Assembly: GCA_965215515.1 (NCBI GenBank)
Contig: OZ244057.1
Location: 448,001-512,000 of the forward strand
Length of the DNA: 64,000 nucleotides
Reading direction: 5' to 3'
DNA from: Oligoflexales bacterium
Lineage (GTDB): Bacteria > Bdellovibrionota_B > Oligoflexia > Oligoflexales > JAPPIL01
Shown: positions 1 through 64,000 of the stretch, in pieces
Layout: each line of letters starts with the position of its first letter
How positions within the stretch are numbered: the first letter of the stretch is position 1
Program-made: the position numbers and the translations under genes
Notes under the pieces: generated by a model
What the model was told of the DNA's origin: nothing
Database searches by the model: none
Seen by the model: the letters and a program-made list of their open reading frames with translations, nothing else

Positions 1-2459
1 ATTTTTTCTTCGTTAAGTCCCAACAAAAACTCGACATAATGGTTGGAAAAAAGATTTTCTATATATTCCCTGATTTCAATGACATTTTTATCTTGATTCT
101 CTTCTTGTGATATCACAACCTTTTCTTTTTTAGTGATAGTAAAAAGAAATAGTGCATGGTAGTAAACAGTCATGAAATAATTTTTCTCATTCATTTTAAT
201 TTTTTCTTCACTGGGATTTTTGTCTTTGTGGTTAAACTTTTTGAATACTGAACTATCCATATTAATGAATATTTGTTCTAGCTTGTCATCAACAAGTAAG
301 TACACTACCTTGTTGTAATCCATAGTCCCGCCCATGTTTTCTATATCACTCCAGCATTTAGCTTTTGAGTCGTTATCGTTCTCCTTGTAAACTCTCACTG
401 CCGGTGGCAACTTCAAATTAGCGGAATTAGTCTCTGTTCTTCTTGGTGTCTTTTGTAGGGCAGCAGTGGGTTCGCTTATCTTCACCCAAAAAATTTCGTC
501 AAACTCTCCTTCAGGAGCGTTAGGGCTGCTTAGGCTCACCTTAATTTTTGCCTCATCACCAACCATGAGCTGCTTGTTGGGTGATAAGTGAAGTTTTATC
601 TTGCCCTCTTGTGGGCTGCTCTTCGTTACAGTGAAAACATCCTCAATCTTTTCTGCTCTTCCTGTAGTGCAATCACTATCAGTATCGTTAGAGTTAAAAT
701 CAAGCAAGCCAACATCCATATTGCCAGCCTCTTCAACACGATCAAAATAATTGTTTTCCACATCGGTATCGAAATAAATAGTTTTCTCACCTCCTCGTGG
801 CACACTCACTGCATTAGTATCGTCACGTTTGCTGCGAAGCTTGAAATGTGCGGGAAAACGTTGGGGAGAAAATGGTTTCTCATCTTCGTGTCGCTTCTTT
901 TTTATAGTTTTATAGGTGGGAAATATATCCCTACCCGCCTTACTTTTACCTGACTTTATAACTTGACTACACAGCCTTGCCAGTTCTTCACTCAACGGCA
1001 GATTGTGTGAAGTGGATTCGATTAGCTCCTCATTACCCTCATTGCCTGAAACAATAGATGCTTTACGCCGCTCTGAAATTTCTTTTAAACGTCCATCTTT
1101 GAGCTCACTTTTAAGAAACTCTCGCAGCTTTTTAGTTTCTTCACCGCCCTTCAGACGATCACGGGAAGCCATAAACAGCTCATCACGAAAACTTCTTTGC
1201 ACATCAGTGCAATCAACGTGAATGAGAAGATAGTCATTGAGCAAGTTCATCTTCAGCGACATGCTGATGAACTCACTAGTGAGATGGCCATGTACTTGAC
1301 CGTTGATAGAGAACAGTACTGACATGTTGTTCTTAAAAAACTCTCGTCGTATACTTTCTTTGGATTCTTTAGCGGTTTTGCCATCAATTTTTGCTTTAAA
1401 CACATAGCAGGTAATCTTTGTTGCTCCGATAGTCCTGTTACTCAAGCTAAGTGAAAAACTATCTTCAACATATTTATTCCCTTCCTCTTCCTCACTATTC
1501 TTGTCTCTGTTATCGCCCTTTTTTTCAAGCTTTCTCTTTAGACCATACAAGCCTCTCTTTAGGCTACTTTTAGGGTAACGTTCTTCCTTTTCAATGGTAT
1601 AAACAGGCAGAACAGGTTCAAATAGGTACTCGTTGATGCTTGCATTGAGGTCTCTAGATATATCAGATATTCCTTTAAGGGTGTAGGAATATAACTTGAT
1701 GATTGTGCCAGTAGTGAAGCTTCTCTTGAATAAGTTCAGCTCAAGGGTATCTACCGCAAAAGATGGTATTTCACCGTCAATTTTAAGGTATTCATACCAA
1801 GTATTTTTCTTGTTTTTCTCCTCTTCTGCAGTCATAGGGTGCTTTCTGATCAAGGTGAAGCCAAACTTGCCAGTGTCATCATATTTTTTTGAACCGATCA
1901 ATTGATAGCGTTTTTTGCCACAAAAGACGATAGCACCACTGCCACCCATATTGTATTTACCTTGCACAAACTGAATTTCATTCTTGTTGCCACGCACTAG
2001 AGACAGAAACGTATTCTCAAAATCATCTGGGTGCTGTCCTTCACCATCATCGTAAATTATCAAAGATGTGTCTCTCCTCTTCCCATCCGCTAATATTTGG
2101 ATATTCTCTGCCTGCTTATTTCTATTTTCAGTTAGATCCCAGTCCTTATATTCAGGGAAAAATTTTTCCTTTGCCTCTATCATCGACTGAGGAGCGTCTT
2201 TAGATTTGGGGTCAATACCTGCCTCTAAACATTTTTTAGTAAGCACTGCATCAATTGAGTTGGTGATTTTTTCTATCAATGCCGCTACAGGGTTAGCTTG
2301 CTGGTTCTCTACAATGCCATAGTTATTATCATTTCCACCGAGTGGCTGCCAATTACAGTCTGGCAATGCGTCAATGCTTTGCACAACCTTATCAACATCA
2401 GCTTCAGTGCCAGCGAAGTAGAGACGATTGAAAAGATCTTTCAATTCAGATTCTTGCAT
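1..2459 (-). CDS. Large GHKL (HATPase_c / prokaryotic MORC-like) ATPase, >819 aa, 3' end outside window
   Basis: Absent from the ORF track, apparently because no stop lies in the window. Hand translation from ATG 2459 gives MQESELKDLFNRLYF... with Bergerat-fold motifs EKITNSIDA, IYDDGEG, QGKYNMGGSG and TGTIIKLY. The same frame is still open at position 1 (..ENLFSNHYVEFLLGLNEEK). Confidence 0.75.
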   Translation of the reverse strand, partial: MQESELKDLFNRLYFAGTEADVDKVVQSIDALPDCNWQPLGGNDNNYGIVENQQANPVAALIEKITNSIDAVLTKKCLEAGIDPKSKDAPQSMIEAKEKFFPEYKDWDLTENRNKQAENIQILADGKRRDTSLIIYDDGEGQHPDDFENTFLSLVRGNKNEIQFVQGKYNMGGSGAIVFCGKKRYQLIGSKKYDDTGKFGFTLIRKHPMTAEEEKNKKNTWYEYLKIDGEIPSFAVDTLELNLFKRSFTTGTIIKLYSYTLKGISDISRDLNASINEYLFEPVLPVYTIEKEERYPKSSLKRGLYGLKRKLEKKGDNRDKNSEEEEGNKYVEDSFSLSLSNRTIGATKITCYVFKAKIDGKTAKESKESIRREFFKNNMSVLFSINGQVHGHLTSEFISMSLKMNLLNDYLLIHVDCTDVQRSFRDELFMASRDRLKGGEETKKLREFLKSELKDGRLKEISERRKASIVSGNEGNEELIESTSHNLPLSEELARLCSQVIKSGKSKAGRDIFPTYKTIKKKRHEDEKPFSPQRFPAHFKLRSKRDDTNAVSVPRGGEKTIYFDTDVENNYFDRVEEAGNMDVGLLDFNSNDTDSDCTTGRAEKIEDVFTVTKSSPQEGKIKLHLSPNKQLMVGDEAKIKVSLSSPNAPEGEFDEIFWVKISEPTAALQKTPRRTETNSANLKLPPAVRVYKENDNDSKAKCWSDIENMGGTMDYNKVVYLLVDDKLEQIFINMDSSVFKKFNHKDKNPSEEKIKMNEKNYFMTVYYHALFLFTITKKEKVVISQEENQDKNVIEIREYIENLFSNHYVEFLLGLNEEK

Positions 2460-2486
2460 CTTGATAGCCTATCTTAATAGGTCTCC

Positions 2487-2513
2487 TTATCGTCATAATT
2501 TATGTAAAACTTA
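2487..2513 (-). promoter_or_regulatory. sigma28-like promoter upstream of the GHKL ATPase
   Basis: TAAG-N15-GACGATAA on minus strand vs consensus TAAA-N15-GCCGATAA. Confidence 0.4.
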
Positions 2514-2683
2514 ACATTGTTGTTAAAAAGTAGAGATTTCAAATTGTTAGACGATAAATAATCTTCTCCCTACGAGTAAACCCTCTTATTCCACACTTCC
2601 TGTTTCGGCAAGATTATTGTGTGATTTCTCATGAAAATAGTCTTTTATATTCAGTATGTTATGGTTAAAAAATACATGAAACT

Positions 2684-2710
2684 TTACTTTTTGGCAGAAT
2701 TATCCGATAA
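2684..2710 (+). promoter_or_regulatory. sigma28-like promoter upstream of abiEi
   Basis: TTAC-N15-TCCGATAA, followed by AGGAGG RBS before GTG 2729. Confidence 0.35.
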
Positions 2711-2728
2711 TAGGTGTAGGAGGTTGTT

Positions 2729-3331
2729 GTGAAAAGGAAGACATCGCTACAAATGATGCAGGATGCTCTCAAGCCTGGCGGGGTATATCGTCGCTCCGAT
2801 TTTACTAAGCTGTCGTCTAACGTAGACCGAGACTTAGCCCAGCTGGTTGAGAACCGCAGTCTTCAGAGATTGCAACGTGGTATCTACCTATGTCCAAAAC
2901 ATACGATTTTTGGTCAAGACATACCAGACGAGAAAAAACTGCTATACAAGTTTCTGAATGACAATCGGTTTATTGTCTACAGCCCTTGCATGTTCAATAT
3001 GCTTGGGTTCGGCACTACCCAGCTGTATAATAAAGTAGTTGTTCTCAACTACAAAAGACAAGGCAAAATAGCAGTTGGCGATCGCGTTTTCTTTTTTCGC
3101 CGTCGCAAAAGAGTGCCTCGTACTGCAACCAAAGAATTTTTGTTAGTAGAAATGCTCAACTGTCGTTATGAGCTAGCCGAGGACATGCCGTGGGTTATAG
3201 GAAATATGCAGAAGCAATTACACCGATTTGATCGCAAGCTTCTTAAACGATCCGCTAAACTTTTTGGCAAAAGATCAACCCAAAAAACTGTAACACAACT
3301 CCTACAAGGACAGATACGTGTATCTCCATAA
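2729..3331 (+). CDS. AbiEi-like type IV antitoxin / wHTH regulator
   Basis: N-terminal wHTH-like segment (..LQRLQRGIY), NMLGFGTTQ motif; overlaps the downstream nucleotidyltransferase gene. Confidence 0.7.
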   Translation: MKRKTSLQMMQDALKPGGVYRRSDFTKLSSNVDRDLAQLVENRSLQRLQRGIYLCPKHTIFGQDIPDEKKLLYKFLNDNRFIVYSPCMFNMLGFGTTQLYNKVVVLNYKRQGKIAVGDRVFFFRRRKRVPRTATKEFLLVEMLNCRYELAEDMPWVIGNMQKQLHRFDRKLLKRSAKLFGKRSTQKTVTQLLQGQIRVSP

Positions 3332-4283
3332 CCGCAAGGACTTCAAAACCATAGTTAGATTATCTGCCGCTAAAAATAACGTCTTCAACCCCTATTTAGC
3401 AGAAAAAGACTACTGGATTATGCATTGCTTGCACAGCCTTTCATGTCTTGGTTTGCAGTTAGAACTAAAGGGGGGCACGTCTCTATCAAAGGGCTATGGC
3501 ATAGTTGAAAGATTTTCAGAAGATATTGACATAAAAATAGAGCCTGATGAACCTGTAACAGGTCTTAAGGTATACACAGGTAAAAATCACGACAAGAAAG
3601 CACACCGTCAGTCTAGAAAAAATTATTTTGATTGGCTTGCACGTGCTTTACATGGCAAAATTAATGGCATAACTAGTGTTGCAAGAGCTGAAAGCCTTGA
3701 CGACAAAAAGTTCAGAAACGGTGCTATTTTGTTGAGTTACAAATCACATTTCCGCGAAATAGAAGGGATAAGGCCTACCATCCTTCTAGAGGTTGGCTTT
3801 GACAAGACAGTTCCCAACAGCAAAAGAGACATCACTTCGTGGACTTTTGATGAAGGGCACGCCGCATTAGGTGATGCTATTACCGATAACAGAGCAAAGA
3901 ATATGCTCTGTTACGACCCAAGATATACGTTTGTGGAAAAACTGCAAGCAATTGTCAGCAAATACACTACATATAAAAATAACAAGCATGGTGTCAATCT
4001 TCCCAACAATTTTTTACGTCACTACTACGATATCTACTATTTGTTAGGAGTAAAAGAAGTTGTAAATTTTATTAATACTGATGAGTATAAGCGATACAAG
4101 CAAGAACGTTTCCGAAGTCATGACACTGTTATTAAGAATTGCGAGGGATTTAGTCTCAAAGATACCGAAGAGCGGAAAATATTCATGCACAGCTATCAAA
4201 CATCATCTGCTCTCTACTATAAAGGGCAGATCCCACTTGACAAAATACTAAAAAGAATCGCTGACTTTCTTCACATCCTCTAG
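3318..4283 (+). CDS. AbiEii/AbiGii-family nucleotidyltransferase toxin
   Basis: EKDYW, LKGGTSLSK, RFSEDID, EKL and RHYYD motifs. Confidence 0.9.
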   Translation: MYLHNRKDFKTIVRLSAAKNNVFNPYLAEKDYWIMHCLHSLSCLGLQLELKGGTSLSKGYGIVERFSEDIDIKIEPDEPVTGLKVYTGKNHDKKAHRQSRKNYFDWLARALHGKINGITSVARAESLDDKKFRNGAILLSYKSHFREIEGIRPTILLEVGFDKTVPNSKRDITSWTFDEGHAALGDAITDNRAKNMLCYDPRYTFVEKLQAIVSKYTTYKNNKHGVNLPNNFLRHYYDIYYLLGVKEVVNFINTDEYKRYKQERFRSHDTVIKNCEGFSLKDTEERKIFMHSYQTSSALYYKGQIPLDKILKRIADFLHIL

Positions 4284-4459
4284 CTGAGTGATTGCTTTGA
4301 TTTGCATGTTTCTGCCTCTCCTACCCACAATTTGTGTAAAAATTAAATTTATTGCTAAAAAAATAATCATATCAAACCACTAGACTATATTTATTGCTTT
4401 TGCCGACTTTATTTTCCATAGTGAAATATTAGGGCTAATTTAACAATTTATGGCGAGGC

Positions 4460-5281
4460 ATGATGAGCTATCTTAATGTTGAAGAGCAGGCACGCCACAT
4501 CGTTTCGTTGTCAGGGGGTAAGGACTCGACTGCACTAGCGGTGTATTTGAAAAACAAAATCCCCAACTTGGAGTATGTTTTTTGTGATACGGGGGCTGAG
4601 TTGGTCGAAACCTATGATTATTTGGATCGGGTCGAATCTTATTTGGAACGCAAGATTGTGCGCCTCAACAGCGGCAAGACGTTTGAGGAATTTCTCGATA
4701 AGCACCGCCAGTTTTTGCCTTCGCCACAGGCGCGTTGGTGTACGGCAGAGATGAAAATCAAGCCGTATGAGGACTATATCGGCAAAGATCGCTGCTACTC
4801 CTACATTGGCATTCGTGCTGATGAGCGGCGGGGTGGCTATATCTCTAGGCTACCGAACATCACGCCTGTATATCCATTCAAAGATGATGGCATCAATCGG
4901 GCAGGTGTTTACAAAATTCTGGAGGATTCAGGGCTAGGATTGCCAAAGTATTACGAATGGCGGTCACGTTCAGGTTGCTATTTTTGTTTTTTTCAGCGTA
5001 CCATTGAATGGGTTGGCTTGCTGGAGAGGCATCCCCAGCTATTTGCTAAAGCTGAAGAGTTTGAGCGACAGGGTTATGCAGGTGATGACGTAAAATTTAC
5101 GTGGGTGCAAGGAAGAACACTTGACTGGATCAGAGAAAACAAGGATAAGATCAAGGAATCGCACCGCATGAGGATGGAGAAGGCAGCTGCGATGCGGAAG
5201 AGCACTAATATTCACGATGTGTTTGCCGAAGCTACCGATCAGGAAACGGCCACCAAGCCTTGTGATATATGTGAGATATGA
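4460..5281 (+). CDS. PAPS-reductase family protein, SspD/DndC-like
   Basis: PP-loop SGGKDS, FCDTG, RWCT..K, GIRADE, RSGCYFCFFQ, C-terminal CxxC; 273 aa. Confidence 0.8.
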   Translation: MMSYLNVEEQARHIVSLSGGKDSTALAVYLKNKIPNLEYVFCDTGAELVETYDYLDRVESYLERKIVRLNSGKTFEEFLDKHRQFLPSPQARWCTAEMKIKPYEDYIGKDRCYSYIGIRADERRGGYISRLPNITPVYPFKDDGINRAGVYKILEDSGLGLPKYYEWRSRSGCYFCFFQRTIEWVGLLERHPQLFAKAEEFERQGYAGDDVKFTWVQGRTLDWIRENKDKIKESHRMRMEKAAAMRKSTNIHDVFAEATDQETATKPCDICEI

Positions 5282-6750
5282 CTACTGCTGACGGCGAGCG
5301 TACCATTCACAGAGGGAGAACAGCTATTGAACGCCATTCCTGTTCGCAGCCAGTCAGACTTGCCTTGCGTGATGCGATCATCAGGCGTGAGTTAAGTTTC
5401 TTTGATTATGGCTGTGGTCGTGGGGCTGACGTATCTTTTCTCGCGACTCAAGGTGTGGCGGCGAATGGCTACGATCCTTGTTTTTTTCCACAAGCCCCTA
5501 AGACTGCTGCCCATGTCGTTAATCTTGGCTACGTTATCAATGTCATCGAAGACCATACCGAGCGTATCTCAGTGATCAAAGATGCCTTTGCTCTTGCCCA
5601 ACTGTGCCTAATCGTTGCAGCACAAACAAAGGCCGCGGCTATCAGTGGTGCAGCTGTTTTCAATGATGGCTATGTCACCAAGCGCAACACTTTCCAAAAG
5701 TACTACGGTCAGAACGAGCTACGTGACTTACTGCACAAGGTGCTGAACATTACTCCTTACCCCGCGGGGCCTGGTATCTTCTATATTTTCAAGGACGAGA
5801 AGGCACGCAATACTTATCTCGCAGTGAGATATGACTCGACAAGGTTGTTGCGTTTCAACAGCAACCGCACGTGGCAACGTCAACAGGTGCAAGAGTTACG
5901 GGAACAACGGTTGCAAAATTCTGACGCAGCTGGTCCGCTAATTGAATGGGTTAGCATACATGCTCGTTTTCCTACTGATTTTGAGTTTCCAGCACTAGAC
6001 AAAATCCTTGCTCTAGGAATATCATATAAATTTTTGCAAGAGTGGGTCTTTGCTAATCTCGATCAAGAAATTTTGGCAACCACACGTAAGATTCGGCAAC
6101 AAGATATTCTGCTAATGCTTGCTTTGACACGTTTTGAAGGAAGACCTAAGCTAAGTGCCTTGCCTGACAGGGCCAGACATGACATCAAATCTTTTTTCAA
6201 CAGCTACCAGAATGCCTGTGAAGAGGCTGACCGTTTGCTGTTCAGTGTTGGCAAGGTTGATACGATTCGCCAAGCAATTGAACAAGCAACAGTAGGCAAA
6301 AAACTTCCTGACAGCCTCTATGTGCATACTTCCGCCGTCCCCTACTTACCCTTGGCCTTGCAGGTCTTTGTCGGTTGTGGGCGTGCTGTTGTCGGTGATA
6401 TGGAGGGTGACGTAATTGTAAAAATTCTCAAAAAGGCAACTTCGGTGTCTTTTTTGCTTTACCGCAACTTTGACACCGACCCACACCCAGAACTGTTATT
6501 GTCAACGAAGGTTGATTTGCGCAGTGGACACTCCTACCCACGTGATTACAGCAAATCGGATAATCCGCCCATACTGCATCGCAAGGAAACCTTCGTCACC
6601 AAAGACTACCCACACTATGAAGAATTTTGTCGTACTACAGCACACGAAGAAAAACTTGGCTTGCTGAGCAGAAACGGCATTGGCTTTCGCAAAAGCTGGC
6701 AGAGGTTACTCACCGAAATCAGCGAGGGCAATCAGCCGCCCACTGCTTAA
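5278..6750 (+). CDS. DNA phosphorothioation-associated putative methyltransferase (TIGR04096-like)
   Basis: RTAIER..S.PV, SAM motif FDYGCGRGAD, VNLGYVINVIED, TFQKYY, NPPILHRKETF; ATGA overlap with upstream gene. Confidence 0.85.
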   Translation: MTTADGERTIHRGRTAIERHSCSQPVRLALRDAIIRRELSFFDYGCGRGADVSFLATQGVAANGYDPCFFPQAPKTAAHVVNLGYVINVIEDHTERISVIKDAFALAQLCLIVAAQTKAAAISGAAVFNDGYVTKRNTFQKYYGQNELRDLLHKVLNITPYPAGPGIFYIFKDEKARNTYLAVRYDSTRLLRFNSNRTWQRQQVQELREQRLQNSDAAGPLIEWVSIHARFPTDFEFPALDKILALGISYKFLQEWVFANLDQEILATTRKIRQQDILLMLALTRFEGRPKLSALPDRARHDIKSFFNSYQNACEEADRLLFSVGKVDTIRQAIEQATVGKKLPDSLYVHTSAVPYLPLALQVFVGCGRAVVGDMEGDVIVKILKKATSVSFLLYRNFDTDPHPELLLSTKVDLRSGHSYPRDYSKSDNPPILHRKETFVTKDYPHYEEFCRTTAHEEKLGLLSRNGIGFRKSWQRLLTEISEGNQPPTA

Positions 6751-6799
6751 GTGCGCTCTTGCTCCATCCACCAATTGTAGACAGCATCGGGGCACAATT

Positions 6800-8071
6800 C
6801 TATCCATCCGTCCAGCCAAGCCAATCCTCCGCGAGCGTTTCCCACACTGCATGCCCAAGCCGTTCACCTCTTTTCTTGATAGCTTCGTCGTTGAGGTGGT
6901 TGTTTTTGTCGAGATAGCTATCACCATAGGAAATTACCTCTCTCAAGATTTCAAGATAAGGCATACCATCACCAGTGTCTTTCCTCTCTAGGCATTGTTC
7001 GTATATTCTTCTTTTGGAGACAAAGTTTTCTTTCCCTGCTTTGGCGTTAATCTTTTGTGGAAGCAGAACTAAGTTGCCAATTCTGTTGATTGTCTTGTAG
7101 CTTTGTGGGACAATGTGCTCTATCGATTTGTAGTCATATTCTTCATAGTTTTGTATAGTGAGAAACTTCAATTTTGATTTTACAAAAGCTTGTGTTTCTG
7201 GGTCAAAATGCATTTTATGAAATGCAACAAACAAAACAAACCTCGTAAATTTTATTCGCTTATAGATGTTAATGTCTGCGAATTCTTTAATCCACTCTCC
7301 TCTAGTCATATCTCTATTTTTCCATTTCTTTAGTAGACATTTTCTGAGCTCGTTTCTTAATCCAGCAGCATCGTAGCCTTCACGAAAGAGAGCTTCTGTA
7401 ATATTTTTGTACTGGTTATCTATTCTATCTGTACCAGCGTCAGCAGCAACCCCACGCCAAAGACAGCTAAATGCAGCACATGCCTTGACTACCTCGTCTC
7501 TCTCCCTATTTTCTGCAAATTTAAACAGGATAGGAATGACTCTGTCATGAGCTATGGACTTCAGAAATTCAAAGCAGACGGCGGCTTCTCCAGTCGTAAA
7601 TATACTTTTACCGTTCGCTTTTTCCCAGTTGTTTTCTATAATAAAGTTATGGATATCACAAATACTGTCAATGTAATCCGGAATTTTATCTTCCATCTCA
7701 TTTGATATTTTATCGAGAATAACTCTCTTATCACGTAGACTAGTGAATTTATCTGTATTCAACTCCTCATGCATCATGCTTAGGAACAGAAGCAATCTAT
7801 CTGTGTACTTGTTCTGTTTGTTTTTTTTCATTTTCATATTACTAAGTGATGTTTCAACTTTATTTAGCCGATCTGCTATTTTTTCCTTTTGTGTCTTTTT
7901 GTAAATACGAGATTTTAGCATTTCAAATGCAGTTAGTGGCTCTCCTGTTGAGTTGAAGGTATTGAATATATCAATAGCATAGTCCTCAGAAAGCTCGCCT
8001 TGAACAACAAGAAAGCAAAACTGTGATCTGTCAAGAACATACGAGGCATATTTTAGAAAATCACCTCCCAT
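6800..8071 (-). CDS. C-terminal part of SspE/GmrSD-like protein (end of DUF262 plus DUF1524 HNH-type nuclease)
   Basis: EDYAIDIFNTFNSTGEPLTAFE; SIEHIVPQ...IGNLVLL...N. Confidence 0.8.
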   Translation of the reverse strand: MGGDFLKYASYVLDRSQFCFLVVQGELSEDYAIDIFNTFNSTGEPLTAFEMLKSRIYKKTQKEKIADRLNKVETSLSNMKMKKNKQNKYTDRLLLFLSMMHEELNTDKFTSLRDKRVILDKISNEMEDKIPDYIDSICDIHNFIIENNWEKANGKSIFTTGEAAVCFEFLKSIAHDRVIPILFKFAENRERDEVVKACAAFSCLWRGVAADAGTDRIDNQYKNITEALFREGYDAAGLRNELRKCLLKKWKNRDMTRGEWIKEFADINIYKRIKFTRFVLFVAFHKMHFDPETQAFVKSKLKFLTIQNYEEYDYKSIEHIVPQSYKTINRIGNLVLLPQKINAKAGKENFVSKRRIYEQCLERKDTGDGMPYLEILREVISYGDSYLDKNNHLNDEAIKKRGERLGHAVWETLAEDWLGWTDG

Positions 8072-8076
8072 TTCTT

Positions 8077-8685
8077 CTATTTCTTCCCCAAAAATACTGG
8101 GTATTTTAAAAATACTGGGTATTTTTTTGCATCGATGTTGGTTATTTCATTACTCTTAAAAAGATATTTCAGAATATCTGCTTCAAGAGCTAGAGCGCTA
8201 TCATGTTCGACACTGCGCTCCCTTTCCAGTCTTTCAGTGGTGGATAAGGCGTTACAAATAGTATCAACTATTTTTTCCTCTTCAATCTTTTTTCTAATTA
8301 AAATTTCCTTTTTGTTATTATCAGTTTCCTGCTCTATGGTCTCTTTGAGATGTTGTCCCCCCGAAGTAAGTTCTTTTTTAATAAGCTTCAACAAAATTAA
8401 AAATGAAGTTATCCTCTGCTGTCCATCAATCAGAATATATTTCTTCTCCATGCGTCTTCCTTCAACTTTCTCTGCCACAATTATTGAGCCAAAGAATGCT
8501 GGTAAATTTTGTTCTTTGCTATCTCTTATGGTTGTCATTAAATCTTTAAAATTTTCACTAATCCACGAATAAGGTCGCTGATAGACAGGAATGATAAAAC
8601 GATTTTTGAGAATTTCCCTTAGCGAAATAAGTCTTGAGTTCCTGTTTTCGTTCTCTACGATAATTATTTCTGCTTCACTACTCAC
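8077..8685 (-). CDS. N-terminal DUF262 part of the same gene (frameshifted; pseudogene or recoded)
   Basis: IPVYQRPYSW, FFGSII, LIDGQQR; DUF262 motifs continue in another frame at 8071. Confidence 0.8.
   Translation of the reverse strand: MSSEAEIIIVENENRNSRLISLREILKNRFIIPVYQRPYSWISENFKDLMTTIRDSKEQNLPAFFGSIIVAEKVEGRRMEKKYILIDGQQRITSFLILLKLIKKELTSGGQHLKETIEQETDNNKKEILIRKKIEEEKIVDTICNALSTTERLERERSVEHDSALALEADILKYLFKSNEITNIDAKKYPVFLKYPVFLGKK
8090..8125. repeat. Perfect 18-bp tandem duplication overlapping a T7 run (8122-8128)
   Basis: aaaaatactgggtatttt x2. Confidence 0.95.
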
Positions 8686-8884
8686 CCCTCCGCCCCTTCC
8701 TATTTAATTACAATCAAATCACTCCCCGTGATCGGAAGATTGCGTTATTTCTTTAGTGGCAGTATTTGCCTGGTCTGTGTGATTTAGATTGGATGTCTTA
8801 TCATTCTTGCCTGCCCAGCCCTGTTGGGAGAAGCATCTACAACCCCTGCGCGGACATTTTGCAGTGGTGCTGCGACGACCCCGA

Positions 8885-9331
8885 TTATTCAGCTAGCACG
8901 TCAGGGAACACAGTTATCTCCCCCCGCACATCGTAAAGACAGAGATCGAAACGGCAATGATCGACATCAGGTTGGTGCGCGTTAAGAAAATGTTGTGCGC
9001 CACGCCTTAACGCCTTACGCTTGCGTGGAGTAATGAACTCAACTAGAGGGCGCGTCACGTCGCGCTGTCGTGCCTTGACCTCGATAAAAACCAAGTTACG
9101 TGCTTGGCGAGCGACGAGATCTATCTCAAACCCCCTACCACGATAATTACGTGCCAACACCTGCCAACCACGCGCCACCCACCACTCCGCAACCGCATCT
9201 TCGCCTTCACGAGCACGCCGATGCCAGGAAATCCTTGATGGGTGCGAAGTTACGGCGGTGCAGGGGGCAGATACCGTGGGCGCGGATTTTTTGGAGATGC
9301 AGACGTGTGCCATAACCGACATGCCGCTCAA
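8885..9331 (-). CDS. yraN: YraN family (UPF0102) protein; start uncertain
   Basis: LARNYR...EIDLVA..LVFIEVKAR, RFD; downstream of rnhB. Confidence 0.9.
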   Translation of the reverse strand: MSGMSVMAHVCISKKSAPTVSAPCTAVTSHPSRISWHRRAREGEDAVAEWWVARGWQVLARNYRGRGFEIDLVARQARNLVFIEVKARQRDVTRPLVEFITPRKRKALRRGAQHFLNAHQPDVDHCRFDLCLYDVRGEITVFPDVLAE

Positions 9332-9806
9332 AACAATACTGCGGATAACGCCTCGCCTGTGCCGTCATCCAACCGTCACGCACCACCTTCGCCACAATCG
9401 AGGCCGCGGCAATCTCCGCGTGCAGACGATCACCGCCGACAACCGCCTGCTGTGCACAGCCAACCCCAGGGACGACAAAACGTCCATCGACCCGTACCAG
9501 CTCAGGCACTGGCGACAGCAGACACAAAGCACGCCGCATGGCCAAAAAAGTAGCGGCCTGAATACCCTGCCGCTCGATCTCGACAACCCACGCGGCCGCG
9601 TAAGCATAGCTTCGCGCAACCCGCACGATGATAGGCAACACCTGCCTGCGTTGCCGTGCCGTCAGTTGCTTCGAATCACGTATCAGAGCGCGGCCAGCAG
9701 CAGGCAAACGCGCCAGCCTCCGCCGATCGAGCACCACGCCAGCCGCATACACAGGCCCCGCCCAACAGCCTCGCCCTACCTCGTCCAGGCCCGCGATCAC
9801 CGTCAA
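9207..9806 (-). CDS. rnhB: Ribonuclease HII
   Basis: AGLDEVGRG, DSKQL, IAAASIVAKV, HRRNF. Confidence 0.97.
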   Translation of the reverse strand: MTVIAGLDEVGRGCWAGPVYAAGVVLDRRRLARLPAAGRALIRDSKQLTARQRRQVLPIIVRVARSYAYAAAWVVEIERQGIQAATFLAMRRALCLLSPVPELVRVDGRFVVPGVGCAQQAVVGGDRLHAEIAAASIVAKVVRDGWMTAQARRYPQYCFERHVGYGTRLHLQKIRAHGICPLHRRNFAPIKDFLASACS

Positions 9807-10129
9807 CCGAGATTTTTTTCGAGCATAGCCGTTATTTTCTCTTTGGAAGCTCCGACCACGGTGTCGATGACCTCACCATCTTTGACGAGCACGAAGTAAG
9901 GGATCGAACGCACACCATAAGTCGCGGGCGTGTTGGCATTCTCATCGACGTTCAGCTTGCCGACCGTCACCTTCCCCTGCCACTCGGCCGCGATGGTCTC
10001 CACTGTCGGCGTGATCGAGACGCAGGGGCCACACCAAGGTGCCCAGAAATCCACCAACACTGGCTGTGACGACTTGAGTACCTCAGCATCAAAATTGTCG
10101 TCGGTAAAAACCTGCAAACCCACAATCAA
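9803..10129 (-). CDS. trxA: Thioredoxin
   Basis: DFWAPWCGPC. Confidence 0.97.
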   Translation of the reverse strand: MIVGLQVFTDDNFDAEVLKSSQPVLVDFWAPWCGPCVSITPTVETIAAEWQGKVTVGKLNVDENANTPATYGVRSIPYFVLVKDGEVIDTVVGASKEKITAMLEKNLG

Positions 10130-10197
10130 CTCTCCCCGTCCGATGCAAGACGAGCACGACTACCACTCGTGCCACACGACCGTCAACCAGCCGCAGG

Positions 10198-10227
10198 AAA
10201 AAGCCGAAGGTAATTACGCCCTCGGCT
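10198..10227 (-). terminator. Intrinsic terminator after the porin-like gene
   Basis: Minus strand AGCCGAGGG-loop-CCTTCGGCT followed by T run. Confidence 0.7.
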
Positions 10228-10255
10228 CTCGTTGCGACAATTCACTTCACCGCGG

Positions 10256-11485
10256 TCAGATTTTTCCGTAGACACCGAAACCGAAACTGTGGCTTGTCTG
10301 ATCCTCCGTCTCGCTGTCTTCTTCACCCCAGTCAGGATCGAGCTTGTGCATCTCCATCGTGTAGCGGAGATAAGGAATAAGCTTGTCATCCACGCAATTG
10401 ATTTCCATCCCAGCATCGAACACCATCATGTTGGTGGCGTACTTCTGGTAGTATTTGAGATCTTCGTAGCCCCCTTTGTGACCAGCAAACGTCGCTTCGA
10501 GCTTTTTCTCGTACGAGGTGTCCATCTGACCGTTATCGGTCTCGTCACCGTCGCCAGGAGTCATGAAGTTGCCTTCAATACCCGCCCGATCGTCATTGCT
10601 CGCGGTCAGCAGCGACAAACTCGCCCACGGTGCGAACATGCCATACTCGTAGCTAAGACCCGCCGTGTAGTTGCGATAGACGGTAGTGGTGGGATCTTCC
10701 TTGCCGCCGTCTTTGTTCTTGCGGTTGTCATGAATGTAATCGAGATGCACCGTCAAGTCGTGCAACGCAAGCTTCAAACCTGCTGTCAATAACCACGACT
10801 GCCACCTGTTGTTGGCCTCATCGTCATCGTCATTGCTGGCTTTGAAGTCATACATAGAAAACTGCAACAGAGGCGAGACCACTCCGAAGTCACCCCTGTA
10901 TTGCAAGTGACCAGTTATCGCCTCGTCGTCGTTATACCAACGCTTGTCGTCGTCGCTTGCCCTCACATCACTGCTAACCATCAACGACAACTCACCAAAA
11001 CCCTCGATCGGAGCGAAGATCCTTACCATCGGAGCATAAGTAGGGAAGGGGTTGTGGTAGCTCAGGTAGGGGGAAAGATACTCCTGCCAACCAGCGACAG
11101 CTAGCGCATCTCTACCGACCGCAACGCTCAAGTAACTGCGGGGCAAATCAGCGGTCACCCTAGCGACCTCCAACGGTGTCCTCCCTTCGTGATTCAACTT
11201 GACGAGGTTTAAGCTGAGACGCACCTTGATGTCATCCCACTTCTTACGGTAATGAACCGTGGCATCGTAAAGATCATGCTTGATCGCCCTGACTTTGAAA
11301 TCACCATCATCGTCGGTGTCTCGTCCAAGGTTTTCGTCGGTGACATACACACCCCAGTCGTACTCAAACTTAAACTTTTTCTTCCGTTTCTTGTCGTCCT
11401 CGCTACCAGCATCGGCATGGGCAAGCGAAGCCAGGCCAAAGACAAGGGTGGTGATCAGAAAACGCATAACTTCTCTCCTACACAA
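10256..11485 (-). CDS. Putative outer-membrane beta-barrel / porin-like protein
   Basis: Signal peptide (LASLAHA), amphipathic strands, acidic loops, terminal strand SFGFGVYGKI. Confidence 0.55.
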   Translation of the reverse strand: MCRREVMRFLITTLVFGLASLAHADAGSEDDKKRKKKFKFEYDWGVYVTDENLGRDTDDDGDFKVRAIKHDLYDATVHYRKKWDDIKVRLSLNLVKLNHEGRTPLEVARVTADLPRSYLSVAVGRDALAVAGWQEYLSPYLSYHNPFPTYAPMVRIFAPIEGFGELSLMVSSDVRASDDDKRWYNDDEAITGHLQYRGDFGVVSPLLQFSMYDFKASNDDDDEANNRWQSWLLTAGLKLALHDLTVHLDYIHDNRKNKDGGKEDPTTTVYRNYTAGLSYEYGMFAPWASLSLLTASNDDRAGIEGNFMTPGDGDETDNGQMDTSYEKKLEATFAGHKGGYEDLKYYQKYATNMMVFDAGMEINCVDDKLIPYLRYTMEMHKLDPDWGEEDSETEDQTSHSFGFGVYGKI

Positions 11486-11662
11486 GTGATTGTAATCAAA
11501 ACCCTACCCACTGCTAACAAGTTTATCTGCAAAAAAAAATAAAATCAAATAACTACAGCACAGATCGTTATTTTTTCTTCCATCATCACCCTTTACCTCT
11601 ACAATTCTACCTTGAATTTGGGGGCATTTCCTGCTTAAACTGCCCCACCGAAGGAGGCTAGG

Positions 11663-12019
11663 TTGAGTATCACTCTATCAGCGCGCGCTATCGCAAAAGC
11701 AGAAGAACTGCAATGTCACGCGGGAAAACCCAGTCTGCGTCTGTATCTCGAAGGGAAGGGGTGCGATGGTTTTTATTACGGTGTGGCTTTCGACCACCCC
11801 ACCACCCACGATCGCCACTTCCCACAAGGGCGAGTCGATGTTATCGTCGATGCCGACAGCCTGCGTTTTGTCACAGGCTCGACTATCGATTGGGTCGATG
11901 ACCAGCGCGGCCGCGGTTTTCTAGTCACCAACCCCGCCCACAAAAAATACCGCGGCAAGTTCTACAAAAAATCCTTCTGGCGCAAACAACTACTGCCTGC
12001 AGTACAGGAGGAGTCGTGA
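11663..12019 (+). CDS. HesB/IscA-family Fe-S assembly accessory protein
   Basis: LRLYLEGKGCDGFYY, GSTIDW, GFLVTNP; lacks the usual C-terminal CGCG. Confidence 0.75.
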   Translation: MSITLSARAIAKAEELQCHAGKPSLRLYLEGKGCDGFYYGVAFDHPTTHDRHFPQGRVDVIVDADSLRFVTGSTIDWVDDQRGRGFLVTNPAHKKYRGKFYKKSFWRKQLLPAVQEES

Positions 12020-12321
12020 AAAATTCCTGTACCGTCACCATCACCAAACCGCCTGCACCGTCTCGCACGTGGCAGGTGCGGCGTGGGCTGGGGTTTCAAG
12101 CCCTGTGTGCGCGACACACCGACACCCCCGTCGAGTTCGGTTGTCGTAACGCCGATTGCGGCACGTGCATCTTGCGTGTCGTGCAGGGCATGGCAAACCT
12201 CTCGCCGCGTAACGCGCAAGAGACAGATTTTTTGCAAGCCATGCGAGCTGACCCCGACGAACGCCTCGCCTGTCAGACCCGCATCATGGGCGACGTAGAA
12301 ATATACATCGATGCCGACTAA
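12016..12321 (+). CDS. 2Fe-2S ferredoxin
   Basis: FGCRNADCGTC...RLACQ. Confidence 0.9.
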   Translation: MKNSCTVTITKPPAPSRTWQVRRGLGFQALCARHTDTPVEFGCRNADCGTCILRVVQGMANLSPRNAQETDFLQAMRADPDERLACQTRIMGDVEIYIDAD

Positions 12322-13417
12322 AAGCCCCCTCACGACCAGCGCATATCTGTTTGCCTGCAGCCTGCTCGCACCGCTGCGCCGCGTGCGCTACGATCTCGGC
12401 AAGGAAATTACCGTGTTCCTTTGTGCTCTCACCGTCGCCGCCACCTTCGTCTATATCTTTCACGATTTTCTTAACCGAGCTGTTGCAGCCATCTCTCCCG
12501 CCATGCGCGACAGCTTTGCACACGTCGCTGCACTGCTCTGTACCGCCGTCATCGCCTTTCGTCTCGGTAAGTTTTTGTACCATGCCAACCACGATCGCTA
12601 TTGCCAATTTCAGCACCAGCTCGGCGCAGAACCTCGCCAGCTGCGCCGTTTTTTCTTGCTGCGCGGTAGCGGAGCACTGCTGCTGAGTGCCGCCAGCCTC
12701 GTGCTGCTCTGCCACCTGCTGTTGCGGGTGTCTTCTTTCACCTACCTCCTCGCTATCTCTCCGCCTGCGTTGTTGCTCGGTGCATACCTTGCCCGTCGTC
12801 CCCACCCCGTGCCGCAACGCCAGGCCCGTCAGCACACGCTGTTCTCGTGGCGCTGGCAGCAGATCATGCAAGGGGAACGTTTGCTGCTAGCCTGTGCAGC
12901 CAGTGCAGCAGCGAGCTGCTTGCCGTTGAGCTACTTGCACGCCCCCCTACAGCTGTACGGCGGTGCGGCACTCCTCTGCGGTTTGCTCGCCTCCTTTAGC
13001 TTGGCATCACAGGCCGCTCGTGACGCACAGTTTGCTTGGGCCGAGAGAAATTTCGGCATTTCACACGCCCAGTACGTCAGCACATGCGAAAAAATCGGAG
13101 TGAGCCTTGCCCTGTGCTGTGCCCTGTGCTGCGCATGTTGTTTTCTTGTCGGGCAACTGCTGTTCACCGCCGCGACATTCGCCCTGCTGCCTGCCGTGCT
13201 GAAAATTATCCTGCTAGCAGGACTGGCTCCCTTGCTGATGCCGCTGCTGCTGTTGCAGATCGATGTGCGTCGCCCCGCGGTACAGTACATCACCGCTACG
13301 CTGAGCGCTTTGTTTGTCGGCACTGCCATCCTTGCCAGCTGGTTCAGCGTGCTGCTCTACCCGCTCTTGCGCTGGTACGCCTTACGCTACGGCGACGGGA
13401 GGTTTTACCGCGCATGA
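12311..13417 (+). CDS. Polytopic membrane protein, probable ABC permease
   Basis: Many hydrophobic segments; coupled to the ABC ATPase gene. Confidence 0.55.
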   Translation: MPTKSPLTTSAYLFACSLLAPLRRVRYDLGKEITVFLCALTVAATFVYIFHDFLNRAVAAISPAMRDSFAHVAALLCTAVIAFRLGKFLYHANHDRYCQFQHQLGAEPRQLRRFFLLRGSGALLLSAASLVLLCHLLLRVSSFTYLLAISPPALLLGAYLARRPHPVPQRQARQHTLFSWRWQQIMQGERLLLACAASAAASCLPLSYLHAPLQLYGGAALLCGLLASFSLASQAARDAQFAWAERNFGISHAQYVSTCEKIGVSLALCCALCCACCFLVGQLLFTAATFALLPAVLKIILLAGLAPLLMPLLLLQIDVRRPAVQYITATLSALFVGTAILASWFSVLLYPLLRWYALRYGDGRFYRA

Positions 13418-14109
13418 TGACCCTGACAGATATTCGCAAAACCTTCGCGGCGGGTTTCCAACTCGGTGCAGTCAACCTGCAGGTCGACGCAGGGGAGACA
13501 CTCGGTGTGCTGGGCAAGAACGGTGCGGGGAAATCCACCCTCTTCAACCTGATGACCGCGAACCTCGATCCCGATGCGGGAGAGATAACTTTTCGCCAGC
13601 AGCGGCTTACCCCCGCAACCTATACCCTGAAAAAAGCGTTGGGCTTCCTGCCCCAAGCCCCTGTCTTTCCCCCCTGGGTATGCGGCGAGGAACTGCTGTG
13701 CTACGCCGCTCGCCTCTATCGTTTAACTAGCACCCAAGTTGTGCCGCAGGCGTTGCAACGTTGGGACTGTGTTCACTACAAGAACTTGCCCCTGACCCTC
13801 TGTTCACACGGCATGCAGAAAAGAATCGGCCTGGCTATAGCCACCCTGCACCAACCCCCGCTGCTGGTACTGGACGAACCCTTCTCTGGTCTCGATGTCT
13901 TTCATCTCAAGACCCTGCACGAATTGCTCGCCAACCGCAAACGACAGCAGCTCAGCAACGTGCTCAGCACACACATCTTACCGCTCGCGGCACAGCTGTG
14001 CGATCGTGCGGTCGTGCTAAAAAACGGCAACCTACACCCGCTGCCCGATTGGGCACAGCTGAACCACGAACAACGCAGCGCAGCACTGGCACGGCTGCTC
14101 TTTGCCTGA
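13414..14109 (+). CDS. ABC transporter ATP-binding protein
   Basis: GKNGAGKST, SHGMQKR, LVLDEP, STH; start placed at ATGA overlap. Confidence 0.92.
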   Translation: MMTLTDIRKTFAAGFQLGAVNLQVDAGETLGVLGKNGAGKSTLFNLMTANLDPDAGEITFRQQRLTPATYTLKKALGFLPQAPVFPPWVCGEELLCYAARLYRLTSTQVVPQALQRWDCVHYKNLPLTLCSHGMQKRIGLAIATLHQPPLLVLDEPFSGLDVFHLKTLHELLANRKRQQLSNVLSTHILPLAAQLCDRAVVLKNGNLHPLPDWAQLNHEQRSAALARLLFA

Positions 14110-14231
14110 GTTTTACCGCCCACACGAGGGAAGGTCAGGCGGCAAGAAATTGACACTGCCGTCAACTTGCCGATGCTATCTGGAGTCGGAATTTTGGCAC
14201 TCATGCCTCCGATACCCTGTCGTTACAGAGC

Positions 14232-14247
14232 TGGCACGTTTTTTGCT
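14232..14247 (+). promoter_or_regulatory. sigma54 (-24/-12) promoter
   Basis: TGGCACG-TTTT-TTGCT, exact consensus. Confidence 0.8.
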
Positions 14248-14302
14248 CAGAGCCTGAGGTGAATGGTTGTTCTGGAAAAATTTAATCACGGAGAGTGTAA
14301 TC

Positions 14303-14593
14303 ATGTCAGCTGTGGAGAACCTCGACTCGTTGGATTGGATTCAGAAGCTACCCATCGGGATTGCGATCAAGGATTTGGAAACGCAGTTCATTCTGCAAAC
14401 CCTGAAGCACCACAACGGTAACCGCACGCATGCCGCGCGCACTCTGGGTATCAGTCTGCGTACGTTACGTAACCGCATCAACGAGTTGACAGGTCTCGGT
14501 TTTGCTGTTGCACCACCCTCGCCACGCCGTCAGGTGGAAGTGTCTGGCAAAGACGTTACTGGCAAGAATGACAACACACTGCTAAGCTTCTGA
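14303..14593 (+). CDS. Stand-alone Fis-type HTH protein
   Basis: LETQFILQTLKHHNGNRTHAARTLGISLRTLRNRI; GGAG RBS before ATG 14303. Confidence 0.85.
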   Translation: MSAVENLDSLDWIQKLPIGIAIKDLETQFILQTLKHHNGNRTHAARTLGISLRTLRNRINELTGLGFAVAPPSPRRQVEVSGKDVTGKNDNTLLSF

Positions 14594-14653
14594 GGTCGCC
14601 CGCAGAACCGAGCTACGGAATGAGGCGAGGTACGGGCACGGCTTGTACTGTGT

Positions 14654-15514
14654 TCAGACACGCCGCACGCTAACTGCAACTTCGAGCTGGGTGTTGCCTC
14701 CACCCTGGCGGGTGCCGCGGGTCGGGGGCACGTCCTGGTAATCACGGCCGCGCGCGATACACACGTGGCGGGCATCGTTGTAACTGCAGTTGGTGGGATC
14801 GAAACCGACCCAGCCGCGCCCTGGCAGCAGGCATTCCACCCATGCGTGCGTGGCATCGCTCGCTGCCTGTTCGTACCGCTGACCAGTCGTGCACAGATAG
14901 CCAGACACGTAGCGGGTCGGAATGCCCCACGCCCGTGCAATGGCGATCATGACATGTGCATAGTCCTGACACACGCCTTGCCGTGTCGCGAGGATATGGT
15001 CGAGCGACGACTCGACCGAAGTGCTGCCTGGCACGTACTCGAAACACTCGAACAACCTGCCGTTCAAGCGCCGCAAACTCGTCAGCGGATCAGCGGTCAG
15101 TACTACCCCGTTGTCCCGCATAAAATTTTCTAGCGCGGCGGACGGTGTGGTCATAGCACTCGCATGCGTAAAATCCCACAGCTCGAAAGAATTTTGCCAA
15201 CCGCGCACCACCTGCCATGCGTCCGTGGTGAGTGCCGCGGGAAGCGGAGTCGGACACAGAGCGACTTCGGCCTGCATAGTGATCTTCACCTCACCGTGAG
15301 GGCGATGGATACTGAAGTAGTGGTAGTAATTGCCGAAACTATCCCGCTCGCGACTCAATGTCGCCGCAGGTTCGATGTGCAGCGCAAACTCCTGCAACTG
15401 CTGCTGCCCGTCTTGCCGCGGCTGCAGACATAGTGCCATCACGCTCCCGCGGGCGGGCAGCTGGTAACGGTAGTGCGAAATATGTTCAATCTGGTAACGG
15501 ACTGTCTCACTCAT
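14654..15514 (-). CDS. Transglutaminase-like protein
   Basis: GVCQDYAH, RYVSGY, HAW, GFDPTN, GRDY.DV; start MSETV overlaps upstream stop. Confidence 0.92.
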   Translation of the reverse strand: MSETVRYQIEHISHYRYQLPARGSVMALCLQPRQDGQQQLQEFALHIEPAATLSRERDSFGNYYHYFSIHRPHGEVKITMQAEVALCPTPLPAALTTDAWQVVRGWQNSFELWDFTHASAMTTPSAALENFMRDNGVVLTADPLTSLRRLNGRLFECFEYVPGSTSVESSLDHILATRQGVCQDYAHVMIAIARAWGIPTRYVSGYLCTTGQRYEQAASDATHAWVECLLPGRGWVGFDPTNCSYNDARHVCIARGRDYQDVPPTRGTRQGGGNTQLEVAVSVRRV

Positions 15515-16485
15515 GACGGAGGCGGCTGATCGGCAACGTCGTAATCGAACCAACGTGCCGCAAGCAGGAGATCGAGTTGACGCAGCTGCAGGTGGCATTC
15601 TCCCAGGTCGGTCTGTGTACTCGCCGTAGCTGGAGGAGAAGCACAAAAGCGGCGCGCTATTCTTTCACTGAACTGTTGCAAAGATCGATCTTGGGACGCA
15701 GTCGCGGTCGATAGTGCGTCGATTTCACGCTGCACATGCAGCATCGTGTATGCCAGCGAGTGCGGCAGTAGAGGATCGTTACACAGCAGTTGCGCAGCTG
15801 GCACAGGATCGATGTGGCCAGGGTGATGCCACTGGTAAGTATCGAGGGCCTGGTAAAAACGCAGCAAACTCACCCAGTCGGCAGTATGGATGGTGTTTTG
15901 GGCACGGCAGAGCTGTTGTTGAGCCTGCAGCAGAGCGCTAGTCTGTTGGGCACGTTCTATGGCGCGGCCGAGTTGCAGAAAATGCCAGCCCTGAGCACGA
16001 TACATGGTAGTGGCCGTTATGCCTGCAAAGGCAGCGAGCTGCTCGCTGATGCGGGCGTAGAAGTTTTCTGGGGTCGGTTGCCAAATTTTTTCCAAACTGC
16101 TGTCCTGTAAGCGCAACCAAGCACGATTGAGGCACATCCACATCTCGAAGCTGAGGTAGTTGCGCGCTTGACGTGCACTCTCCCGTCCGCGCGCAAAACA
16201 ACTGCGCAGCGAGTCAGGGTTGGAAGTTTCGAAAGTCAAATCGTCGGCCAGGGTATAAGCATCGGCCAGGGTAAGATCATCGTCGTGATAAACTTCGAAA
16301 TCGACCGTCGCCACAGGAGGGCGGCGGTGCTGGCTGGTATAGATGCGTCGCCAGCCGTAGTGTATTTCTCGCCGTGGGCGATCGACCAGCGTCTCCACCT
16401 GGAGTTGCAGCAAACGGCATAGGTGCTCGGCACGGACGAGATAACGGGAGAGCCAGTATAAATTTTGGGCGCTGCGAGCTAGCAT
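15511..16485 (-). CDS. Alpha-E domain protein
   Basis: MLARSAQNLYWLSRYLVRAE...LGRAIERA. Confidence 0.9.
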   Translation of the reverse strand: MLARSAQNLYWLSRYLVRAEHLCRLLQLQVETLVDRPRREIHYGWRRIYTSQHRRPPVATVDFEVYHDDDLTLADAYTLADDLTFETSNPDSLRSCFARGRESARQARNYLSFEMWMCLNRAWLRLQDSSLEKIWQPTPENFYARISEQLAAFAGITATTMYRAQGWHFLQLGRAIERAQQTSALLQAQQQLCRAQNTIHTADWVSLLRFYQALDTYQWHHPGHIDPVPAAQLLCNDPLLPHSLAYTMLHVQREIDALSTATASQDRSLQQFSERIARRFCASPPATASTQTDLGECHLQLRQLDLLLAARWFDYDVADQPPPS

Positions 16486-17913
16486 TTACTGCTCCACCAC
16501 CCATAGGTCTTTGCCTCCCCCGCCTTGCGAGGAATTGACCACCAGACTACCTTCCCGCAACGCGACCCGACAGAACGCCCCAGGCACAATGCGAGTTTCT
16601 CGGCCATGCAGAATGAAGGGACGCAAATCAACATGGCGCGGCTTTGCACGCGTCTCGACCACGCACGGCGCACGGGATAGCGGCAGGGTCGGCTGTGCTA
16701 TGTAGCCGCTAGGGTTCGCGCGCAAGCGTTTTCGAAACACCTCCCGCGCGCACTCGCTGGCATGCGGCCCGACCAGCATGTCGTAGCCGCCCGCACCATC
16801 GACACGCTTGACAACCAGCTCGGCAAGGTGGTCAAGTGTGTAGGCGAGGTGGTCAGGACGGCGGCAGAGGTAGGTGGCTACGTTGGCGAGCAGCGGCTCG
16901 GCATGCAGGTAGTAGCGAATCATGTCGGGCACGTAGGCGTAGACACTCTTGTCATCGGCGATGCCGCTGCCAGGTGCGTTGGCAAGAGCGACGTTGCCGA
17001 GCTTAAAAGCGTGCAATAGCCCTGGCACACCGAGCAGCGAGTCGGGGCGAAAGACGAGAGGGTCGATAAAATCGTCGTCGATGCGGCGGTAGATGACATC
17101 GACTTGCCGCAACCCGCTAGTAGTGCGCATGTAGACATGACCGTTACTGACCAAGAGGTCGCGCCCCTCCACCAACTCGGCTCCGATCTCCTGCGCCAAG
17201 AAGATATGCTCGTAGAACGCGGCGTTGTAAACCCCAGGGGTAAGCAAGGCGATACAGGGATTGGGTTTATCGCTCAGTTCGAGCAGCGTAGTGCGCAACA
17301 TCGCACCGTAGTGTTCTACCTCGCGCACTTTGTAACTGCGGTAGAGGTAGCGCAGGTTTGATTTTATTACCCGACGGTTAGCGATCATATAGGCAACCCC
17401 TGAAGGCACGCGTAAATTGTCTTCCAGCACGAAGAAACCCGCGTTGGTGCGCACGATGTCCGTGCCACAGACGGCGACCCAGGTATGGTGGGGAACGTCA
17501 ACGCCGCGCATGGCAAGGCGATAATGCGGGCAACCGCGTACCATCGCGGCGGGTATTACCCCGTCGGCCACGATACGTGCCTCGTGATAGACATCTTGCA
17601 GAAACATGTTCAGTGCTCGCAGACGTTGCGTCAGTCCCGCGGCCAGCTGTTGCCACTCATGACCCGTCAACAGCCGCGGCATGCAGTCGATCGGGATAAT
17701 GCGCTCCGCCGCCTCCCCCTCGCCATAGACCGTGAAGGTGATGCCAGCGCGGTTAAACGAGCGTGCCACCCGCTCCTGCATGTCGGTAATCTCTGCCGCA
17801 GGCAGTTGCTGCAACGCTCGATACAACAGGTGACAGTGAGGGTGAGGTTTGCCGTTGCTCTGAAACATCTCGTCATAGAAGCAAGGGTCGATTTCGTAGC
17901 TGGAAAAATCCAA
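16486..17913 (-). CDS. Circularly permuted type 2 ATP-grasp protein (start uncertain)
   Basis: YDEM, LEDNLRVPSG, YRRIDDDFIDP, ADDKSVY, RHVDLRPF, NSSQGGGGKD. Confidence 0.93.
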   Translation of the reverse strand: MDFSSYEIDPCFYDEMFQSNGKPHPHCHLLYRALQQLPAAEITDMQERVARSFNRAGITFTVYGEGEAAERIIPIDCMPRLLTGHEWQQLAAGLTQRLRALNMFLQDVYHEARIVADGVIPAAMVRGCPHYRLAMRGVDVPHHTWVAVCGTDIVRTNAGFFVLEDNLRVPSGVAYMIANRRVIKSNLRYLYRSYKVREVEHYGAMLRTTLLELSDKPNPCIALLTPGVYNAAFYEHIFLAQEIGAELVEGRDLLVSNGHVYMRTTSGLRQVDVIYRRIDDDFIDPLVFRPDSLLGVPGLLHAFKLGNVALANAPGSGIADDKSVYAYVPDMIRYYLHAEPLLANVATYLCRRPDHLAYTLDHLAELVVKRVDGAGGYDMLVGPHASECAREVFRKRLRANPSGYIAQPTLPLSRAPCVVETRAKPRHVDLRPFILHGRETRIVPGAFCRVALREGSLVVNSSQGGGGKDLWVVEQ

Positions 17914-18121
17914 CGCGCTAACTCGAAAACGGAAGTGAACCTTCGCCCCTGCTACCGCAAGGAGAAAAATTTTGCAAGCTGGGGTTTTGCAGAGACAGTG
18001 TACGTCACAGACAAGCCTGTGTTGTCTGCAGAAGTTGACGAGGGGCGCGGTTCTTCTGCAAGTGAGCGACTGTTGCCTTCGCTGACCAGCTAGACTAGTA
18101 TGCTCCCGCCTGCAGGGGGGC

Positions 18122-19651
18122 TTGGCGGTGAAAATTGGGGTTATCGACATCGGCACTAATTCCTGCCATCTGTTGGTCGCGGATATCGGGCGGCAGGGCG
18201 AGATTGCGGTGCTCGATACCGATAAGATTCCTTTGCAGCTCGGCCGTTATCTCACCGCTCAGGGCGAGTTGTCGGCGCAGGGGATCGCCAATACGCAGGC
18301 TGCCGTCTCCCGTATGAAGGAGATATGTAAGGGCTATCGTGCCGAGGTGAAAGCGGTTGCCACGCATGCGGTGCGCAGCGCTGCCAATCAACACGAGTTG
18401 ATCCGCACCGTGCGAGACGGCTGTGGTGTGTTGATCGAGCCTATCGACGGGATCGAAGAGGCGCGGTTGATTTTTCTCGGCATGCGTTTTGGTCTGTCGC
18501 TCGACCACGTCGGTTGTCTGGGGATCGACATCGGGGGTGGCTCGACCGAGATCATTTGTGGCACGGGTAGCAACATCGACTACGCCGCGTCGTTGCAGCT
18601 CGGTGCGGTGACGATGAGTCTGCGCTTCTTCAGCGCAACACCGACCGCCCCTGAAATCGAGGCGTTACGAGAATTCATTACTACCGAGTTGGAAGCGAAC
18701 GTCGTACCCCCGTCACGGCTTTCCTTCACCACCGCCGTTGTGTCGTCGGGCACAGGCAAGGCGTTGGCGGCGATCGATCATTATCTGCGCAACGGCAAGA
18801 CTTTGAAAGATGTCAACGGCTACGTGCTCGCACATGAAGATTTGCTGCACATCGTGGCACGGATGGAAGAACTGCGTACCCCCGCGGCGATCGCACGTGC
18901 TTTCGCTCTCGATGCGGCACGAGCGGAAATCATTCTAGCGGGCAGCTTGATTCTCAAAAAAATTTCCACCTGGGGCAAAATAGCCGAGTGGAAAATCTCT
19001 ACCTGTTGTCTGCGTGAGGGTATCGTCGTCGATACCTACGAACACGGTCGCGATCACTACGATACGCGCTGGCGGGGGGTGCAGGCGGTCAGTGAAAAAT
19101 TTAAATGCGACCAACGCCAAGCTCGCCGTGTGCTGAACTTCGCCCTCAATGTCTTGCACAACGTGCCCCGCCGCATCTTGCCCGCCGTAGAGATCATGCA
19201 GTTGCGCGAACTGCTGTCAGCCGCGGCCTGGCTGCATGAGGTCGGCAAAATCATCGGACACGAACGTTACCACCGCCATTCGTATTACATTATTCTGCAT
19301 AGTGCTTTGCTGGGCTTCAATCAACGTGAAAAAGAAATCATCGCGCGTGTTGCCCGCCACCATCGCAAGGGCAAGCCCGCGTCACTCGCTCATCTGTCCA
19401 CTACCGATAACGATGTTATCTGCCTGTTATCCACCATCTTGCGCATCGCTGTCGCGGGTTTTCGGCGACGACGCAATACCATTCTCGGCGTAAAAATTCG
19501 CGATCAGGGGATCTTGACGTTTATTTTTTATTACGCCGACAAAAATTTTCCTGCGGTGGAGATGTTTAATTTGCGCAGTGAACAACAAAACGTCGAGGAG
19601 ACATTGCGCACTGCGGTATCTTTTGTCATGCAACGCCGTGTCCGCAACTGA
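18122..19651 (+). CDS. ppx: Ppx/GppA exopolyphosphatase with HD-like C-terminus
   Basis: IDIGTNS, ATHAVR, EEARL, DIGGGSTE, LREG, LHEVGK. Confidence 0.92.
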   Translation: MAVKIGVIDIGTNSCHLLVADIGRQGEIAVLDTDKIPLQLGRYLTAQGELSAQGIANTQAAVSRMKEICKGYRAEVKAVATHAVRSAANQHELIRTVRDGCGVLIEPIDGIEEARLIFLGMRFGLSLDHVGCLGIDIGGGSTEIICGTGSNIDYAASLQLGAVTMSLRFFSATPTAPEIEALREFITTELEANVVPPSRLSFTTAVVSSGTGKALAAIDHYLRNGKTLKDVNGYVLAHEDLLHIVARMEELRTPAAIARAFALDAARAEIILAGSLILKKISTWGKIAEWKISTCCLREGIVVDTYEHGRDHYDTRWRGVQAVSEKFKCDQRQARRVLNFALNVLHNVPRRILPAVEIMQLRELLSAAAWLHEVGKIIGHERYHRHSYYIILHSALLGFNQREKEIIARVARHHRKGKPASLAHLSTTDNDVICLLSTILRIAVAGFRRRRNTILGVKIRDQGILTFIFYYADKNFPAVEMFNLRSEQQNVEETLRTAVSFVMQRRVRN

Positions 19652-20540
19652 ACGTGTCATCGTTATCTATGGCGAAGACGACTATCTGCGTCGTCAAGCC
19701 GAAGACGAGATCAGAACTGGTTTCGGCGCGGTTATCGGTCTCGACCTGCAACAGCTGCGGCACGATGAACTTATCGCCCGCGCTTGCCAACGCGATCTCT
19801 TTCGCACTGAAGCACAGTTGTATGTTATGCGCGGCAAAGACGAGCCGCGCAGCTTGTGGAAAACATTGCTTGCCGTGCAGACAAAACTCTGCCATGTCTT
19901 GCTTTTTAATTGCGGGAAAAAATCGCTCTCGGCTGCGGCGTGCCAAACTCTGCAAACGCTGAACGCCAAGCTGCTTGCTTGTCCTGCCCCGCGCCCTTAC
20001 GAGTATGACAAACATCTGCACCGCATCTGTGCTCGACACGATTTACATCTCGACTGTGACGGTCAGCGATTGCTGCTCGCACACGGTGGACTGCAGCTCG
20101 CTACTCTGGCTAACGAGGTGCAAAAACTGGCGTTGATCTTCGGCACGAGCGACATTACCGCGGCGGACATCGCCCCTCACCTCGGCCTGTTGCGGGAGGA
20201 TCATAGCTTTGTCATTATCGACTTGCTGTTGAACAGGCAGTACAGTCGTGCACAGCTGGTGGTGGAGGATCTCTTACGGCGCGGCGCAAGTCCCCTGGCG
20301 CTCCTCGGTGTGCTGGCTTATTTTTTGCGCAACGTCATCACCGCGGGTGAAGGGCAACTCAAACTCTCTCCTCGTCAAGTTACCCGCTACCGCAGCTTGG
20401 CACGCATCTGCCAGCCTGATACTTGTCTCGAATTGTTGGCTTTTTGCCAGCAGGCGGACATGGCTTTGAAAACCTCCCGCCTACGTCCTGAACTCATACT
20501 GGGCGAGATCCTGCTGCGCTTATCCTCCTGTACGGCATAA
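19578..20540 (+). CDS. holA: DNA polymerase III delta subunit (start uncertain)
   Basis: IYGEDDYL, NEVQKL, C-terminal ADMALKTS. Confidence 0.75.
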   Translation: MNNKTSRRHCALRYLLSCNAVSATERVIVIYGEDDYLRRQAEDEIRTGFGAVIGLDLQQLRHDELIARACQRDLFRTEAQLYVMRGKDEPRSLWKTLLAVQTKLCHVLLFNCGKKSLSAAACQTLQTLNAKLLACPAPRPYEYDKHLHRICARHDLHLDCDGQRLLLAHGGLQLATLANEVQKLALIFGTSDITAADIAPHLGLLREDHSFVIIDLLLNRQYSRAQLVVEDLLRRGASPLALLGVLAYFLRNVITAGEGQLKLSPRQVTRYRSLARICQPDTCLELLAFCQQADMALKTSRLRPELILGEILLRLSSCTA

Positions 20541-20612
20541 CGGTTGCTTAGCGACGGGCAAGTGCGATAGAATAGGCCACGCCTGGGTGCTAGTTGAACA
20601 ACCGAAGGAGGC

Positions 20613-21941
20613 GTGATGCGTCTGTGGACGAAGCTATGGTTAGTGCTGCTGTGTGTGGGCAGTCGTGGGGTCGAGGCGAAGGAAGGTGATCGTTTGGTCA
20701 TTATTTCACCGCACCGCAAGTCTCTGCAGCGTGAGTTCATCCCGTTGTTTCGGGAGGATTACCAGCGGCGCTACGGCAAGAAGATCGTGGTCGATTGGCT
20801 CGATCAGGGGGGGACGAACGACGACGTGCGTTTTATCCGTGCCAAGTTTGCCAAGAACCATGCCAGTGCGGGGGTAGACGTTTTTTGGGGCGGTGGCGAT
20901 ATTGTCTTCTCCATGTTGGCGAAGGAGGGGTTGTTATCGCCCTATCGACCTTCGGAACAGATACGCAAGGCCATCCCGCAACAGCTGGCGGGTATCACGA
21001 TGCGCGACAAGGACAATCTGTGGCACGGCACGGCTATGTCGACGTTCGGTATTTTTTACAACAAGAAACTCCTCAAGATAGAAAATCTCCCTGTGCCCCG
21101 CCAGTGGGTCGATCTCGCTCGACCTGCATACTACAACCTCGTTGCGGTGACCGACCCGCGTCGTTCGGGAAGCATGTCGCAGATGGCGGAGATCATCATG
21201 CACAGTGCGGGCTGGGACGAGGGGTGGCATCTTTTGGCAGGCTTGGCGGCGAACGCGACACGGTTTACCCACTCCAGCAGCGATCCGATCAAGGCGGTGG
21301 TCGCGGGTGACGCGGTGGCCGCACCTGCGATCGACTTCTATGCCCACTCCCGCATCAGTAGCATCGGCAAGGACAAACTCGGCTTTGCCTTGCCGACGGG
21401 GCAGACGACGGTGGATTGTGACCCCGTCGCCATTCTGCGGGGAGCACCTAACCGTCAGGCCGCGGAACGGTTTGTGGAATTTTTGTTGCGTCCTGACGTG
21501 CAGCAGCGGCTTATCCTACCCAAAGGTGCGGCTCGCGGGCCGCGTTTTTCTTACTTGGGGCGAATGGCGGTCAACCCTGACAGTTATCGAGGGGTGGATC
21601 GGCAGCAGTTGCTGGTTCTCAATCCTTACGAGCTGAAGAACGAGGATGTCACCCATCTCGATCGAGAGAAGACGGTCAAAGCCATCTTAGTGCGCAAAGA
21701 TCTGATCGGCGCGTTGCACGTTGACACGCATCGGGAATTGCGCAAGATTTGGAAGGATGCGGTGCGCAACAAGCACGATGGGTTGCTGCGGCAGTTGAGT
21801 CGTCCGCCGCTGAGCGAGAAGGAGTTTATGCGGCTGACCGAGAGGTGGCACGACCCCGTGTTTCGCAACAAAAAAACCAGTGCGTGGCTGCAATATGCCC
21901 GCCAGAAGTACAAGCGTCTTCAGAAGCTGGCGCGGCTGTAG
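20613..21941 (+). CDS. Extracellular solute-binding protein (Fe3+/thiamine-type ABC family)
   Basis: Signal peptide, IISPH, DVFWGGG, DPRRSGS, AERFVEFLL. Confidence 0.85.
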   Translation: MMRLWTKLWLVLLCVGSRGVEAKEGDRLVIISPHRKSLQREFIPLFREDYQRRYGKKIVVDWLDQGGTNDDVRFIRAKFAKNHASAGVDVFWGGGDIVFSMLAKEGLLSPYRPSEQIRKAIPQQLAGITMRDKDNLWHGTAMSTFGIFYNKKLLKIENLPVPRQWVDLARPAYYNLVAVTDPRRSGSMSQMAEIIMHSAGWDEGWHLLAGLAANATRFTHSSSDPIKAVVAGDAVAAPAIDFYAHSRISSIGKDKLGFALPTGQTTVDCDPVAILRGAPNRQAAERFVEFLLRPDVQQRLILPKGAARGPRFSYLGRMAVNPDSYRGVDRQQLLVLNPYELKNEDVTHLDREKTVKAILVRKDLIGALHVDTHRELRKIWKDAVRNKHDGLLRQLSRPPLSEKEFMRLTERWHDPVFRNKKTSAWLQYARQKYKRLQKLARL

Positions 21942-22016
21942 CGGGATCAGCTATAATGTAATGGGTGACGGTGGGTGCACCGAGGATACCCGCGGTTTTA
22001 ACGATGAGGGTCGAGC

Positions 22017-23465
22017 ATGATAAAGTTTTTTACCCGCGGCGGGCTGTGTTTGGTTTGGCTGCTAGCTGAAGGCAGTTTTGCCTACGATCTGCCACGTGCT
22101 AAGGGGGCGGGGTGGAAGAGTCTCGCCTTGCAGGAGTTGCAGAAAATTTCACGGGAGATCGCGGTGATCGCCAAGCAAGCGCGCAAGGCGATCGTCTATG
22201 TTTCAACTTCCAAGACCATCGAAATGCCTTTTGGTTATTCCGATCCGCTCGAATTTTTTTTCGGCCCCAACTATCGTCGTCACAATCAAGATCGGCCTAA
22301 GCGCAAGCGTGAGGGTTTGGGTTCGGGTTTTTTCATCGATCTTCAACGCGGCTATGTCCTGACCAACAATCACGTCGTTGCCGATGCTGACGAGATCAGT
22401 CTCAAGCTGGCCAACGATGAGGTTTATGATGGCAATGTGGTGGGGCGGGACAGCAACACCGATGTCGCGGTGATTGAGATCAAGGACAAAAGTTTCAACC
22501 GTCGTGGCTTGCAGTCGTTGGTGCTCGGCGATTCCAGCAAGTTGGTGGTCGGTGATCTGGCTTTCGCACTCGGCGCACCGTTCGGCTTGGAGGCTAGTCT
22601 ATCGTTTGGCATTGTCTCGGCGATGGGGCGGGGTAATCTCAACATCACGCGCATGGGCAATTTTATTCAGACCGATGCAGCCATCAATCCTGGCAACAGC
22701 GGCGGCCCCCTGCTCAACGATGCGGGTCTGGTGGTTGGTCTCAACACGGCGATCTACTCTCGTTCTGGTGGTTACAACGGGATCGGCTTTGCCGTGCCCT
22801 CCAACTTAGTGCGGCGTGTTGCGGAACAGTTGATTAACGACGGGCGTGTGCAGCGCGGTTATCTGGGGGTACAGTTGCAGGCGATCAGTCCTGATCTGCA
22901 CAAGAGTCTACGCTTACCGCAGGGGATCAAGGGTGCGCTGGTATCGCAGGTCATGCGGGGTGAGCCTGCGGACAAAGCAGGATTTCGGGCGGGGGATGTG
23001 ATTGTAGCCGTCAACAACCGTAAAATCGAGAGTGTGCCCGACTTGATCAGCATCATCGGCCTGATCAAGCCAGGGGTGAAGACGAAGATAGGAATTTACC
23101 GCGGCGCTCGCCCCCAGACGATTTACGTAACGATCGGTGCGTACCGCGAGGAGCGACAAGTGTCGCGTAGAGCTGGGAGTGACAGCCGTAACAGTGTTTT
23201 GGGGATGACCTGCAGCAAGGTTAGTGATCGCCTTCGCCAGAAGTTTGGTTTCGAGAGTCAGCACGGCTTGGTGGTGGTTGAGGTTGCGAGCAATTCTCCC
23301 GCCAGCAGGTCGGGACTACAGCCTGGTGATGTGTTGCTCAGCGTTAACGGAGCAAAGGTCACCAGTTTACGGAAATTGCGTAAACTGATCGATGCGGCCA
23401 CTCGCCCACATATTCGCATCGAACGGCAAGGGCAGTTTCTCTTCGTCGCACTGCGTAAAAAATGA
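22017..23465 (+). CDS. degQ: HtrA/DegQ serine protease with two PDZ domains
   Basis: GSGF, TNNHVV, DAAINPGNSGG. Confidence 0.93.
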   Translation: MIKFFTRGGLCLVWLLAEGSFAYDLPRAKGAGWKSLALQELQKISREIAVIAKQARKAIVYVSTSKTIEMPFGYSDPLEFFFGPNYRRHNQDRPKRKREGLGSGFFIDLQRGYVLTNNHVVADADEISLKLANDEVYDGNVVGRDSNTDVAVIEIKDKSFNRRGLQSLVLGDSSKLVVGDLAFALGAPFGLEASLSFGIVSAMGRGNLNITRMGNFIQTDAAINPGNSGGPLLNDAGLVVGLNTAIYSRSGGYNGIGFAVPSNLVRRVAEQLINDGRVQRGYLGVQLQAISPDLHKSLRLPQGIKGALVSQVMRGEPADKAGFRAGDVIVAVNNRKIESVPDLISIIGLIKPGVKTKIGIYRGARPQTIYVTIGAYREERQVSRRAGSDSRNSVLGMTCSKVSDRLRQKFGFESQHGLVVVEVASNSPASRSGLQPGDVLLSVNGAKVTSLRKLRKLIDAATRPHIRIERQGQFLFVALRKK

Positions 23466-24220
23466 ACAGGCCGCTCGCCCGCACTCTACAGGGGGTTGTG
23501 TGGGTAGCGGCGCAGGACAGTCTCGTGTTGCCCCCTGCAGTCCCTGCTCCATGTGCGTACAGCCCTTTGTTGCGCAAGTACGGTATTCGGCATGCCTTTC
23601 TGGGAAGAGGGGGGCGGGTTGCAGCGGTGCAGCATGTCAAGCAGGTGCACAGCACGGGAATCGTGGCCGCGGGGGCGGGGACTGCGGCACAGGCGGTGGT
23701 GCGCACTCAGGCCGATGGGGTGTTCACTCTGCGGCGCGGGGAAAGCGTGGCGGTAAAAACGGCTGACTGTGTGCCGATTCTCTACTGTGATCGGGAGGCG
23801 AGGTATTTTGCTCTAGCATTACATGCGGGGCGGCGCGGTTTGTTAGCGGGGATTGTCGCACGTGCGCTCAGTTGTCTCAGCACGCAGGAGGTGCGATGTC
23901 GTGGCGGTTTCTGGTCGATCGGGCCCGCGATCGGAGCGGCAGCTTATGAGGTCGGTGCTGCCGAAATGGAAGCGGTGTATGACGAGGCGGTGGGTTTGTC
24001 TGCGGAGGGGGTAGCTTTGTGTCTCGGCAAGGGGCATGGCGATCGTTGGTATCTCGATTTGCAGCTGTTGGCGGTTTTGCAGCTGTTGCATTGTGGGGTC
24101 AGTGCTGCACACCTCAGCGTGGTCAGGATTTGCACCTATAGGGCTGCAAAGTTGTTTTATAGTTTTCGTTTTGACAAGCGGCATCTAGGATCGAACTGGA
24201 GTTATATATCCCTGTCATGA
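23462..24220 (+). CDS. pgeF: YfiH/PgeF family protein
   Basis: QVH, KTADCVPI, LHAG, FYSFR. Confidence 0.88.
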   Translation: MNRPLARTLQGVVWVAAQDSLVLPPAVPAPCAYSPLLRKYGIRHAFLGRGGRVAAVQHVKQVHSTGIVAAGAGTAAQAVVRTQADGVFTLRRGESVAVKTADCVPILYCDREARYFALALHAGRRGLLAGIVARALSCLSTQEVRCRGGFWSIGPAIGAAAYEVGAAEMEAVYDEAVGLSAEGVALCLGKGHGDRWYLDLQLLAVLQLLHCGVSAAHLSVVRICTYRAAKLFYSFRFDKRHLGSNWSYISLS

Positions 24221-25287
24221 TGCAAGACGAACATGTTTATGCGGTGGTGTTAGCAGGCGGAAGCGGAACGCGTCTATGGCCTGCGTCGCGGCGTGCGCGC
24301 CCCAAACAATTCTGTCGCATCGGCGGCGAGAAGACGTTGTTGGAACAGACGTTGTTGCGTCTCGATGGTTGTGTGCCCGCGGCGCGGCGGTTGGTGGCTA
24401 CTCGACAGGAGCAGTATGAGTGCACCGCACAAATCGTGCGGGTGGGGGAAGGAAGTGCGCTGGCCGCGGAGATCGTCGCAGAGCCTGTGGGGCGGGGGAC
24501 ACTCGCCGCGGTGAGTTTAGCGACGCTGGCCTTGGCGGCACGTGATCCGCACGCGGTGGTTATTTCTTTGCATGCTGATGCGTTTATTGCGGATGTGTCT
24601 GCTTTGCAGCACACCCTTGTCGCTGCGGTGCAGGCGGCACGGCACGGTTATTTGGTGTTGCTCGGTGCTAAACCGCGTTATGCTGCGGTGTGTTACGATT
24701 ATATCGAGCGTGGGCGGCAGTGTGCTGAGCAGGCGGGGGTTTATCGAGCGCGGGTTCATTATCGCCCTGCACCCAGTGAAGCTGCGAGCTATGCGCAGAG
24801 AGATGATTATTTTTGGAACAGCGGCATTTTCGTGTGGCGGGCAGGGTTTTTCTGCCAGCAGCTGAGGGTTTTACAGCCACGGGTGGCGAAATCTTTGGCG
24901 GCTTGCGTCGCAGCACGGGGGAGCGTTGTTTCTTCGCTGTTGTGCAAAAATTACCCTCTTGTCGCAGAGATGTCGATCGATGCGTTTTTGGCGCAGAGCC
25001 GTCACTGTGTGATGTTGCCTGTGGATTGTGGGTGGCTGGACATCGGCAGTTGGGATATGTTCGCGCAAGCTTTCCAGACCGATAGGGACGGCAATCTTTC
25101 CTTTGGTGCGGTGTTGATGCGTGATTGTCGCGGCACGACGGTAAAGACAGACGGGATACAGGTAGCTGCACTGGGGCTACAGGATGTGGTTGTCGTCGTG
25201 ACGGACGACGCGGTGCTGGTGTGTGCGAAGGAGCGTGCCCAGGAGGTGCGCACCCTCGTGGCCTGCTTGCCTGATGCTGTTGTCTAG
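24217..25287 (+). CDS. Mannose-1-phosphate guanylyltransferase-like protein (divergent)
   Basis: LAGGSGTRLWP, PKQF, WNSGIF, W.DIGSW. Confidence 0.85.
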   Translation: MMQDEHVYAVVLAGGSGTRLWPASRRARPKQFCRIGGEKTLLEQTLLRLDGCVPAARRLVATRQEQYECTAQIVRVGEGSALAAEIVAEPVGRGTLAAVSLATLALAARDPHAVVISLHADAFIADVSALQHTLVAAVQAARHGYLVLLGAKPRYAAVCYDYIERGRQCAEQAGVYRARVHYRPAPSEAASYAQRDDYFWNSGIFVWRAGFFCQQLRVLQPRVAKSLAACVAARGSVVSSLLCKNYPLVAEMSIDAFLAQSRHCVMLPVDCGWLDIGSWDMFAQAFQTDRDGNLSFGAVLMRDCRGTTVKTDGIQVAALGLQDVVVVVTDDAVLVCAKERAQEVRTLVACLPDAVV

Positions 25288-25366
25288 GTTTTTGCCTTCC
25301 CTGTCCGCTTCTGCGGGCAAAGCAAGCCTGTGTACAGCGCTGCAAACGATAAAAAATAATGCCTGT

Positions 25367-26644
25367 CTAGCTGCCGCGCCTGAACGCAGCCCAGCCCTTG
25401 AGGTAGGTGAAGGCGGTGGTCAGCTGACGGTCTTGTTGTTGTTGGGGTGGCCAGTTTTTGATCTCTCGCAACAGACCGATGTTCTCGGAAAGATCGCTCA
25501 AATCCTGCCCCTTGATATGACGCTTCAGATCGGACTCTCTGGGACCGCGCGGCGGGGCGACGGTCGGGCCGCGGGGCACATGTATATCTGGCTCGATGCC
25601 CTTGGCTTGGATGGAACGATCGTTGGGTGTGTAGTAACGCGCCACGGTAAGTTTCAAGCCTGACCCGTCGGGTAATACGATCAGTGTTTGCACCGACCCT
25701 TTGCCGAAAGTAGTCGTACCGATGACGAGTGCACGTCCGTGATCTTGCAATGCGCCTGCGACGATCTCCGCAGCACTCGCCGTGCCGTTGTTAACCAGCA
25801 CCACAATGGGAAACCCCCGATAGGTGTTGCGCTTGTGGGCAAATTCACGCTCGATGCGGTTGCGGTCTCTGCCTACCGTAGACACGATCAAACCCGATTC
25901 GATGAACAGATCGCTGACCTTAACCGACTGCTCCAACAGACCACCTGGGTTATTGCGTAAATCAAGCACCATGCCCTTAAGTGACGCGTGCTCGGTTTGC
26001 ATAATTTTTTCTAATTCCACCCCCGTATCGCTCTGAAAACTGTTGATTTTGACGTACAATATCCCCCGACTGAGGCTCGTGGTCTGCACGGACTTGATCT
26101 TGATAACTTCCCGCACCAACTCGAAGGTCAACACCTCTTCACCGTGTCGCTTGACGACAAAGGTTACCTTGGTGCCCGCCTTGCCACGCATTTTCTTAAG
26201 AGCATTGCCGCTTCCGATAACCTCGATTTTGTGCCCATCGATGGCGACGATCTCATCGCCTGACCTGATGCCCGCCCGCGCCGCGGGCGTGCCCTCGATG
26301 GCCGAGACCACGATTAGTTTCTCACGTTCACGCGACACGATAATGCCGACACCGCCGAACTTCCCTTGCGTATCCATCGTCAGCTGACGGAAAGCTTCTC
26401 GCGGCATAATCACCGTATGCGGGTCGAGTTTGCCGACCATACCCTGCAAGGCATGGGCGATCAATTTGCTCTGTGTCACTTGCTGGGGGTCGAAATAACT
26501 CATCTCCAAAAAATAAATGACCTTTGCAAACGTCTCTAACGCCTGATAACGCCCCCCATCCGCCCGCAGCACACCGAAGTGCAACGCCAGAAAAGACACG
26601 AAGACGAGGCGGGTAAACTTGATCCGCTGAGCCATGCTCACCAT
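25367..26644 (-). CDS. ctpA: C-terminal processing peptidase S41
   Basis: LDPH, PDZ, LDLRNNPGG, ASAAEI, TFGKGSVQ. Confidence 0.95.
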   Translation of the reverse strand: MVSMAQRIKFTRLVFVSFLALHFGVLRADGGRYQALETFAKVIYFLEMSYFDPQQVTQSKLIAHALQGMVGKLDPHTVIMPREAFRQLTMDTQGKFGGVGIIVSREREKLIVVSAIEGTPAARAGIRSGDEIVAIDGHKIEVIGSGNALKKMRGKAGTKVTFVVKRHGEEVLTFELVREVIKIKSVQTTSLSRGILYVKINSFQSDTGVELEKIMQTEHASLKGMVLDLRNNPGGLLEQSVKVSDLFIESGLIVSTVGRDRNRIEREFAHKRNTYRGFPIVVLVNNGTASAAEIVAGALQDHGRALVIGTTTFGKGSVQTLIVLPDGSGLKLTVARYYTPNDRSIQAKGIEPDIHVPRGPTVAPPRGPRESDLKRHIKGQDLSDLSENIGLLREIKNWPPQQQQDRQLTTAFTYLKGWAAFRRGS

Positions 26645-26668
26645 CCTACCACATAGCCTCAGGCACGG

Positions 26669-27433
26669 CTATCTTTTCTGCAAGCTTTGTCGCAAAGCCA
26701 TCGCTGCCCGCCGCTCTTGAAGATTGAGTCCCGCCTGACGGCTGTAAATATCGACAGTGCTAAACGCTTGTCGCCATTTACCCACCCGCACGTAGGCATC
26801 GCTCAGGTGTCGTATAGGTTCTAGACATTTGCGGCAGAAGTTTTTCGCTTTGTTCAGCCAGGCGATAGCACCCTCATAACGCCGCTGCTGGAAGCGCAAC
26901 AACCCCATCTTCAACAGCGTCAAGTAGTAGGAGGGATTCTCTGCCAGTGCTCGGCGATAGTAGTACTCGGCACGTTTATGGTTGCCGCGCTCTTGGCAAA
27001 TAAGACCGAGATTGTGGTAAAAACGTTCGCGGCGCGGGTAGGTCTCGCTACCCTTCTCCCGTAACAGAGTGTGGAGCAATTTCTGTGCCTGCGACCGCGA
27101 GCCCGCCGCGATGAGAGCCGAGCTGAGATTTAGACCTGTCTTGGCTTTGCCGTTTTGCCGATACGCACGGCGCAAGTAGGAGATCGCCTTGCTAGGATTG
27201 TGCAGAGCGAGTTGGGTAACACCCATCAATTCTACAAAAACGATGTTATCAGGGTTTTCAGCAAGAATTTTACGCAGCTCTCCGTGCGCCTGCGACGGCA
27301 AACCTGAATTCAAATAGTTGATGATGATGTTTTTTTGGGAGGCGAGAATCTTCGCCGCATCCCGTTCGGCTCTACCGCTGGTTTGACAACTGCCCAACAG
27401 CCAGACGGCGACGGTTGCAATGATAAACGGCAT
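26669..27433 (-). CDS. TPR lipoprotein (PilF/PilW/Tgl-like)
   Basis: Lipobox LGSC and TPR-like repeats. Confidence 0.7.
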   Translation of the reverse strand: MPFIIATVAVWLLGSCQTSGRAERDAAKILASQKNIIINYLNSGLPSQAHGELRKILAENPDNIVFVELMGVTQLALHNPSKAISYLRRAYRQNGKAKTGLNLSSALIAAGSRSQAQKLLHTLLREKGSETYPRRERFYHNLGLICQERGNHKRAEYYYRRALAENPSYYLTLLKMGLLRFQQRRYEGAIAWLNKAKNFCRKCLEPIRHLSDAYVRVGKWRQAFSTVDIYSRQAGLNLQERRAAMALRQSLQKR

Positions 27434-27512
27434 GGCGTACTCATTAGGGTTATGCTGGCGATCGGCTCTGCTTAGCATTATACCCTGTTCTCGCGACAAA
27501 GTGTGCACAACG

Positions 27513-28262
27513 ATGGCAGACACAACCCCCACCCTAGCAGAACTACTCCGCACTGCACGCATGCAGCACGGCTACAGCCGCACCCAGTTGGCGGCGGCGA
27601 CCAAAGTGCCTCTCGCCTTCATTGTCGCCGTCGAAGAAGAGGACTGCGCCGCCCTCCCCGCGGCGGTATTTTGCCGCGGTTTTCTGCGTATCCTCGCCCC
27701 GCATCTGCAACTCGACTGCGAGCATCTGCTCAATGCCTACGACACTCTGCCCCTGACTTCGGCACCCGTCAGTCCATCGCTTGTCGCACGCGACATGCTC
27801 AGCGATCTGCGCACTTACCCGTCAACAGTGCGACATCGGCAACGCTGGCTGTTCGTGCTCGCCTTCGTGTTGCTCGGTGGCACAGTTTGGTATTTTTTCG
27901 CACCGCACAAACCGCCTTCTCCCCAGTTTACCCCGCGGCACATAGCTTCGCCCCCTCCTGTCTCGATCACACCCTCTGCGGTGCGGCAAAACTTGCGCGT
28001 GCAAGTGCTGCGCCCGCTGCAGGTTGACCTAACCCTCGATGCTGAACCACATCGTACACGCCTGTTGTTACCGCAAAGTTATGAATTTACCTTCGAGCAG
28101 CGAGCACGTCTGGTGCTCAGCGATGCGACCGCGGTCAAGCTGTGGTTCAACGGCGAAACGATCGGTAACTTGGTACATGGTGAGCGACGACGAGTATTAA
28201 TCTTTCAGGCGACCACCACCGCACGGGCGGAGGAAAATGCAGATCATCATTTCCAGCGCTGA
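27513..28262 (+). CDS. rodZ: RodZ-like HTH-TM protein
   Basis: LRTAR..LP..VFCRGFLR, single TM helix, DUF4115-like C-terminus (WFNG). Confidence 0.75.
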   Translation: MADTTPTLAELLRTARMQHGYSRTQLAAATKVPLAFIVAVEEEDCAALPAAVFCRGFLRILAPHLQLDCEHLLNAYDTLPLTSAPVSPSLVARDMLSDLRTYPSTVRHRQRWLFVLAFVLLGGTVWYFFAPHKPPSPQFTPRHIASPPPVSITPSAVRQNLRVQVLRPLQVDLTLDAEPHRTRLLLPQSYEFTFEQRARLVLSDATAVKLWFNGETIGNLVHGERRRVLIFQATTTARAEENADHHFQR

Positions 28263-29079
28263 GCTCAAGCACGTCTTGCGCACGACATCCCGCACGTTGG
28301 CCTTCGTGCCCACGATGGGGGCATTGCATGACGGACATTTAAGCCTCGTCACCTTGGCGGCGAAGAACGCCACGCACACCCTCGTCAGCATCTTCATCAA
28401 TCCCCGCCAGTTCGCCCCCCACGAAGACCTCGCACTCTACCCTCGTCCGCTTAGCGAGGATTTGGAAAAACTAAAAAAATGCGGAGTTGATTTTGTTTTT
28501 ACCCCATCTGCACAGGATATCTATCCGCACAATTTCCAAACTGCCATCATCAACGACACGCTGTCCCACGACCTCTGTGGCAAAACTCGGCCGCAACATT
28601 TCAGCGGCGTGCTGACCGTAATGCTCAGACTGCTGCTCCTCATCAACCCTCAGGTGCTAGTGCTAGGGAAGAAAGACTACCAACAACTCGTCATCATCAC
28701 GCGTCTCGTCGCTGACTTACAGCTACCCACCACCGTGCTCGCGGGAGAAACACAGCGAGATGCCACGGGTCTTGCTCTGAGCAGCCGCCTTGCCTACCTC
28801 AGCGAGACGGAGCGGCAGGCAGCCCGTGCCCTCTACCCTGCACTGTGTGCAGCTCGACAGGCCTACAGCAGCGGTGAACGCCGCAGTGCGACACTCGTGC
28901 ACAGCTGCGCCGCGTCCTTACACAAAACCCCCGCGCTACAGATCGAATACCTTGAACTGCGCGAGGGCGATGACCTCTCCCCCATCACGGCCGCGGACGT
29001 GCCACCCACCGCGGTGTTGCTGGTGGCAGCACATGTCGGCCACACACGACTGATAGATAACATCGCACTGTGCTCGTAA
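28237..29079 (+). CDS. panC: Pantoate--beta-alanine ligase
   Basis: PTMGALHDGH, KKDYQQ, GLALSSR, RLIDN. Confidence 0.97.
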   Translation: MQIIISSAELKHVLRTTSRTLAFVPTMGALHDGHLSLVTLAAKNATHTLVSIFINPRQFAPHEDLALYPRPLSEDLEKLKKCGVDFVFTPSAQDIYPHNFQTAIINDTLSHDLCGKTRPQHFSGVLTVMLRLLLLINPQVLVLGKKDYQQLVIITRLVADLQLPTTVLAGETQRDATGLALSSRLAYLSETERQAARALYPALCAARQAYSSGERRSATLVHSCAASLHKTPALQIEYLELREGDDLSPITAADVPPTAVLLVAAHVGHTRLIDNIALCS

Positions 29080-29309
29080 TAAAAACATGAAATTGCCACT
29101 ACCAGATAAAAGAGCATAATCTCAGCTGGTTATATCAACTTTCAGCTGTTATCGGACACGATTTATCTGGTAATTTAGCTGGCGGTATTATTAAAAATAA
29201 AAAATATGGAAAAAAGTAAGAGATATCTTGATAAATTAAATATATGTGCTACGCTCGGCGGTTGCACGGTGGAGGACATTTTGGCCCTGACGCGGGTGAG
29301 GAGGTGGTT

Positions 29310-32300
29310 ATGACGAGTAAGCTCGGCGGTGTTTTTTTGAGAAACATCATGGTTTCGTTGGTCGTGGCAACCGTCGCGGTGCCGCTACAGTTGGTAGCCG
29401 CGACAGGGGCGGCACGAGGCGAGGGTGACGATCCCGCGTTCAGGAGCGGGGTGTCGTCGGCGTTGCGGGAGCAGATGGCTGTGCTACGCCGTGATCCGCT
29501 GTTGAAGGATGCGGTCGCGGGCATCGAAGGTGTCATCAGCGAGTTGGAGCAGGCCGCGGGGGACACCTACCCAGAGGATATTCCCGACCCTTTTCATCTT
29601 ACGGCACAGTATTTGCTGGAGATGCGCAAGGATGGCAACACTGGCGATCGCTACCATCTCGCGGGGACAGAGGGTGGCTTGCCGCGCATCGTTCCTCAGC
29701 CAGACCTGGTGCAGGCGGTGATCTATGACGGCAAGTTGTCCTTTCGTTACAAACACGCGCTGCATGTCATCGAGAGCATCGCACCAGAGGTGATGGCTTA
29801 CGACAATGAACTGCTGGTATTGGTTGATAAGAGCGGCGATGTTTACGCGGCTGACTTGGTGTTTGTGCGCCGTGAGCTGTTTAAAGCTCCTGTGCCTGTA
29901 TATAAAGTGGCGTTCGCTCCGCAGAACGCGCGTGGTTTGCAGCTGAGCTTCGTTACCCGCGGCTTTAGCCCCTTTGCTCACGAGCAAGGCGAGGATGGTG
30001 AGTTATTGCCCGTTGCGCCGACGCGTCGCTTCACTGCAGGCGATCTTGTCTTGTGGCGCAACGTCGATGGGGAAGACGGGCGACGGGTGTTGCTGGACGT
30101 GCTCCCGCGCGATGTTATCGTCGATACTGTTAACGACGGCAATCACTTGCTCGGCAGTCTCGCCTTCGCTCTCAGAGCGGACAACCCCGCCGCAATCTCG
30201 ACAGCACTCAACACCGAGAAGCAACAGGAAGGTCGCAAGCTACCTACAGGGGAGGTGGAACGTTACCGCGACGGGGCATCGCAGCAGGCGAAGCAAGTGT
30301 TGCAGAGCATGAACCCCCGCCGTTTACAGGCTATGATCGCTAACGATGTGCGTCGCAACAGTTATCGTGATGAGTTTACTTACGCTACCTGGCAGCGCGA
30401 TTATCTCATCATTAGAGATCAGGCTAGGACACTGAGCAAGAGGCTCGAGGGGAAGTTCATCAAGGACGCGGTCAGCAAAGAAAAACTCGCCACCCTGAAA
30501 CGACAGCTGCGTGAAGGTGATTTCGCTTCGTCATGGATTATGTTGAGCAAGCTGTATGTGAAGGAAAGCGAAGATCTGGTTATCGATCGTATCAACAGCT
30601 TGAAAACATTACACACTCCTGCCGCCAATGCACAAATCGCTGTATTGGAAGATGTCCTGAAAACAAAAGATTATCAGCGTCTGTGGGACGAACCTGAGTT
30701 GTTCACCGATACCACTGCCGATGGGCAAGTCCTCTCGCCGCTGCGCAAGAAAATCAGCCGCGCCTCCTACAAATATTTCAGCGCTGACGATCTGCGCAGC
30801 CATGCCTCGACGATTCTAGGGTTGGGAACTCTCGGGGCGGCTGGTATCGGGGCGGCGTGGGCACTGAAGGCAGGCTTCAGCCTGTCACGTTTTTGGCCTC
30901 CCAACCCCTTCAGGGCCGCGGATCTACCACCCCGCCATGAATTAGGCAACTCGCTGGACAACTATCCCTATCGCAAAATCAGGAAAGGCTACAGGCGTTA
31001 CGTGACCCGTGGCACGCTCACGGGTTTCGCCCTGATTCCTCTGGTGGCAATGATCGCCCACGTTGCCGCGCGTAGCAGTGGGCATGATTGGGATTTTCGC
31101 CGCCAACTGATGCTGATCGGGATGCGCACCTATGCCGCGGTGGCTCTCCCTCTTTGGCATTATCTCGCTAAAGCGTTGGGACAGACGACTCTGTTGCCCG
31201 CGCTGGCGACGGGTATCCCGCCGTATGCTGCTGTGAACGGCAACTCCGCGGTGGGCAGGAGTATCGGTCTTCCTCCTTCCGAGACAATTCTTGTTGGCTT
31301 GCAGACACCGCACATCCACGGCAAGGAGGCGGAAGCCATACGTCGGAAAGCGATCGCGGCCTTGCAGCAGCAGCGTGCCCGAGCTCAGGGGCTCGCTTGG
31401 GAGATGGCGGCACGCATCGTCTTGCGTGACTATTTGCAGCGACGCGGCAGTGACGCGAGGTTCGACCAAGACGCGTTCGTCGCCCACATCGACCGCAGCA
31501 GTTTCAAAGAGCAATGGAAAAAACTGGCACGCGGGCTGGAGAAAGAGGTCTACCGACTGCACACAGACGGTATCTTCCCCGACTTGCGTGCGGTGAACTA
31601 CGGGTATGTCTATGATTTTTTGCACAAGACCAAGCGACAGCTGCTGGAGACTTCCTACTACGACGGAATTGCTCACCAGGCTGGACATTGGTTTAACAGC
31701 GCAGCAGAGGCAAGCGGTAAGTTTTTCGCGACCTTTTCGACCGATAATGTCAATTTCCTCCAGCTCGCCGATCCCGATCGCTTCATCGCCTCGATAAACT
31801 GGAAATCGTTCATGATTGATTTTTTTACCGTCGTCGTTTGGGAAGCTACGTACGGCGGCAGGTCACACGTTTTCCACCGTCAAGTGTTGGACAGCGATCA
31901 TGGAGGGATCGGCAACCTGGCCGCCACCAATCGCTTCCCTTACTGGAGTCTTGAACATAGCAGCGAAGCACTCGGGCAGATCTGGGCACATCAGATTGCG
32001 AGACAAGGTCGATATGCCTTGGTTTTCCAAATGCTGCAAAAGATAGAAGAAAAAAACTATCGCCCCTTGGCGGAACTGCTGGTCGAGGGGCAGGAGAACG
32101 TGCAGGGTTTTTGGGCTGGTCTGGGGGACTTCGGCAAGAACAGTCTGGACTTGAGAAATGTCGACTACGGCAGCAAATACGTGAAAGGCCTATTCGTCGG
32201 CTTCACCATGATCCAGGTGAGCCTGTTTTGGACCCTCGTTGGACGTTCCTTCATTGCCAAAGTGCCTTTTGGCCAAATAGGGCCGCAGTACCTGTATAGT

Positions 32301-33029
32301 TTCTTTTGGGCAATGTGGGGCTTTGGCTGGCCTTGGATCGCTTTATATTCCGTGGAGCAGTTGCGAGATACGAAACTAGGTATCCGCAACGATCTGTTCA
32401 CCCGCGGCAAGGTGCAGCTCAAGCAGGCGCTGACATTTTCCGATGCGGAGGGGCTTAGGGGGGCTTACCGCGATGTTGTCAGCGTCTACCGTGACCTCGC
32501 GGCAGCACCGCCTGCCCCCCTGCTCAGGGAGGTGCGTGCCGTCGAGAAAGATCTGCAGGTGGGCGACGCGGAGCAACTCCCCGCGGAAGCGTTGTACCCC
32601 TACCTGGGGCTGCTAGTGCGCATGCAAAACGCCGCCTCTACGGCTACCAAGCGGGACATTTATCGTCAGATCGTGACTTATATCGAAGACCCGCAGCAGA
32701 AATATGTGGTAAGTACAGCGGATGCCGAGCAACTGCTGCAGTTCTTGATGGCTACACCGCCGTTTCCTACCCACCTGAATCAGGAGGTAGGATTTCTCGC
32801 GATCGCGGCGGTGGCGATAGTGACCACCGTGTGGGGATCGACGTTTATGCGTAAAACCTATGGCAGAAATGTCAGCAACTGGCGCGGCGTGGTCCCCTGG
32901 GTGGGAGGCGGTATCGCCATGTATGCTCTCATCTGGTCATTGACCAGCAAAGGCAACGTGCGCAAGGTGGTCGATTTCGTGCGGGAAGATGTTCTCGGCT
33001 ACCCAGAGTCGCGGGCGGAAGAGTACTGA
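29310..33029 (+). CDS. Very large hypothetical exported/membrane protein (~1240 aa)
   Basis: GAGG RBS, signal peptide, several hydrophobic segments in the C-terminal half. Confidence 0.75.
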   Translation: MTSKLGGVFLRNIMVSLVVATVAVPLQLVAATGAARGEGDDPAFRSGVSSALREQMAVLRRDPLLKDAVAGIEGVISELEQAAGDTYPEDIPDPFHLTAQYLLEMRKDGNTGDRYHLAGTEGGLPRIVPQPDLVQAVIYDGKLSFRYKHALHVIESIAPEVMAYDNELLVLVDKSGDVYAADLVFVRRELFKAPVPVYKVAFAPQNARGLQLSFVTRGFSPFAHEQGEDGELLPVAPTRRFTAGDLVLWRNVDGEDGRRVLLDVLPRDVIVDTVNDGNHLLGSLAFALRADNPAAISTALNTEKQQEGRKLPTGEVERYRDGASQQAKQVLQSMNPRRLQAMIANDVRRNSYRDEFTYATWQRDYLIIRDQARTLSKRLEGKFIKDAVSKEKLATLKRQLREGDFASSWIMLSKLYVKESEDLVIDRINSLKTLHTPAANAQIAVLEDVLKTKDYQRLWDEPELFTDTTADGQVLSPLRKKISRASYKYFSADDLRSHASTILGLGTLGAAGIGAAWALKAGFSLSRFWPPNPFRAADLPPRHELGNSLDNYPYRKIRKGYRRYVTRGTLTGFALIPLVAMIAHVAARSSGHDWDFRRQLMLIGMRTYAAVALPLWHYLAKALGQTTLLPALATGIPPYAAVNGNSAVGRSIGLPPSETILVGLQTPHIHGKEAEAIRRKAIAALQQQRARAQGLAWEMAARIVLRDYLQRRGSDARFDQDAFVAHIDRSSFKEQWKKLARGLEKEVYRLHTDGIFPDLRAVNYGYVYDFLHKTKRQLLETSYYDGIAHQAGHWFNSAAEASGKFFATFSTDNVNFLQLADPDRFIASINWKSFMIDFFTVVVWEATYGGRSHVFHRQVLDSDHGGIGNLAATNRFPYWSLEHSSEALGQIWAHQIARQGRYALVFQMLQKIEEKNYRPLAELLVEGQENVQGFWAGLGDFGKNSLDLRNVDYGSKYVKGLFVGFTMIQVSLFWTLVGRSFIAKVPFGQIGPQYLYSFFWAMWGFGWPWIALYSVEQLRDTKLGIRNDLFTRGKVQLKQALTFSDAEGLRGAYRDVVSVYRDLAAAPPAPLLREVRAVEKDLQVGDAEQLPAEALYPYLGLLVRMQNAASTATKRDIYRQIVTYIEDPQQKYVVSTADAEQLLQFLMATPPFPTHLNQEVGFLAIAAVAIVTTVWGSTFMRKTYGRNVSNWRGVVPWVGGGIAMYALIWSLTSKGNVRKVVDFVREDVLGYPESRAEEY

Positions 33030-33072
33030 GATGTTTTTATCATCCGATAGCTGTTAGATTTTGACGGGAATT

Positions 33073-33921
33073 TCAGGACGCACGTGCCAACAGGTCGGCA
33101 AAAAAGCGCGGGAGATGAAAGGAACTGGTCATCAGTTCCGCGGTCAGGTAACGCAGACGAGGGGAGACAGTCTGAAAACGTTCCCGCACAAAGTTCGCGG
33201 GTGCGAGCGTTGCGTGGGAAGCGAGTGTCCACGACCACAGAGCACGCGGGTAGGTAGGCACTGTGGCAAGATAAGGGTGCACGTGCACAAAAGCTGTCTT
33301 GAGACTGTGGTTGATGCGCTGCAACAACTCAGGCCTTGCCCAAGGCGATTCTGTCTGTGCCACCATGAGTCCGTCGGGGCGTAAGGCACGTGCTGCCGTG
33401 CGGTAGAATTCTGGGGTAAACAGACAGAGACCAGGCCCCACTGGGTCGGTGGAATCGACGATAACAACATCATAGCTGGCAGGTGCACAGCGCGCGAGAA
33501 ACTGCAACCCGTCGGCAATTTCTATTTTCACCCTCTCATCCTGTAGACCCTCCGTCAGCGCGGGAAAGTGCTGTTGGCAGACTTCGAGCACCGCGCCGTC
33601 TATTTCGCACAAGGTCACGGTGTTTATTTCTGGGTAACGCACCACTTCTCGCACTACACCGCCGTCACCGCCACCGATGACCAGCACGTCCCGCGGGGAT
33701 GGGTGATTGCAGAGCGGCACATGTGCTATCATCTCTCGGTAGACAAACTCGTCCCTCTCGGTGATCATGACGATGTCATCGAGCAGCAAAATTTTCCCAT
33801 AGGCAAGCGAAGTGACCACCTTGATGTCTTGAAAGCTGGACTTCACATGCGCCAGCTTAGCGCCGAGCGCATAACCATAGCGCAACTGCCCGTCTTCTTC
33901 CTCGTAAAGCCAGTCGCTCAC
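33073..33921 (-). CDS. speE: Spermidine synthase
   Basis: LVIGGGDGG, EID, DSTDPVGP, VPTYP. Confidence 0.95.
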   Translation of the reverse strand: MSDWLYEEEDGQLRYGYALGAKLAHVKSSFQDIKVVTSLAYGKILLLDDIVMITERDEFVYREMIAHVPLCNHPSPRDVLVIGGGDGGVVREVVRYPEINTVTLCEIDGAVLEVCQQHFPALTEGLQDERVKIEIADGLQFLARCAPASYDVVIVDSTDPVGPGLCLFTPEFYRTAARALRPDGLMVAQTESPWARPELLQRINHSLKTAFVHVHPYLATVPTYPRALWSWTLASHATLAPANFVRERFQTVSPRLRYLTAELMTSSFHLPRFFADLLARAS

Positions 33922-34451
33922 TTGTTGCCCTTCTCCTGATTGCGCACGTATTCCAGAAATGCGGCACGGTCTTCCAGCAGTGCTGTGCCCTTCTCGGCAC
34001 GGTTGCCCCTGTTGAACCCACGCCTGCCTTTTTGCTCACGGAAGCGATTCTTCTGGTTAAAATTCTGCGCACGGCCGCCACGCATCGTCGACTTACGCTC
34101 CATAATTTCCCACGCCCGCAATACCAGCCCCTCGGCAACCAACTCGCAGAGCAACTCCTCAGGCGAAACCCCCTCGTCCGCGGCTTTCTGCTGTACCTTG
34201 CGCGCCAGCGCCTTCGACATCGGCAACTTGAAGACATGTGTGGAACTACCCCCCGCCACACCTCGCTCCGCTTCGCTTCGCCAGGCTTTTTTGCCGCTTT
34301 CTTGCTCCGCTTCGCTTCGCCAGGCTTTTTTGCCGCTTTCTTGCTCCTTGCCGCTTTCTCGCTCCGCTTCGCTTCGCCAGGCTTTTTTGCCGCTTTCTTG
34401 CTCCTTGCCGCTTTCTCGCTCCGCTCCAATTTCAGTAACTGGCTTTACCAT
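33918..34451 (-). CDS. Hypothetical protein: repeat-derived N-terminus plus RHH/HicB-C-like domain
   Basis: FKLPMSKALARKVQQKAADEGVSPEEL; stop overlaps speE start (GTGA). Confidence 0.6.
   Translation of the reverse strand: MVKPVTEIGAERESGKEQESGKKAWRSEAERESGKEQESGKKAWRSEAEQESGKKAWRSEAERGVAGGSSTHVFKLPMSKALARKVQQKAADEGVSPEELLCELVAEGLVLRAWEIMERKSTMRGGRAQNFNQKNRFREQKGRRGFNRGNRAEKGTALLEDRAAFLEYVRNQEKGNK
34262..34427 (-). repeat. In-frame tandem array of 39-bp and 18-bp units
   Basis: 39-bp units at 34262-34300, 34301-34339 and 34358-34396; 18-bp units at 34340-34357 and 34397-34414. Confidence 0.95.
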
Positions 34452-34612
34452 CGCGTCTTTTCCCTCTGTAAGTGCGGTGAATGTGAAAACTATCCCAAAA
34501 TCCAGCTGAGCAGGCAGCGGAAATTCTCTAAAAGGCCTAGTCAGGGGCGAAGCAGCCCTTTACTCCAATATAACCCCGATCACGCGCGAACGAAAGAACT
34601 CACGGCAGATTT

Positions 34613-36247
34613 TCAACCAAAAACACCCAGCTCTTCGACCGTCCCCGTCCTTTGCCAAGAAGAAGGGTGGGCGATCATAAAGGAAATGAGACGCGGACGC
34701 AAATGATTTTCGAAAATACTGGCCTGCATGTGCTTTTTTACCTCCATGATGGACTGCCGTGTTTCTGGCGATAGCGAGGCAAAATAACTCCGTTCCAGCT
34801 GGTTATACTCGGCTCGTGAGCGGTTTACAATCTTGTGTAGTTCGAGGGCGGCGATTTTGCGCAAGTGTTCTCCCTCTGTCGGCTCTGCTTTGGGTCGTAG
34901 TGTTGCCGTGGCCGCGGCGGGTCGTGAGGATGGAGGTGTAGCTGTCGCCGTCGTGCTGGGCACCGTGGCGGTAGCACTGCTGACCAAGCAAGCTTGCGGG
35001 GTGCTGCGCAATTCCTGTGCAAAGCTGGGGTTTTCCTTGATCCAGGCGCGGAAATTGGCAAAACGTGTGTGCAGTGGCACAGAGGTTTCCGCCTCCAAAG
35101 CAGTGCTGACCGTACTGGGCACAAGCGCGCTCGGCAACGGCAACGTGGGTAACATACGCCGCAACGACCACTCGAAGAACAGTGCCACATCGAGCAGCGG
35201 ACAACCGTCCGTGAACATCGTCACCACACCCACGTCTTCCTGTGCATCCAGACGGCTGAGCATTGCCGCAAAGCTGTGCAGCAACTTCTGATGCCGTTGG
35301 CGGCGATCGGGAACGAGCAAAGCTAACAGTGCTGCTAGTGTCTGGGGTAACTGCCGTGTGCAGAGGTTGGCACAGACAGCCTGCCGCCACGCGTGACAGT
35401 TCTGCCGCACGGTCGGAAAACGCGCCAACGTCCACAACAACTGCGCTTCTCGCCGCTGCTCGGCATCGAGAAAAACAGCCCGTGGGGCAGAATGCGGCAA
35501 CAGGCAACCGTGTTCGATAAGTTTCTTCCCCAGCGCTGTCAACAAACGAAACAACTCATTTTCACCGCTCGCCAGTCCCGCTCGACAGACGGATAAACTT
35601 TGACACAGGGTGTGCTCCAAATTCAGCCAGTTGCCTTGCTGTTGTGCCGCAGTCTCAAGACGCAAATAAAGCAGTTGCTCCGCGCCCTGCACATCGAGCC
35701 ACACCGATTTCCACAGGTGCAGGGGGGCGGTGGCACACAGGACGCGCAGCTGTAATCCCTGCCGTGCCCTGCGCACAAAATCCGCATACGGCTCGCAGTA
35801 TCCCAGCAATAGCTCACGCCCCCAGCTTGACAACCGTAGCTCGACACTAATCCCCTCCGCACGGTTATGCCAAGTCTCGTCCGCGAACAACGGCCAAGCC
35901 TGCGCCTTGCCCGCCTCCTGCTCCTGCAAGAGGCGAAAGGAACGCAGTTCGTGCAGCAACAGCTGTGCTTGGATGCGTTGGCGACGCGTAAGAAGCTGCA
36001 GCTCGTTATAAACGTGCGGCAAAAAGATGACGATGCCGTCTCGCGTGTCCCGCAACAACTGATGCTGCATGATAGCGACGATCTGGCTGCCCAACTTCAG
36101 TTGCAAAGGTCTCAAGTAAGGGAGAAACTTTACCGTGCTGACGTAAGTGTCGGGATCAGCCCCCGCAATATCCGACACGCTGGCACGGTCGAACATCTCT
36201 ACCCACCAATGAGGCAAGAAGAAAGAGGTGGTGGGGGGTAAACTCAC
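34613..36247 (-). CDS. Hypothetical protein
   Basis: 544-aa ORF co-oriented with neighbours; Thr/Ala/Pro linker. Confidence 0.6.
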   Translation of the reverse strand: MSLPPTTSFFLPHWWVEMFDRASVSDIAGADPDTYVSTVKFLPYLRPLQLKLGSQIVAIMQHQLLRDTRDGIVIFLPHVYNELQLLTRRQRIQAQLLLHELRSFRLLQEQEAGKAQAWPLFADETWHNRAEGISVELRLSSWGRELLLGYCEPYADFVRRARQGLQLRVLCATAPLHLWKSVWLDVQGAEQLLYLRLETAAQQQGNWLNLEHTLCQSLSVCRAGLASGENELFRLLTALGKKLIEHGCLLPHSAPRAVFLDAEQRREAQLLWTLARFPTVRQNCHAWRQAVCANLCTRQLPQTLAALLALLVPDRRQRHQKLLHSFAAMLSRLDAQEDVGVVTMFTDGCPLLDVALFFEWSLRRMLPTLPLPSALVPSTVSTALEAETSVPLHTRFANFRAWIKENPSFAQELRSTPQACLVSSATATVPSTTATATPPSSRPAAATATLRPKAEPTEGEHLRKIAALELHKIVNRSRAEYNQLERSYFASLSPETRQSIMEVKKHMQASIFENHLRPRLISFMIAHPSSWQRTGTVEELGVFG

Positions 36248-36253
36248 AGCACG

Positions 36254-36898
36254 CTACAGCAAATGATAGTTGACCCCGAGGCTAACACGCCAACCATGCC
36301 GCTGCAAATCCGCCACCCGCGCACTGTGTTTGCGCCGCAATCTATGACGCAGCGTGCTGAGTGCGACGGCGGCGACGAAAGCCGTGTGCAAGCTGAAGTA
36401 GTGTTCCACCGTCAGGACACCCGCATAGGTAGCGAGACTAAAATCAGGCAACAACCCCCCCGCGGCAGGCAGATTAGGCAGACGTTCGAGGAAAACCTCC
36501 ATCCCCAGCAACGCCTGCCAACGTGCATCGAGATACCACAGCATACCCGCCACCACCCCAGGCATCAGTAGGGCATAGAAATTGCGGCGCAGCGCGGGGA
36601 AAGCGTAGCGGAAACCGAGACGAGTGCCGAGATAGTAACCCAAATTTTTTGTCAGCTGTAGCTGAAAACGATAGACGAAGTGCGCCATCACGCTACGATC
36701 CCTGAATTCATCGCCCTCGCGCAGTCGCCACGCGTGACTACCAAAGGAGAAAAGCAGCGAAAACTGGTTGTCTTTTCGGAAACCGTAAATATATTTGGAC
36801 GCATCGTCCGCTGAAACTGCGGCTAACGAGCCAGTCCACATCAGCAAACAGAGGAACACTGCGATGATCGCCCCGCTGTTAGCAACTTTTTTCGCCAT
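36254..36898 (-). CDS. Putative small outer-membrane beta-barrel protein
   Basis: Signal peptide; terminal strand VSLGVNYHLL. Confidence 0.5.
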   Translation of the reverse strand: MAKKVANSGAIIAVFLCLLMWTGSLAAVSADDASKYIYGFRKDNQFSLLFSFGSHAWRLREGDEFRDRSVMAHFVYRFQLQLTKNLGYYLGTRLGFRYAFPALRRNFYALLMPGVVAGMLWYLDARWQALLGMEVFLERLPNLPAAGGLLPDFSLATYAGVLTVEHYFSLHTAFVAAVALSTLRHRLRRKHSARVADLQRHGWRVSLGVNYHLL

Positions 36899-37946
36899 CT
36901 TGCTTTTCTCCACCGTCGCCACCTTCGCACTTATCTCGGCTATCAACCGCGCTCCGCGCGAGCATAGCAGATCTACCACGGAAATTGCAGCACCTGTTGC
37001 CTCCACTCTACCCGCGTCACCTACCACCGCGGCATCACCTGCCAGGGCCTGGACTGCACGTCTGCACACAGGTCTGCAAAAAACCCGTGCCGCTCTGCTC
37101 AACAACATCGGCACGCTGCTCAAGGGACAAGTCAAACTCGATGCTGCACTGCTCGACGAGATGCACGCGACCCTTTACCGTGCCGACACAGGCAACAAGG
37201 TTGCTGAGCTGCTGGTCGATGCTTGTCGGCAACGGTTGCAAGACAAGGAAGCCTCTTTCGCTGAGGTGAAAAAAATTTTGCAAGCCGAAGCTGCCCGCCT
37301 GCTTTCCGTGCCTGTAGTAGAGCAGAACGAGGACAAGAAACGCGCCATCTTGATTGTGGGAGTCAACGGGGTAGGCAAGACCACGACAATCGGTAAACTT
37401 GCCCAGCACTATCTCGCTGAGCAACAGAAGGTTTTGTTGTGCGCGGCGGATACTTTCCGAGCCGCGGCCATCGAACAGTTGCAGATTTGGGCGACGCGTC
37501 TCGGCGTACCACTGGTCAAGCACCGACAAGGGGCAGATCCTGGAGCGGTAGTCTTCGATGCCATACAAGCCGCACGCCGTCGTGAGACAGATATTCTGCT
37601 CATCGACACTGCTGGACGCTTGCACAATAAGGACAATCTGATGGCGGAGTTGCAAAAAATAAAAAAAATCGCCAGCAAGAATTCCGACCTGTTTGCCTTA
37701 GAAACCTGGCTTGTGCTCGATGCTACTACGGGACAAAACGCCCTGCAGCAGGTAAACTCCTTCCTCGCCCTGGTGCAAATCTCTGGCATCATCGTCACTA
37801 AACTCGACGGCACGGCGAAGGGCGGCGTGCTGCTCGGTATTTGTGCACAACACAAAATTCCCGTGCGTTTCATCGGTATCGGCGAAAAAGCCACCGACCT
37901 TCGTCCTTGCAACGCAGAGGAAGTAGCCGCCTCGATGTTCAGTTAG
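36864..37946 (+). CDS. ftsY: SRP receptor FtsY
   Basis: GVNGVGKTTT, DTFRAAA, DTAGR, TKLDGTAKGG. Confidence 0.96.
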   Translation: MIAPLLATFFAILLFSTVATFALISAINRAPREHSRSTTEIAAPVASTLPASPTTAASPARAWTARLHTGLQKTRAALLNNIGTLLKGQVKLDAALLDEMHATLYRADTGNKVAELLVDACRQRLQDKEASFAEVKKILQAEAARLLSVPVVEQNEDKKRAILIVGVNGVGKTTTIGKLAQHYLAEQQKVLLCAADTFRAAAIEQLQIWATRLGVPLVKHRQGADPGAVVFDAIQAARRRETDILLIDTAGRLHNKDNLMAELQKIKKIASKNSDLFALETWLVLDATTGQNALQQVNSFLALVQISGIIVTKLDGTAKGGVLLGICAQHKIPVRFIGIGEKATDLRPCNAEEVAASMFS

Positions 37947-38041
37947 GGCAGTTTGCGCAACAGAAAACTTGTACGTGATTGTTAGAAACCGATGCAGAAG
38001 TTGACATTGAATACTGGCACACATTCTGCTAGCCTCGCGGC

Positions 38042-38917
38042 ATGAATGATGACGCAAGGCAAGACCATAACGGCAGCACATTGCCGATGGTCATCTCGTT
38101 ACGCGGCGACGAGAAAGAGTTTACCCTCACCGCCGAAGACGTGATGGCAGCACTGGACATCAAACGTTCACGCCTAACCCAAATATCTGGGCGTGAACTG
38201 CGCGTCGGCAGACGGCGAGTCGATCGTTACCTCAAACCCTTCTACCGCCCCGCCGATGTGCATGCTTATCAAGAACTTACCCGCGCGGCCCTGACACGGC
38301 AACGGTCGGCCGCCGCAGTCAGTTCCGTCGCTGACGATATCGAGACACGCCACAAAAACTTACTACAAGAAACAACTACCCAACTGCGTACCGCACTGAC
38401 TGACACCAGCCGTACCCTACAAAAAAACCTCCGTGACTTGCTGATCAGTAGCCACACCAAAACACGCCAGCTAACCACCGCGAGCAACCTCCTCCAAAAA
38501 AATAAAATCCTGCGCGGCATAGAAACCTTAGCCCGTCATGGATACAAACTACTAGCTGCGTTTGAGCAGCAGAGCACGGCCCTGCACGACCGTGCCGTGC
38601 AGCAGATACAGGAACTTCTGCACACCCAACACACCCACACCCTACAAACAATACGCGACAACACCTCCAGCCAGCGCGACACACTCGCAGCTAGCGACGC
38701 GGCACACACCGCGCAGCTGCTCACCCTCCAGCAAAGCAGCGAGGACATCGCACGACAGCTGCGCGACCTAAACACACGACAAAAACACCAACTACATGCC
38801 CTCCACAGACTAGTGACCACACAATTACGCACGCTGGAACACACCACCACCCGAGAACTGCAAGCTCTACACCGCACCACCTCCCCCGTGCGCGTGTGGT
38901 CTTCCACACCCCCTTAG
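38042..38917 (+). CDS. Hypothetical protein, N-terminal HTH-like plus coiled coil
   Basis: LTAEDVMAALDIKRSRLTQI followed by heptad-like helix. Confidence 0.55.
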   Translation: MNDDARQDHNGSTLPMVISLRGDEKEFTLTAEDVMAALDIKRSRLTQISGRELRVGRRRVDRYLKPFYRPADVHAYQELTRAALTRQRSAAAVSSVADDIETRHKNLLQETTTQLRTALTDTSRTLQKNLRDLLISSHTKTRQLTTASNLLQKNKILRGIETLARHGYKLLAAFEQQSTALHDRAVQQIQELLHTQHTHTLQTIRDNTSSQRDTLAASDAAHTAQLLTLQQSSEDIARQLRDLNTRQKHQLHALHRLVTTQLRTLEHTTTRELQALHRTTSPVRVWSSTPP

Positions 38918-38927
38918 CCGCATCGCG

Positions 38928-39668
38928 CTAGTCAAACAATGCCTTGAGGTAGTTACGGTTGAGCTGAGCGATGAAGTTGACGGATATCTCCTTGGGACAC
39001 ACCGCCTCACACTCCTGCTGGTTGGTACACGCCCCGAAACCCTCGGCATCCATCGCCGCGACCATGTTGCGTACCCGCACAGCGTTTTCCACCCGCCCCT
39101 GCGGCAACATACGCAAATGCCCGACCTTCGCCGCGACGAACAACAGCGCGGAGGAGTTTTTGCAAGCTGCCGCACACGCCCCACAACCGATACATTGTGC
39201 GGCATCCATCGCGGTCTCGGCATCCTGCTGCGCGATCGGCATAACATTGGCATCAGGAGCACTGCCCGTGTTGCACGAAACATACCCCCCCGCCGCAATG
39301 ATGCGATCAAAAGCACGTCGATCGACAACCAGATCTTTAACAAGAGGAAAGGCTCGCACACGCCACGGCTCGACATAGATATCAGCACCATCACGAAAAT
39401 TACGCATCATCAGCTGACACGTAGTCACGCCCCGCCCCACCCCGTGTGCCACACCGTCGATAACCAACGAACACGCACCGCAAATACCCTCGCGACAATC
39501 GTGATCGAAAGCAATCGGCTCCTCCCCCTTCTCGGTCAACCCCTCGTTAAGTAGGTCAAGCATTTCCAAAAAAGAGACATCACCACCAATATCACGCACT
39601 TCGTAAACAACCAGCCGCCCCTCAGCCTGTGCATGCCGCTGCCGCCAGATATGCAGTTTGAAATTCAC
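38928..39668 (-). CDS. sdhB: Succinate dehydrogenase/fumarate reductase Fe-S subunit
   Basis: [24 protein letters not shown]. Confidence 0.96.
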
Positions 39669-41575
39669 TTGTAACTCCTCTGTGCCAGCGCCACCTGCTC
39701 GAAACGCAGCGGTTCTTTGTGCAACTGCGGCTCACCCGCCGTGCTCTGTTGCCAAACACTGACATGTGCAAACTCGGCATCGTTACGCTGTGCTTCACCC
39801 TCCGCCGTCTGATACTCGGTGCGAAAATGCCCCCCACACGACTCTTCCCGCGCCAACGCATCACGACACATCAACTGCGCAAACTCCAGAAAATCCGCCA
39901 CCCGCCCTGCCTTCTCCAACGCCTGATTGAAAGATGCCGCGCTGCCAGGCACACACAAATTGCGCCGAAATTCCTCTTGTAACTGCGGGATTTCCTGCAG
40001 TGCTCGTCGCAACGACGCGGCATTGCGCGCCATCCCACAGTTGTCCCACATGATTTTGCCCAGTCGGCGATGAAAGTAATCGACACTGCGCTTACCCTTG
40101 CGCTGTAACAACGCCGCGATCGCCTGCTCACACTCTCGTTGCACCTGCGCCGCTCCTTTCTCTGCCGCACGGCGATCGCACGCAGGCACAGCAGCAAGAT
40201 ACTGCCCTAACGTGTAGGGGAGAATAAAATAACCGTCCGCTAACCCTTGCATCAACGCACTAGCACCGAGACGGTTCGCCCCGTGATCAGAAAAATTCGC
40301 CTCCCCGATAACAAACAACCCGTCGAGATTACTCATCAAGTTGTAATCGACCCACAGACCACCCATCGTGTAGTGTGCCGCAGGGAAGATACGCATCGGC
40401 GTGTGATAGGGATCTTCGTTCGTAATCTCCCTATACATGCTAAAAAGATTGCCATAACGTTGAGCGATGACATCTTTGCCCAGCCGCTGTAGTGCGTCAG
40501 CAAAATCAAGATAGACACCCATGCCCGTCATGCCTACGCCGTAACCGTCATCGCATACCTGCAAAGCGGCGCGTGAGGCGATGTCCCGCGGCGCAAGGTT
40601 GCCGTAAGCAGGGTAACGCCGCTCGAGAAAATAATCGCGCTGCGCTGCGGGAATTTCGTGAGGTGCACGACGATCGCCTTTGCAGGCTGGCACCCACACC
40701 CTCCCATCGTTGCGCAACGACTCCGACATTAGAGTCAACTTAGACTGGTGCTCACCGCTGACAGGGATACAAGTCGGATGAATCTGCGTGAAACAGGGAT
40801 TGGCAAACCCCGCCCCGCGTTTGTAAGCACGATACGTGGCGGTAACGTTACAACCCATCGCATTGGTGGAAAGAAAGAACACGTTAGCATAACCACCCGT
40901 CGCCAATACCACCGCGTCGCCATAACAGGTGCGCAACGCTCCGCCGACTAAATCACGCACAACCACGCCACAAGCACGCCCCTCGACCATCACGAGATCG
41001 AGCATTTCATGGCGAGCATGCATAACCACCTTGCCTGCTGCCACCTGCCGTGCCAACGCACCATACGCGCCGAGCAACAACTGTTGTCCCGTCTGGCCGC
41101 GGGCATAGAAGGTGCGTGACACCTGCGCTCCTCCGAAAGAGCGATTGGCCAGCATCCCACCGTACTCACGGGCGAACGGCACACCTTGCGCCACGCACTG
41201 GTCGATGATTGCACCGCTGATTTCCGCCAGACGGTAGACATTAGCCTCCCGTGCCCGAAAATCACCTCCCTTTATGGTATCGTAAAAAAGCCGAAAGACG
41301 CTATCGCCATCGCCCTGATAATTGCGAGCTGCGTTGATGCCTCCCTGTGCGGCGATACTGTGGGCACGGCGCGGGCTGTCTTGAAAACAAAAGCACTCGA
41401 CCGCATACCCCAACTCCGCCAGCGTCGCCGCGGCGGAGCTACCCGCCAAACCGCTGCCGACGACGATAATCTTGAACTTACGCTTGTTGGCAGGCGATAC
41501 CAGCGGCAGCGTGGATTTGTAGTGCTGCCACTTTGTGGCCAGCGCACCGTCAGGAATACGTGCTGCGAGGTTCAT
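39665..41575 (-). CDS. sdhA: Succinate dehydrogenase/fumarate reductase flavoprotein
   Basis: [29 protein letters not shown]. Confidence 0.96.
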
Positions 41576-42249
41576 GCTACAACACCGAGGTACACCGCCA
41601 GTGGCAAGGACATGTTGCCGAGCATAATCAGCCAAGCCAAAGCACGCCCGCCGCTAGCGACCACCCGCTGGTACTTGTAGCCATTCAACCCCAGCGTTTG
41701 CAGCGACGAACTCAAACCATGTTGCAAGTGCAAGCCGAGAAACAACATGGCCAGCACATAAAAAAAAGTCACGGCAGGATTTTGGAAACCGAGCACTAAC
41801 ATCTGATAGACATCGGTAGCACCGAGTCGGGCGAAACGAGCATCAGTGATCCGCCAAGTAAAGTGTGCCAGATGGTAGAGTACAAACAACAACACGACAC
41901 TGCCCGTCAGCAACATGGTGCGTGAACTGAAACTCGCGGTGCGGTAACTGCGCTTGACATAGCGTCCCCCCGCACGGCGGTTGCGCAGCTGCAAGATAAC
42001 AGCGCAGAGAAGATGCACACACAAACAGATGCACAACAGCACCCGCGCTGGCCACAGCAAATAGGGTGCGTCGTGCAGACTTTGAGCGTAGGCATTGAGC
42101 ACCTCAGGCCCGAAGTAAAGCAGCAGATTGCCAGCCAGATGCGCACAGACAAAACCGCCTAGTGCCAAGCCAGTGACCGCCATCGCGAGCTTCAGTGTCA
42201 CCGATGAAGGGAGAGAAACTGTCGCTACACTTGCCGTACCATTCGCCAT
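41572..42249 (-). CDS. sdhC: Succinate dehydrogenase cytochrome b subunit
   Basis: MAVTGL..HLAGNL, conserved His residues, five TM segments. Confidence 0.92.
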
Positions 42250-42342
42250 AGGCTCGCGAGCCTATAGCACTGCGGCGAAAAACTCAATCCCGAACCGATG
42301 TGCGTTTGCTGAAAGGTTATTTTGGACTACCTCGAAAGATTG

Positions 42343-43731
42343 TTAAACGTCAAAAATCTTGCCAGGATTGCAGGTAGTGTGAGGGTCGAGTCCGTGTTTG
42401 ATGATGCGCATCAGTTCGATCTCCAAGGTCGAGCGTGACAGTGTGAGGTAATCTTTTTTGCGTAAGCCTATACCGTGCTCGGCACTGATACTGCCACACC
42501 ACTCCCCTACCAAGCGGTGCATGGTGCGATCCATGTTCGCCAAGCGCTCTGCTGCCGCGCCGTTGTTACTGGCAAAGTTGATATGCAGGTTGCCGTCGGC
42601 GATGTGCCCGAACAACACCATCTCGATATCACGAGCAGCATCTCTTGCTAAACGCTGCTGCATCGTGCCGATGAATGTGCCGATGCGAGGGGGCGAAATA
42701 GACACGTCGCCTTTTTTCAGTAGTTTGTAGGTGCTGAGTGCCTCACTGATCAGTTCACGGTAACTCCATAACATGTGTCGATCTGCCGCAGACTGGGCAA
42801 TCACCCCATCTTCGGCTAGTTGACGAGCAAAAACTCGCGCCACGAATTGTTCGACTACCGCCCGCTCACCATCTAGTTCGAGCAACACCACCCCCGCGGC
42901 TTTCTTCTTAAAGAGTGGTTGTAGGTGTTTGTAGGTGCGCAAAACCAGACGATAGGCACTGTGTGAAAAGAATTCAAAAGTGTGCAGAGTTGCCTGATTG
43001 AGATGGGACATTTCCAGCAAGGACAATACCTGATTGAAATCAGTCACTGCAAAACACATCGTAGTAAGCTTGGCGGGGGGGGGAACAAGCTTCAATGTCG
43101 CGGCGGTAACAATACCGAGTGTGCCCTCCGCACCGATGAAAAGCTGTTTCAAATCATAACCCGTGTTATCCTTCCGCAAAGAACTGCCGAGCTGCACAAA
43201 ACGTCCATCGGGTAAAACCACCTCCAACCCCAACACCTGTTCACGCATGCCGCCATAACGGATGAACTGCGTACCTCCTGCATTGGTCGCGATGTTGCCG
43301 CCAATTTGAGCGCTGCCACGGGCAGCCAAATTTAGGGCAAACATAACCCCTGCACGTGCGGCTGCCTCCTGCAACTGTTGGGTGGTGACCCCCGCATCCA
43401 CCACCGCAAACATGCCCGTGCGGTTTATTTCTCGCACCTTATTCATCCGTGCCAACGAAATAACCACCTCGCCGCGCCCAGCAACCGCCCCACCGACCAA
43501 ACCCGTGCGACCACCGCTGGGCACATACGGCATGCGCTGCCGATAACAATAAGTAACTACCTCCTGCACTTCCCGTCGCGTCGCGGGCAGAACTACCACC
43601 GCAGGACACGGCTCGAACTCCTTCGTCCAGTCCTTGCCCCAATGCCTCAAATCATCGGGCGCACGGCGCACATTCTGCCTGCCCACCACACGCTCGAAAT
43701 AAGCTGACGCTGGTGAATTCATGACAGCCAT
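42343..43731 (-). CDS. FAD-binding oxidoreductase (D-2-hydroxyacid dehydrogenase/GlcD-like)
   Basis: GGRTGLVGG, GGNIATNAGG, GAEGTLG, GHIADGNLH, EHGIG, NPGK. Confidence 0.9.
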   Translation of the reverse strand: MAVMNSPASAYFERVVGRQNVRRAPDDLRHWGKDWTKEFEPCPAVVVLPATRREVQEVVTYCYRQRMPYVPSGGRTGLVGGAVAGRGEVVISLARMNKVREINRTGMFAVVDAGVTTQQLQEAAARAGVMFALNLAARGSAQIGGNIATNAGGTQFIRYGGMREQVLGLEVVLPDGRFVQLGSSLRKDNTGYDLKQLFIGAEGTLGIVTAATLKLVPPPAKLTTMCFAVTDFNQVLSLLEMSHLNQATLHTFEFFSHSAYRLVLRTYKHLQPLFKKKAAGVVLLELDGERAVVEQFVARVFARQLAEDGVIAQSAADRHMLWSYRELISEALSTYKLLKKGDVSISPPRIGTFIGTMQQRLARDAARDIEMVLFGHIADGNLHINFASNNGAAAERLANMDRTMHRLVGEWCGSISAEHGIGLRKKDYLTLSRSTLEIELMRIIKHGLDPHTTCNPGKIFDV

Positions 43732-43904
43732 CCTGATCTCATTACTAAAATAAACTTGGATTCTATCTTTATTCACAAAAACAAGCAAGGTGAAATAGCG
43801 AAAATTTTATTGATGATAGGTTTAAAAAATAATTTAATTTTTGTTAAATTTATTTGCAAAGCTCCGATAGCGGCTGTGTGTAAGGCGTAGTGAGGGAGAG
43901 GGCG

Positions 43905-45164
43905 ATGCAAGTATTGCTGGCAACAGTGCTGCTTTTCTCGATCGCGGGTTGTGGTGCAGATGAGCTGTCAGGACGTTTCCCTGCCGCGTATGGCAGCTTC
44001 GGTAACGAAATGCGACCGCCGACAGACTATTATCGCGCTTTGCTAGTAACCCGTTTCAATACTAACGATACTACCGTTACCTCAGACAGAAAGGTTTTCT
44101 TGAATTTTGGCGGCGGCGAAATTTATAAAGGATTTGATAAAAATCAGTCGTTTATTCTATGTAATGAAGCCATTACAATTAATCCTGCCGCACTCACCGT
44201 GCGAGAGCAAGAGGAAGTTTTTGATGAAGTGAAAAAATTGTTCAGCGTCGCCGACGCACCGTTGTCCCTGGTTTTGGACGAGCCGTTGACAGGTGATTAC
44301 TCAACCGTGCATATCGGTGGGGAACACCATGCCTTGGGTTGTCAGAGCCAGCCCGTGTTAGGCATTGCTCCCAGCGATCAGGGCGATGTTAATCCTGCCG
44401 ATGTCGGTTTTGTGTTCAGTAACATGCGAGAGCTATTGCCGCACGCTATTGCCCACGTTGTCGGGCGTGTAAGCGGTTTACCCCTGCAAAACAACGCACG
44501 TGACACCGTTATGGCTCGTCACATCTCCAACCACACACCGCTGGTCTTGCGCGCACAAGAGCGGCAGATTTTACGTACCCAACACACTGCCGCAGCACGA
44601 GTTGCAAGCGATAAGTTACCTGGGGAAACTTTTATCAGCACTATCAGTGCAATGCTGGGTGAGCTGGATAAAGACGAGATGCTCGATATCGGCCCGCTGC
44701 AAGAAGAATTGCGCACTATCGTGCCCACGACAGTAAAATTACCCGCTTTGGCACGTGCCTTGAGTGTTATCCACATACTTGGACTCGATCAAGAAAGCCT
44801 CAAGCAGAACGGCAAGTGGGGCACACTAAAAAATATCCTAGGTAAAGTACTCAAGAATACCATCATCAAAAGTGTGCAAAAACCCCGCGCCGTGCGCAAC
44901 AACGTCTCCACCTCGATCGCTGATGCCTTAGGCGATGCCTGGCAAAAAAACAAAAGCGCAAGCAAACAAGACCGCCGTCTTACCAGACTCCCCGACCTCG
45001 CCCGTCTGTTGGAGCTGGATACCCTACACGAAAGCGCACAACTGTTCCCCCTGCTGCACGCACAACGACAGCTGCTAGCACGCACAGTAGACGGCACGGA
45101 GCACGACAGTATGCTGTCGCTCCTCAAAGTCGGCTATTTTCAACAGCTCGCGGCAAAAGAATAA
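43905..45164 (+). CDS. Lipoprotein with degenerate matrixin-like domain
   Basis: Lipobox IAGC; GIAP..D..N..DVGFVFS followed by AHVVGRVSGL and TVM. Confidence 0.5.
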   Translation: MQVLLATVLLFSIAGCGADELSGRFPAAYGSFGNEMRPPTDYYRALLVTRFNTNDTTVTSDRKVFLNFGGGEIYKGFDKNQSFILCNEAITINPAALTVREQEEVFDEVKKLFSVADAPLSLVLDEPLTGDYSTVHIGGEHHALGCQSQPVLGIAPSDQGDVNPADVGFVFSNMRELLPHAIAHVVGRVSGLPLQNNARDTVMARHISNHTPLVLRAQERQILRTQHTAAARVASDKLPGETFISTISAMLGELDKDEMLDIGPLQEELRTIVPTTVKLPALARALSVIHILGLDQESLKQNGKWGTLKNILGKVLKNTIIKSVQKPRAVRNNVSTSIADALGDAWQKNKSASKQDRRLTRLPDLARLLELDTLHESAQLFPLLHAQRQLLARTVDGTEHDSMLSLLKVGYFQQLAAKE

Positions 45165-45166
45165 GA

Positions 45167-46231
45167 TCAGAACATGTAGTTGCCACGCAAGGCGAAATCC
45201 ATCTCTTGCATGTTGTACTCCTCCGCCGAGGCCTGTGACTCAAGCGGGAAGGTTTCCTCCCCAAAAGTATAGCCGACCGCTATCCCCGCCACAGCATTGG
45301 AGGTAACACGATAATCGACCGCCGTATGTGCACTCAACGTCGCGATGTTGTGCGCAGTAACGCTGTTTTCGGTCTCGTAATAAGCCGTGGCATAGGCGAC
45401 ATCGCCCTCAACCCGCACGCGATCGCTCTGCCACTCGACCGTAGCACGCAACACAGACTGGTCTTCATGTCCAACCTGGAGAGCACTCCAGCGTTTTAAT
45501 TGGTACACACCACCGAAATTGAGGCTGTCATCCCAAACATAACGTCCGTGCAGCGTCAAAATGGCAGGTACCTCCACATCGTCGCCGCTTTCCGCCGTTT
45601 GCCATGCTACCCCCGCCTCAAAGTCCGTGGCAGTGACCGTCATGGCTGGCACAAGGGAATACGAACTGCCGCTAGTGTGCATATCACCCCCGTGCGTGGC
45701 GGCAAAATAATGCGTCGGAGAATAATCCCGCACAGCATACTGGTAATTGACCCGCAAGCCGAGCGCCACCATGTCCCGCACATGATAACTCAACAGCGGA
45801 GCAATGTGCAGCGTGTTGATTTCGTTGTATCTGGTGTGCGCACTCTGTGTTGTCGTGCGCAACAGATCGGGAATCGCTTCCCCCTTGATAATCTCATCAG
45901 GCTCACTTAATACCGAAGTGATGTTTAAACCGATGTTGAGATTAGGGACAGGCACAGCCGTAACCGCAGTGAGGTTGAGGATCGCACTCATCCACTCAAA
46001 ATCCCACTTGCCCCGCGCCGTGATCGTCTCATGATCAGATTTGCGATAACCGAGCGTTATGTCGGTCTGCATGCCATCCACCGCATAAAGCTGAGCGGGT
46101 GACACAACCGTCGCACTGTGTAAATGGCTGTTGAACACTGAGGGCAACAAGGGAGCGACAATCTCCTCCGCCGCCACCGCAAAGGGCACGTGCACCAATA
46201 ACGTAGCCGCACCAGCGAGTAACTTACGCAT
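45167..46231 (-). CDS. Putative outer-membrane beta-barrel protein
   Basis: Signal peptide (AVA); terminal FALRGNYMF. Confidence 0.6.
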   Translation of the reverse strand: MRKLLAGAATLLVHVPFAVAAEEIVAPLLPSVFNSHLHSATVVSPAQLYAVDGMQTDITLGYRKSDHETITARGKWDFEWMSAILNLTAVTAVPVPNLNIGLNITSVLSEPDEIIKGEAIPDLLRTTTQSAHTRYNEINTLHIAPLLSYHVRDMVALGLRVNYQYAVRDYSPTHYFAATHGGDMHTSGSSYSLVPAMTVTATDFEAGVAWQTAESGDDVEVPAILTLHGRYVWDDSLNFGGVYQLKRWSALQVGHEDQSVLRATVEWQSDRVRVEGDVAYATAYYETENSVTAHNIATLSAHTAVDYRVTSNAVAGIAVGYTFGEETFPLESQASAEEYNMQEMDFALRGNYMF

Positions 46232-46321
46232 CCTAACTCCTTTATCATGCGTTGGTTAAAACATCCGAGTTGCAAAGAACACACCGTTGATTCTAATAGC
46301 ACAGGAACAATAAAACAACCG

Positions 46322-47428
46322 CTATTCACTTGCCCGTCGCTCAGCATCATCTCCCAGATCAGAGAGATCCTGACCCGTAAGCAGTTCAATAAGCTTGTTC
46401 AATTTGATCACAGGCCCCGCATTATATTCATGATCGCTGCCCTGCTGTAAACCGAGACGAGAGGAGGCGACAACATAGATATTCTGAAAAGCACCCTTGA
46501 TACTACGTTTCAACGCAGCCACCTTGATGTTTAAACCAACCCCCCTGCGCTCCTGCCACTTGCCATTCTTATCCTCAGACCCCAACATGACGCGACCGTC
46601 TTGGTCAACACGATGAAGCAATTCCGTCGCCCCATACTTGTAGTTCAACGAATAACCCACCGAAAAGCCACTGAAATCCTGAGGCCTCTGCAACTCACCG
46701 AACACAAAACCAAGCCCCATACGCAGCCCTACCTTGCCGCGTTTGCGACCCTGCACGACAATATTGACATCAGGAATACCGACCACCGACATCCGAAAAC
46801 GATACCAAGATTCCTCCACCTCCTTGGTAAGCTTGTGGATCTTGATTATCTTGACAGGCACAATTACCACCCCGATAGTGAACGAACCGCCGTTGCGCAA
46901 CAACCCCATGCCTCCCGCCGCCAAGCCAGCCCGTGCACCGCTGGCAGCCTTGGCCGTTTTAGTCGCAGCCTCGGTCGCCTCTGCGGCAACCTCACGGGTG
47001 GCTTTCTTCTTCAAGTTGTCGCCCACCAGCAATTGCCCCCCACCACCGAAGGAGATTATGGCAGCAGAAGGAATGAAATCCTGCAGCCGAAAACCGAAAC
47101 GATTGAAACGGTCTTGGTGATCGTTAATCCACTTATCGGCCGACGCGATCACCTCCGCAAGGCGTTCATCCGCCATGCTGTTTAGGGCATCTATGGTCCT
47201 GCGAGTAACGATGTGAGGCGGAAACTCCTCCCGCAACGCAGTGACGATCAGACGACGTGCCTCAAGCAATGCCTGTACCCGCTCGGCTTTCGTAAAATCA
47301 ATCCAAGGAGTAGTAAGGTAGATATACTTGCTGTCCATCTCAATGTCCGTGTCCTTGAGCTGCGCCACCCGTTGCTCGCCACAGGCAACCACACTCAACA
47401 CCAACGAAAGTGCAGCAACAGTCCTCAT
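46322..47428 (-). CDS. Hypothetical lipoprotein
   Basis: Lipobox VVAC; GGAG RBS. Confidence 0.65.
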   Translation of the reverse strand: MRTVAALSLVLSVVACGEQRVAQLKDTDIEMDSKYIYLTTPWIDFTKAERVQALLEARRLIVTALREEFPPHIVTRRTIDALNSMADERLAEVIASADKWINDHQDRFNRFGFRLQDFIPSAAIISFGGGGQLLVGDNLKKKATREVAAEATEAATKTAKAASGARAGLAAGGMGLLRNGGSFTIGVVIVPVKIIKIHKLTKEVEESWYRFRMSVVGIPDVNIVVQGRKRGKVGLRMGLGFVFGELQRPQDFSGFSVGYSLNYKYGATELLHRVDQDGRVMLGSEDKNGKWQERRGVGLNIKVAALKRSIKGAFQNIYVVASSRLGLQQGSDHEYNAGPVIKLNKLIELLTGQDLSDLGDDAERRASE

Positions 47429-47569
47429 ACATGCTCCGTAAAAATTTTATTTGTGCCTCTGTGTACCTAAAATAAAAATTTTTGTAACCACTATATCTAT
47501 GCTCACCTCCACTCCCATCTCACCTTGACAGAATGATCTAGCCCGTGCTAGAGGCGGCGGCACACGGAG

Positions 47570-48085
47570 ATGGGGATCGTGAGGAACGCTTTTTTGTCCC
47601 AAACTGCGAAAATTACGCCCGCAGTTTTCCCCGCAGAGTTGCGAGCCGTCACGATCACCTGCCGAGGCACACGGATACAGCGCATCGCCTTCGCCGCTCA
47701 GTTCCACACGCCTGCCCACCCTGTGGCCGCAAAACTCCTATCCTTGCTGACTCGCTACTTCGCGGGTGAATGTGTTGACTTCAGCGACGTGCCGCTGCTG
47801 AACACACCAGGCACTGCCTTTCAACAGCTTGTCTGGCGAGCAATCCGTACTATTCCCTACGGCGAGGTGCGCACGTACGCACAACTAGCAGCGACTATCG
47901 GACACCCACGCGCGGGACGCGCGGTAGGGAACGCCGCAGCCGCCAATCCCACCGTCATCGTCATTCCCTGCCATCGTGTCATCAGAAGCGATGGCACGCT
48001 CGGCGACTACGGCGGCGGTGTGACACGCAAACGACAACTGCTCGCCTTGGAAGGTTACCGCTTGCAGGACGAGCTACCACCGTAG
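47570..48085 (+). CDS. ogt: Methylated-DNA--protein-cysteine methyltransferase
   Basis: GTAFQ..VW..IPYGE, RAVG, IPCHRV. Confidence 0.93.
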   Translation: MGIVRNAFLSQTAKITPAVFPAELRAVTITCRGTRIQRIAFAAQFHTPAHPVAAKLLSLLTRYFAGECVDFSDVPLLNTPGTAFQQLVWRAIRTIPYGEVRTYAQLAATIGHPRAGRAVGNAAAANPTVIVIPCHRVIRSDGTLGDYGGGVTRKRQLLALEGYRLQDELPP

Positions 48086-48140
48086 AGGAGCAGAGTTCGC
48101 AGTTGCGGTCAGCAGGAGGACAGGCTAGAATGCGTGACGC

Positions 48141-48476
48141 GTGATGGCAGGGGAAGAACTGAGATATCGGCAGGAGAGGCTTGTCTGGCAGGGCGATGTC
48201 CACTGGCAACGCACCTGCTCACCTTGGTGCTTGGTAACTACTTTACGAGGGGTGAACATTTCTCGCAGCGGTTTGCTGGCCGAGGGTGAGGCACATGCCT
48301 TTGTCGCTATCTTCACCGACCGCGAGACGGTGTTGCACCTCAACGACGGTCGTTGCTACGCGGCGGTCTCGGCCGTGTGCGTGCGGCGGCAGGAACAGCG
48401 GGTAGCCTTCTCCTTCGACGAGACCAACACGGCTCTGGAAGAGCTGTTGGCCCAGATACATGGGGAGGCACAGTGA
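48141..48476 (+). CDS. PilZ-like domain protein
   Basis: Arg-rich N-terminus and NISRSG (N/DxSxxG). Confidence 0.5.
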   Translation: MMAGEELRYRQERLVWQGDVHWQRTCSPWCLVTTLRGVNISRSGLLAEGEAHAFVAIFTDRETVLHLNDGRCYAAVSAVCVRRQEQRVAFSFDETNTALEELLAQIHGEAQ

Positions 48477-50092
48477 GCAAACAAGCCACGGCTAGCCTCG
48501 AACGACTGCGTCATATCTTCAGCATGCCGCTCGATCGCAACGCCTCCCTACTGAAAATAGAAGCGGAAATTTCTGCCAATCTGCTGGAGTTTTTGCGCCA
48601 CAAAATCGTCGCCGAACGTATCGAGCCGCGGGAATTGCAAAAGTTTTTCTGCGATCATAGCATTCCCGATGCACCGCTGTTCGTTTCCGAGCAGGCGGAG
48701 TTCCTGCTGCGAACCGCAGTACGGCACGCCGTCAACACCGCTGCCCCCAAATTTATCGGACACATGACCTCACCCCTACCGACTTTCATGTTGCCTCTGA
48801 CTAAAATCATGACCGCCCTTAACCAAAACCTAGTCAAAACCGAGACCTCCAAATCCTTCACCCCGCTCGAACGGCAGGTAATCGCCATGTTGCACCATCT
48901 CATCTATCGCCGCCCCGTGCCGTTCTATGCTCGCTGGATGCACGATAGCCGTGTTGCCCTCGGTGTCCTATGCTCGGGCGGCACACTAGCCAACATCACC
49001 GCACTGTGGGCGGCACGGAACACTATGCTCGCAGGCGAGGACGGCCAAGCCGTGCGGGACATCGGTGTCGGGACTGCCCTGCACCGTCACGGTCTACGCG
49101 GGTTGGCGGTGCTGGTGTCACGGCTCGGTCACTATTCGCTGGCAAAGGCGGCGGACTTGCTCGGTATCGGACGGGAGGGGGTGATTGCGGTGGCGACGGA
49201 TAGTCGTGATCGCATAGATTGTAAAGAGTTACAGACACAGGTGCGCCGTCTCAAGGCACGCAACATCGGCATCGTCGCGATCGTCGGCATCGCAGGCAGC
49301 ACCGAGACAGGCAGTGTCGATCCGCTCGCGACCTTGGCTGACATCGCCGCTGAAGAAGACTGCCACCTCCATGTAGACGCGGCGTGGGGCGGGGCGACCC
49401 TATTCTCCCACCGTCATCGCCATCTGCTGCACGGCATTGCACGTGCCGATACGGTGACTCTCGATGCCCACAAACAACTCTATGTCCCGATGGGTGCGGG
49501 TCTGCTGCTGTGTCGCACACCGACGATGTTGCGTGACATCGAACAACAGGCCGCCTACATTGTGCGAGCTGGTTCGCGCGATCAAGGTAAGTTCACCCTC
49601 GACGGCTCACGTCCTGGCATGGCACTGTTGGTGCATTCAGCTCTGCGTATTTTCGGACGTAAAGGTTTTGAGTTGCTGATCGATTACGGGATAGCACAGG
49701 CGGCGCGTTTTGCGGCTTTGATCGCAGCGAGTCGCGACTTCGAGTTGATTACCCCGCCGCAGCTGAACGTGCTTACCTACCGTTTTCACCCCGCTTCTCT
49801 GCCCGTGTCAGATGCGGTCACGCGCACCGAACTGCTCAACCGCCTCAACGTTTCTTTGCAACGCAAACAGCGTCGTCGCGGGGCTTCGTTCGTATCGCGC
49901 ACCACGCTTCGCCTGCCGTCCCAGCCGTTACCTATCGTGGTGTTGCGGGTTGTGCTGGCCAATCCGCTGACCACGACGGCACACTTGCGCGCAATTCTCG
50001 CCGAGCAGACGGAGCTGGGTAACCGTGACGTGCTGCCGAAAGTACTGCCACCCCAAAAGCCTGCTATACACGCGCCAGTAACCTCTGTATAA
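48473..50092 (+). CDS. panP: PLP-dependent aspartate 1-decarboxylase (PanP type)
   Basis: FIGHMTS, LNQNLVK.ETSK.FTPLERQV, HVDAAWGG, DAHKQLYVPMGAG, GSRPGMA. Confidence 0.85.
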   Translation: MSKQATASLERLRHIFSMPLDRNASLLKIEAEISANLLEFLRHKIVAERIEPRELQKFFCDHSIPDAPLFVSEQAEFLLRTAVRHAVNTAAPKFIGHMTSPLPTFMLPLTKIMTALNQNLVKTETSKSFTPLERQVIAMLHHLIYRRPVPFYARWMHDSRVALGVLCSGGTLANITALWAARNTMLAGEDGQAVRDIGVGTALHRHGLRGLAVLVSRLGHYSLAKAADLLGIGREGVIAVATDSRDRIDCKELQTQVRRLKARNIGIVAIVGIAGSTETGSVDPLATLADIAAEEDCHLHVDAAWGGATLFSHRHRHLLHGIARADTVTLDAHKQLYVPMGAGLLLCRTPTMLRDIEQQAAYIVRAGSRDQGKFTLDGSRPGMALLVHSALRIFGRKGFELLIDYGIAQAARFAALIAASRDFELITPPQLNVLTYRFHPASLPVSDAVTRTELLNRLNVSLQRKQRRRGASFVSRTTLRLPSQPLPIVVLRVVLANPLTTTAHLRAILAEQTELGNRDVLPKVLPPQKPAIHAPVTSV

Positions 50093-50118
50093 CTACGGCA
50101 CGGAGTTGGAGAGGCGCG

Positions 50119-51633
50119 GTGGGAAGAGACTACAGCCTTGAGGAAGAAGCGAGCTGGGACGGGCTTGATCCTGACGAAGTTGCGTTGCACCATCGACGTT
50201 TGACGAAAGAAAAACAGCCTGTGTTTCCTATCATCGATACCTGTCGGAGGGATAACGGCGGTATCTTGCCGCTTGACGAGCTGCTTTATCTCACCGATGA
50301 CTCTGCTCGTGTTTTGCAAAGCTTCGTTTCGTTGGTGCTTGCGGCAGGGGCGGCGAGCCGTTTTTTGCGACCGCTCGCTAAGCTGGAAAAGTTGATAAAG
50401 AAAGGCGACTATCGCGTGGCGCGTGTTGAGTTGCAACGCTTACAGGATGCGGGTGCTACCCGTCTGCCGCTCTTTTACAGTGTGCGGGAGCTCATCAAAA
50501 GCGGGGCGCGGGTGGACGACGATGCACTCGACGAAGAACGTTCTTCTTCGTTGGGACTGTTCCCTTTTCCAAAAGCTTTTCATCCTTGTGTGTTGGAGGA
50601 TTATTCGTTCTTTGCTGTCAAGATCGTTGAACATCGTGCTATCGGTGAATTAGCCAAGCAGGTATATATCATCCCTGAACGCAGCATGCGTCTGTTCAGG
50701 AGTCGTTCTTCCGCCCATCGTGCTTTGCAAGACATGTTGTTCTACGAGCAAAAAGGCGACATGTGCACGGTGCGTCTGCTGCCGAATGGCGATCCTTACC
50801 GTGATGATAACAACTGTCTGTCGGTTGTTCCCGCGGGGCATGGCGTGTTGACCAGACTTTTTTCGTCTATCAAAGCACAGACTGGTGCGCACTCTGCCTT
50901 TGTCCGCAACATCGATAATGTGATGGGAGGGGAGGAGCAATCTCTTGAAGTCTGTCGTTCTTTCATGCGTTTGCATCACTTCGTGATTACGCATGTACAG
51001 AAAATAAGAACAGCATTGCGTCGTGGTCGGTTGCCGACGGCGGAAAAATCAGCTTGTGCCATCATCATCAGCGTTTTGCGGCGCAAGCCACCTACCAGCC
51101 CGCTGTGGTGTGTGCTGAAGGAGCTGTTTCACACCGCACGTCCTCCTGCCGATAGTGAAGGTGATCGGCGGAACTTGCTTAATTTTTATGCACGTCCTGT
51201 CAACACTCTCGGGCAGGTGTTGAACAACGGCAAGGATATGGGGGGCATACCTGTGTTTGCCACATGGCGTGGTCGTCGCCTCAAGCTGTGCCTTGAAATC
51301 CCGCATATGCGGGAGGAAGATATCAGAAACTTCGCTCGCCACCCCGAACGTGCTACGCACTTCAATCCTGTCTTTGCGGCCTGCGAGTTGGATGCCCACT
51401 ACGACACGCACCACAGTCCTTTTTGGCTAGCGGCGCACAAGACCTTTGCGGGTCAGGAGGTCATGTATCACGAAACGTTGTTCTCGGAGATAGTAGGCAA
51501 TAGTCTGCATTGCAACACGTTGTTTGTCGAGGTGCCGCGCTGTATCTTCAACCCTCACAAGTGCATCACCGCTGCCAAGGATCGTCGTATTGCTGATTGG
51601 GGGTTCTCCTATCGAGACTTTTCTTCGTGGTGA
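50119..51633 (+). CDS. DUF4301-like (UDP-sugar pyrophosphorylase fold) protein
   Basis: AAGAASR, PAGHG, NIDNV, THFNPV, FVEVP..FNP.K. Confidence 0.7.
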   Translation: MGRDYSLEEEASWDGLDPDEVALHHRRLTKEKQPVFPIIDTCRRDNGGILPLDELLYLTDDSARVLQSFVSLVLAAGAASRFLRPLAKLEKLIKKGDYRVARVELQRLQDAGATRLPLFYSVRELIKSGARVDDDALDEERSSSLGLFPFPKAFHPCVLEDYSFFAVKIVEHRAIGELAKQVYIIPERSMRLFRSRSSAHRALQDMLFYEQKGDMCTVRLLPNGDPYRDDNNCLSVVPAGHGVLTRLFSSIKAQTGAHSAFVRNIDNVMGGEEQSLEVCRSFMRLHHFVITHVQKIRTALRRGRLPTAEKSACAIIISVLRRKPPTSPLWCVLKELFHTARPPADSEGDRRNLLNFYARPVNTLGQVLNNGKDMGGIPVFATWRGRRLKLCLEIPHMREEDIRNFARHPERATHFNPVFAACELDAHYDTHHSPFWLAAHKTFAGQEVMYHETLFSEIVGNSLHCNTLFVEVPRCIFNPHKCITAAKDRRIADWGFSYRDFSSW

Positions 51634-52430
51634 GGCTCGCGGCGACAGCGGCGGTGTCGCGTTACGGCTGTGGTATTGTGGCGAACAGACGGCTGGGGCA
51701 GAATTTTCTCTGCGATGCCAACATCAACAGCAAGATTGCCTGTCTTGCCGCTCGCCTTGTGCCAGGCGGTATGTGCGATGAGATCGGTGCAGGCACGGGC
51801 AACTTGACCGCGGCGTTGTTAGCGGCAAACTTGCGGGTCACCGCCATCGAGAGTGATTGCCGTTTATTGCCTCACCTCGCGGCGCGTTTTCGTGATCACG
51901 ATTTGCAACTTGTGCATAGCGATGTGCGTGATTGGAAACCGCCGCCGACTGCCGCAGCTAGGCTCTGCGTAGGTAATATTCCCTACATGCTGACAACCGC
52001 TATCTTGCTGTGGTTGAAAAAAAATCGTTGCTGCTATCGGCATGCTTTATTCACCGTACAGCGTGAAGTGGCTATGCGTCTCACTGCCTTGCCCGCTTCT
52101 AAAGCTTACGGACGGCTCAGTGCTTGTTTACAGTTGTTCTTTGTTGTCCGTCAGCACTTTACGATACCTCGCACCTGTTTTCGGCCGCGGCCACGGGTGG
52201 ATTCGGCGGTGGTGTCTTTCACGCCACGGCCATCACCGTGCAGCGTGGCGCAGGAACAGGCGTTCGAGCGCTTCACCCAGATGTTGTTTCACATGCGCCG
52301 CAAGACGCTGGCGACAACCCTCAAACGGCACGGCATCCCCTGCACTGCACTTACCGAGGTGGAGAAACGCGCTCGTGTCGAAACCCTTTCTCCGTCCTCT
52401 ATCTTGGCACTGCTGCACAGGCTGAGGTAG
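51630..52430 (+). CDS. rsmA: 16S rRNA dimethyladenosine transferase
   Basis: GQNFL, EIGAGTG, NIPY, QREVA, P.VDSAVV. Confidence 0.95.
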   Translation: MRLAATAAVSRYGCGIVANRRLGQNFLCDANINSKIACLAARLVPGGMCDEIGAGTGNLTAALLAANLRVTAIESDCRLLPHLAARFRDHDLQLVHSDVRDWKPPPTAAARLCVGNIPYMLTTAILLWLKKNRCCYRHALFTVQREVAMRLTALPASKAYGRLSACLQLFFVVRQHFTIPRTCFRPRPRVDSAVVSFTPRPSPCSVAQEQAFERFTQMLFHMRRKTLATTLKRHGIPCTALTEVEKRARVETLSPSSILALLHRLR

Positions 52431-52435
52431 GGTAT

Positions 52436-53434
52436 TTACAAGCGCGACGGGGCGGGCGCTGGGGTAACCGTTGCGCTCCACACGACCTTGACACTGTGTG
52501 TCTTAGCTGGCATGGCTGTGTTGTCGATGGTCAGGATATTGCCGCTGAGGGTGTAGGTAGCGGGGGGTAACATTTTTTCCTTGCCTCCGCTGGTGATATA
52601 AACTTTTGCTGATTTGTCAGGGTGAGTTTGCTGCAACACGAATCTATTTTGCAGTACCGCGTGGATATGCTGGGAAATTTTGCGCAGCGTGGCGCGGTAA
52701 TCCTTGCTATGTACGGAGTCGTAGTGTGCGAAGATATGCTTACCGTTATCGACTTTTTCCAGAAAATTTTTGCTGTCCTCAGTATTTATCAGCCCGTAAA
52801 CTTTGGCGGTAATACCGACAACTCTTATTTTCTGCAGATAACTGTGCAGTGCCGAGATATGGCATTCACGGTCGGCGAGGGGGCTGGGCACATTCAAGCC
52901 GCTGGTATCGACATCCCCGCACTTGCCGAGTTTAAAATTATCTTCGTCGGTGATAATCAACACCGCGACCGCCGAGTTGGCGCGTAACCATCCTTTGCCA
53001 CTACAGTCCTTCTGCAGACCGAGAATGGCGGCACGACTCGCCTGTTCGAGGAAAGTACCACCTGTGCCTAGTTTGCCTATTGTGGAGCGAAACGCGTGTT
53101 TGTAGTTAGGTGTTGCCGCACTGAATGTCTGGGGACAGTCGCGGGTATCGGTGGTTGTCAAGGCTATCTTCCAGTCGTTATCTGCCACCTCACCGAGCAG
53201 GACACCGAGCTTGTCAGCCAAACCACGGTGCACCTCAGCCATCGAATCGGAGTTGTCGATGACCAGCAAGATGTCGAGTGGACTGCGCCTCGCCTTGCCC
53301 AACAAAAACGACTCCTCATTATCTGCAATCGCTGGTGGCACAGGCTTACGTTTTCCTCCGATACCCTCCGACAGGAAAGTGATTTTGTTACAACCTGACA
53401 TCATCAACACGAGACAAAAACCGCACAGACGCAT
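52436..53434 (-). CDS. vWA-domain lipoprotein
   Basis: Lipobox MSGC; MIDAS DNSDS; IITDED. Confidence 0.75.
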   Translation of the reverse strand: MRLCGFCLVLMMSGCNKITFLSEGIGGKRKPVPPAIADNEESFLLGKARRSPLDILLVIDNSDSMAEVHRGLADKLGVLLGEVADNDWKIALTTTDTRDCPQTFSAATPNYKHAFRSTIGKLGTGGTFLEQASRAAILGLQKDCSGKGWLRANSAVAVLIITDEDNFKLGKCGDVDTSGLNVPSPLADRECHISALHSYLQKIRVVGITAKVYGLINTEDSKNFLEKVDNGKHIFAHYDSVHSKDYRATLRKISQHIHAVLQNRFVLQQTHPDKSAKVYITSGGKEKMLPPATYTLSGNILTIDNTAMPAKTHSVKVVWSATVTPAPAPSRL

Positions 53435-53975
53435 ACCAGCCACCTCGAACTTTCTCCACGCAGCACTGACATCGGCGAGCAAGTTTTTTTCTAAAGCAAA
53501 ACACGAAAGAAAATTAACAAATAACGCAAATTTTTTTGTAAAAATTTAAATTTGTGCTGAATTATCGTAAAGTACAGAGTCTTATGTACGAGAGAGGCGC
53601 TTTTTACGAAAAATTTTGTCATGTGGGTTGCAATTATGCGACCGCGCGGGCAGAATGGATTCTGGAACTGCTACGAAGCTGCAAGTTTTTCTTTGTCGGC
53701 TGCATGGCGGGGGCTTTGTGCGGCGGTGGGTTTATCCCCCGCGCTCCCTTTGGGCTTTTGGCCTCTCCCGCGGGATTAGCATTTTTCTTTTCAATTTATT
53801 GAAGAAGTCTATGACAACGGCTACCATAAAATTGGAGTCTGCTCCGAAACCTACCACAGTGGTGAAACCATCCACCTTTTCCGTCCTTATTACCTCATCC
53901 TTCACAGGGCTGTCCTCCCACAAGATGGCGGCTTTGCTTTTCTCAAATGGCCGTTAACAAGACGTAACTTCAACG

Positions 53976-54003
53976 GGGAGGGTGAATAACCCTCCCTTTT
54001 TTT
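53976..54003 (+). terminator. Intrinsic terminator
   Basis: GGGAGGGT-GAATA-ACCCTCCC followed by T7. Confidence 0.85.
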
Positions 54004-54028
54004 CTGGCAAAATCAAATACCTACATAC

Positions 54029-54057
54029 TTGACAAAAGCACAAGAATATGGTAGGGT
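54029..54057 (+). promoter_or_regulatory. sigma70-type promoter with extended -10
   Basis: TTGACA-N17-TAGGGT with TG immediately upstream of the -10 (TGn). Confidence 0.55.
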
Positions 54058-54124
54058 ACGCCCCGTCGTATTGGAAATGCTTTCCTTTATTCTCAGCGTT
54101 TATCGTTAACTATTGAGTAATTGC

Positions 54125-54361
54125 ATGGAAGACCATACCGCTGCTGAGGCTCCTGTAAAACGAGTTAAGCAGCTCCCCCCGTCGGTGCTGAAGGATATCG
54201 AACTGAAAAACCACGCCCGCAGATTAGCCAACCTCGCTCCTATTAAAGTCAGGATTCGCCGCTGTATCTCTTGTCTGTCGCTGTTTGAATCGGCAGGTAA
54301 CAGAACTTGTGGTTGCAATACCCGTAGCACGGGCTACATCGCGGGACGCGAGATTATCTAG
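54125..54361 (+). CDS. Small Cys-rich (zinc-ribbon-like) hypothetical protein
   Basis: RRCISC..FES..NRTCGC; has its own promoter. Confidence 0.6.
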   Translation: MEDHTAAEAPVKRVKQLPPSVLKDIELKNHARRLANLAPIKVRIRRCISCLSLFESAGNRTCGCNTRSTGYIAGREII

Positions 54362-54389
54362 CAGCTCGTGTGCTCCCCGCGGGTAAAAC

Positions 54390-55460
54390 CTAATCTCGGT
54401 CGATGATAACGGGTCGCTCGCATAGATAGTCGCTCAGCAGCGCAACCCACGAGGGATTGTCGTTGAGGCAGGGAATCAAGGTCAACTCTGTGCCTCCCCT
54501 CTCGATAAAATCAGCTCGTAAGCGCATGCCCACCTCCTCCAGCGTTTCGAGGCAGTCGGCGACGAAACTCGGACAGACGACGGCGAGGTGCTTAACCCCT
54601 TTTTGCTGTGCCAGTTCTTTCACTTTCTCATCGCTCCATGGCTTGATCCACGGTGTGCCTGCGAGACGAGATTGAAAGGCAGTGCTGTAAAAATTTGCAG
54701 GTAGCCGCAAGCTTTGGGCGACAGCACGAGTGGTCTGCAAACACTGTCGTCGATAGCACAACTTGTTATTTGCTGTCACCGTTGCACAGCAGTCGGGTGG
54801 GGTAGCGCGACAAGGCAATTGCCGTCGCGGTAAACCGTGATAGCTGAACAACACATAGTCAGTGGAGGGATTCTTTTGCAAATAATCAGCAATCGTAGTG
54901 CGCAGTGCCCGCTGATAAAAGGGCTGGTCGTAAAAATAGTTGACTACCCGCAGATACGGTATGTTTTGCTGACGAGCAACGACACGCAGTGCTGCTTCGA
55001 TAGCAGCGCCGTTAGCCGCAGATGAATACTGTGGAAACAGAGGCATGATGGTTAACCGTTCCACATCACGCGCAGCGAGTGCCGCAATCGCTTGTGTCAG
55101 TGACGGTTCACTGTAGCACATAGCTACCGCGGCAAAAATATGCGGCGGCAACTGCGCGTTAAGTGCACGCACCAAAGCGTGACTAAAAAACAACAGCGGT
55201 GAACCTTCCTCCTTCCAAATTTGGCCATAAGCAGCGCGAGAATTGCGGCTACGTAAAGGCACGATAAGTAAATTCACCAACAAAAAACGTAACACAGGGT
55301 TGATGTCAATAACGCGGCGGTCGGAGAGAAATTTACGCAAATAACTAGCCACCGACCATAGCCGCAACGACGCTGGTGAGCCGATGTTGATAAACAATAC
55401 ACCGTGACGCGGCAAAGCGGAAACACTCACGAAGAACATCCTCGCGTGGGACAAGAACAC
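54390..55460 (-). CDS. hemH: Ferrochelatase
   Basis: NIGSP, PLFPQYS, FSYHGLP, FQSR, FVADCLETLEE. Confidence 0.96.
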   Translation of the reverse strand: MFLSHARMFFVSVSALPRHGVLFINIGSPASLRLWSVASYLRKFLSDRRVIDINPVLRFLLVNLLIVPLRSRNSRAAYGQIWKEEGSPLLFFSHALVRALNAQLPPHIFAAVAMCYSEPSLTQAIAALAARDVERLTIMPLFPQYSSAANGAAIEAALRVVARQQNIPYLRVVNYFYDQPFYQRALRTTIADYLQKNPSTDYVLFSYHGLPRRQLPCRATPPDCCATVTANNKLCYRRQCLQTTRAVAQSLRLPANFYSTAFQSRLAGTPWIKPWSDEKVKELAQQKGVKHLAVVCPSFVADCLETLEEVGMRLRADFIERGGTELTLIPCLNDNPSWVALLSDYLCERPVIIDRD

Positions 55461-55462
55461 GA

Positions 55463-55489
55463 AAGGAGCGAGGACAGACCCCGCTCCTT
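55463..55489 (-). terminator. Hairpin / probable terminator after OMP gene
   Basis: AAGGAGCGGGG-loop-CCTCGCTCCTT on minus strand. Confidence 0.6.
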
Positions 55490-55514
55490 AATCGGTTAGC
55501 TGCACTCTTGCTCG

Positions 55515-56582
55515 CTAGAAGAGTTGGTAGCTGAGTCTGGCCAGAACTGCCTTATACGCCTGCTCGCCCGACTTCTTGTTCCATTCCACTGTAACACCGA
55601 GAGAGTCGATAATCGAGATATTCGATACCAACCTACGCGTGGGATCGGAGAACGTACCGTCACCGAGTGGATGATACTGGGTGTAGGAAGTTACCGCATT
55701 AGGAATGATCGGCACATAATTCAGAATATTACCTTCATCAGCCCCCAAGACCTTGCCTAAACTAACCCAGCCTGTTTTCAGGGTTGCGCCAAAGCTTGCC
55801 ACGCTATCGCCGTCGAGATCAGCGTAGTCGTCACCATCATACTTGCCTTCCCACAGAGCACCGACACCGCCGCGCAATTGCAGTTCCATCTTCTTGCCAA
55901 ACACATCGGCACTGGCCCTTACACCGATACCAGCTGTGGCATCAGTCTGGCGTTTGTTCTTGCCATACTGTGCCCCGCCACCCTCGACGAACAACAACGG
56001 CATCGCGGGCGTATCTACCCCGACAGGAATACCCTGAACCAAGACAGCACGACCGACGTAGTCTTCCGTGCCCGTGTAGTCATCAGCACCGACCTCCTTG
56101 GTGTTGTTGGAAACAATCCTACCGCTGAGGGAAAGTTCCGCGAGGTGGCGGCTTAGGGTTGAGTCAAGTCCAATACCAGCGTTCAAGATGTCCGCCTTCG
56201 ACCCGTTGTCATAGTCGGCAAAGTTACCGAACAACGTGCCGCTAATATCCAGCTCCCAACCACCACCAAAATCAACCACCTTGGCGGTACCGACCTTCTT
56301 ATCGATCTCCTTGGAGCGTTTTTCGATGTCGGCGTTGGCAGCGCTGCTCACCGTGAACAACAACCCAGCAGCCGCGGCAGCCGTAAGAATCTTCTTGCCA
56401 AGATTACGGCTGTTGACCGCCAGCGAACTCTCACCGTTCAGCGCCGCCACCTTCTCGACCAACGGCTGATTGCGTAGCAACTGCTTGAGTTGCCTCGCAG
56501 CGTTTTTGCCCGTCCCTCCCTTGATAGCGAAGCCCTGCACGGACAACAACACTCCGCAGACAAAAATCCCGAAAAGCCTCAC
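55515..56582 (-). CDS. Putative outer-membrane beta-barrel protein with extended N-terminus
   Basis: GGAGG RBS before GTG; signal peptide; Gly/Asp-rich strands; terminal ARLSYQLF. Confidence 0.6.
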   Translation of the reverse strand: MRLFGIFVCGVLLSVQGFAIKGGTGKNAARQLKQLLRNQPLVEKVAALNGESSLAVNSRNLGKKILTAAAAAGLLFTVSSAANADIEKRSKEIDKKVGTAKVVDFGGGWELDISGTLFGNFADYDNGSKADILNAGIGLDSTLSRHLAELSLSGRIVSNNTKEVGADDYTGTEDYVGRAVLVQGIPVGVDTPAMPLLFVEGGGAQYGKNKRQTDATAGIGVRASADVFGKKMELQLRGGVGALWEGKYDGDDYADLDGDSVASFGATLKTGWVSLGKVLGADEGNILNYVPIIPNAVTSYTQYHPLGDGTFSDPTRRLVSNISIIDSLGVTVEWNKKSGEQAYKAVLARLSYQLF

Positions 56583-56751
56583 GACATCCTCCCAAAGTTT
56601 GTGAGTTAGTTGACAGTGCGAGGTGTATTTTCTCTTTGCACGAATGTCAACAGTCTTTTTAAGTTTTTTGAAAAAATTTGCACACAGCAAAATTTCTTGG
56701 CGAGCTGCGTGCAGCGTGCTACACTACCAGCTTTTCACTGGAGTCTACCCG

Positions 56752-57594
56752 ATGAGTGCAGCTCCTCCGTTGGTGCGGCGTTTCGTCGCAGGCACGACGT
56801 GGCGGGATGCCCTGCCTCGCTGTAAGGATCTGGCGGCGCAGGGGATCAGGACGGCCCTTAACATCCTCGGTGAAGATTACCGCGGCGAGCGGGAGAGCCG
56901 TGCCGTGCAGCGCGCCTACCTAGATCTGCTTGCCCGTATGGAGGGCGACACCTCCTATCTGTCTATCAAGCTGACTATGCTCGGTCTCATGCACAGCGAG
57001 GAACTAGCTTGCGAATTGCTCGACGGCCTGCTGCAAGCCGCAGCGAGACACGGGGTGTTCGTGCGTATCGACATGGAAGGGTCGCGGTGGACGGAACAGA
57101 CCATCGCCATCTACATGCGCATGAAAAAAAAATTTCCCGCCCTCGGTATCGTTCTGCAGGCATACTTGAAACGTACCCAAGCCGATCTCGAACGCCTACA
57201 AGGTGTCGATGCAAAGGTGCGCCTGTGCAAGGGTGCTTACAAGGAAGCGGCGCAGATTGCCTGGCAAGACCTGCGGGACATTCGTAGTAACTACGCCACC
57301 CTCGCGGCGATGCTGCTGCGCAACTTCAGCGATACAGCCTTTGCCACGCACGATGACTTACTGATCGCACGGGTGCAAGAGCTAGCACGACAGCACGGTA
57401 CGCCCGCGGCACGCTATGAGTTTCAGATGCTGTACGGCATGCGCCGCCGCACCTGGCCACGCCTGCGCGCACAAGGCTACAATCTGCGCATCTATATCCC
57501 GTTTGGCAGCAACTGGTTTCCCTACTTCAGTCGGCGGTTATTGGAGCGGAAGGAAAACTTTTTCTTTCTGCTGCGCAACCTCTTCAAAGCATGA
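56752..57594 (+). CDS. Monofunctional proline dehydrogenase
   Basis: RFVAG, SIKLT, RIDME, RLCKGAY, ATHD, FQMLYG, RRLLER. Confidence 0.93.
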   Translation: MSAAPPLVRRFVAGTTWRDALPRCKDLAAQGIRTALNILGEDYRGERESRAVQRAYLDLLARMEGDTSYLSIKLTMLGLMHSEELACELLDGLLQAAARHGVFVRIDMEGSRWTEQTIAIYMRMKKKFPALGIVLQAYLKRTQADLERLQGVDAKVRLCKGAYKEAAQIAWQDLRDIRSNYATLAAMLLRNFSDTAFATHDDLLIARVQELARQHGTPAARYEFQMLYGMRRRTWPRLRAQGYNLRIYIPFGSNWFPYFSRRLLERKENFFFLLRNLFKA

Positions 57595-58244
57595 AAATCC
57601 TGCGCCGTCTCTATGACTGGGTGTTGCGCTGGGCTGACACGCGTTGGGGGTTCCCTGCCTTACTCATTCTCGCCTTCTGTGAGAGCAGTTTTTTTCCTCT
57701 TCCGCCCGACGTATTGTTGATGCCGCTGGTGTTAGGAGCGAGTGAACGCTGGCTACTCCTCGCCACAGGCACGACGGTGGCTTCGGTATTGGGCGGTATG
57801 GTGGGCTATGCTATCGGTTTTTTCGCCTGGCAGACGCTAGGGCGGTGGTTGATCGAGAATGTTATGCGCATAGAGTTGGTCGCGGTGGCGGGACGTGAAG
57901 ATGTGCAGCTGCCAACCTATGTCGAGAAACTGCTTGGCATGCAACCAGCTTATCTGTTTCAGATTTTTGACGAGTGGAATGCATGGATCGTCTTCGCCTT
58001 CGGCCTGACACCGCTGCCATATAAGCTGATTACCATCGCGGCAGGCTTTGCCCAGGTCGACCTGTTAGTCTTTGTGTTCGCTAGTGTCGTGTCACGCGGT
58101 CTGCGTTTTTTCGTGCTGGCTTTCTTGCTGCACAAACTCGGCCCCCCCGCACAGACCTTCATCGACCGCCATTTCAACTTACTCGCCATCTCCTTCACCG
58201 TGCTGCTGTGTGGAGGGTTGCTCGTCATCGGCTGGCTGCTCTAG
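57591..58244 (+). CDS. yqaA: YqaA/DedA (VTT) family membrane protein
   Basis: ESSFFPLPPD, TPLPYK, RGLRF. Confidence 0.88.
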   Translation: MKILRRLYDWVLRWADTRWGFPALLILAFCESSFFPLPPDVLLMPLVLGASERWLLLATGTTVASVLGGMVGYAIGFFAWQTLGRWLIENVMRIELVAVAGREDVQLPTYVEKLLGMQPAYLFQIFDEWNAWIVFAFGLTPLPYKLITIAAGFAQVDLLVFVFASVVSRGLRFFVLAFLLHKLGPPAQTFIDRHFNLLAISFTVLLCGGLLVIGWLL

Positions 58245-58462
58245 CATAGTACCCCCCCTCCCGTTGTTATTTACGATGTCTCAGGAAGGCTAATTTTGGT
58301 TGTTTAAGATGCGAAACTTAAAAAATACTTGCAATACTATACGAAGGCGGTGTACGTGTAACGCTTGTTGTTTTTATAAAACGGTAGCATAACCATTATA
58401 TGAAGGCACTTTTAAAAAAATAGCATCAGAAAGCGAAGTGATACTTGCTCAGGTTGGGGGTA

Positions 58463-61400
58463 ATGAAGGGTAAAGGGAAGAAAATCGCACATTTGCTCGC
58501 GGTAGTGTCTCTGCTGGCCAGTCCTGCGGCAGGGGATGATGAGCCGTCTGCCGCGAGTTCGCTTTTGGTGGAGGTCATTGCTGACGGCGATGCACTCAGG
58601 GGTGAGTTACTTACCAGCTTGCGTGGTCTGCAATATCCGCAGACGATCAACACCGCGGCCCTCGCCCCCGATACGGAACTGCTCGTGAGCATGACGGAAC
58701 GTGTGCTGCGCTGGAAGACGGCCCTCGAAGAGGCACTGCGTAACGCCTACGACACGGATAGCCGCGCTGCGGAACGCCCTGCCTATCTCGTCAATCTCTA
58801 CTTCGGCGTGTTGGCGAGCCTGATGCAGATGCGGCAGGTCGTTGTGCAGCATGTCGATTGGCGCACTATAGGCGAGCAGTTTACTCTGACTGTGCCGCTG
58901 GCATTGGTCTGGTCGCACAACCAAAGCCTGTCCCGCTTGTATGCTCAGCAGGTGCGAGTCGAGCAAGCGCTGGAAGAGGGGCAGGCACGCTTGCGCTTGC
59001 AGTCTGCTTTCGTCGATGGCTTGCAAATTGCCACACTCGCCTTGCGACCGAGCCGTACTAATCATCTCGCGGCGGTCAAATATCTTACCTATACCACGCT
59101 TTACAAGCAGTGGGTGCAGAACGAACACTATCGCGGGGCAGAAAAGACCACCCCACTACCGCCACTGCCGACACAGAGCGATGCTGGCTACGATCTCGGT
59201 TTGCGGGAAAGCATCATCGCCGAGCAGCGCGGGGCACATACTAGGCGGTTTCTGTTCGCCGCTTTGCTGGAAGCCCTACCGCGTCTGCAAGTGCCCGACA
59301 CGGGACTACAACGGCCGCTGCTGGCCAATTGGCCTCTCTACGAACAGCTGCAAGCGGCACATCCCGACATGACCGTCTTTACCACGCCTTCGTTGGCTCA
59401 GCAGGTGTATATCTTGCTGAACGACGAGCAGCGTGCCGCGCTGGCGGTCAACGACCGCGAGGAGATGCATCGCTTCATGCTGTTGGCGGAGCAGCTGTAT
59501 CTGCCGCTGGTACTGGAAAAGGATCTCCCCCGCGTTACCCTGCCTCTCGACGGTAGTGCTAACGCGGCACAGTTCTTGCGACAATTGCTGGTACGAGCAC
59601 GTTTCAGTGCCTTGCTCAATGCTCTGTCGCCGCTGCGTATTGCACGTGCCCAGGTCAAAACGCTGTTTGCCAGTCTGCAGGAACGGCAGACGACCATGCT
59701 TGCAGGCGGCGACAACCAAGAGGTCACCCGCTGGTACGAAACAGCTCACAAACGTATCCCTGAGATAAAGCGGCGCGCTCGCCTGGCATTGTTGCGGGAA
59801 GTGCTGTATGCGGCATGGAAGGTCGATACCGCCGAACGCAATGATGACGAACCGCTCAATGTGCAAATTCTGCGCCGTGCGTTGTTGCGCAGTATGTATG
59901 TCACCGACTTCAGCGGTGAATTTCAGCAATCGCTCGCGGCGATCTTGCAAACCAGAACCTACCCACAGGGCCGCGAGGTGTTTTTTAGCGAGCTTGCCCG
60001 TCATCTGCAACGTCTCACCCCCCAGTTCTCTCCCAGTGCTCAGGTTTTACGTCTCACCAGCCAAGACGACATCGTGCGCACTTACGTCAACCCTGCCCTC
60101 GCAGGAGCGGAGCTAGCAAGCGGCAAACAAGCCTGGCGAAGCGAAGCGGAGCGAGAGGGGGGAGCCGCCGCGCAGGCGGTGCAGCGCAAGACACTGCTTC
60201 ACCACATCACGCAGATCAAAGCACTGCTGCAGTACGGTTATTGGTTCGGCTATTTTTCTTCTCAAAATAACCCAAGACCGAGTATCGATGACTTACCTTT
60301 GAGTGCACGGCAGCGGGCTGATTACTGGAAGGAACTGCGTTTTGCTCACTTCGATCGCTATCCGTTCTTGCTCTTGTCCGTCGCGGCGAGTGAGGACAGG
60401 CGACCGTCGGCGACGGCAGTAAGCGCTGAAGCCTACGTCGAGAAAAAACAGTCGTTGTATAAAGTGCTTGCAGCCAAGCTGCGGGAGCGTGATCTGAGCC
60501 GTGTCGGCGATGAGGAAATCGCTAACTTCTGGCCGCTGATCGCCGAGGTGTTGGACAGTCAGCGGCAACGCATCGTCGTGGCATTACAAAAAATCGCGCG
60601 CGCCGATACGCTGCAAGACATCAAGCATCTCGCCGCCAATTCGCCTGTGGTGGCGATCGGGATGAAAGAGTTTGCCGCGCTTTATCCCTGGTATGAAAAT
60701 TTTGTGCACCGTTATCACCAACCTTCCAAGCTACAGCACAGTTGGGAACGTATCGATGTTACCTACGTCGGCAATTTTTTCACGGTCATTATCGGCTGGC
60801 ATCTCGGTGGTTGGTTGCTGCGCAAGTCCGTGCCGACCAGTTACTTGCTGCGCTATCTAACGCCAACCTTCGGGGCGATTTTGCCATATACCAATGCGTT
60901 GATGATGGCGTTTTGGTATGTGATTTTGGTCGATTATTTCGGGATCAAAGTTTGGCAAACTTTTGTCAGCAAACCGCGCAAGCTGGGTGAATTGCGGCAA
61001 TACTACTATCTCGGCGACCAAAAGGCGCAGTTTGTCAACCACACGTATCTCGATTATCTTGACATGGAAAAGACTTCACACATCTTCAATTATGGTCTTG
61101 AGGCGGCGATGCTCGGTCTTTTTGTCGGTTGGGCGGCTTACAGTCATCTCTTGCCTCACCTCGTGCCCAAGATAAAAGACGCTCGTCTACAACGTTTGTT
61201 TTCCCGCGTCGGTTTCAGAGACAAGAATGGTAAACCGCTCAGCGAGACAGAGGTGTCCTTTAACCGCGAAAACATCAAGGAGAGCGTGAGAGCGGAAATT
61301 GCTAATGTCGATGAAGCATGGCGGAAGGGGCAAATTTCAAAAAGATACGCCCAACAAGAAAAACATCAGATAGAGTTGGCACGTGATAAAATTTTCGCGT

Positions 61401-62194
61401 CGATGGCTAAAAAAGAGCGTGCTATCCGCGTCGCTGAGATTGAGCATACGCACGACTTTCGTGCCCTTGGCTTGCCAGACCCCGTCTTCAGTGCTGAGGA
61501 AATCAGTGCAGCACACGGAAAATTGGTAGGTTCTCTGCATGGCAAAAAAGATCTGTTATCCAATTTTGCCTGGCGAGATGCCAACACTGCTCTCATCAGC
61601 ATCCAAACATCGTTGCAGCGCCGCCTGAAGTTTCAGATCACCCGCCCTCGTGCCGCTGTCCACGCGGAGATCCGTCGTTTGAGTAAGGAGCATGCAGACG
61701 AGTTGCGGCTGTTTAGCATCGCCCCCAACAAAAGAAATACCTTCAGCCAGCGCACACTGAACGAAGTAGACAAGCACATCAACCAGCGTTTCACCCCCGC
61801 GCAACAGGTGGAAAGCAATCTAGAATTCCGTCGTTTCGATGAGGCGAGAAATGCCATCATCCGTGCTCTAGAGGAGTTGCACGCGTTTAGGATCGCCGAC
61901 GGTTGGCACAGTGCCATGTTTGAAGCGATTATCGAGCAGCGCTTCGGGAAAGTGGTGGGGGATAAAAGGCTGAAGGTGGAAGACGCTTTGCGAGGCTTGG
62001 GTATCGATATCGAAAAAACAGAGCTTGAGAGGCTGACGAAGGGGGAACGAGACGAAACGATCAAAAAAGCCTACAGAAAATTAGCGGTTAAATATCATCC
62101 CGATAAAAATCCGGGCGATAAAGAAGCGGAAGAAAAATTTAAAAAAATCACTGGACATTATAAATTTTTGAAAGAACATTATCAAATAAAATGA
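58463..62194 (+). CDS. Very large exported/membrane protein with C-terminal J-domain
   Basis: Signal peptide (SPAAG); TM-like segments in C-terminal third; [30 protein letters not shown]. Confidence 0.8.
60104..60155 (+). repeat. Single copy of the element found as an array at 34262-34427
   Basis: GGAGCGGAGCTAGCAAGCGGCAAACAAGCCTGGCGAAGCGAAGCGGAGCGAG. Confidence 0.9.
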
Positions 62195-64000
62195 TGTGTA
62201 AAGAGGTGGTAAGTAGAATTTGCGTTATTTTTTTGTTGTTATTGTTGGACTCGCCTGCCAGCGCGCAGGGCGATAGCGTCGTCTACCATCGCGATGCGAC
62301 ACGCGGCAAGGCATTGATCGATACCTACCTCGGCGCTTTTGCCGCGGGCGATGAGACGCGGGTGTATTGGCAGCGGCAACAGATTATCACTTACATGTTT
62401 GCCGCTTATGACCAGCATGTTTACACTACAACACTGCATTATCTGCACGGTTTTGAGCACACGCATCCCGATGCTGTGCTGGCTTTGAGCGATAGTTTGC
62501 AAGCGTATTGGGATAGCAATTATTTGCAGAGTTATCTCGTCGGCAGTGCGGCTGAATACGGTAAGTTGAAATTTCTCGCGACGCTTGGCATGGTTGGGGG
62601 TGGACTGGGATTGGTAAAAAATCCGCTTGCCTCGTTTGCCGCCTTGAAAGGTTTGAATTTCTTATTGCCGTTAGCGGGGGGTGTGGGCGCTTATTATGCG
62701 GTGGAATTTTTTCGCCAGCCTCTGCCCGATGTGCCACCTGAACCACAGCAGGTGCTGAGGTTCGCCAGGGGGGCGCGTTATTTTTCTTACGCGCAGCAGC
62801 GCAATGACTATCTCTATCGCCTGTTCGGTGTCGGGGTTGGGTTGGGTGCGGGGGAGTTTATTTTCCAAGCTCTCGGCGGTAATTTTTTGCGTCTGACTAA
62901 GCCTTCCAAAGGAGGGCTTGTCGCCCCTCTCGACAAGGAGGTGCGCCCGCCTAACCCGCCTAAGAAGTCATCGCTATTTAGGCCGCAGGCTAGCCGTACC
63001 TACTTCGCTCGTGCCGCGGGGGCGATATTGGGTATCTATCTGTTGTCTGAAGGCACGCATCGCTTGTTGCGTACCGTGGAACTACGTCGGACGGAAGACG
63101 AGTTGCAACGGGCGCGCCAAGATTTCCACGCGGCGTGCCACCGTGGTGACTCTCGGGAGCTGTTGGCAACCGCTAAGCGACTTGCTGAGACGACGGTACA
63201 GTTGGTAACACTCTATGAGATGCCACAGTTGCGGGCGATGGTTGAGTTTGAGCAGAAGTTTTCACAGCAGGCAGGGCAGCTAAGCAAAGCTACCGATGAG
63301 GAACTGCGCAGCAGTTTGCAGGACATGACGCTGAAATTGTCCAAGTCTCTGCAAGCTAAACTGACGCGGGCGATGGTGCGCAAAAACTATCACTACAACC
63401 GCGTGCCGCTGTTGCATGCGTTGAGCAAGGCGAGCTATACGCAACTCAGCCAGCATAATCGCGACTCTCGTGTGACCGAGCTGTTACAGGAGTTTGAGCA
63501 AGAGCATGCTGAAGAACTGCTGCGCCACAGCTTGGAGGCACAAGGAAGTGAGGCGGATCTTGACGAAAGGTTTCGTGCGTGGGTGGAGTTATCGCTGCGC
63601 GATCGTTATGCGCTGGCACAGCAGACGTTGGGGCAGGGTAAATTACAGCGCAACATCGAGTTGTTGTTTCAGGTGGCCGCGTTGTTCAAAGCTAGTGCAG
63701 ATGAGTACGATGTTGTTTTTTTGCCACACTTTTATCGGCAGTTGTTGGCGAAGTTTCAGAACATGCTGTTGATGTATCGTAATTTTGCGGCGATCATCGA
63801 TCACAACGCGGTTTGGCAGATGAAATTTTCTGCCGCTGAGCTAAATGCAGTGGTCGATCTTTATCTCGATTATGTTCAGGCTGACCGTGTGGCGGCGGTG
63901 TCTGCGCCACGCCCACACCAAGGTCAGGGACGCGAGGTGTTAACTTCGACGCGTGGTTTTGCTCGCTTTCTGGCGGAGTACATAGCTGCTCTACCGACCA
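62191..64000 (+). CDS. Large exported alpha-helical hypothetical protein, truncated by window end
   Basis: Not in the ORF track. Hand translation from the ATGA overlap gives [26 protein letters not shown]..., open to 64000, with Gly-rich hydrophobic segments and coiled coils. Confidence 0.75.

Follow-up and report, generated by a model that had tools for sequence, protein, structure and literature searches.

The far half of a complete, twice interrupted Ssp phosphorothioation island with a frameshifted sspE in an Oligoflexales bacterium

The SspABCD-SspE system, reportedly described by Xiong et al. in 2020 from Vibrio cyclitrophicus (strain FF75) and from Escherichia coli (strain 3234/A), is a defence that senses DNA phosphorothioation (PT). 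According to the accessible parts of two publications, PT in the studied Vibrio and E. coli Ssp systems is a single-strand modification at 5'-CpsCA-3' (PMC8092258, PMC12914056). Here, we describe positions 4460-8685 of a 64,000-nucleotide stretch of an Oligoflexales genome (the window). This region belongs to an ordinary Ssp island that is complete, of which it makes up the far half, and does not represent a new minimal system. The account that joins our observations, and which we hold to be very probable, is that a single SspABCD-SspE PT island, complete and gained by horizontal transfer, has its distal half here, its operon being split twice by defence-type cassettes, its sspE broken and its methyltransferase (MT) an optional PT companion. 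The gene order is sspA-sspB-sspC, a convergent GHKL-ATPase gene, abiEi-abiEii, sspD-MT and a convergent sspE. In the window the following features are found (coordinates, strand, assignment):

1-2459, minus: GHKL (HATPase_c_3) ATPase gene, 5' part, 819 of 826 codons; Pfam HATPase_c_3 E 4.9e-6
2460-4392: insert bearing abiEi and abiEii, private to this genome when compared with the island of G049; blastn gap
2729-3331, plus: abiEi, antitoxin/regulator of the AbiE pair; PADLOC AbiEi E 8.3e-63, profile positions 2-190 of 191; Pfam DUF6088
3318-4283, plus: abiEii, nucleotidyltransferase toxin of the AbiE pair; PADLOC AbiEii E 3e-60; Pfam AbiEii E 3.3e-28
4460-5281, plus: sspD, ATP pyrophosphatase of the PP-loop type (PAPS-reductase fold) in the Ssp PT writer; PADLOC PDLC02782 SspD E 3.5e-104, profile positions 1-276 of 277; Pfam PAPS_reduct E 1e-10
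5278-6750, plus: TIGR04096 putative methyltransferase (MT), 490 aa; NCBIfam 456.9 bits (cut-off 150), E 7.9e-137, profile positions 2-466 of 478
6800-8146, minus: sspE, distal frame (DUF262 end, linker, DUF1524/HNH nuclease domain); PADLOC SspE PDLC02792 E 4e-49, profile positions 295-697 of 771; Pfam GmrSD_C E 3.6e-9, GmrSD_N positions 156-198
8077-8685, minus: sspE, proximal frame (N-terminal part of DUF262, DGQQR included); Pfam GmrSD_N E 3.7e-22, profile positions 3-137 of 199
8090-8125, no strand: 18-bp perfect tandem duplication inside sspE; repeat search
8122-8128, minus: A7 run, point of the sspE frame change; alignment with orthologues

The E-values of the sspD, MT, abiE and nuclease matches lie far past chance level. 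As originally predicted, a PP-loop PAPS-reductase gene, which the profiles assign to SspD, is coupled via ATGA (5278-5281, an overlap of 4 nt) to a TIGR04096-like methyltransferase gene, and abiEii is the gene directly upstream of sspD. It is preceded by abiEi with an overlap of 14 nt, both genes being full-length by profile. The predicted DUF262-DUF1524 nuclease has SspE-type domains and converges on MT but is represented by two ORFs in different frames instead of one gene. This frameshift was missed by the original prediction.

The module was also said to be without sspA, sspB, sspC or dnd genes. For the ssp genes this is true inside the window only, and the reason is where the window starts. 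A profile search upstream of it detected all three in the same low-GC island at genome positions 442,253-447,965, i.e. 0.04-5.7 kb before window base 1, with the last base of the block 35 bases short of it. They encode SspA (PADLOC E 1.9e-95; Aminotran_5 E 1.6e-57), SspB (E 4.7e-67; DUF4007 E 6.9e-74) and SspC (E 2.1e-143), with sspB and sspC occupying 443,383-447,965, 4.5-9 kb upstream of sspD. The absence of dnd genes was borne out for dndC and dndD, neither of which was found by profile search in the whole genome.

The island would span about 15 kb, from about genome position 441,500 to window position 8,700, and its GC content is 0.37-0.49 vs 0.51-0.60 outside. In G047, a genome of the same genus, sspA-B-C-D-MT are contiguous, sspE is intact and convergent to them, and abiE is absent, and G049 from the same family shows this arrangement plus the GHKL gene between sspC and sspD, again with intact sspE and without abiE. 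G048, also of the same genus, is devoid of any Ssp genes. At the DNA level the island is 76-79% identical to that of G049, window 2460-4392 standing out as a clean gap where the blastn blocks end at 2459 (island position 10459) and restart at 4393 (12393). The GHKL-ATPase gene, which ends at genome position 447,979, 14 bases past the sspC stop, has a 77%-identical orthologue at the same place in G049. It has no PADLOC or NCBIfam match and falls in the ESM Atlas into an uncharacterised family of ~800 aa. The ancestral form would thus have been that of G047. As in G049, the GHKL-ATPase gene would then have inserted between sspC and sspD and subsequently, in this genome, the 1.9-kb abiEi/abiEii cassette would have landed between the GHKL gene and sspD. 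GHKL and abiE, ~4.5 kb in all, now separate sspC from sspD, and sspBCD, contiguous in G047, is not one operon here.

A minimal writer composed of SspD and MT requires a genome without sspB and sspC. The original prediction, which had put forward such an undescribed two-gene writer, had itself named their presence elsewhere in the genome as its refutation and, since both were found, this candidate was rejected. Its second reading, a remnant or split Ssp locus, was correct as regards a split locus, relatives showing the uninterrupted form. It is extremely improbable that SspD and MT work autonomously as a DNA-modification writer of two genes that is paired with the nuclease and does without SspB and SspC. 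Such a reading could draw on the start-stop overlap of 4 nt, which is kept in 3/3 genomes of this family (G047 and G049 included), and on sspD-MT being its own transcription unit apart from sspABC in G049 and in this genome. However, sspABC lies in the same island and in G047 is contiguous with sspD-MT, SspB occurs in all four MT-positive genomes of the phylum, and sspBCD is treated, in the accessible part of the source, as minimal gene set for PT synthesis (PMC12914056). Moreover, in other lineages MT follows dndE, sspA or an SspFGH-like block and therefore is not tied to SspD. MT does not stand in for SspB or SspC.

The broken sspE comprises the ORFs 8077-8685(-) and 6800-8071(-). Its proximal frame stops at TAG 8079-8077, whereas the distal frame is open from 8146 with the first ATG at 8071. 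In the alignment frame 1 follows the orthologues to 'IDAKK' and frame 2 from 'IPSIF' on. The lesion is a -1 frameshift (vs the orthologues' frame) in the A7 run beside the 18-bp duplication. The latter, lacking in both orthologues, puts an extra KIPSIF into the distal frame. Contigs from four runs (three samples, one study; depth up to 87.6) agree exactly in the sequence of the lesion, and in this genome sspE is the sole DUF262 locus. The intact orthologues of G047 and G049 have SspE models as best matches (E 4.9e-53 and 2.1e-59), but at 625-649 aa all three proteins fall short of the PADLOC SspE profiles, which have 749-797 positions, and other DUF262 families (HEC-06, Orf5) give the N-terminal piece better scores. 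The DUF262 NTPase and the DUF1524 nuclease, which in Ssp reside in one polypeptide, are both recognisable here in two frames.

It is unlikely that SspE is still made, whether because the A-run causes -1 slippage of ribosomes or in transcription, because this run undergoes phase variation or because two polypeptides cooperate. The site reads A AAA AAA in the proximal frame, slippage by -1 is known for this shape, and a -1 shift at the run gives exactly the orthologues' sequence, but the fold of 106 nt around it is not convincingly better than shuffles (z -1.68; 9/200 as good). The distal frame is intact, with an ATG six bases past the stop. Against a product speak the A7 in the contigs of all four runs, though contigs drop rare variants, the position of the cut within DUF262 (Pfam positions 3-137 vs 156-198) and the single uninterrupted frame of both orthologues.

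For sspA, B, C, D and MT the ORFs have their full length, the profiles match from end to end and the motifs are intact. SspB (DUF4007) and SspC are found together with an SspD of the SGGxDS type and the cysteine desulfurase SspA (replaceable by IscS). In SspD the PP-loop SGGKDS at residues 18-23 is intact and the C-terminal cysteines are present, both being invariant in an alignment of 48 sequences. Among 131 genomes of the phylum SspB was found in five, SspD in six and MT in four, and all five genomes with full-length SspD are also SspB-positive. By analogy with the described systems SspA would supply persulfide sulfur, SspB, SspC and the PP-loop enzyme SspD would jointly place single-strand PT in DNA, and SspE would need PT-DNA to turn on its NTPase and then nick incoming DNA. 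With five writer or accessory ORFs intact and sspE frameshifted in DUF262, the gene sequences suggest that the island most likely still marks DNA, with the SspE restriction arm lost or strongly reduced. With sspE broken, defence by the island may be absent altogether.

The writer itself could be silent because sspD-MT is separated from the promoter of sspABC and none of the promoter-like sites lies in 4284-4459 on the plus strand, upstream of sspD (18 such sites in the region vs 13.8 +/- 3.6 expected). We consider it rather unlikely that the whole island is a decaying remnant, with the writer also silent or inactive and stop codons merely not yet accumulated. The sspE frameshift with its 18-bp duplication, the twice interrupted operon, the lack of a convincing promoter upstream of sspD and the Ssp-free genome G048 would agree with decay, but hardly the full length and intact motifs of sspA-D and MT. 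In addition, G049 has retained the split order together with an unbroken sspE, so that being split does not preclude maintenance. Its homology restarts 67 bp upstream of the sspD start and the proximal upstream region is therefore kept, and the still open distal sspE frame of 423 codons points to a recent lesion.

The MT gene encodes the short form of TIGR04096 with a single C-terminal domain, whereas many cyanobacterial members have ~680-810 aa and a second copy of this domain in front. The family is large and uncharacterised, and the earlier statement that its function is not established is consistent with our literature searches, in which no study of TIGR04096 was found. Residues ~9-175 form a class I SAM methyltransferase domain (model vs class I methyltransferases: Z 14.4, rmsd 2.8, 145 aligned), followed by a helical region at ~265-325 whose HTH-like match is weak (Z 7.1, 59 residues). 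The fold search with the models (pLDDT 85 and 92.9) gave no solved-structure match for the alpha/beta domain at ~340-490. Across 56 sequences the SAM motif DYGCGxGxD (here DYGCGRGAD), D66 and further residues do not vary. MT is a predicted SAM-binding class I methyltransferase. DNA amino- or C5-methyltransferases of R-M systems would be recognised by a catalytic motif IV ((D/N/S)PP(Y/F/W)) or the PC motif and by a DNA methyltransferase as closest fold. In MT, N82-L-G84-Y85 at the end of the fourth strand, invariant or nearly so, presumably resembles NxPY motifs. Its top 50 fold neighbours are small-molecule, peptide or tRNA methyltransferases; the nearest solved folds belong to small-molecule and not to DNA methyltransferases, which speaks against a DNA-directed enzyme.

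Judged from its distribution, MT is a conserved, optional companion of Ssp- and Dnd-type PT writers. It occurs in 59/64 cyanobacterial genomes with dndC or sspB vs 4/137 without (n=201) and in 4/5 SspB-positive vs 0/126 SspB-negative genomes of the phylum, both being raw counts uncorrected for relatedness. Its optional character is seen in G053, where Ssp is present without MT, in G047 with an internally deleted MT copy, and in Acidobacteriota, where 4/6 DndC-positive genomes are without MT. A neighbourhood survey of 80 genome loci revealed dnd genes in 63, ssp genes in four and neither in 13. Among eight plasmid contexts four have sspBCD, and on two plasmids MT ends sspABCD plus SspFGH-like operons.

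That MT is just an unrelated passenger of defence islands with no functional tie to PT is improbable. In the accessible part of PMC12914056, methyltransferases beside PT genes are said to be ones that 'may function independently'; on three of the eight plasmids (H9, H11, H17) the annotation shows no PT writer genes close to MT, on H7 only an SspFGH-like block, and the acidobacterial genome G442 has MT without DndC or SspB. A passenger would hardly show the contrast between writer-positive and writer-negative genomes in Cyanobacteria and in the phylum given above, nor the conserved translational coupling to sspD, nor co-occurrence with dndC at a distance, >100 kb of the same contig lying between the two in 15 of those 56 cyanobacterial genomes that have both. 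As regards the role of the companion, our best guess, made purely by inference, is that MT would be directed at DNA, depend on SAM and set a second mark on, or act upon, PT-bearing DNA. More specifically, and only as a tentative possibility with the odds against it, MT could be a PT-dependent third activity that recognises PT-bearing DNA, perhaps via the C-terminal domain of ~150 residues that is doubled in long forms, and methylates a nearby base or the PT sulfur itself. Such dependence would explain the near-absence of MT from writer-less genomes even when it is encoded megabases away, as well as its coupling to sspD here, and methylation would then be a second layer of self-marking or serve PT turnover.

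Compared with known systems, the adjacent abiEi and abiEii correspond to the AbiE type IV toxin-antitoxin or abortive-infection pair but form a cassette of their own, which inserted into the Ssp island and is absent from G049 and G047. BrxP of BREX type 4 is, according to the accessible part of the source, a fusion of PAPS-reductase and DUF4007 (PMC12914056). SspD and SspB weakly match its halves (E 3.8e-11 and 9.5e-8) and SspC matches BrxC (E 4.6e-47), but here the genes are separate and their best matches are Ssp models by hundreds of bits. With DndABCDE the island shares the MT family, which follows dndE in those 63 of the 80 genome loci, while this genome is without dndC or dndD. The same family ends operons of the SspABCD-SspFGH type on the two plasmids mentioned (the type as given in the accessible part of PMC8092258), whereas the island contains no FtsK-type SspH gene. 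Relative to TIGR04096 (dnd_rel_methyl, 'DNA phosphorothioation-associated putative methyltransferase') there is no family-level difference, MT being a full-length match beside PT genes. From SspABCD-SspE the island differs by 4.5 kb of foreign genes between sspC and sspD, the frameshifted sspE, an SspE ~130 residues shorter than the PADLOC profiles and the extra TIGR04096 gene coupled to sspD, but it has SspA, SspB (DUF4007), SspC, SspD and a convergent DUF262/DUF1524 SspE in one island in common with it.

The supposed novel minimal modification system proved to be a standard Ssp island that is cut by the window edge. The original prediction had described an SspD-like gene coupled to a putative methyltransferase gene and facing an SspE-like nuclease gene, with abiEii upstream and without sspA, sspB or sspC, and had offered as explanations either an undescribed minimal writer or a split Ssp locus. 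Called ORFs and profile matches bear out sspD, the methyltransferase gene (MT, family TIGR04096), abiEii and the convergent DUF262/DUF1524 gene as described; an unbroken nuclease gene (there is a frameshift) and the absence of sspA, sspB and sspC from the genome could not be upheld. All three genes are located directly upstream of the window edge, where a whole-genome search placed DUF4007 (SspB) at genome 443,389-444,237 and SspC at genome 444,285-447,761. The presence of sspB and sspC in the source genome, named in advance as the finding that would decide against a novel minimal writer, refutes this reading, and the split locus was the right alternative, with sspABC and sspD-MT residing in one island.

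Main genes of the island, in order (window coordinates unless stated otherwise)
Upstream of the window: sspA, 377 aa; SspA profile E 1.9e-95, Aminotran_5 E 1.6e-57 (ORF calling in the upstream 16 kb)
Upstream of the window: sspB, 289 aa; SspB profile E 4.7e-67, DUF4007 E 6.9e-74
Upstream of the window: sspC, 1238 aa; SspC profile E 2.1e-143
1-2459 and on to genome 447,979, minus strand: GHKL ATPase gene (HATPase_c_3), first 819 codons at 3-2459
2729-3331: abiEi, upstream of abiEii
3318-4283: abiEii, the gene upstream of sspD
4460-5281, plus strand: sspD; PADLOC PDLC02782 E 3.5e-104 (profile positions 1-276 of 277), Pfam PAPS_reduct E 1e-10
5278-6750, plus strand: MT, 490 aa, overlapping the sspD stop by ATGA; NCBIfam TIGR04096, 456.9 bits (cut-off 150)

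The genes sspA, sspB and sspC are joined by 4-nt overlaps, and 35 bases separate the end of sspC from window base 1. Low GC (0.37-0.49, compared with 0.51-0.60 on either side) extends over the stretch between roughly genome 441,500 and window 8,700, and the whole is therefore a single foreign island of about 15 kb. Neither a tRNA gene nor flanking direct repeats were found at its ends. A gene of the YraN/UPF0102 family (8885-9331, minus strand) lies at the right edge, at which GC rises abruptly from about 0.39 to about 0.60. The PP-loop of SspD (SGGKDS) is intact. Assignment of this gene to BrxP of BREX type 4 (39.9 bits) or to DndC (23.6 bits) was rejected on score against 346.4 bits for SspD, and neither dndC nor dndD was found in the source genome. 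Scans of window 2300-9000 for regulatory signals gave 18 promoter-like sites (13.8 +/- 3.6 expected) and eight terminator-like sites (5.9 +/- 2.1 expected), neither of them above chance.

Among 131 genomes of the phylum SspB was detected in five and SspD (E <= 1e-20) in six. TIGR04096 exceeds its cut-off in four of the 131, all of them SspB-positive, namely the source genome (G000), a relative of the same genus (G047), one of the same family (G049) and a further genome of the phylum (G059). MT is optional, as another genome of the phylum (G053) has Ssp without it. In G047 the order sspA-B-C-D-MT is contiguous and the convergent sspE is intact (638 aa). In G049 sspA-B-C is followed by a GHKL gene convergent on sspC and then by sspD-MT, again with an intact sspE (636 aa). 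The 4-nt overlap of sspD and MT is kept in the source genome and in both relatives. The three islands lie in different chromosomal surroundings, and within the DNA compared the flanks of the source island (accD-like, YraN and others) were not found beside the other two.

Comparison with these relatives also accounts for the genes between sspC and sspD. The GHKL gene (826 aa) lies on the strand opposite to sspC and ends 14 bases past it; among the 131 genomes it was found only in G000 and G049, at this position in both and with 77% identity. Its product has no PADLOC or NCBIfam match and falls in the ESM Atlas into an uncharacterised family of about 800 aa, seen most often in Bacteroidota and Bacillota. 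The gene may act in defence by itself or serve the Ssp writer as a second partner. The DNA of the source island is 76-79% identical to that of G049, and the match is broken exactly at window 2460-4392, i.e. by a clean 1.9-kb insertion of abiEi and abiEii in the short stretch separating the GHKL gene from sspD, of which 67 bp of conserved sequence remain before sspD. Because G049 has the GHKL gene but no abiE anywhere in its island, and G047 has neither, we infer from these arrangements that insertion of the GHKL gene preceded that of the abiE cassette. Both appear to be separate passengers of the island, which also illustrates how defence cassettes settle within each other's operons and the operons are not destroyed by it.

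The nuclease arm is damaged in the source genome. The gene that converges on MT from the opposite strand has SspE as its best PADLOC family and is the sole DUF262 locus of this genome, and it is cut inside this very domain (Pfam positions 3-137 versus 156-198). Its proximal ORF (8685-8077, minus strand) is closed by a TAG; the distal reading frame, open from 8146 on, contains an ATG at 8071. In an alignment with the intact orthologues, agreement holds in the first frame up to IDAKK and in the second from IPSIF onward. The frame change therefore falls within the A7 run (8122-8128), which has one A fewer than the orthologues' frame requires. The other of the two lesions, which lie within 40 bp and are both foreign to the orthologues, is a perfect 18-bp tandem duplication at 8090-8125. 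Contigs assembled independently from four runs are identical over 6800-8700 (0 differences, depth up to 87.6), so a slip of a single assembly is not the cause; these runs are from three samples of one study that is possibly the window's own source, and such contigs hide rare variants. In frame the A7 site has the slippery shape A AAA AAA, as would suit an SspE still produced by read-through or by phase variation of the run, but the RNA fold past it is not convincing as frameshift stimulator (z -1.68), and we regard continued production as improbable.

All Ssp writer genes are present in the island, their motifs intact; MT is coupled to sspD as an accessory gene, and the nuclease gene is in two pieces. 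According to the accessible parts of PMC8092258 and PMC12914056, SspA mobilises sulfur, single-strand phosphorothioation (PT) is installed by SspB, SspC and SspD (CpsCA in the systems studied) with sspBCD as minimal set for PT synthesis, and PT-DNA activates SspE, which nicks invading DNA. By analogy with these roles published elsewhere, the writer would still mark DNA with PT and the SspE arm would be lost, since the writer genes are complete and sspE is cut; the source genome thus probably has a still-marking island without this arm.

The presence of the MT family follows that of PT writers, Ssp and Dnd types alike, very closely. In a biased set of 80 genome loci with MT, nearly all cyanobacterial and many closely related, dnd genes are found directly upstream in 63 (typically dndC-D-E-MT) and ssp genes in four; in the other 13 neither was detected within the flank. 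Eight plasmid contexts out of 38 matching records were examined, with sspBCD on four, an SspFGH-like block alone on one and no annotated PT genes on three (PLSDB annotation is incomplete). On two of the four sspBCD plasmids sspABCD is followed by a three-gene SspFGH-like block and then by MT. These two plasmids, from Methylobacterium (L125, 2442-19377) and Azospirillum (L126, 907-17844), carry an eight-gene operon of sspA-B-C-D, two hypothetical genes, a gene of about 1780 aa with FtsK/SpoIIIE domain, and MT as the last gene, the block between sspD and MT being called SspFGH-like by size and annotation.

Among 201 evenly sampled cyanobacterial genomes MT is present in 63, DndC (E <= 1e-30) in 57 and SspB in 24. 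Expressed as raw counts that ignore kinship, MT occurs in 59 of 64 genomes with DndC or SspB and in four of 137 without either. MT and DndC coincide almost perfectly across this sample, also at a distance: 56 genomes have both, with a spacing of at most 15 kb in 13 of them, of over 100 kb on a single contig in 15, and with the two genes on separate contigs in the remaining 28. The 15 genomes with distant pairs (0.3-3.7 Mb apart; G140, G152, G161, G173, G206, G209, G218, G224, G276, G282, G288, G300, G310, G330 and G332) mostly have the long two-domain form of MT, and short forms tend to adjoin the 3' side of dndE. Among 201 genomes of Acidobacteriota, sampled with an MT-positive genome as seed, only two of the six with DndC also have MT, and of the three with MT one lacks both DndC and SspB (raw counts). 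Two genes following MT in Nostocaceae were rejected as partners; they are pieces of an MFS transporter and probably reflect plain synteny. Plasmid pSYSM of the model cyanobacterium Synechocystis sp. PCC 6803 (L118, 8434-10506) encodes a 690-aa family member that adjoins an HNH endonuclease gene, with a cysteine desulfurase gene 2 kb away. Only one of 50,697 phage records matches MT, and only over residues 328-486: this record, LR745208.1 of an uncultured jumbo phage (485 kb), has the C-terminal domain without the rest of MT (186131-186646, 36% identity, E 2e-16). A search of metagenomes for sequences close to MT gave 79 pattern matches, none of them confirmed by tblastn.

The TIGR04096 family is large: of 8,000 candidates scored, at least 4,512 proteins match at E <= 1e-3. 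In the AlphaFold model of MT (pLDDT 85, pTM 0.81) residues 9-175 are predicted to form a class I SAM methyltransferase core, with small-molecule, peptide and tRNA methyltransferases as best fold matches (Z 14.4, rmsd 2.8, 145 residues aligned; Foldseek E about 1e-3). Across the aligned family no variation occurs in the SAM loop DYGCGRGAD or in D66, and little or none in N82-L-G84-Y85, where strand 4 ends; this stretch may resemble the NxPY motif of amino-methyltransferases. Helical residues 265-325 weakly resemble a TetR-type HTH (VIA-align, Z 7.1 over 59 residues, a range rated common). The alpha/beta domain at about residues 340-490 is covered by none of the VIA-align matches listed. For the C-terminal part, modelled alone (pLDDT 92.9), Foldseek gave no usable match in the PDB (best E 0.21) and the ESM Atlas a best score of 0.80, which is at noise level; matches of the MT profile to PDB sequences are limited to the methyltransferase core (E >= 0.02). 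This is no proof of a new fold, because one domain can fill such lists. Long cyanobacterial forms have a second copy of the C-terminal alpha/beta domain at the N-terminus. The short MT of G047 (362 aa; L101, 14117-15205) matches TIGR04096 positions 2-182 and 300-464, having lost positions 183-299 (linker and helical region) with the frame kept, and its end overlaps that of sspE by 4 nt.

The function of this methyltransferase family had been called not established, and this agrees with our literature searches, in which no paper studying TIGR04096 was found. The family is not treated in the accessible parts of the PT papers PMC10853773, PMC12914056 and PMC8092258; those of PMC12914056 mention a methyltransferase beside dnd genes and state that such methyltransferases "may function independently". 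With modest confidence we suggest for MT a putative DNA-directed function that requires SAM and is tied to DNA bearing PT, because MT depends on PT writers at genome level, may have an HTH and a motif-IV-like feature, and is also encoded on plasmids. PMC8092258 points out, in the part accessible, that no more than 10-15% of PT sites carry the modification, and asks what else separates self from non-self. Being so tightly tied to PT, MT is an obvious candidate for this additional factor.

Compared with known systems, the locus of the source genome belongs to the SspABCD-SspE systems and differs from them in two respects: its sspBCD genes do not form a single operon and its SspE is not intact. 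Its methyltransferase is a plain member of NCBIfam TIGR04096.
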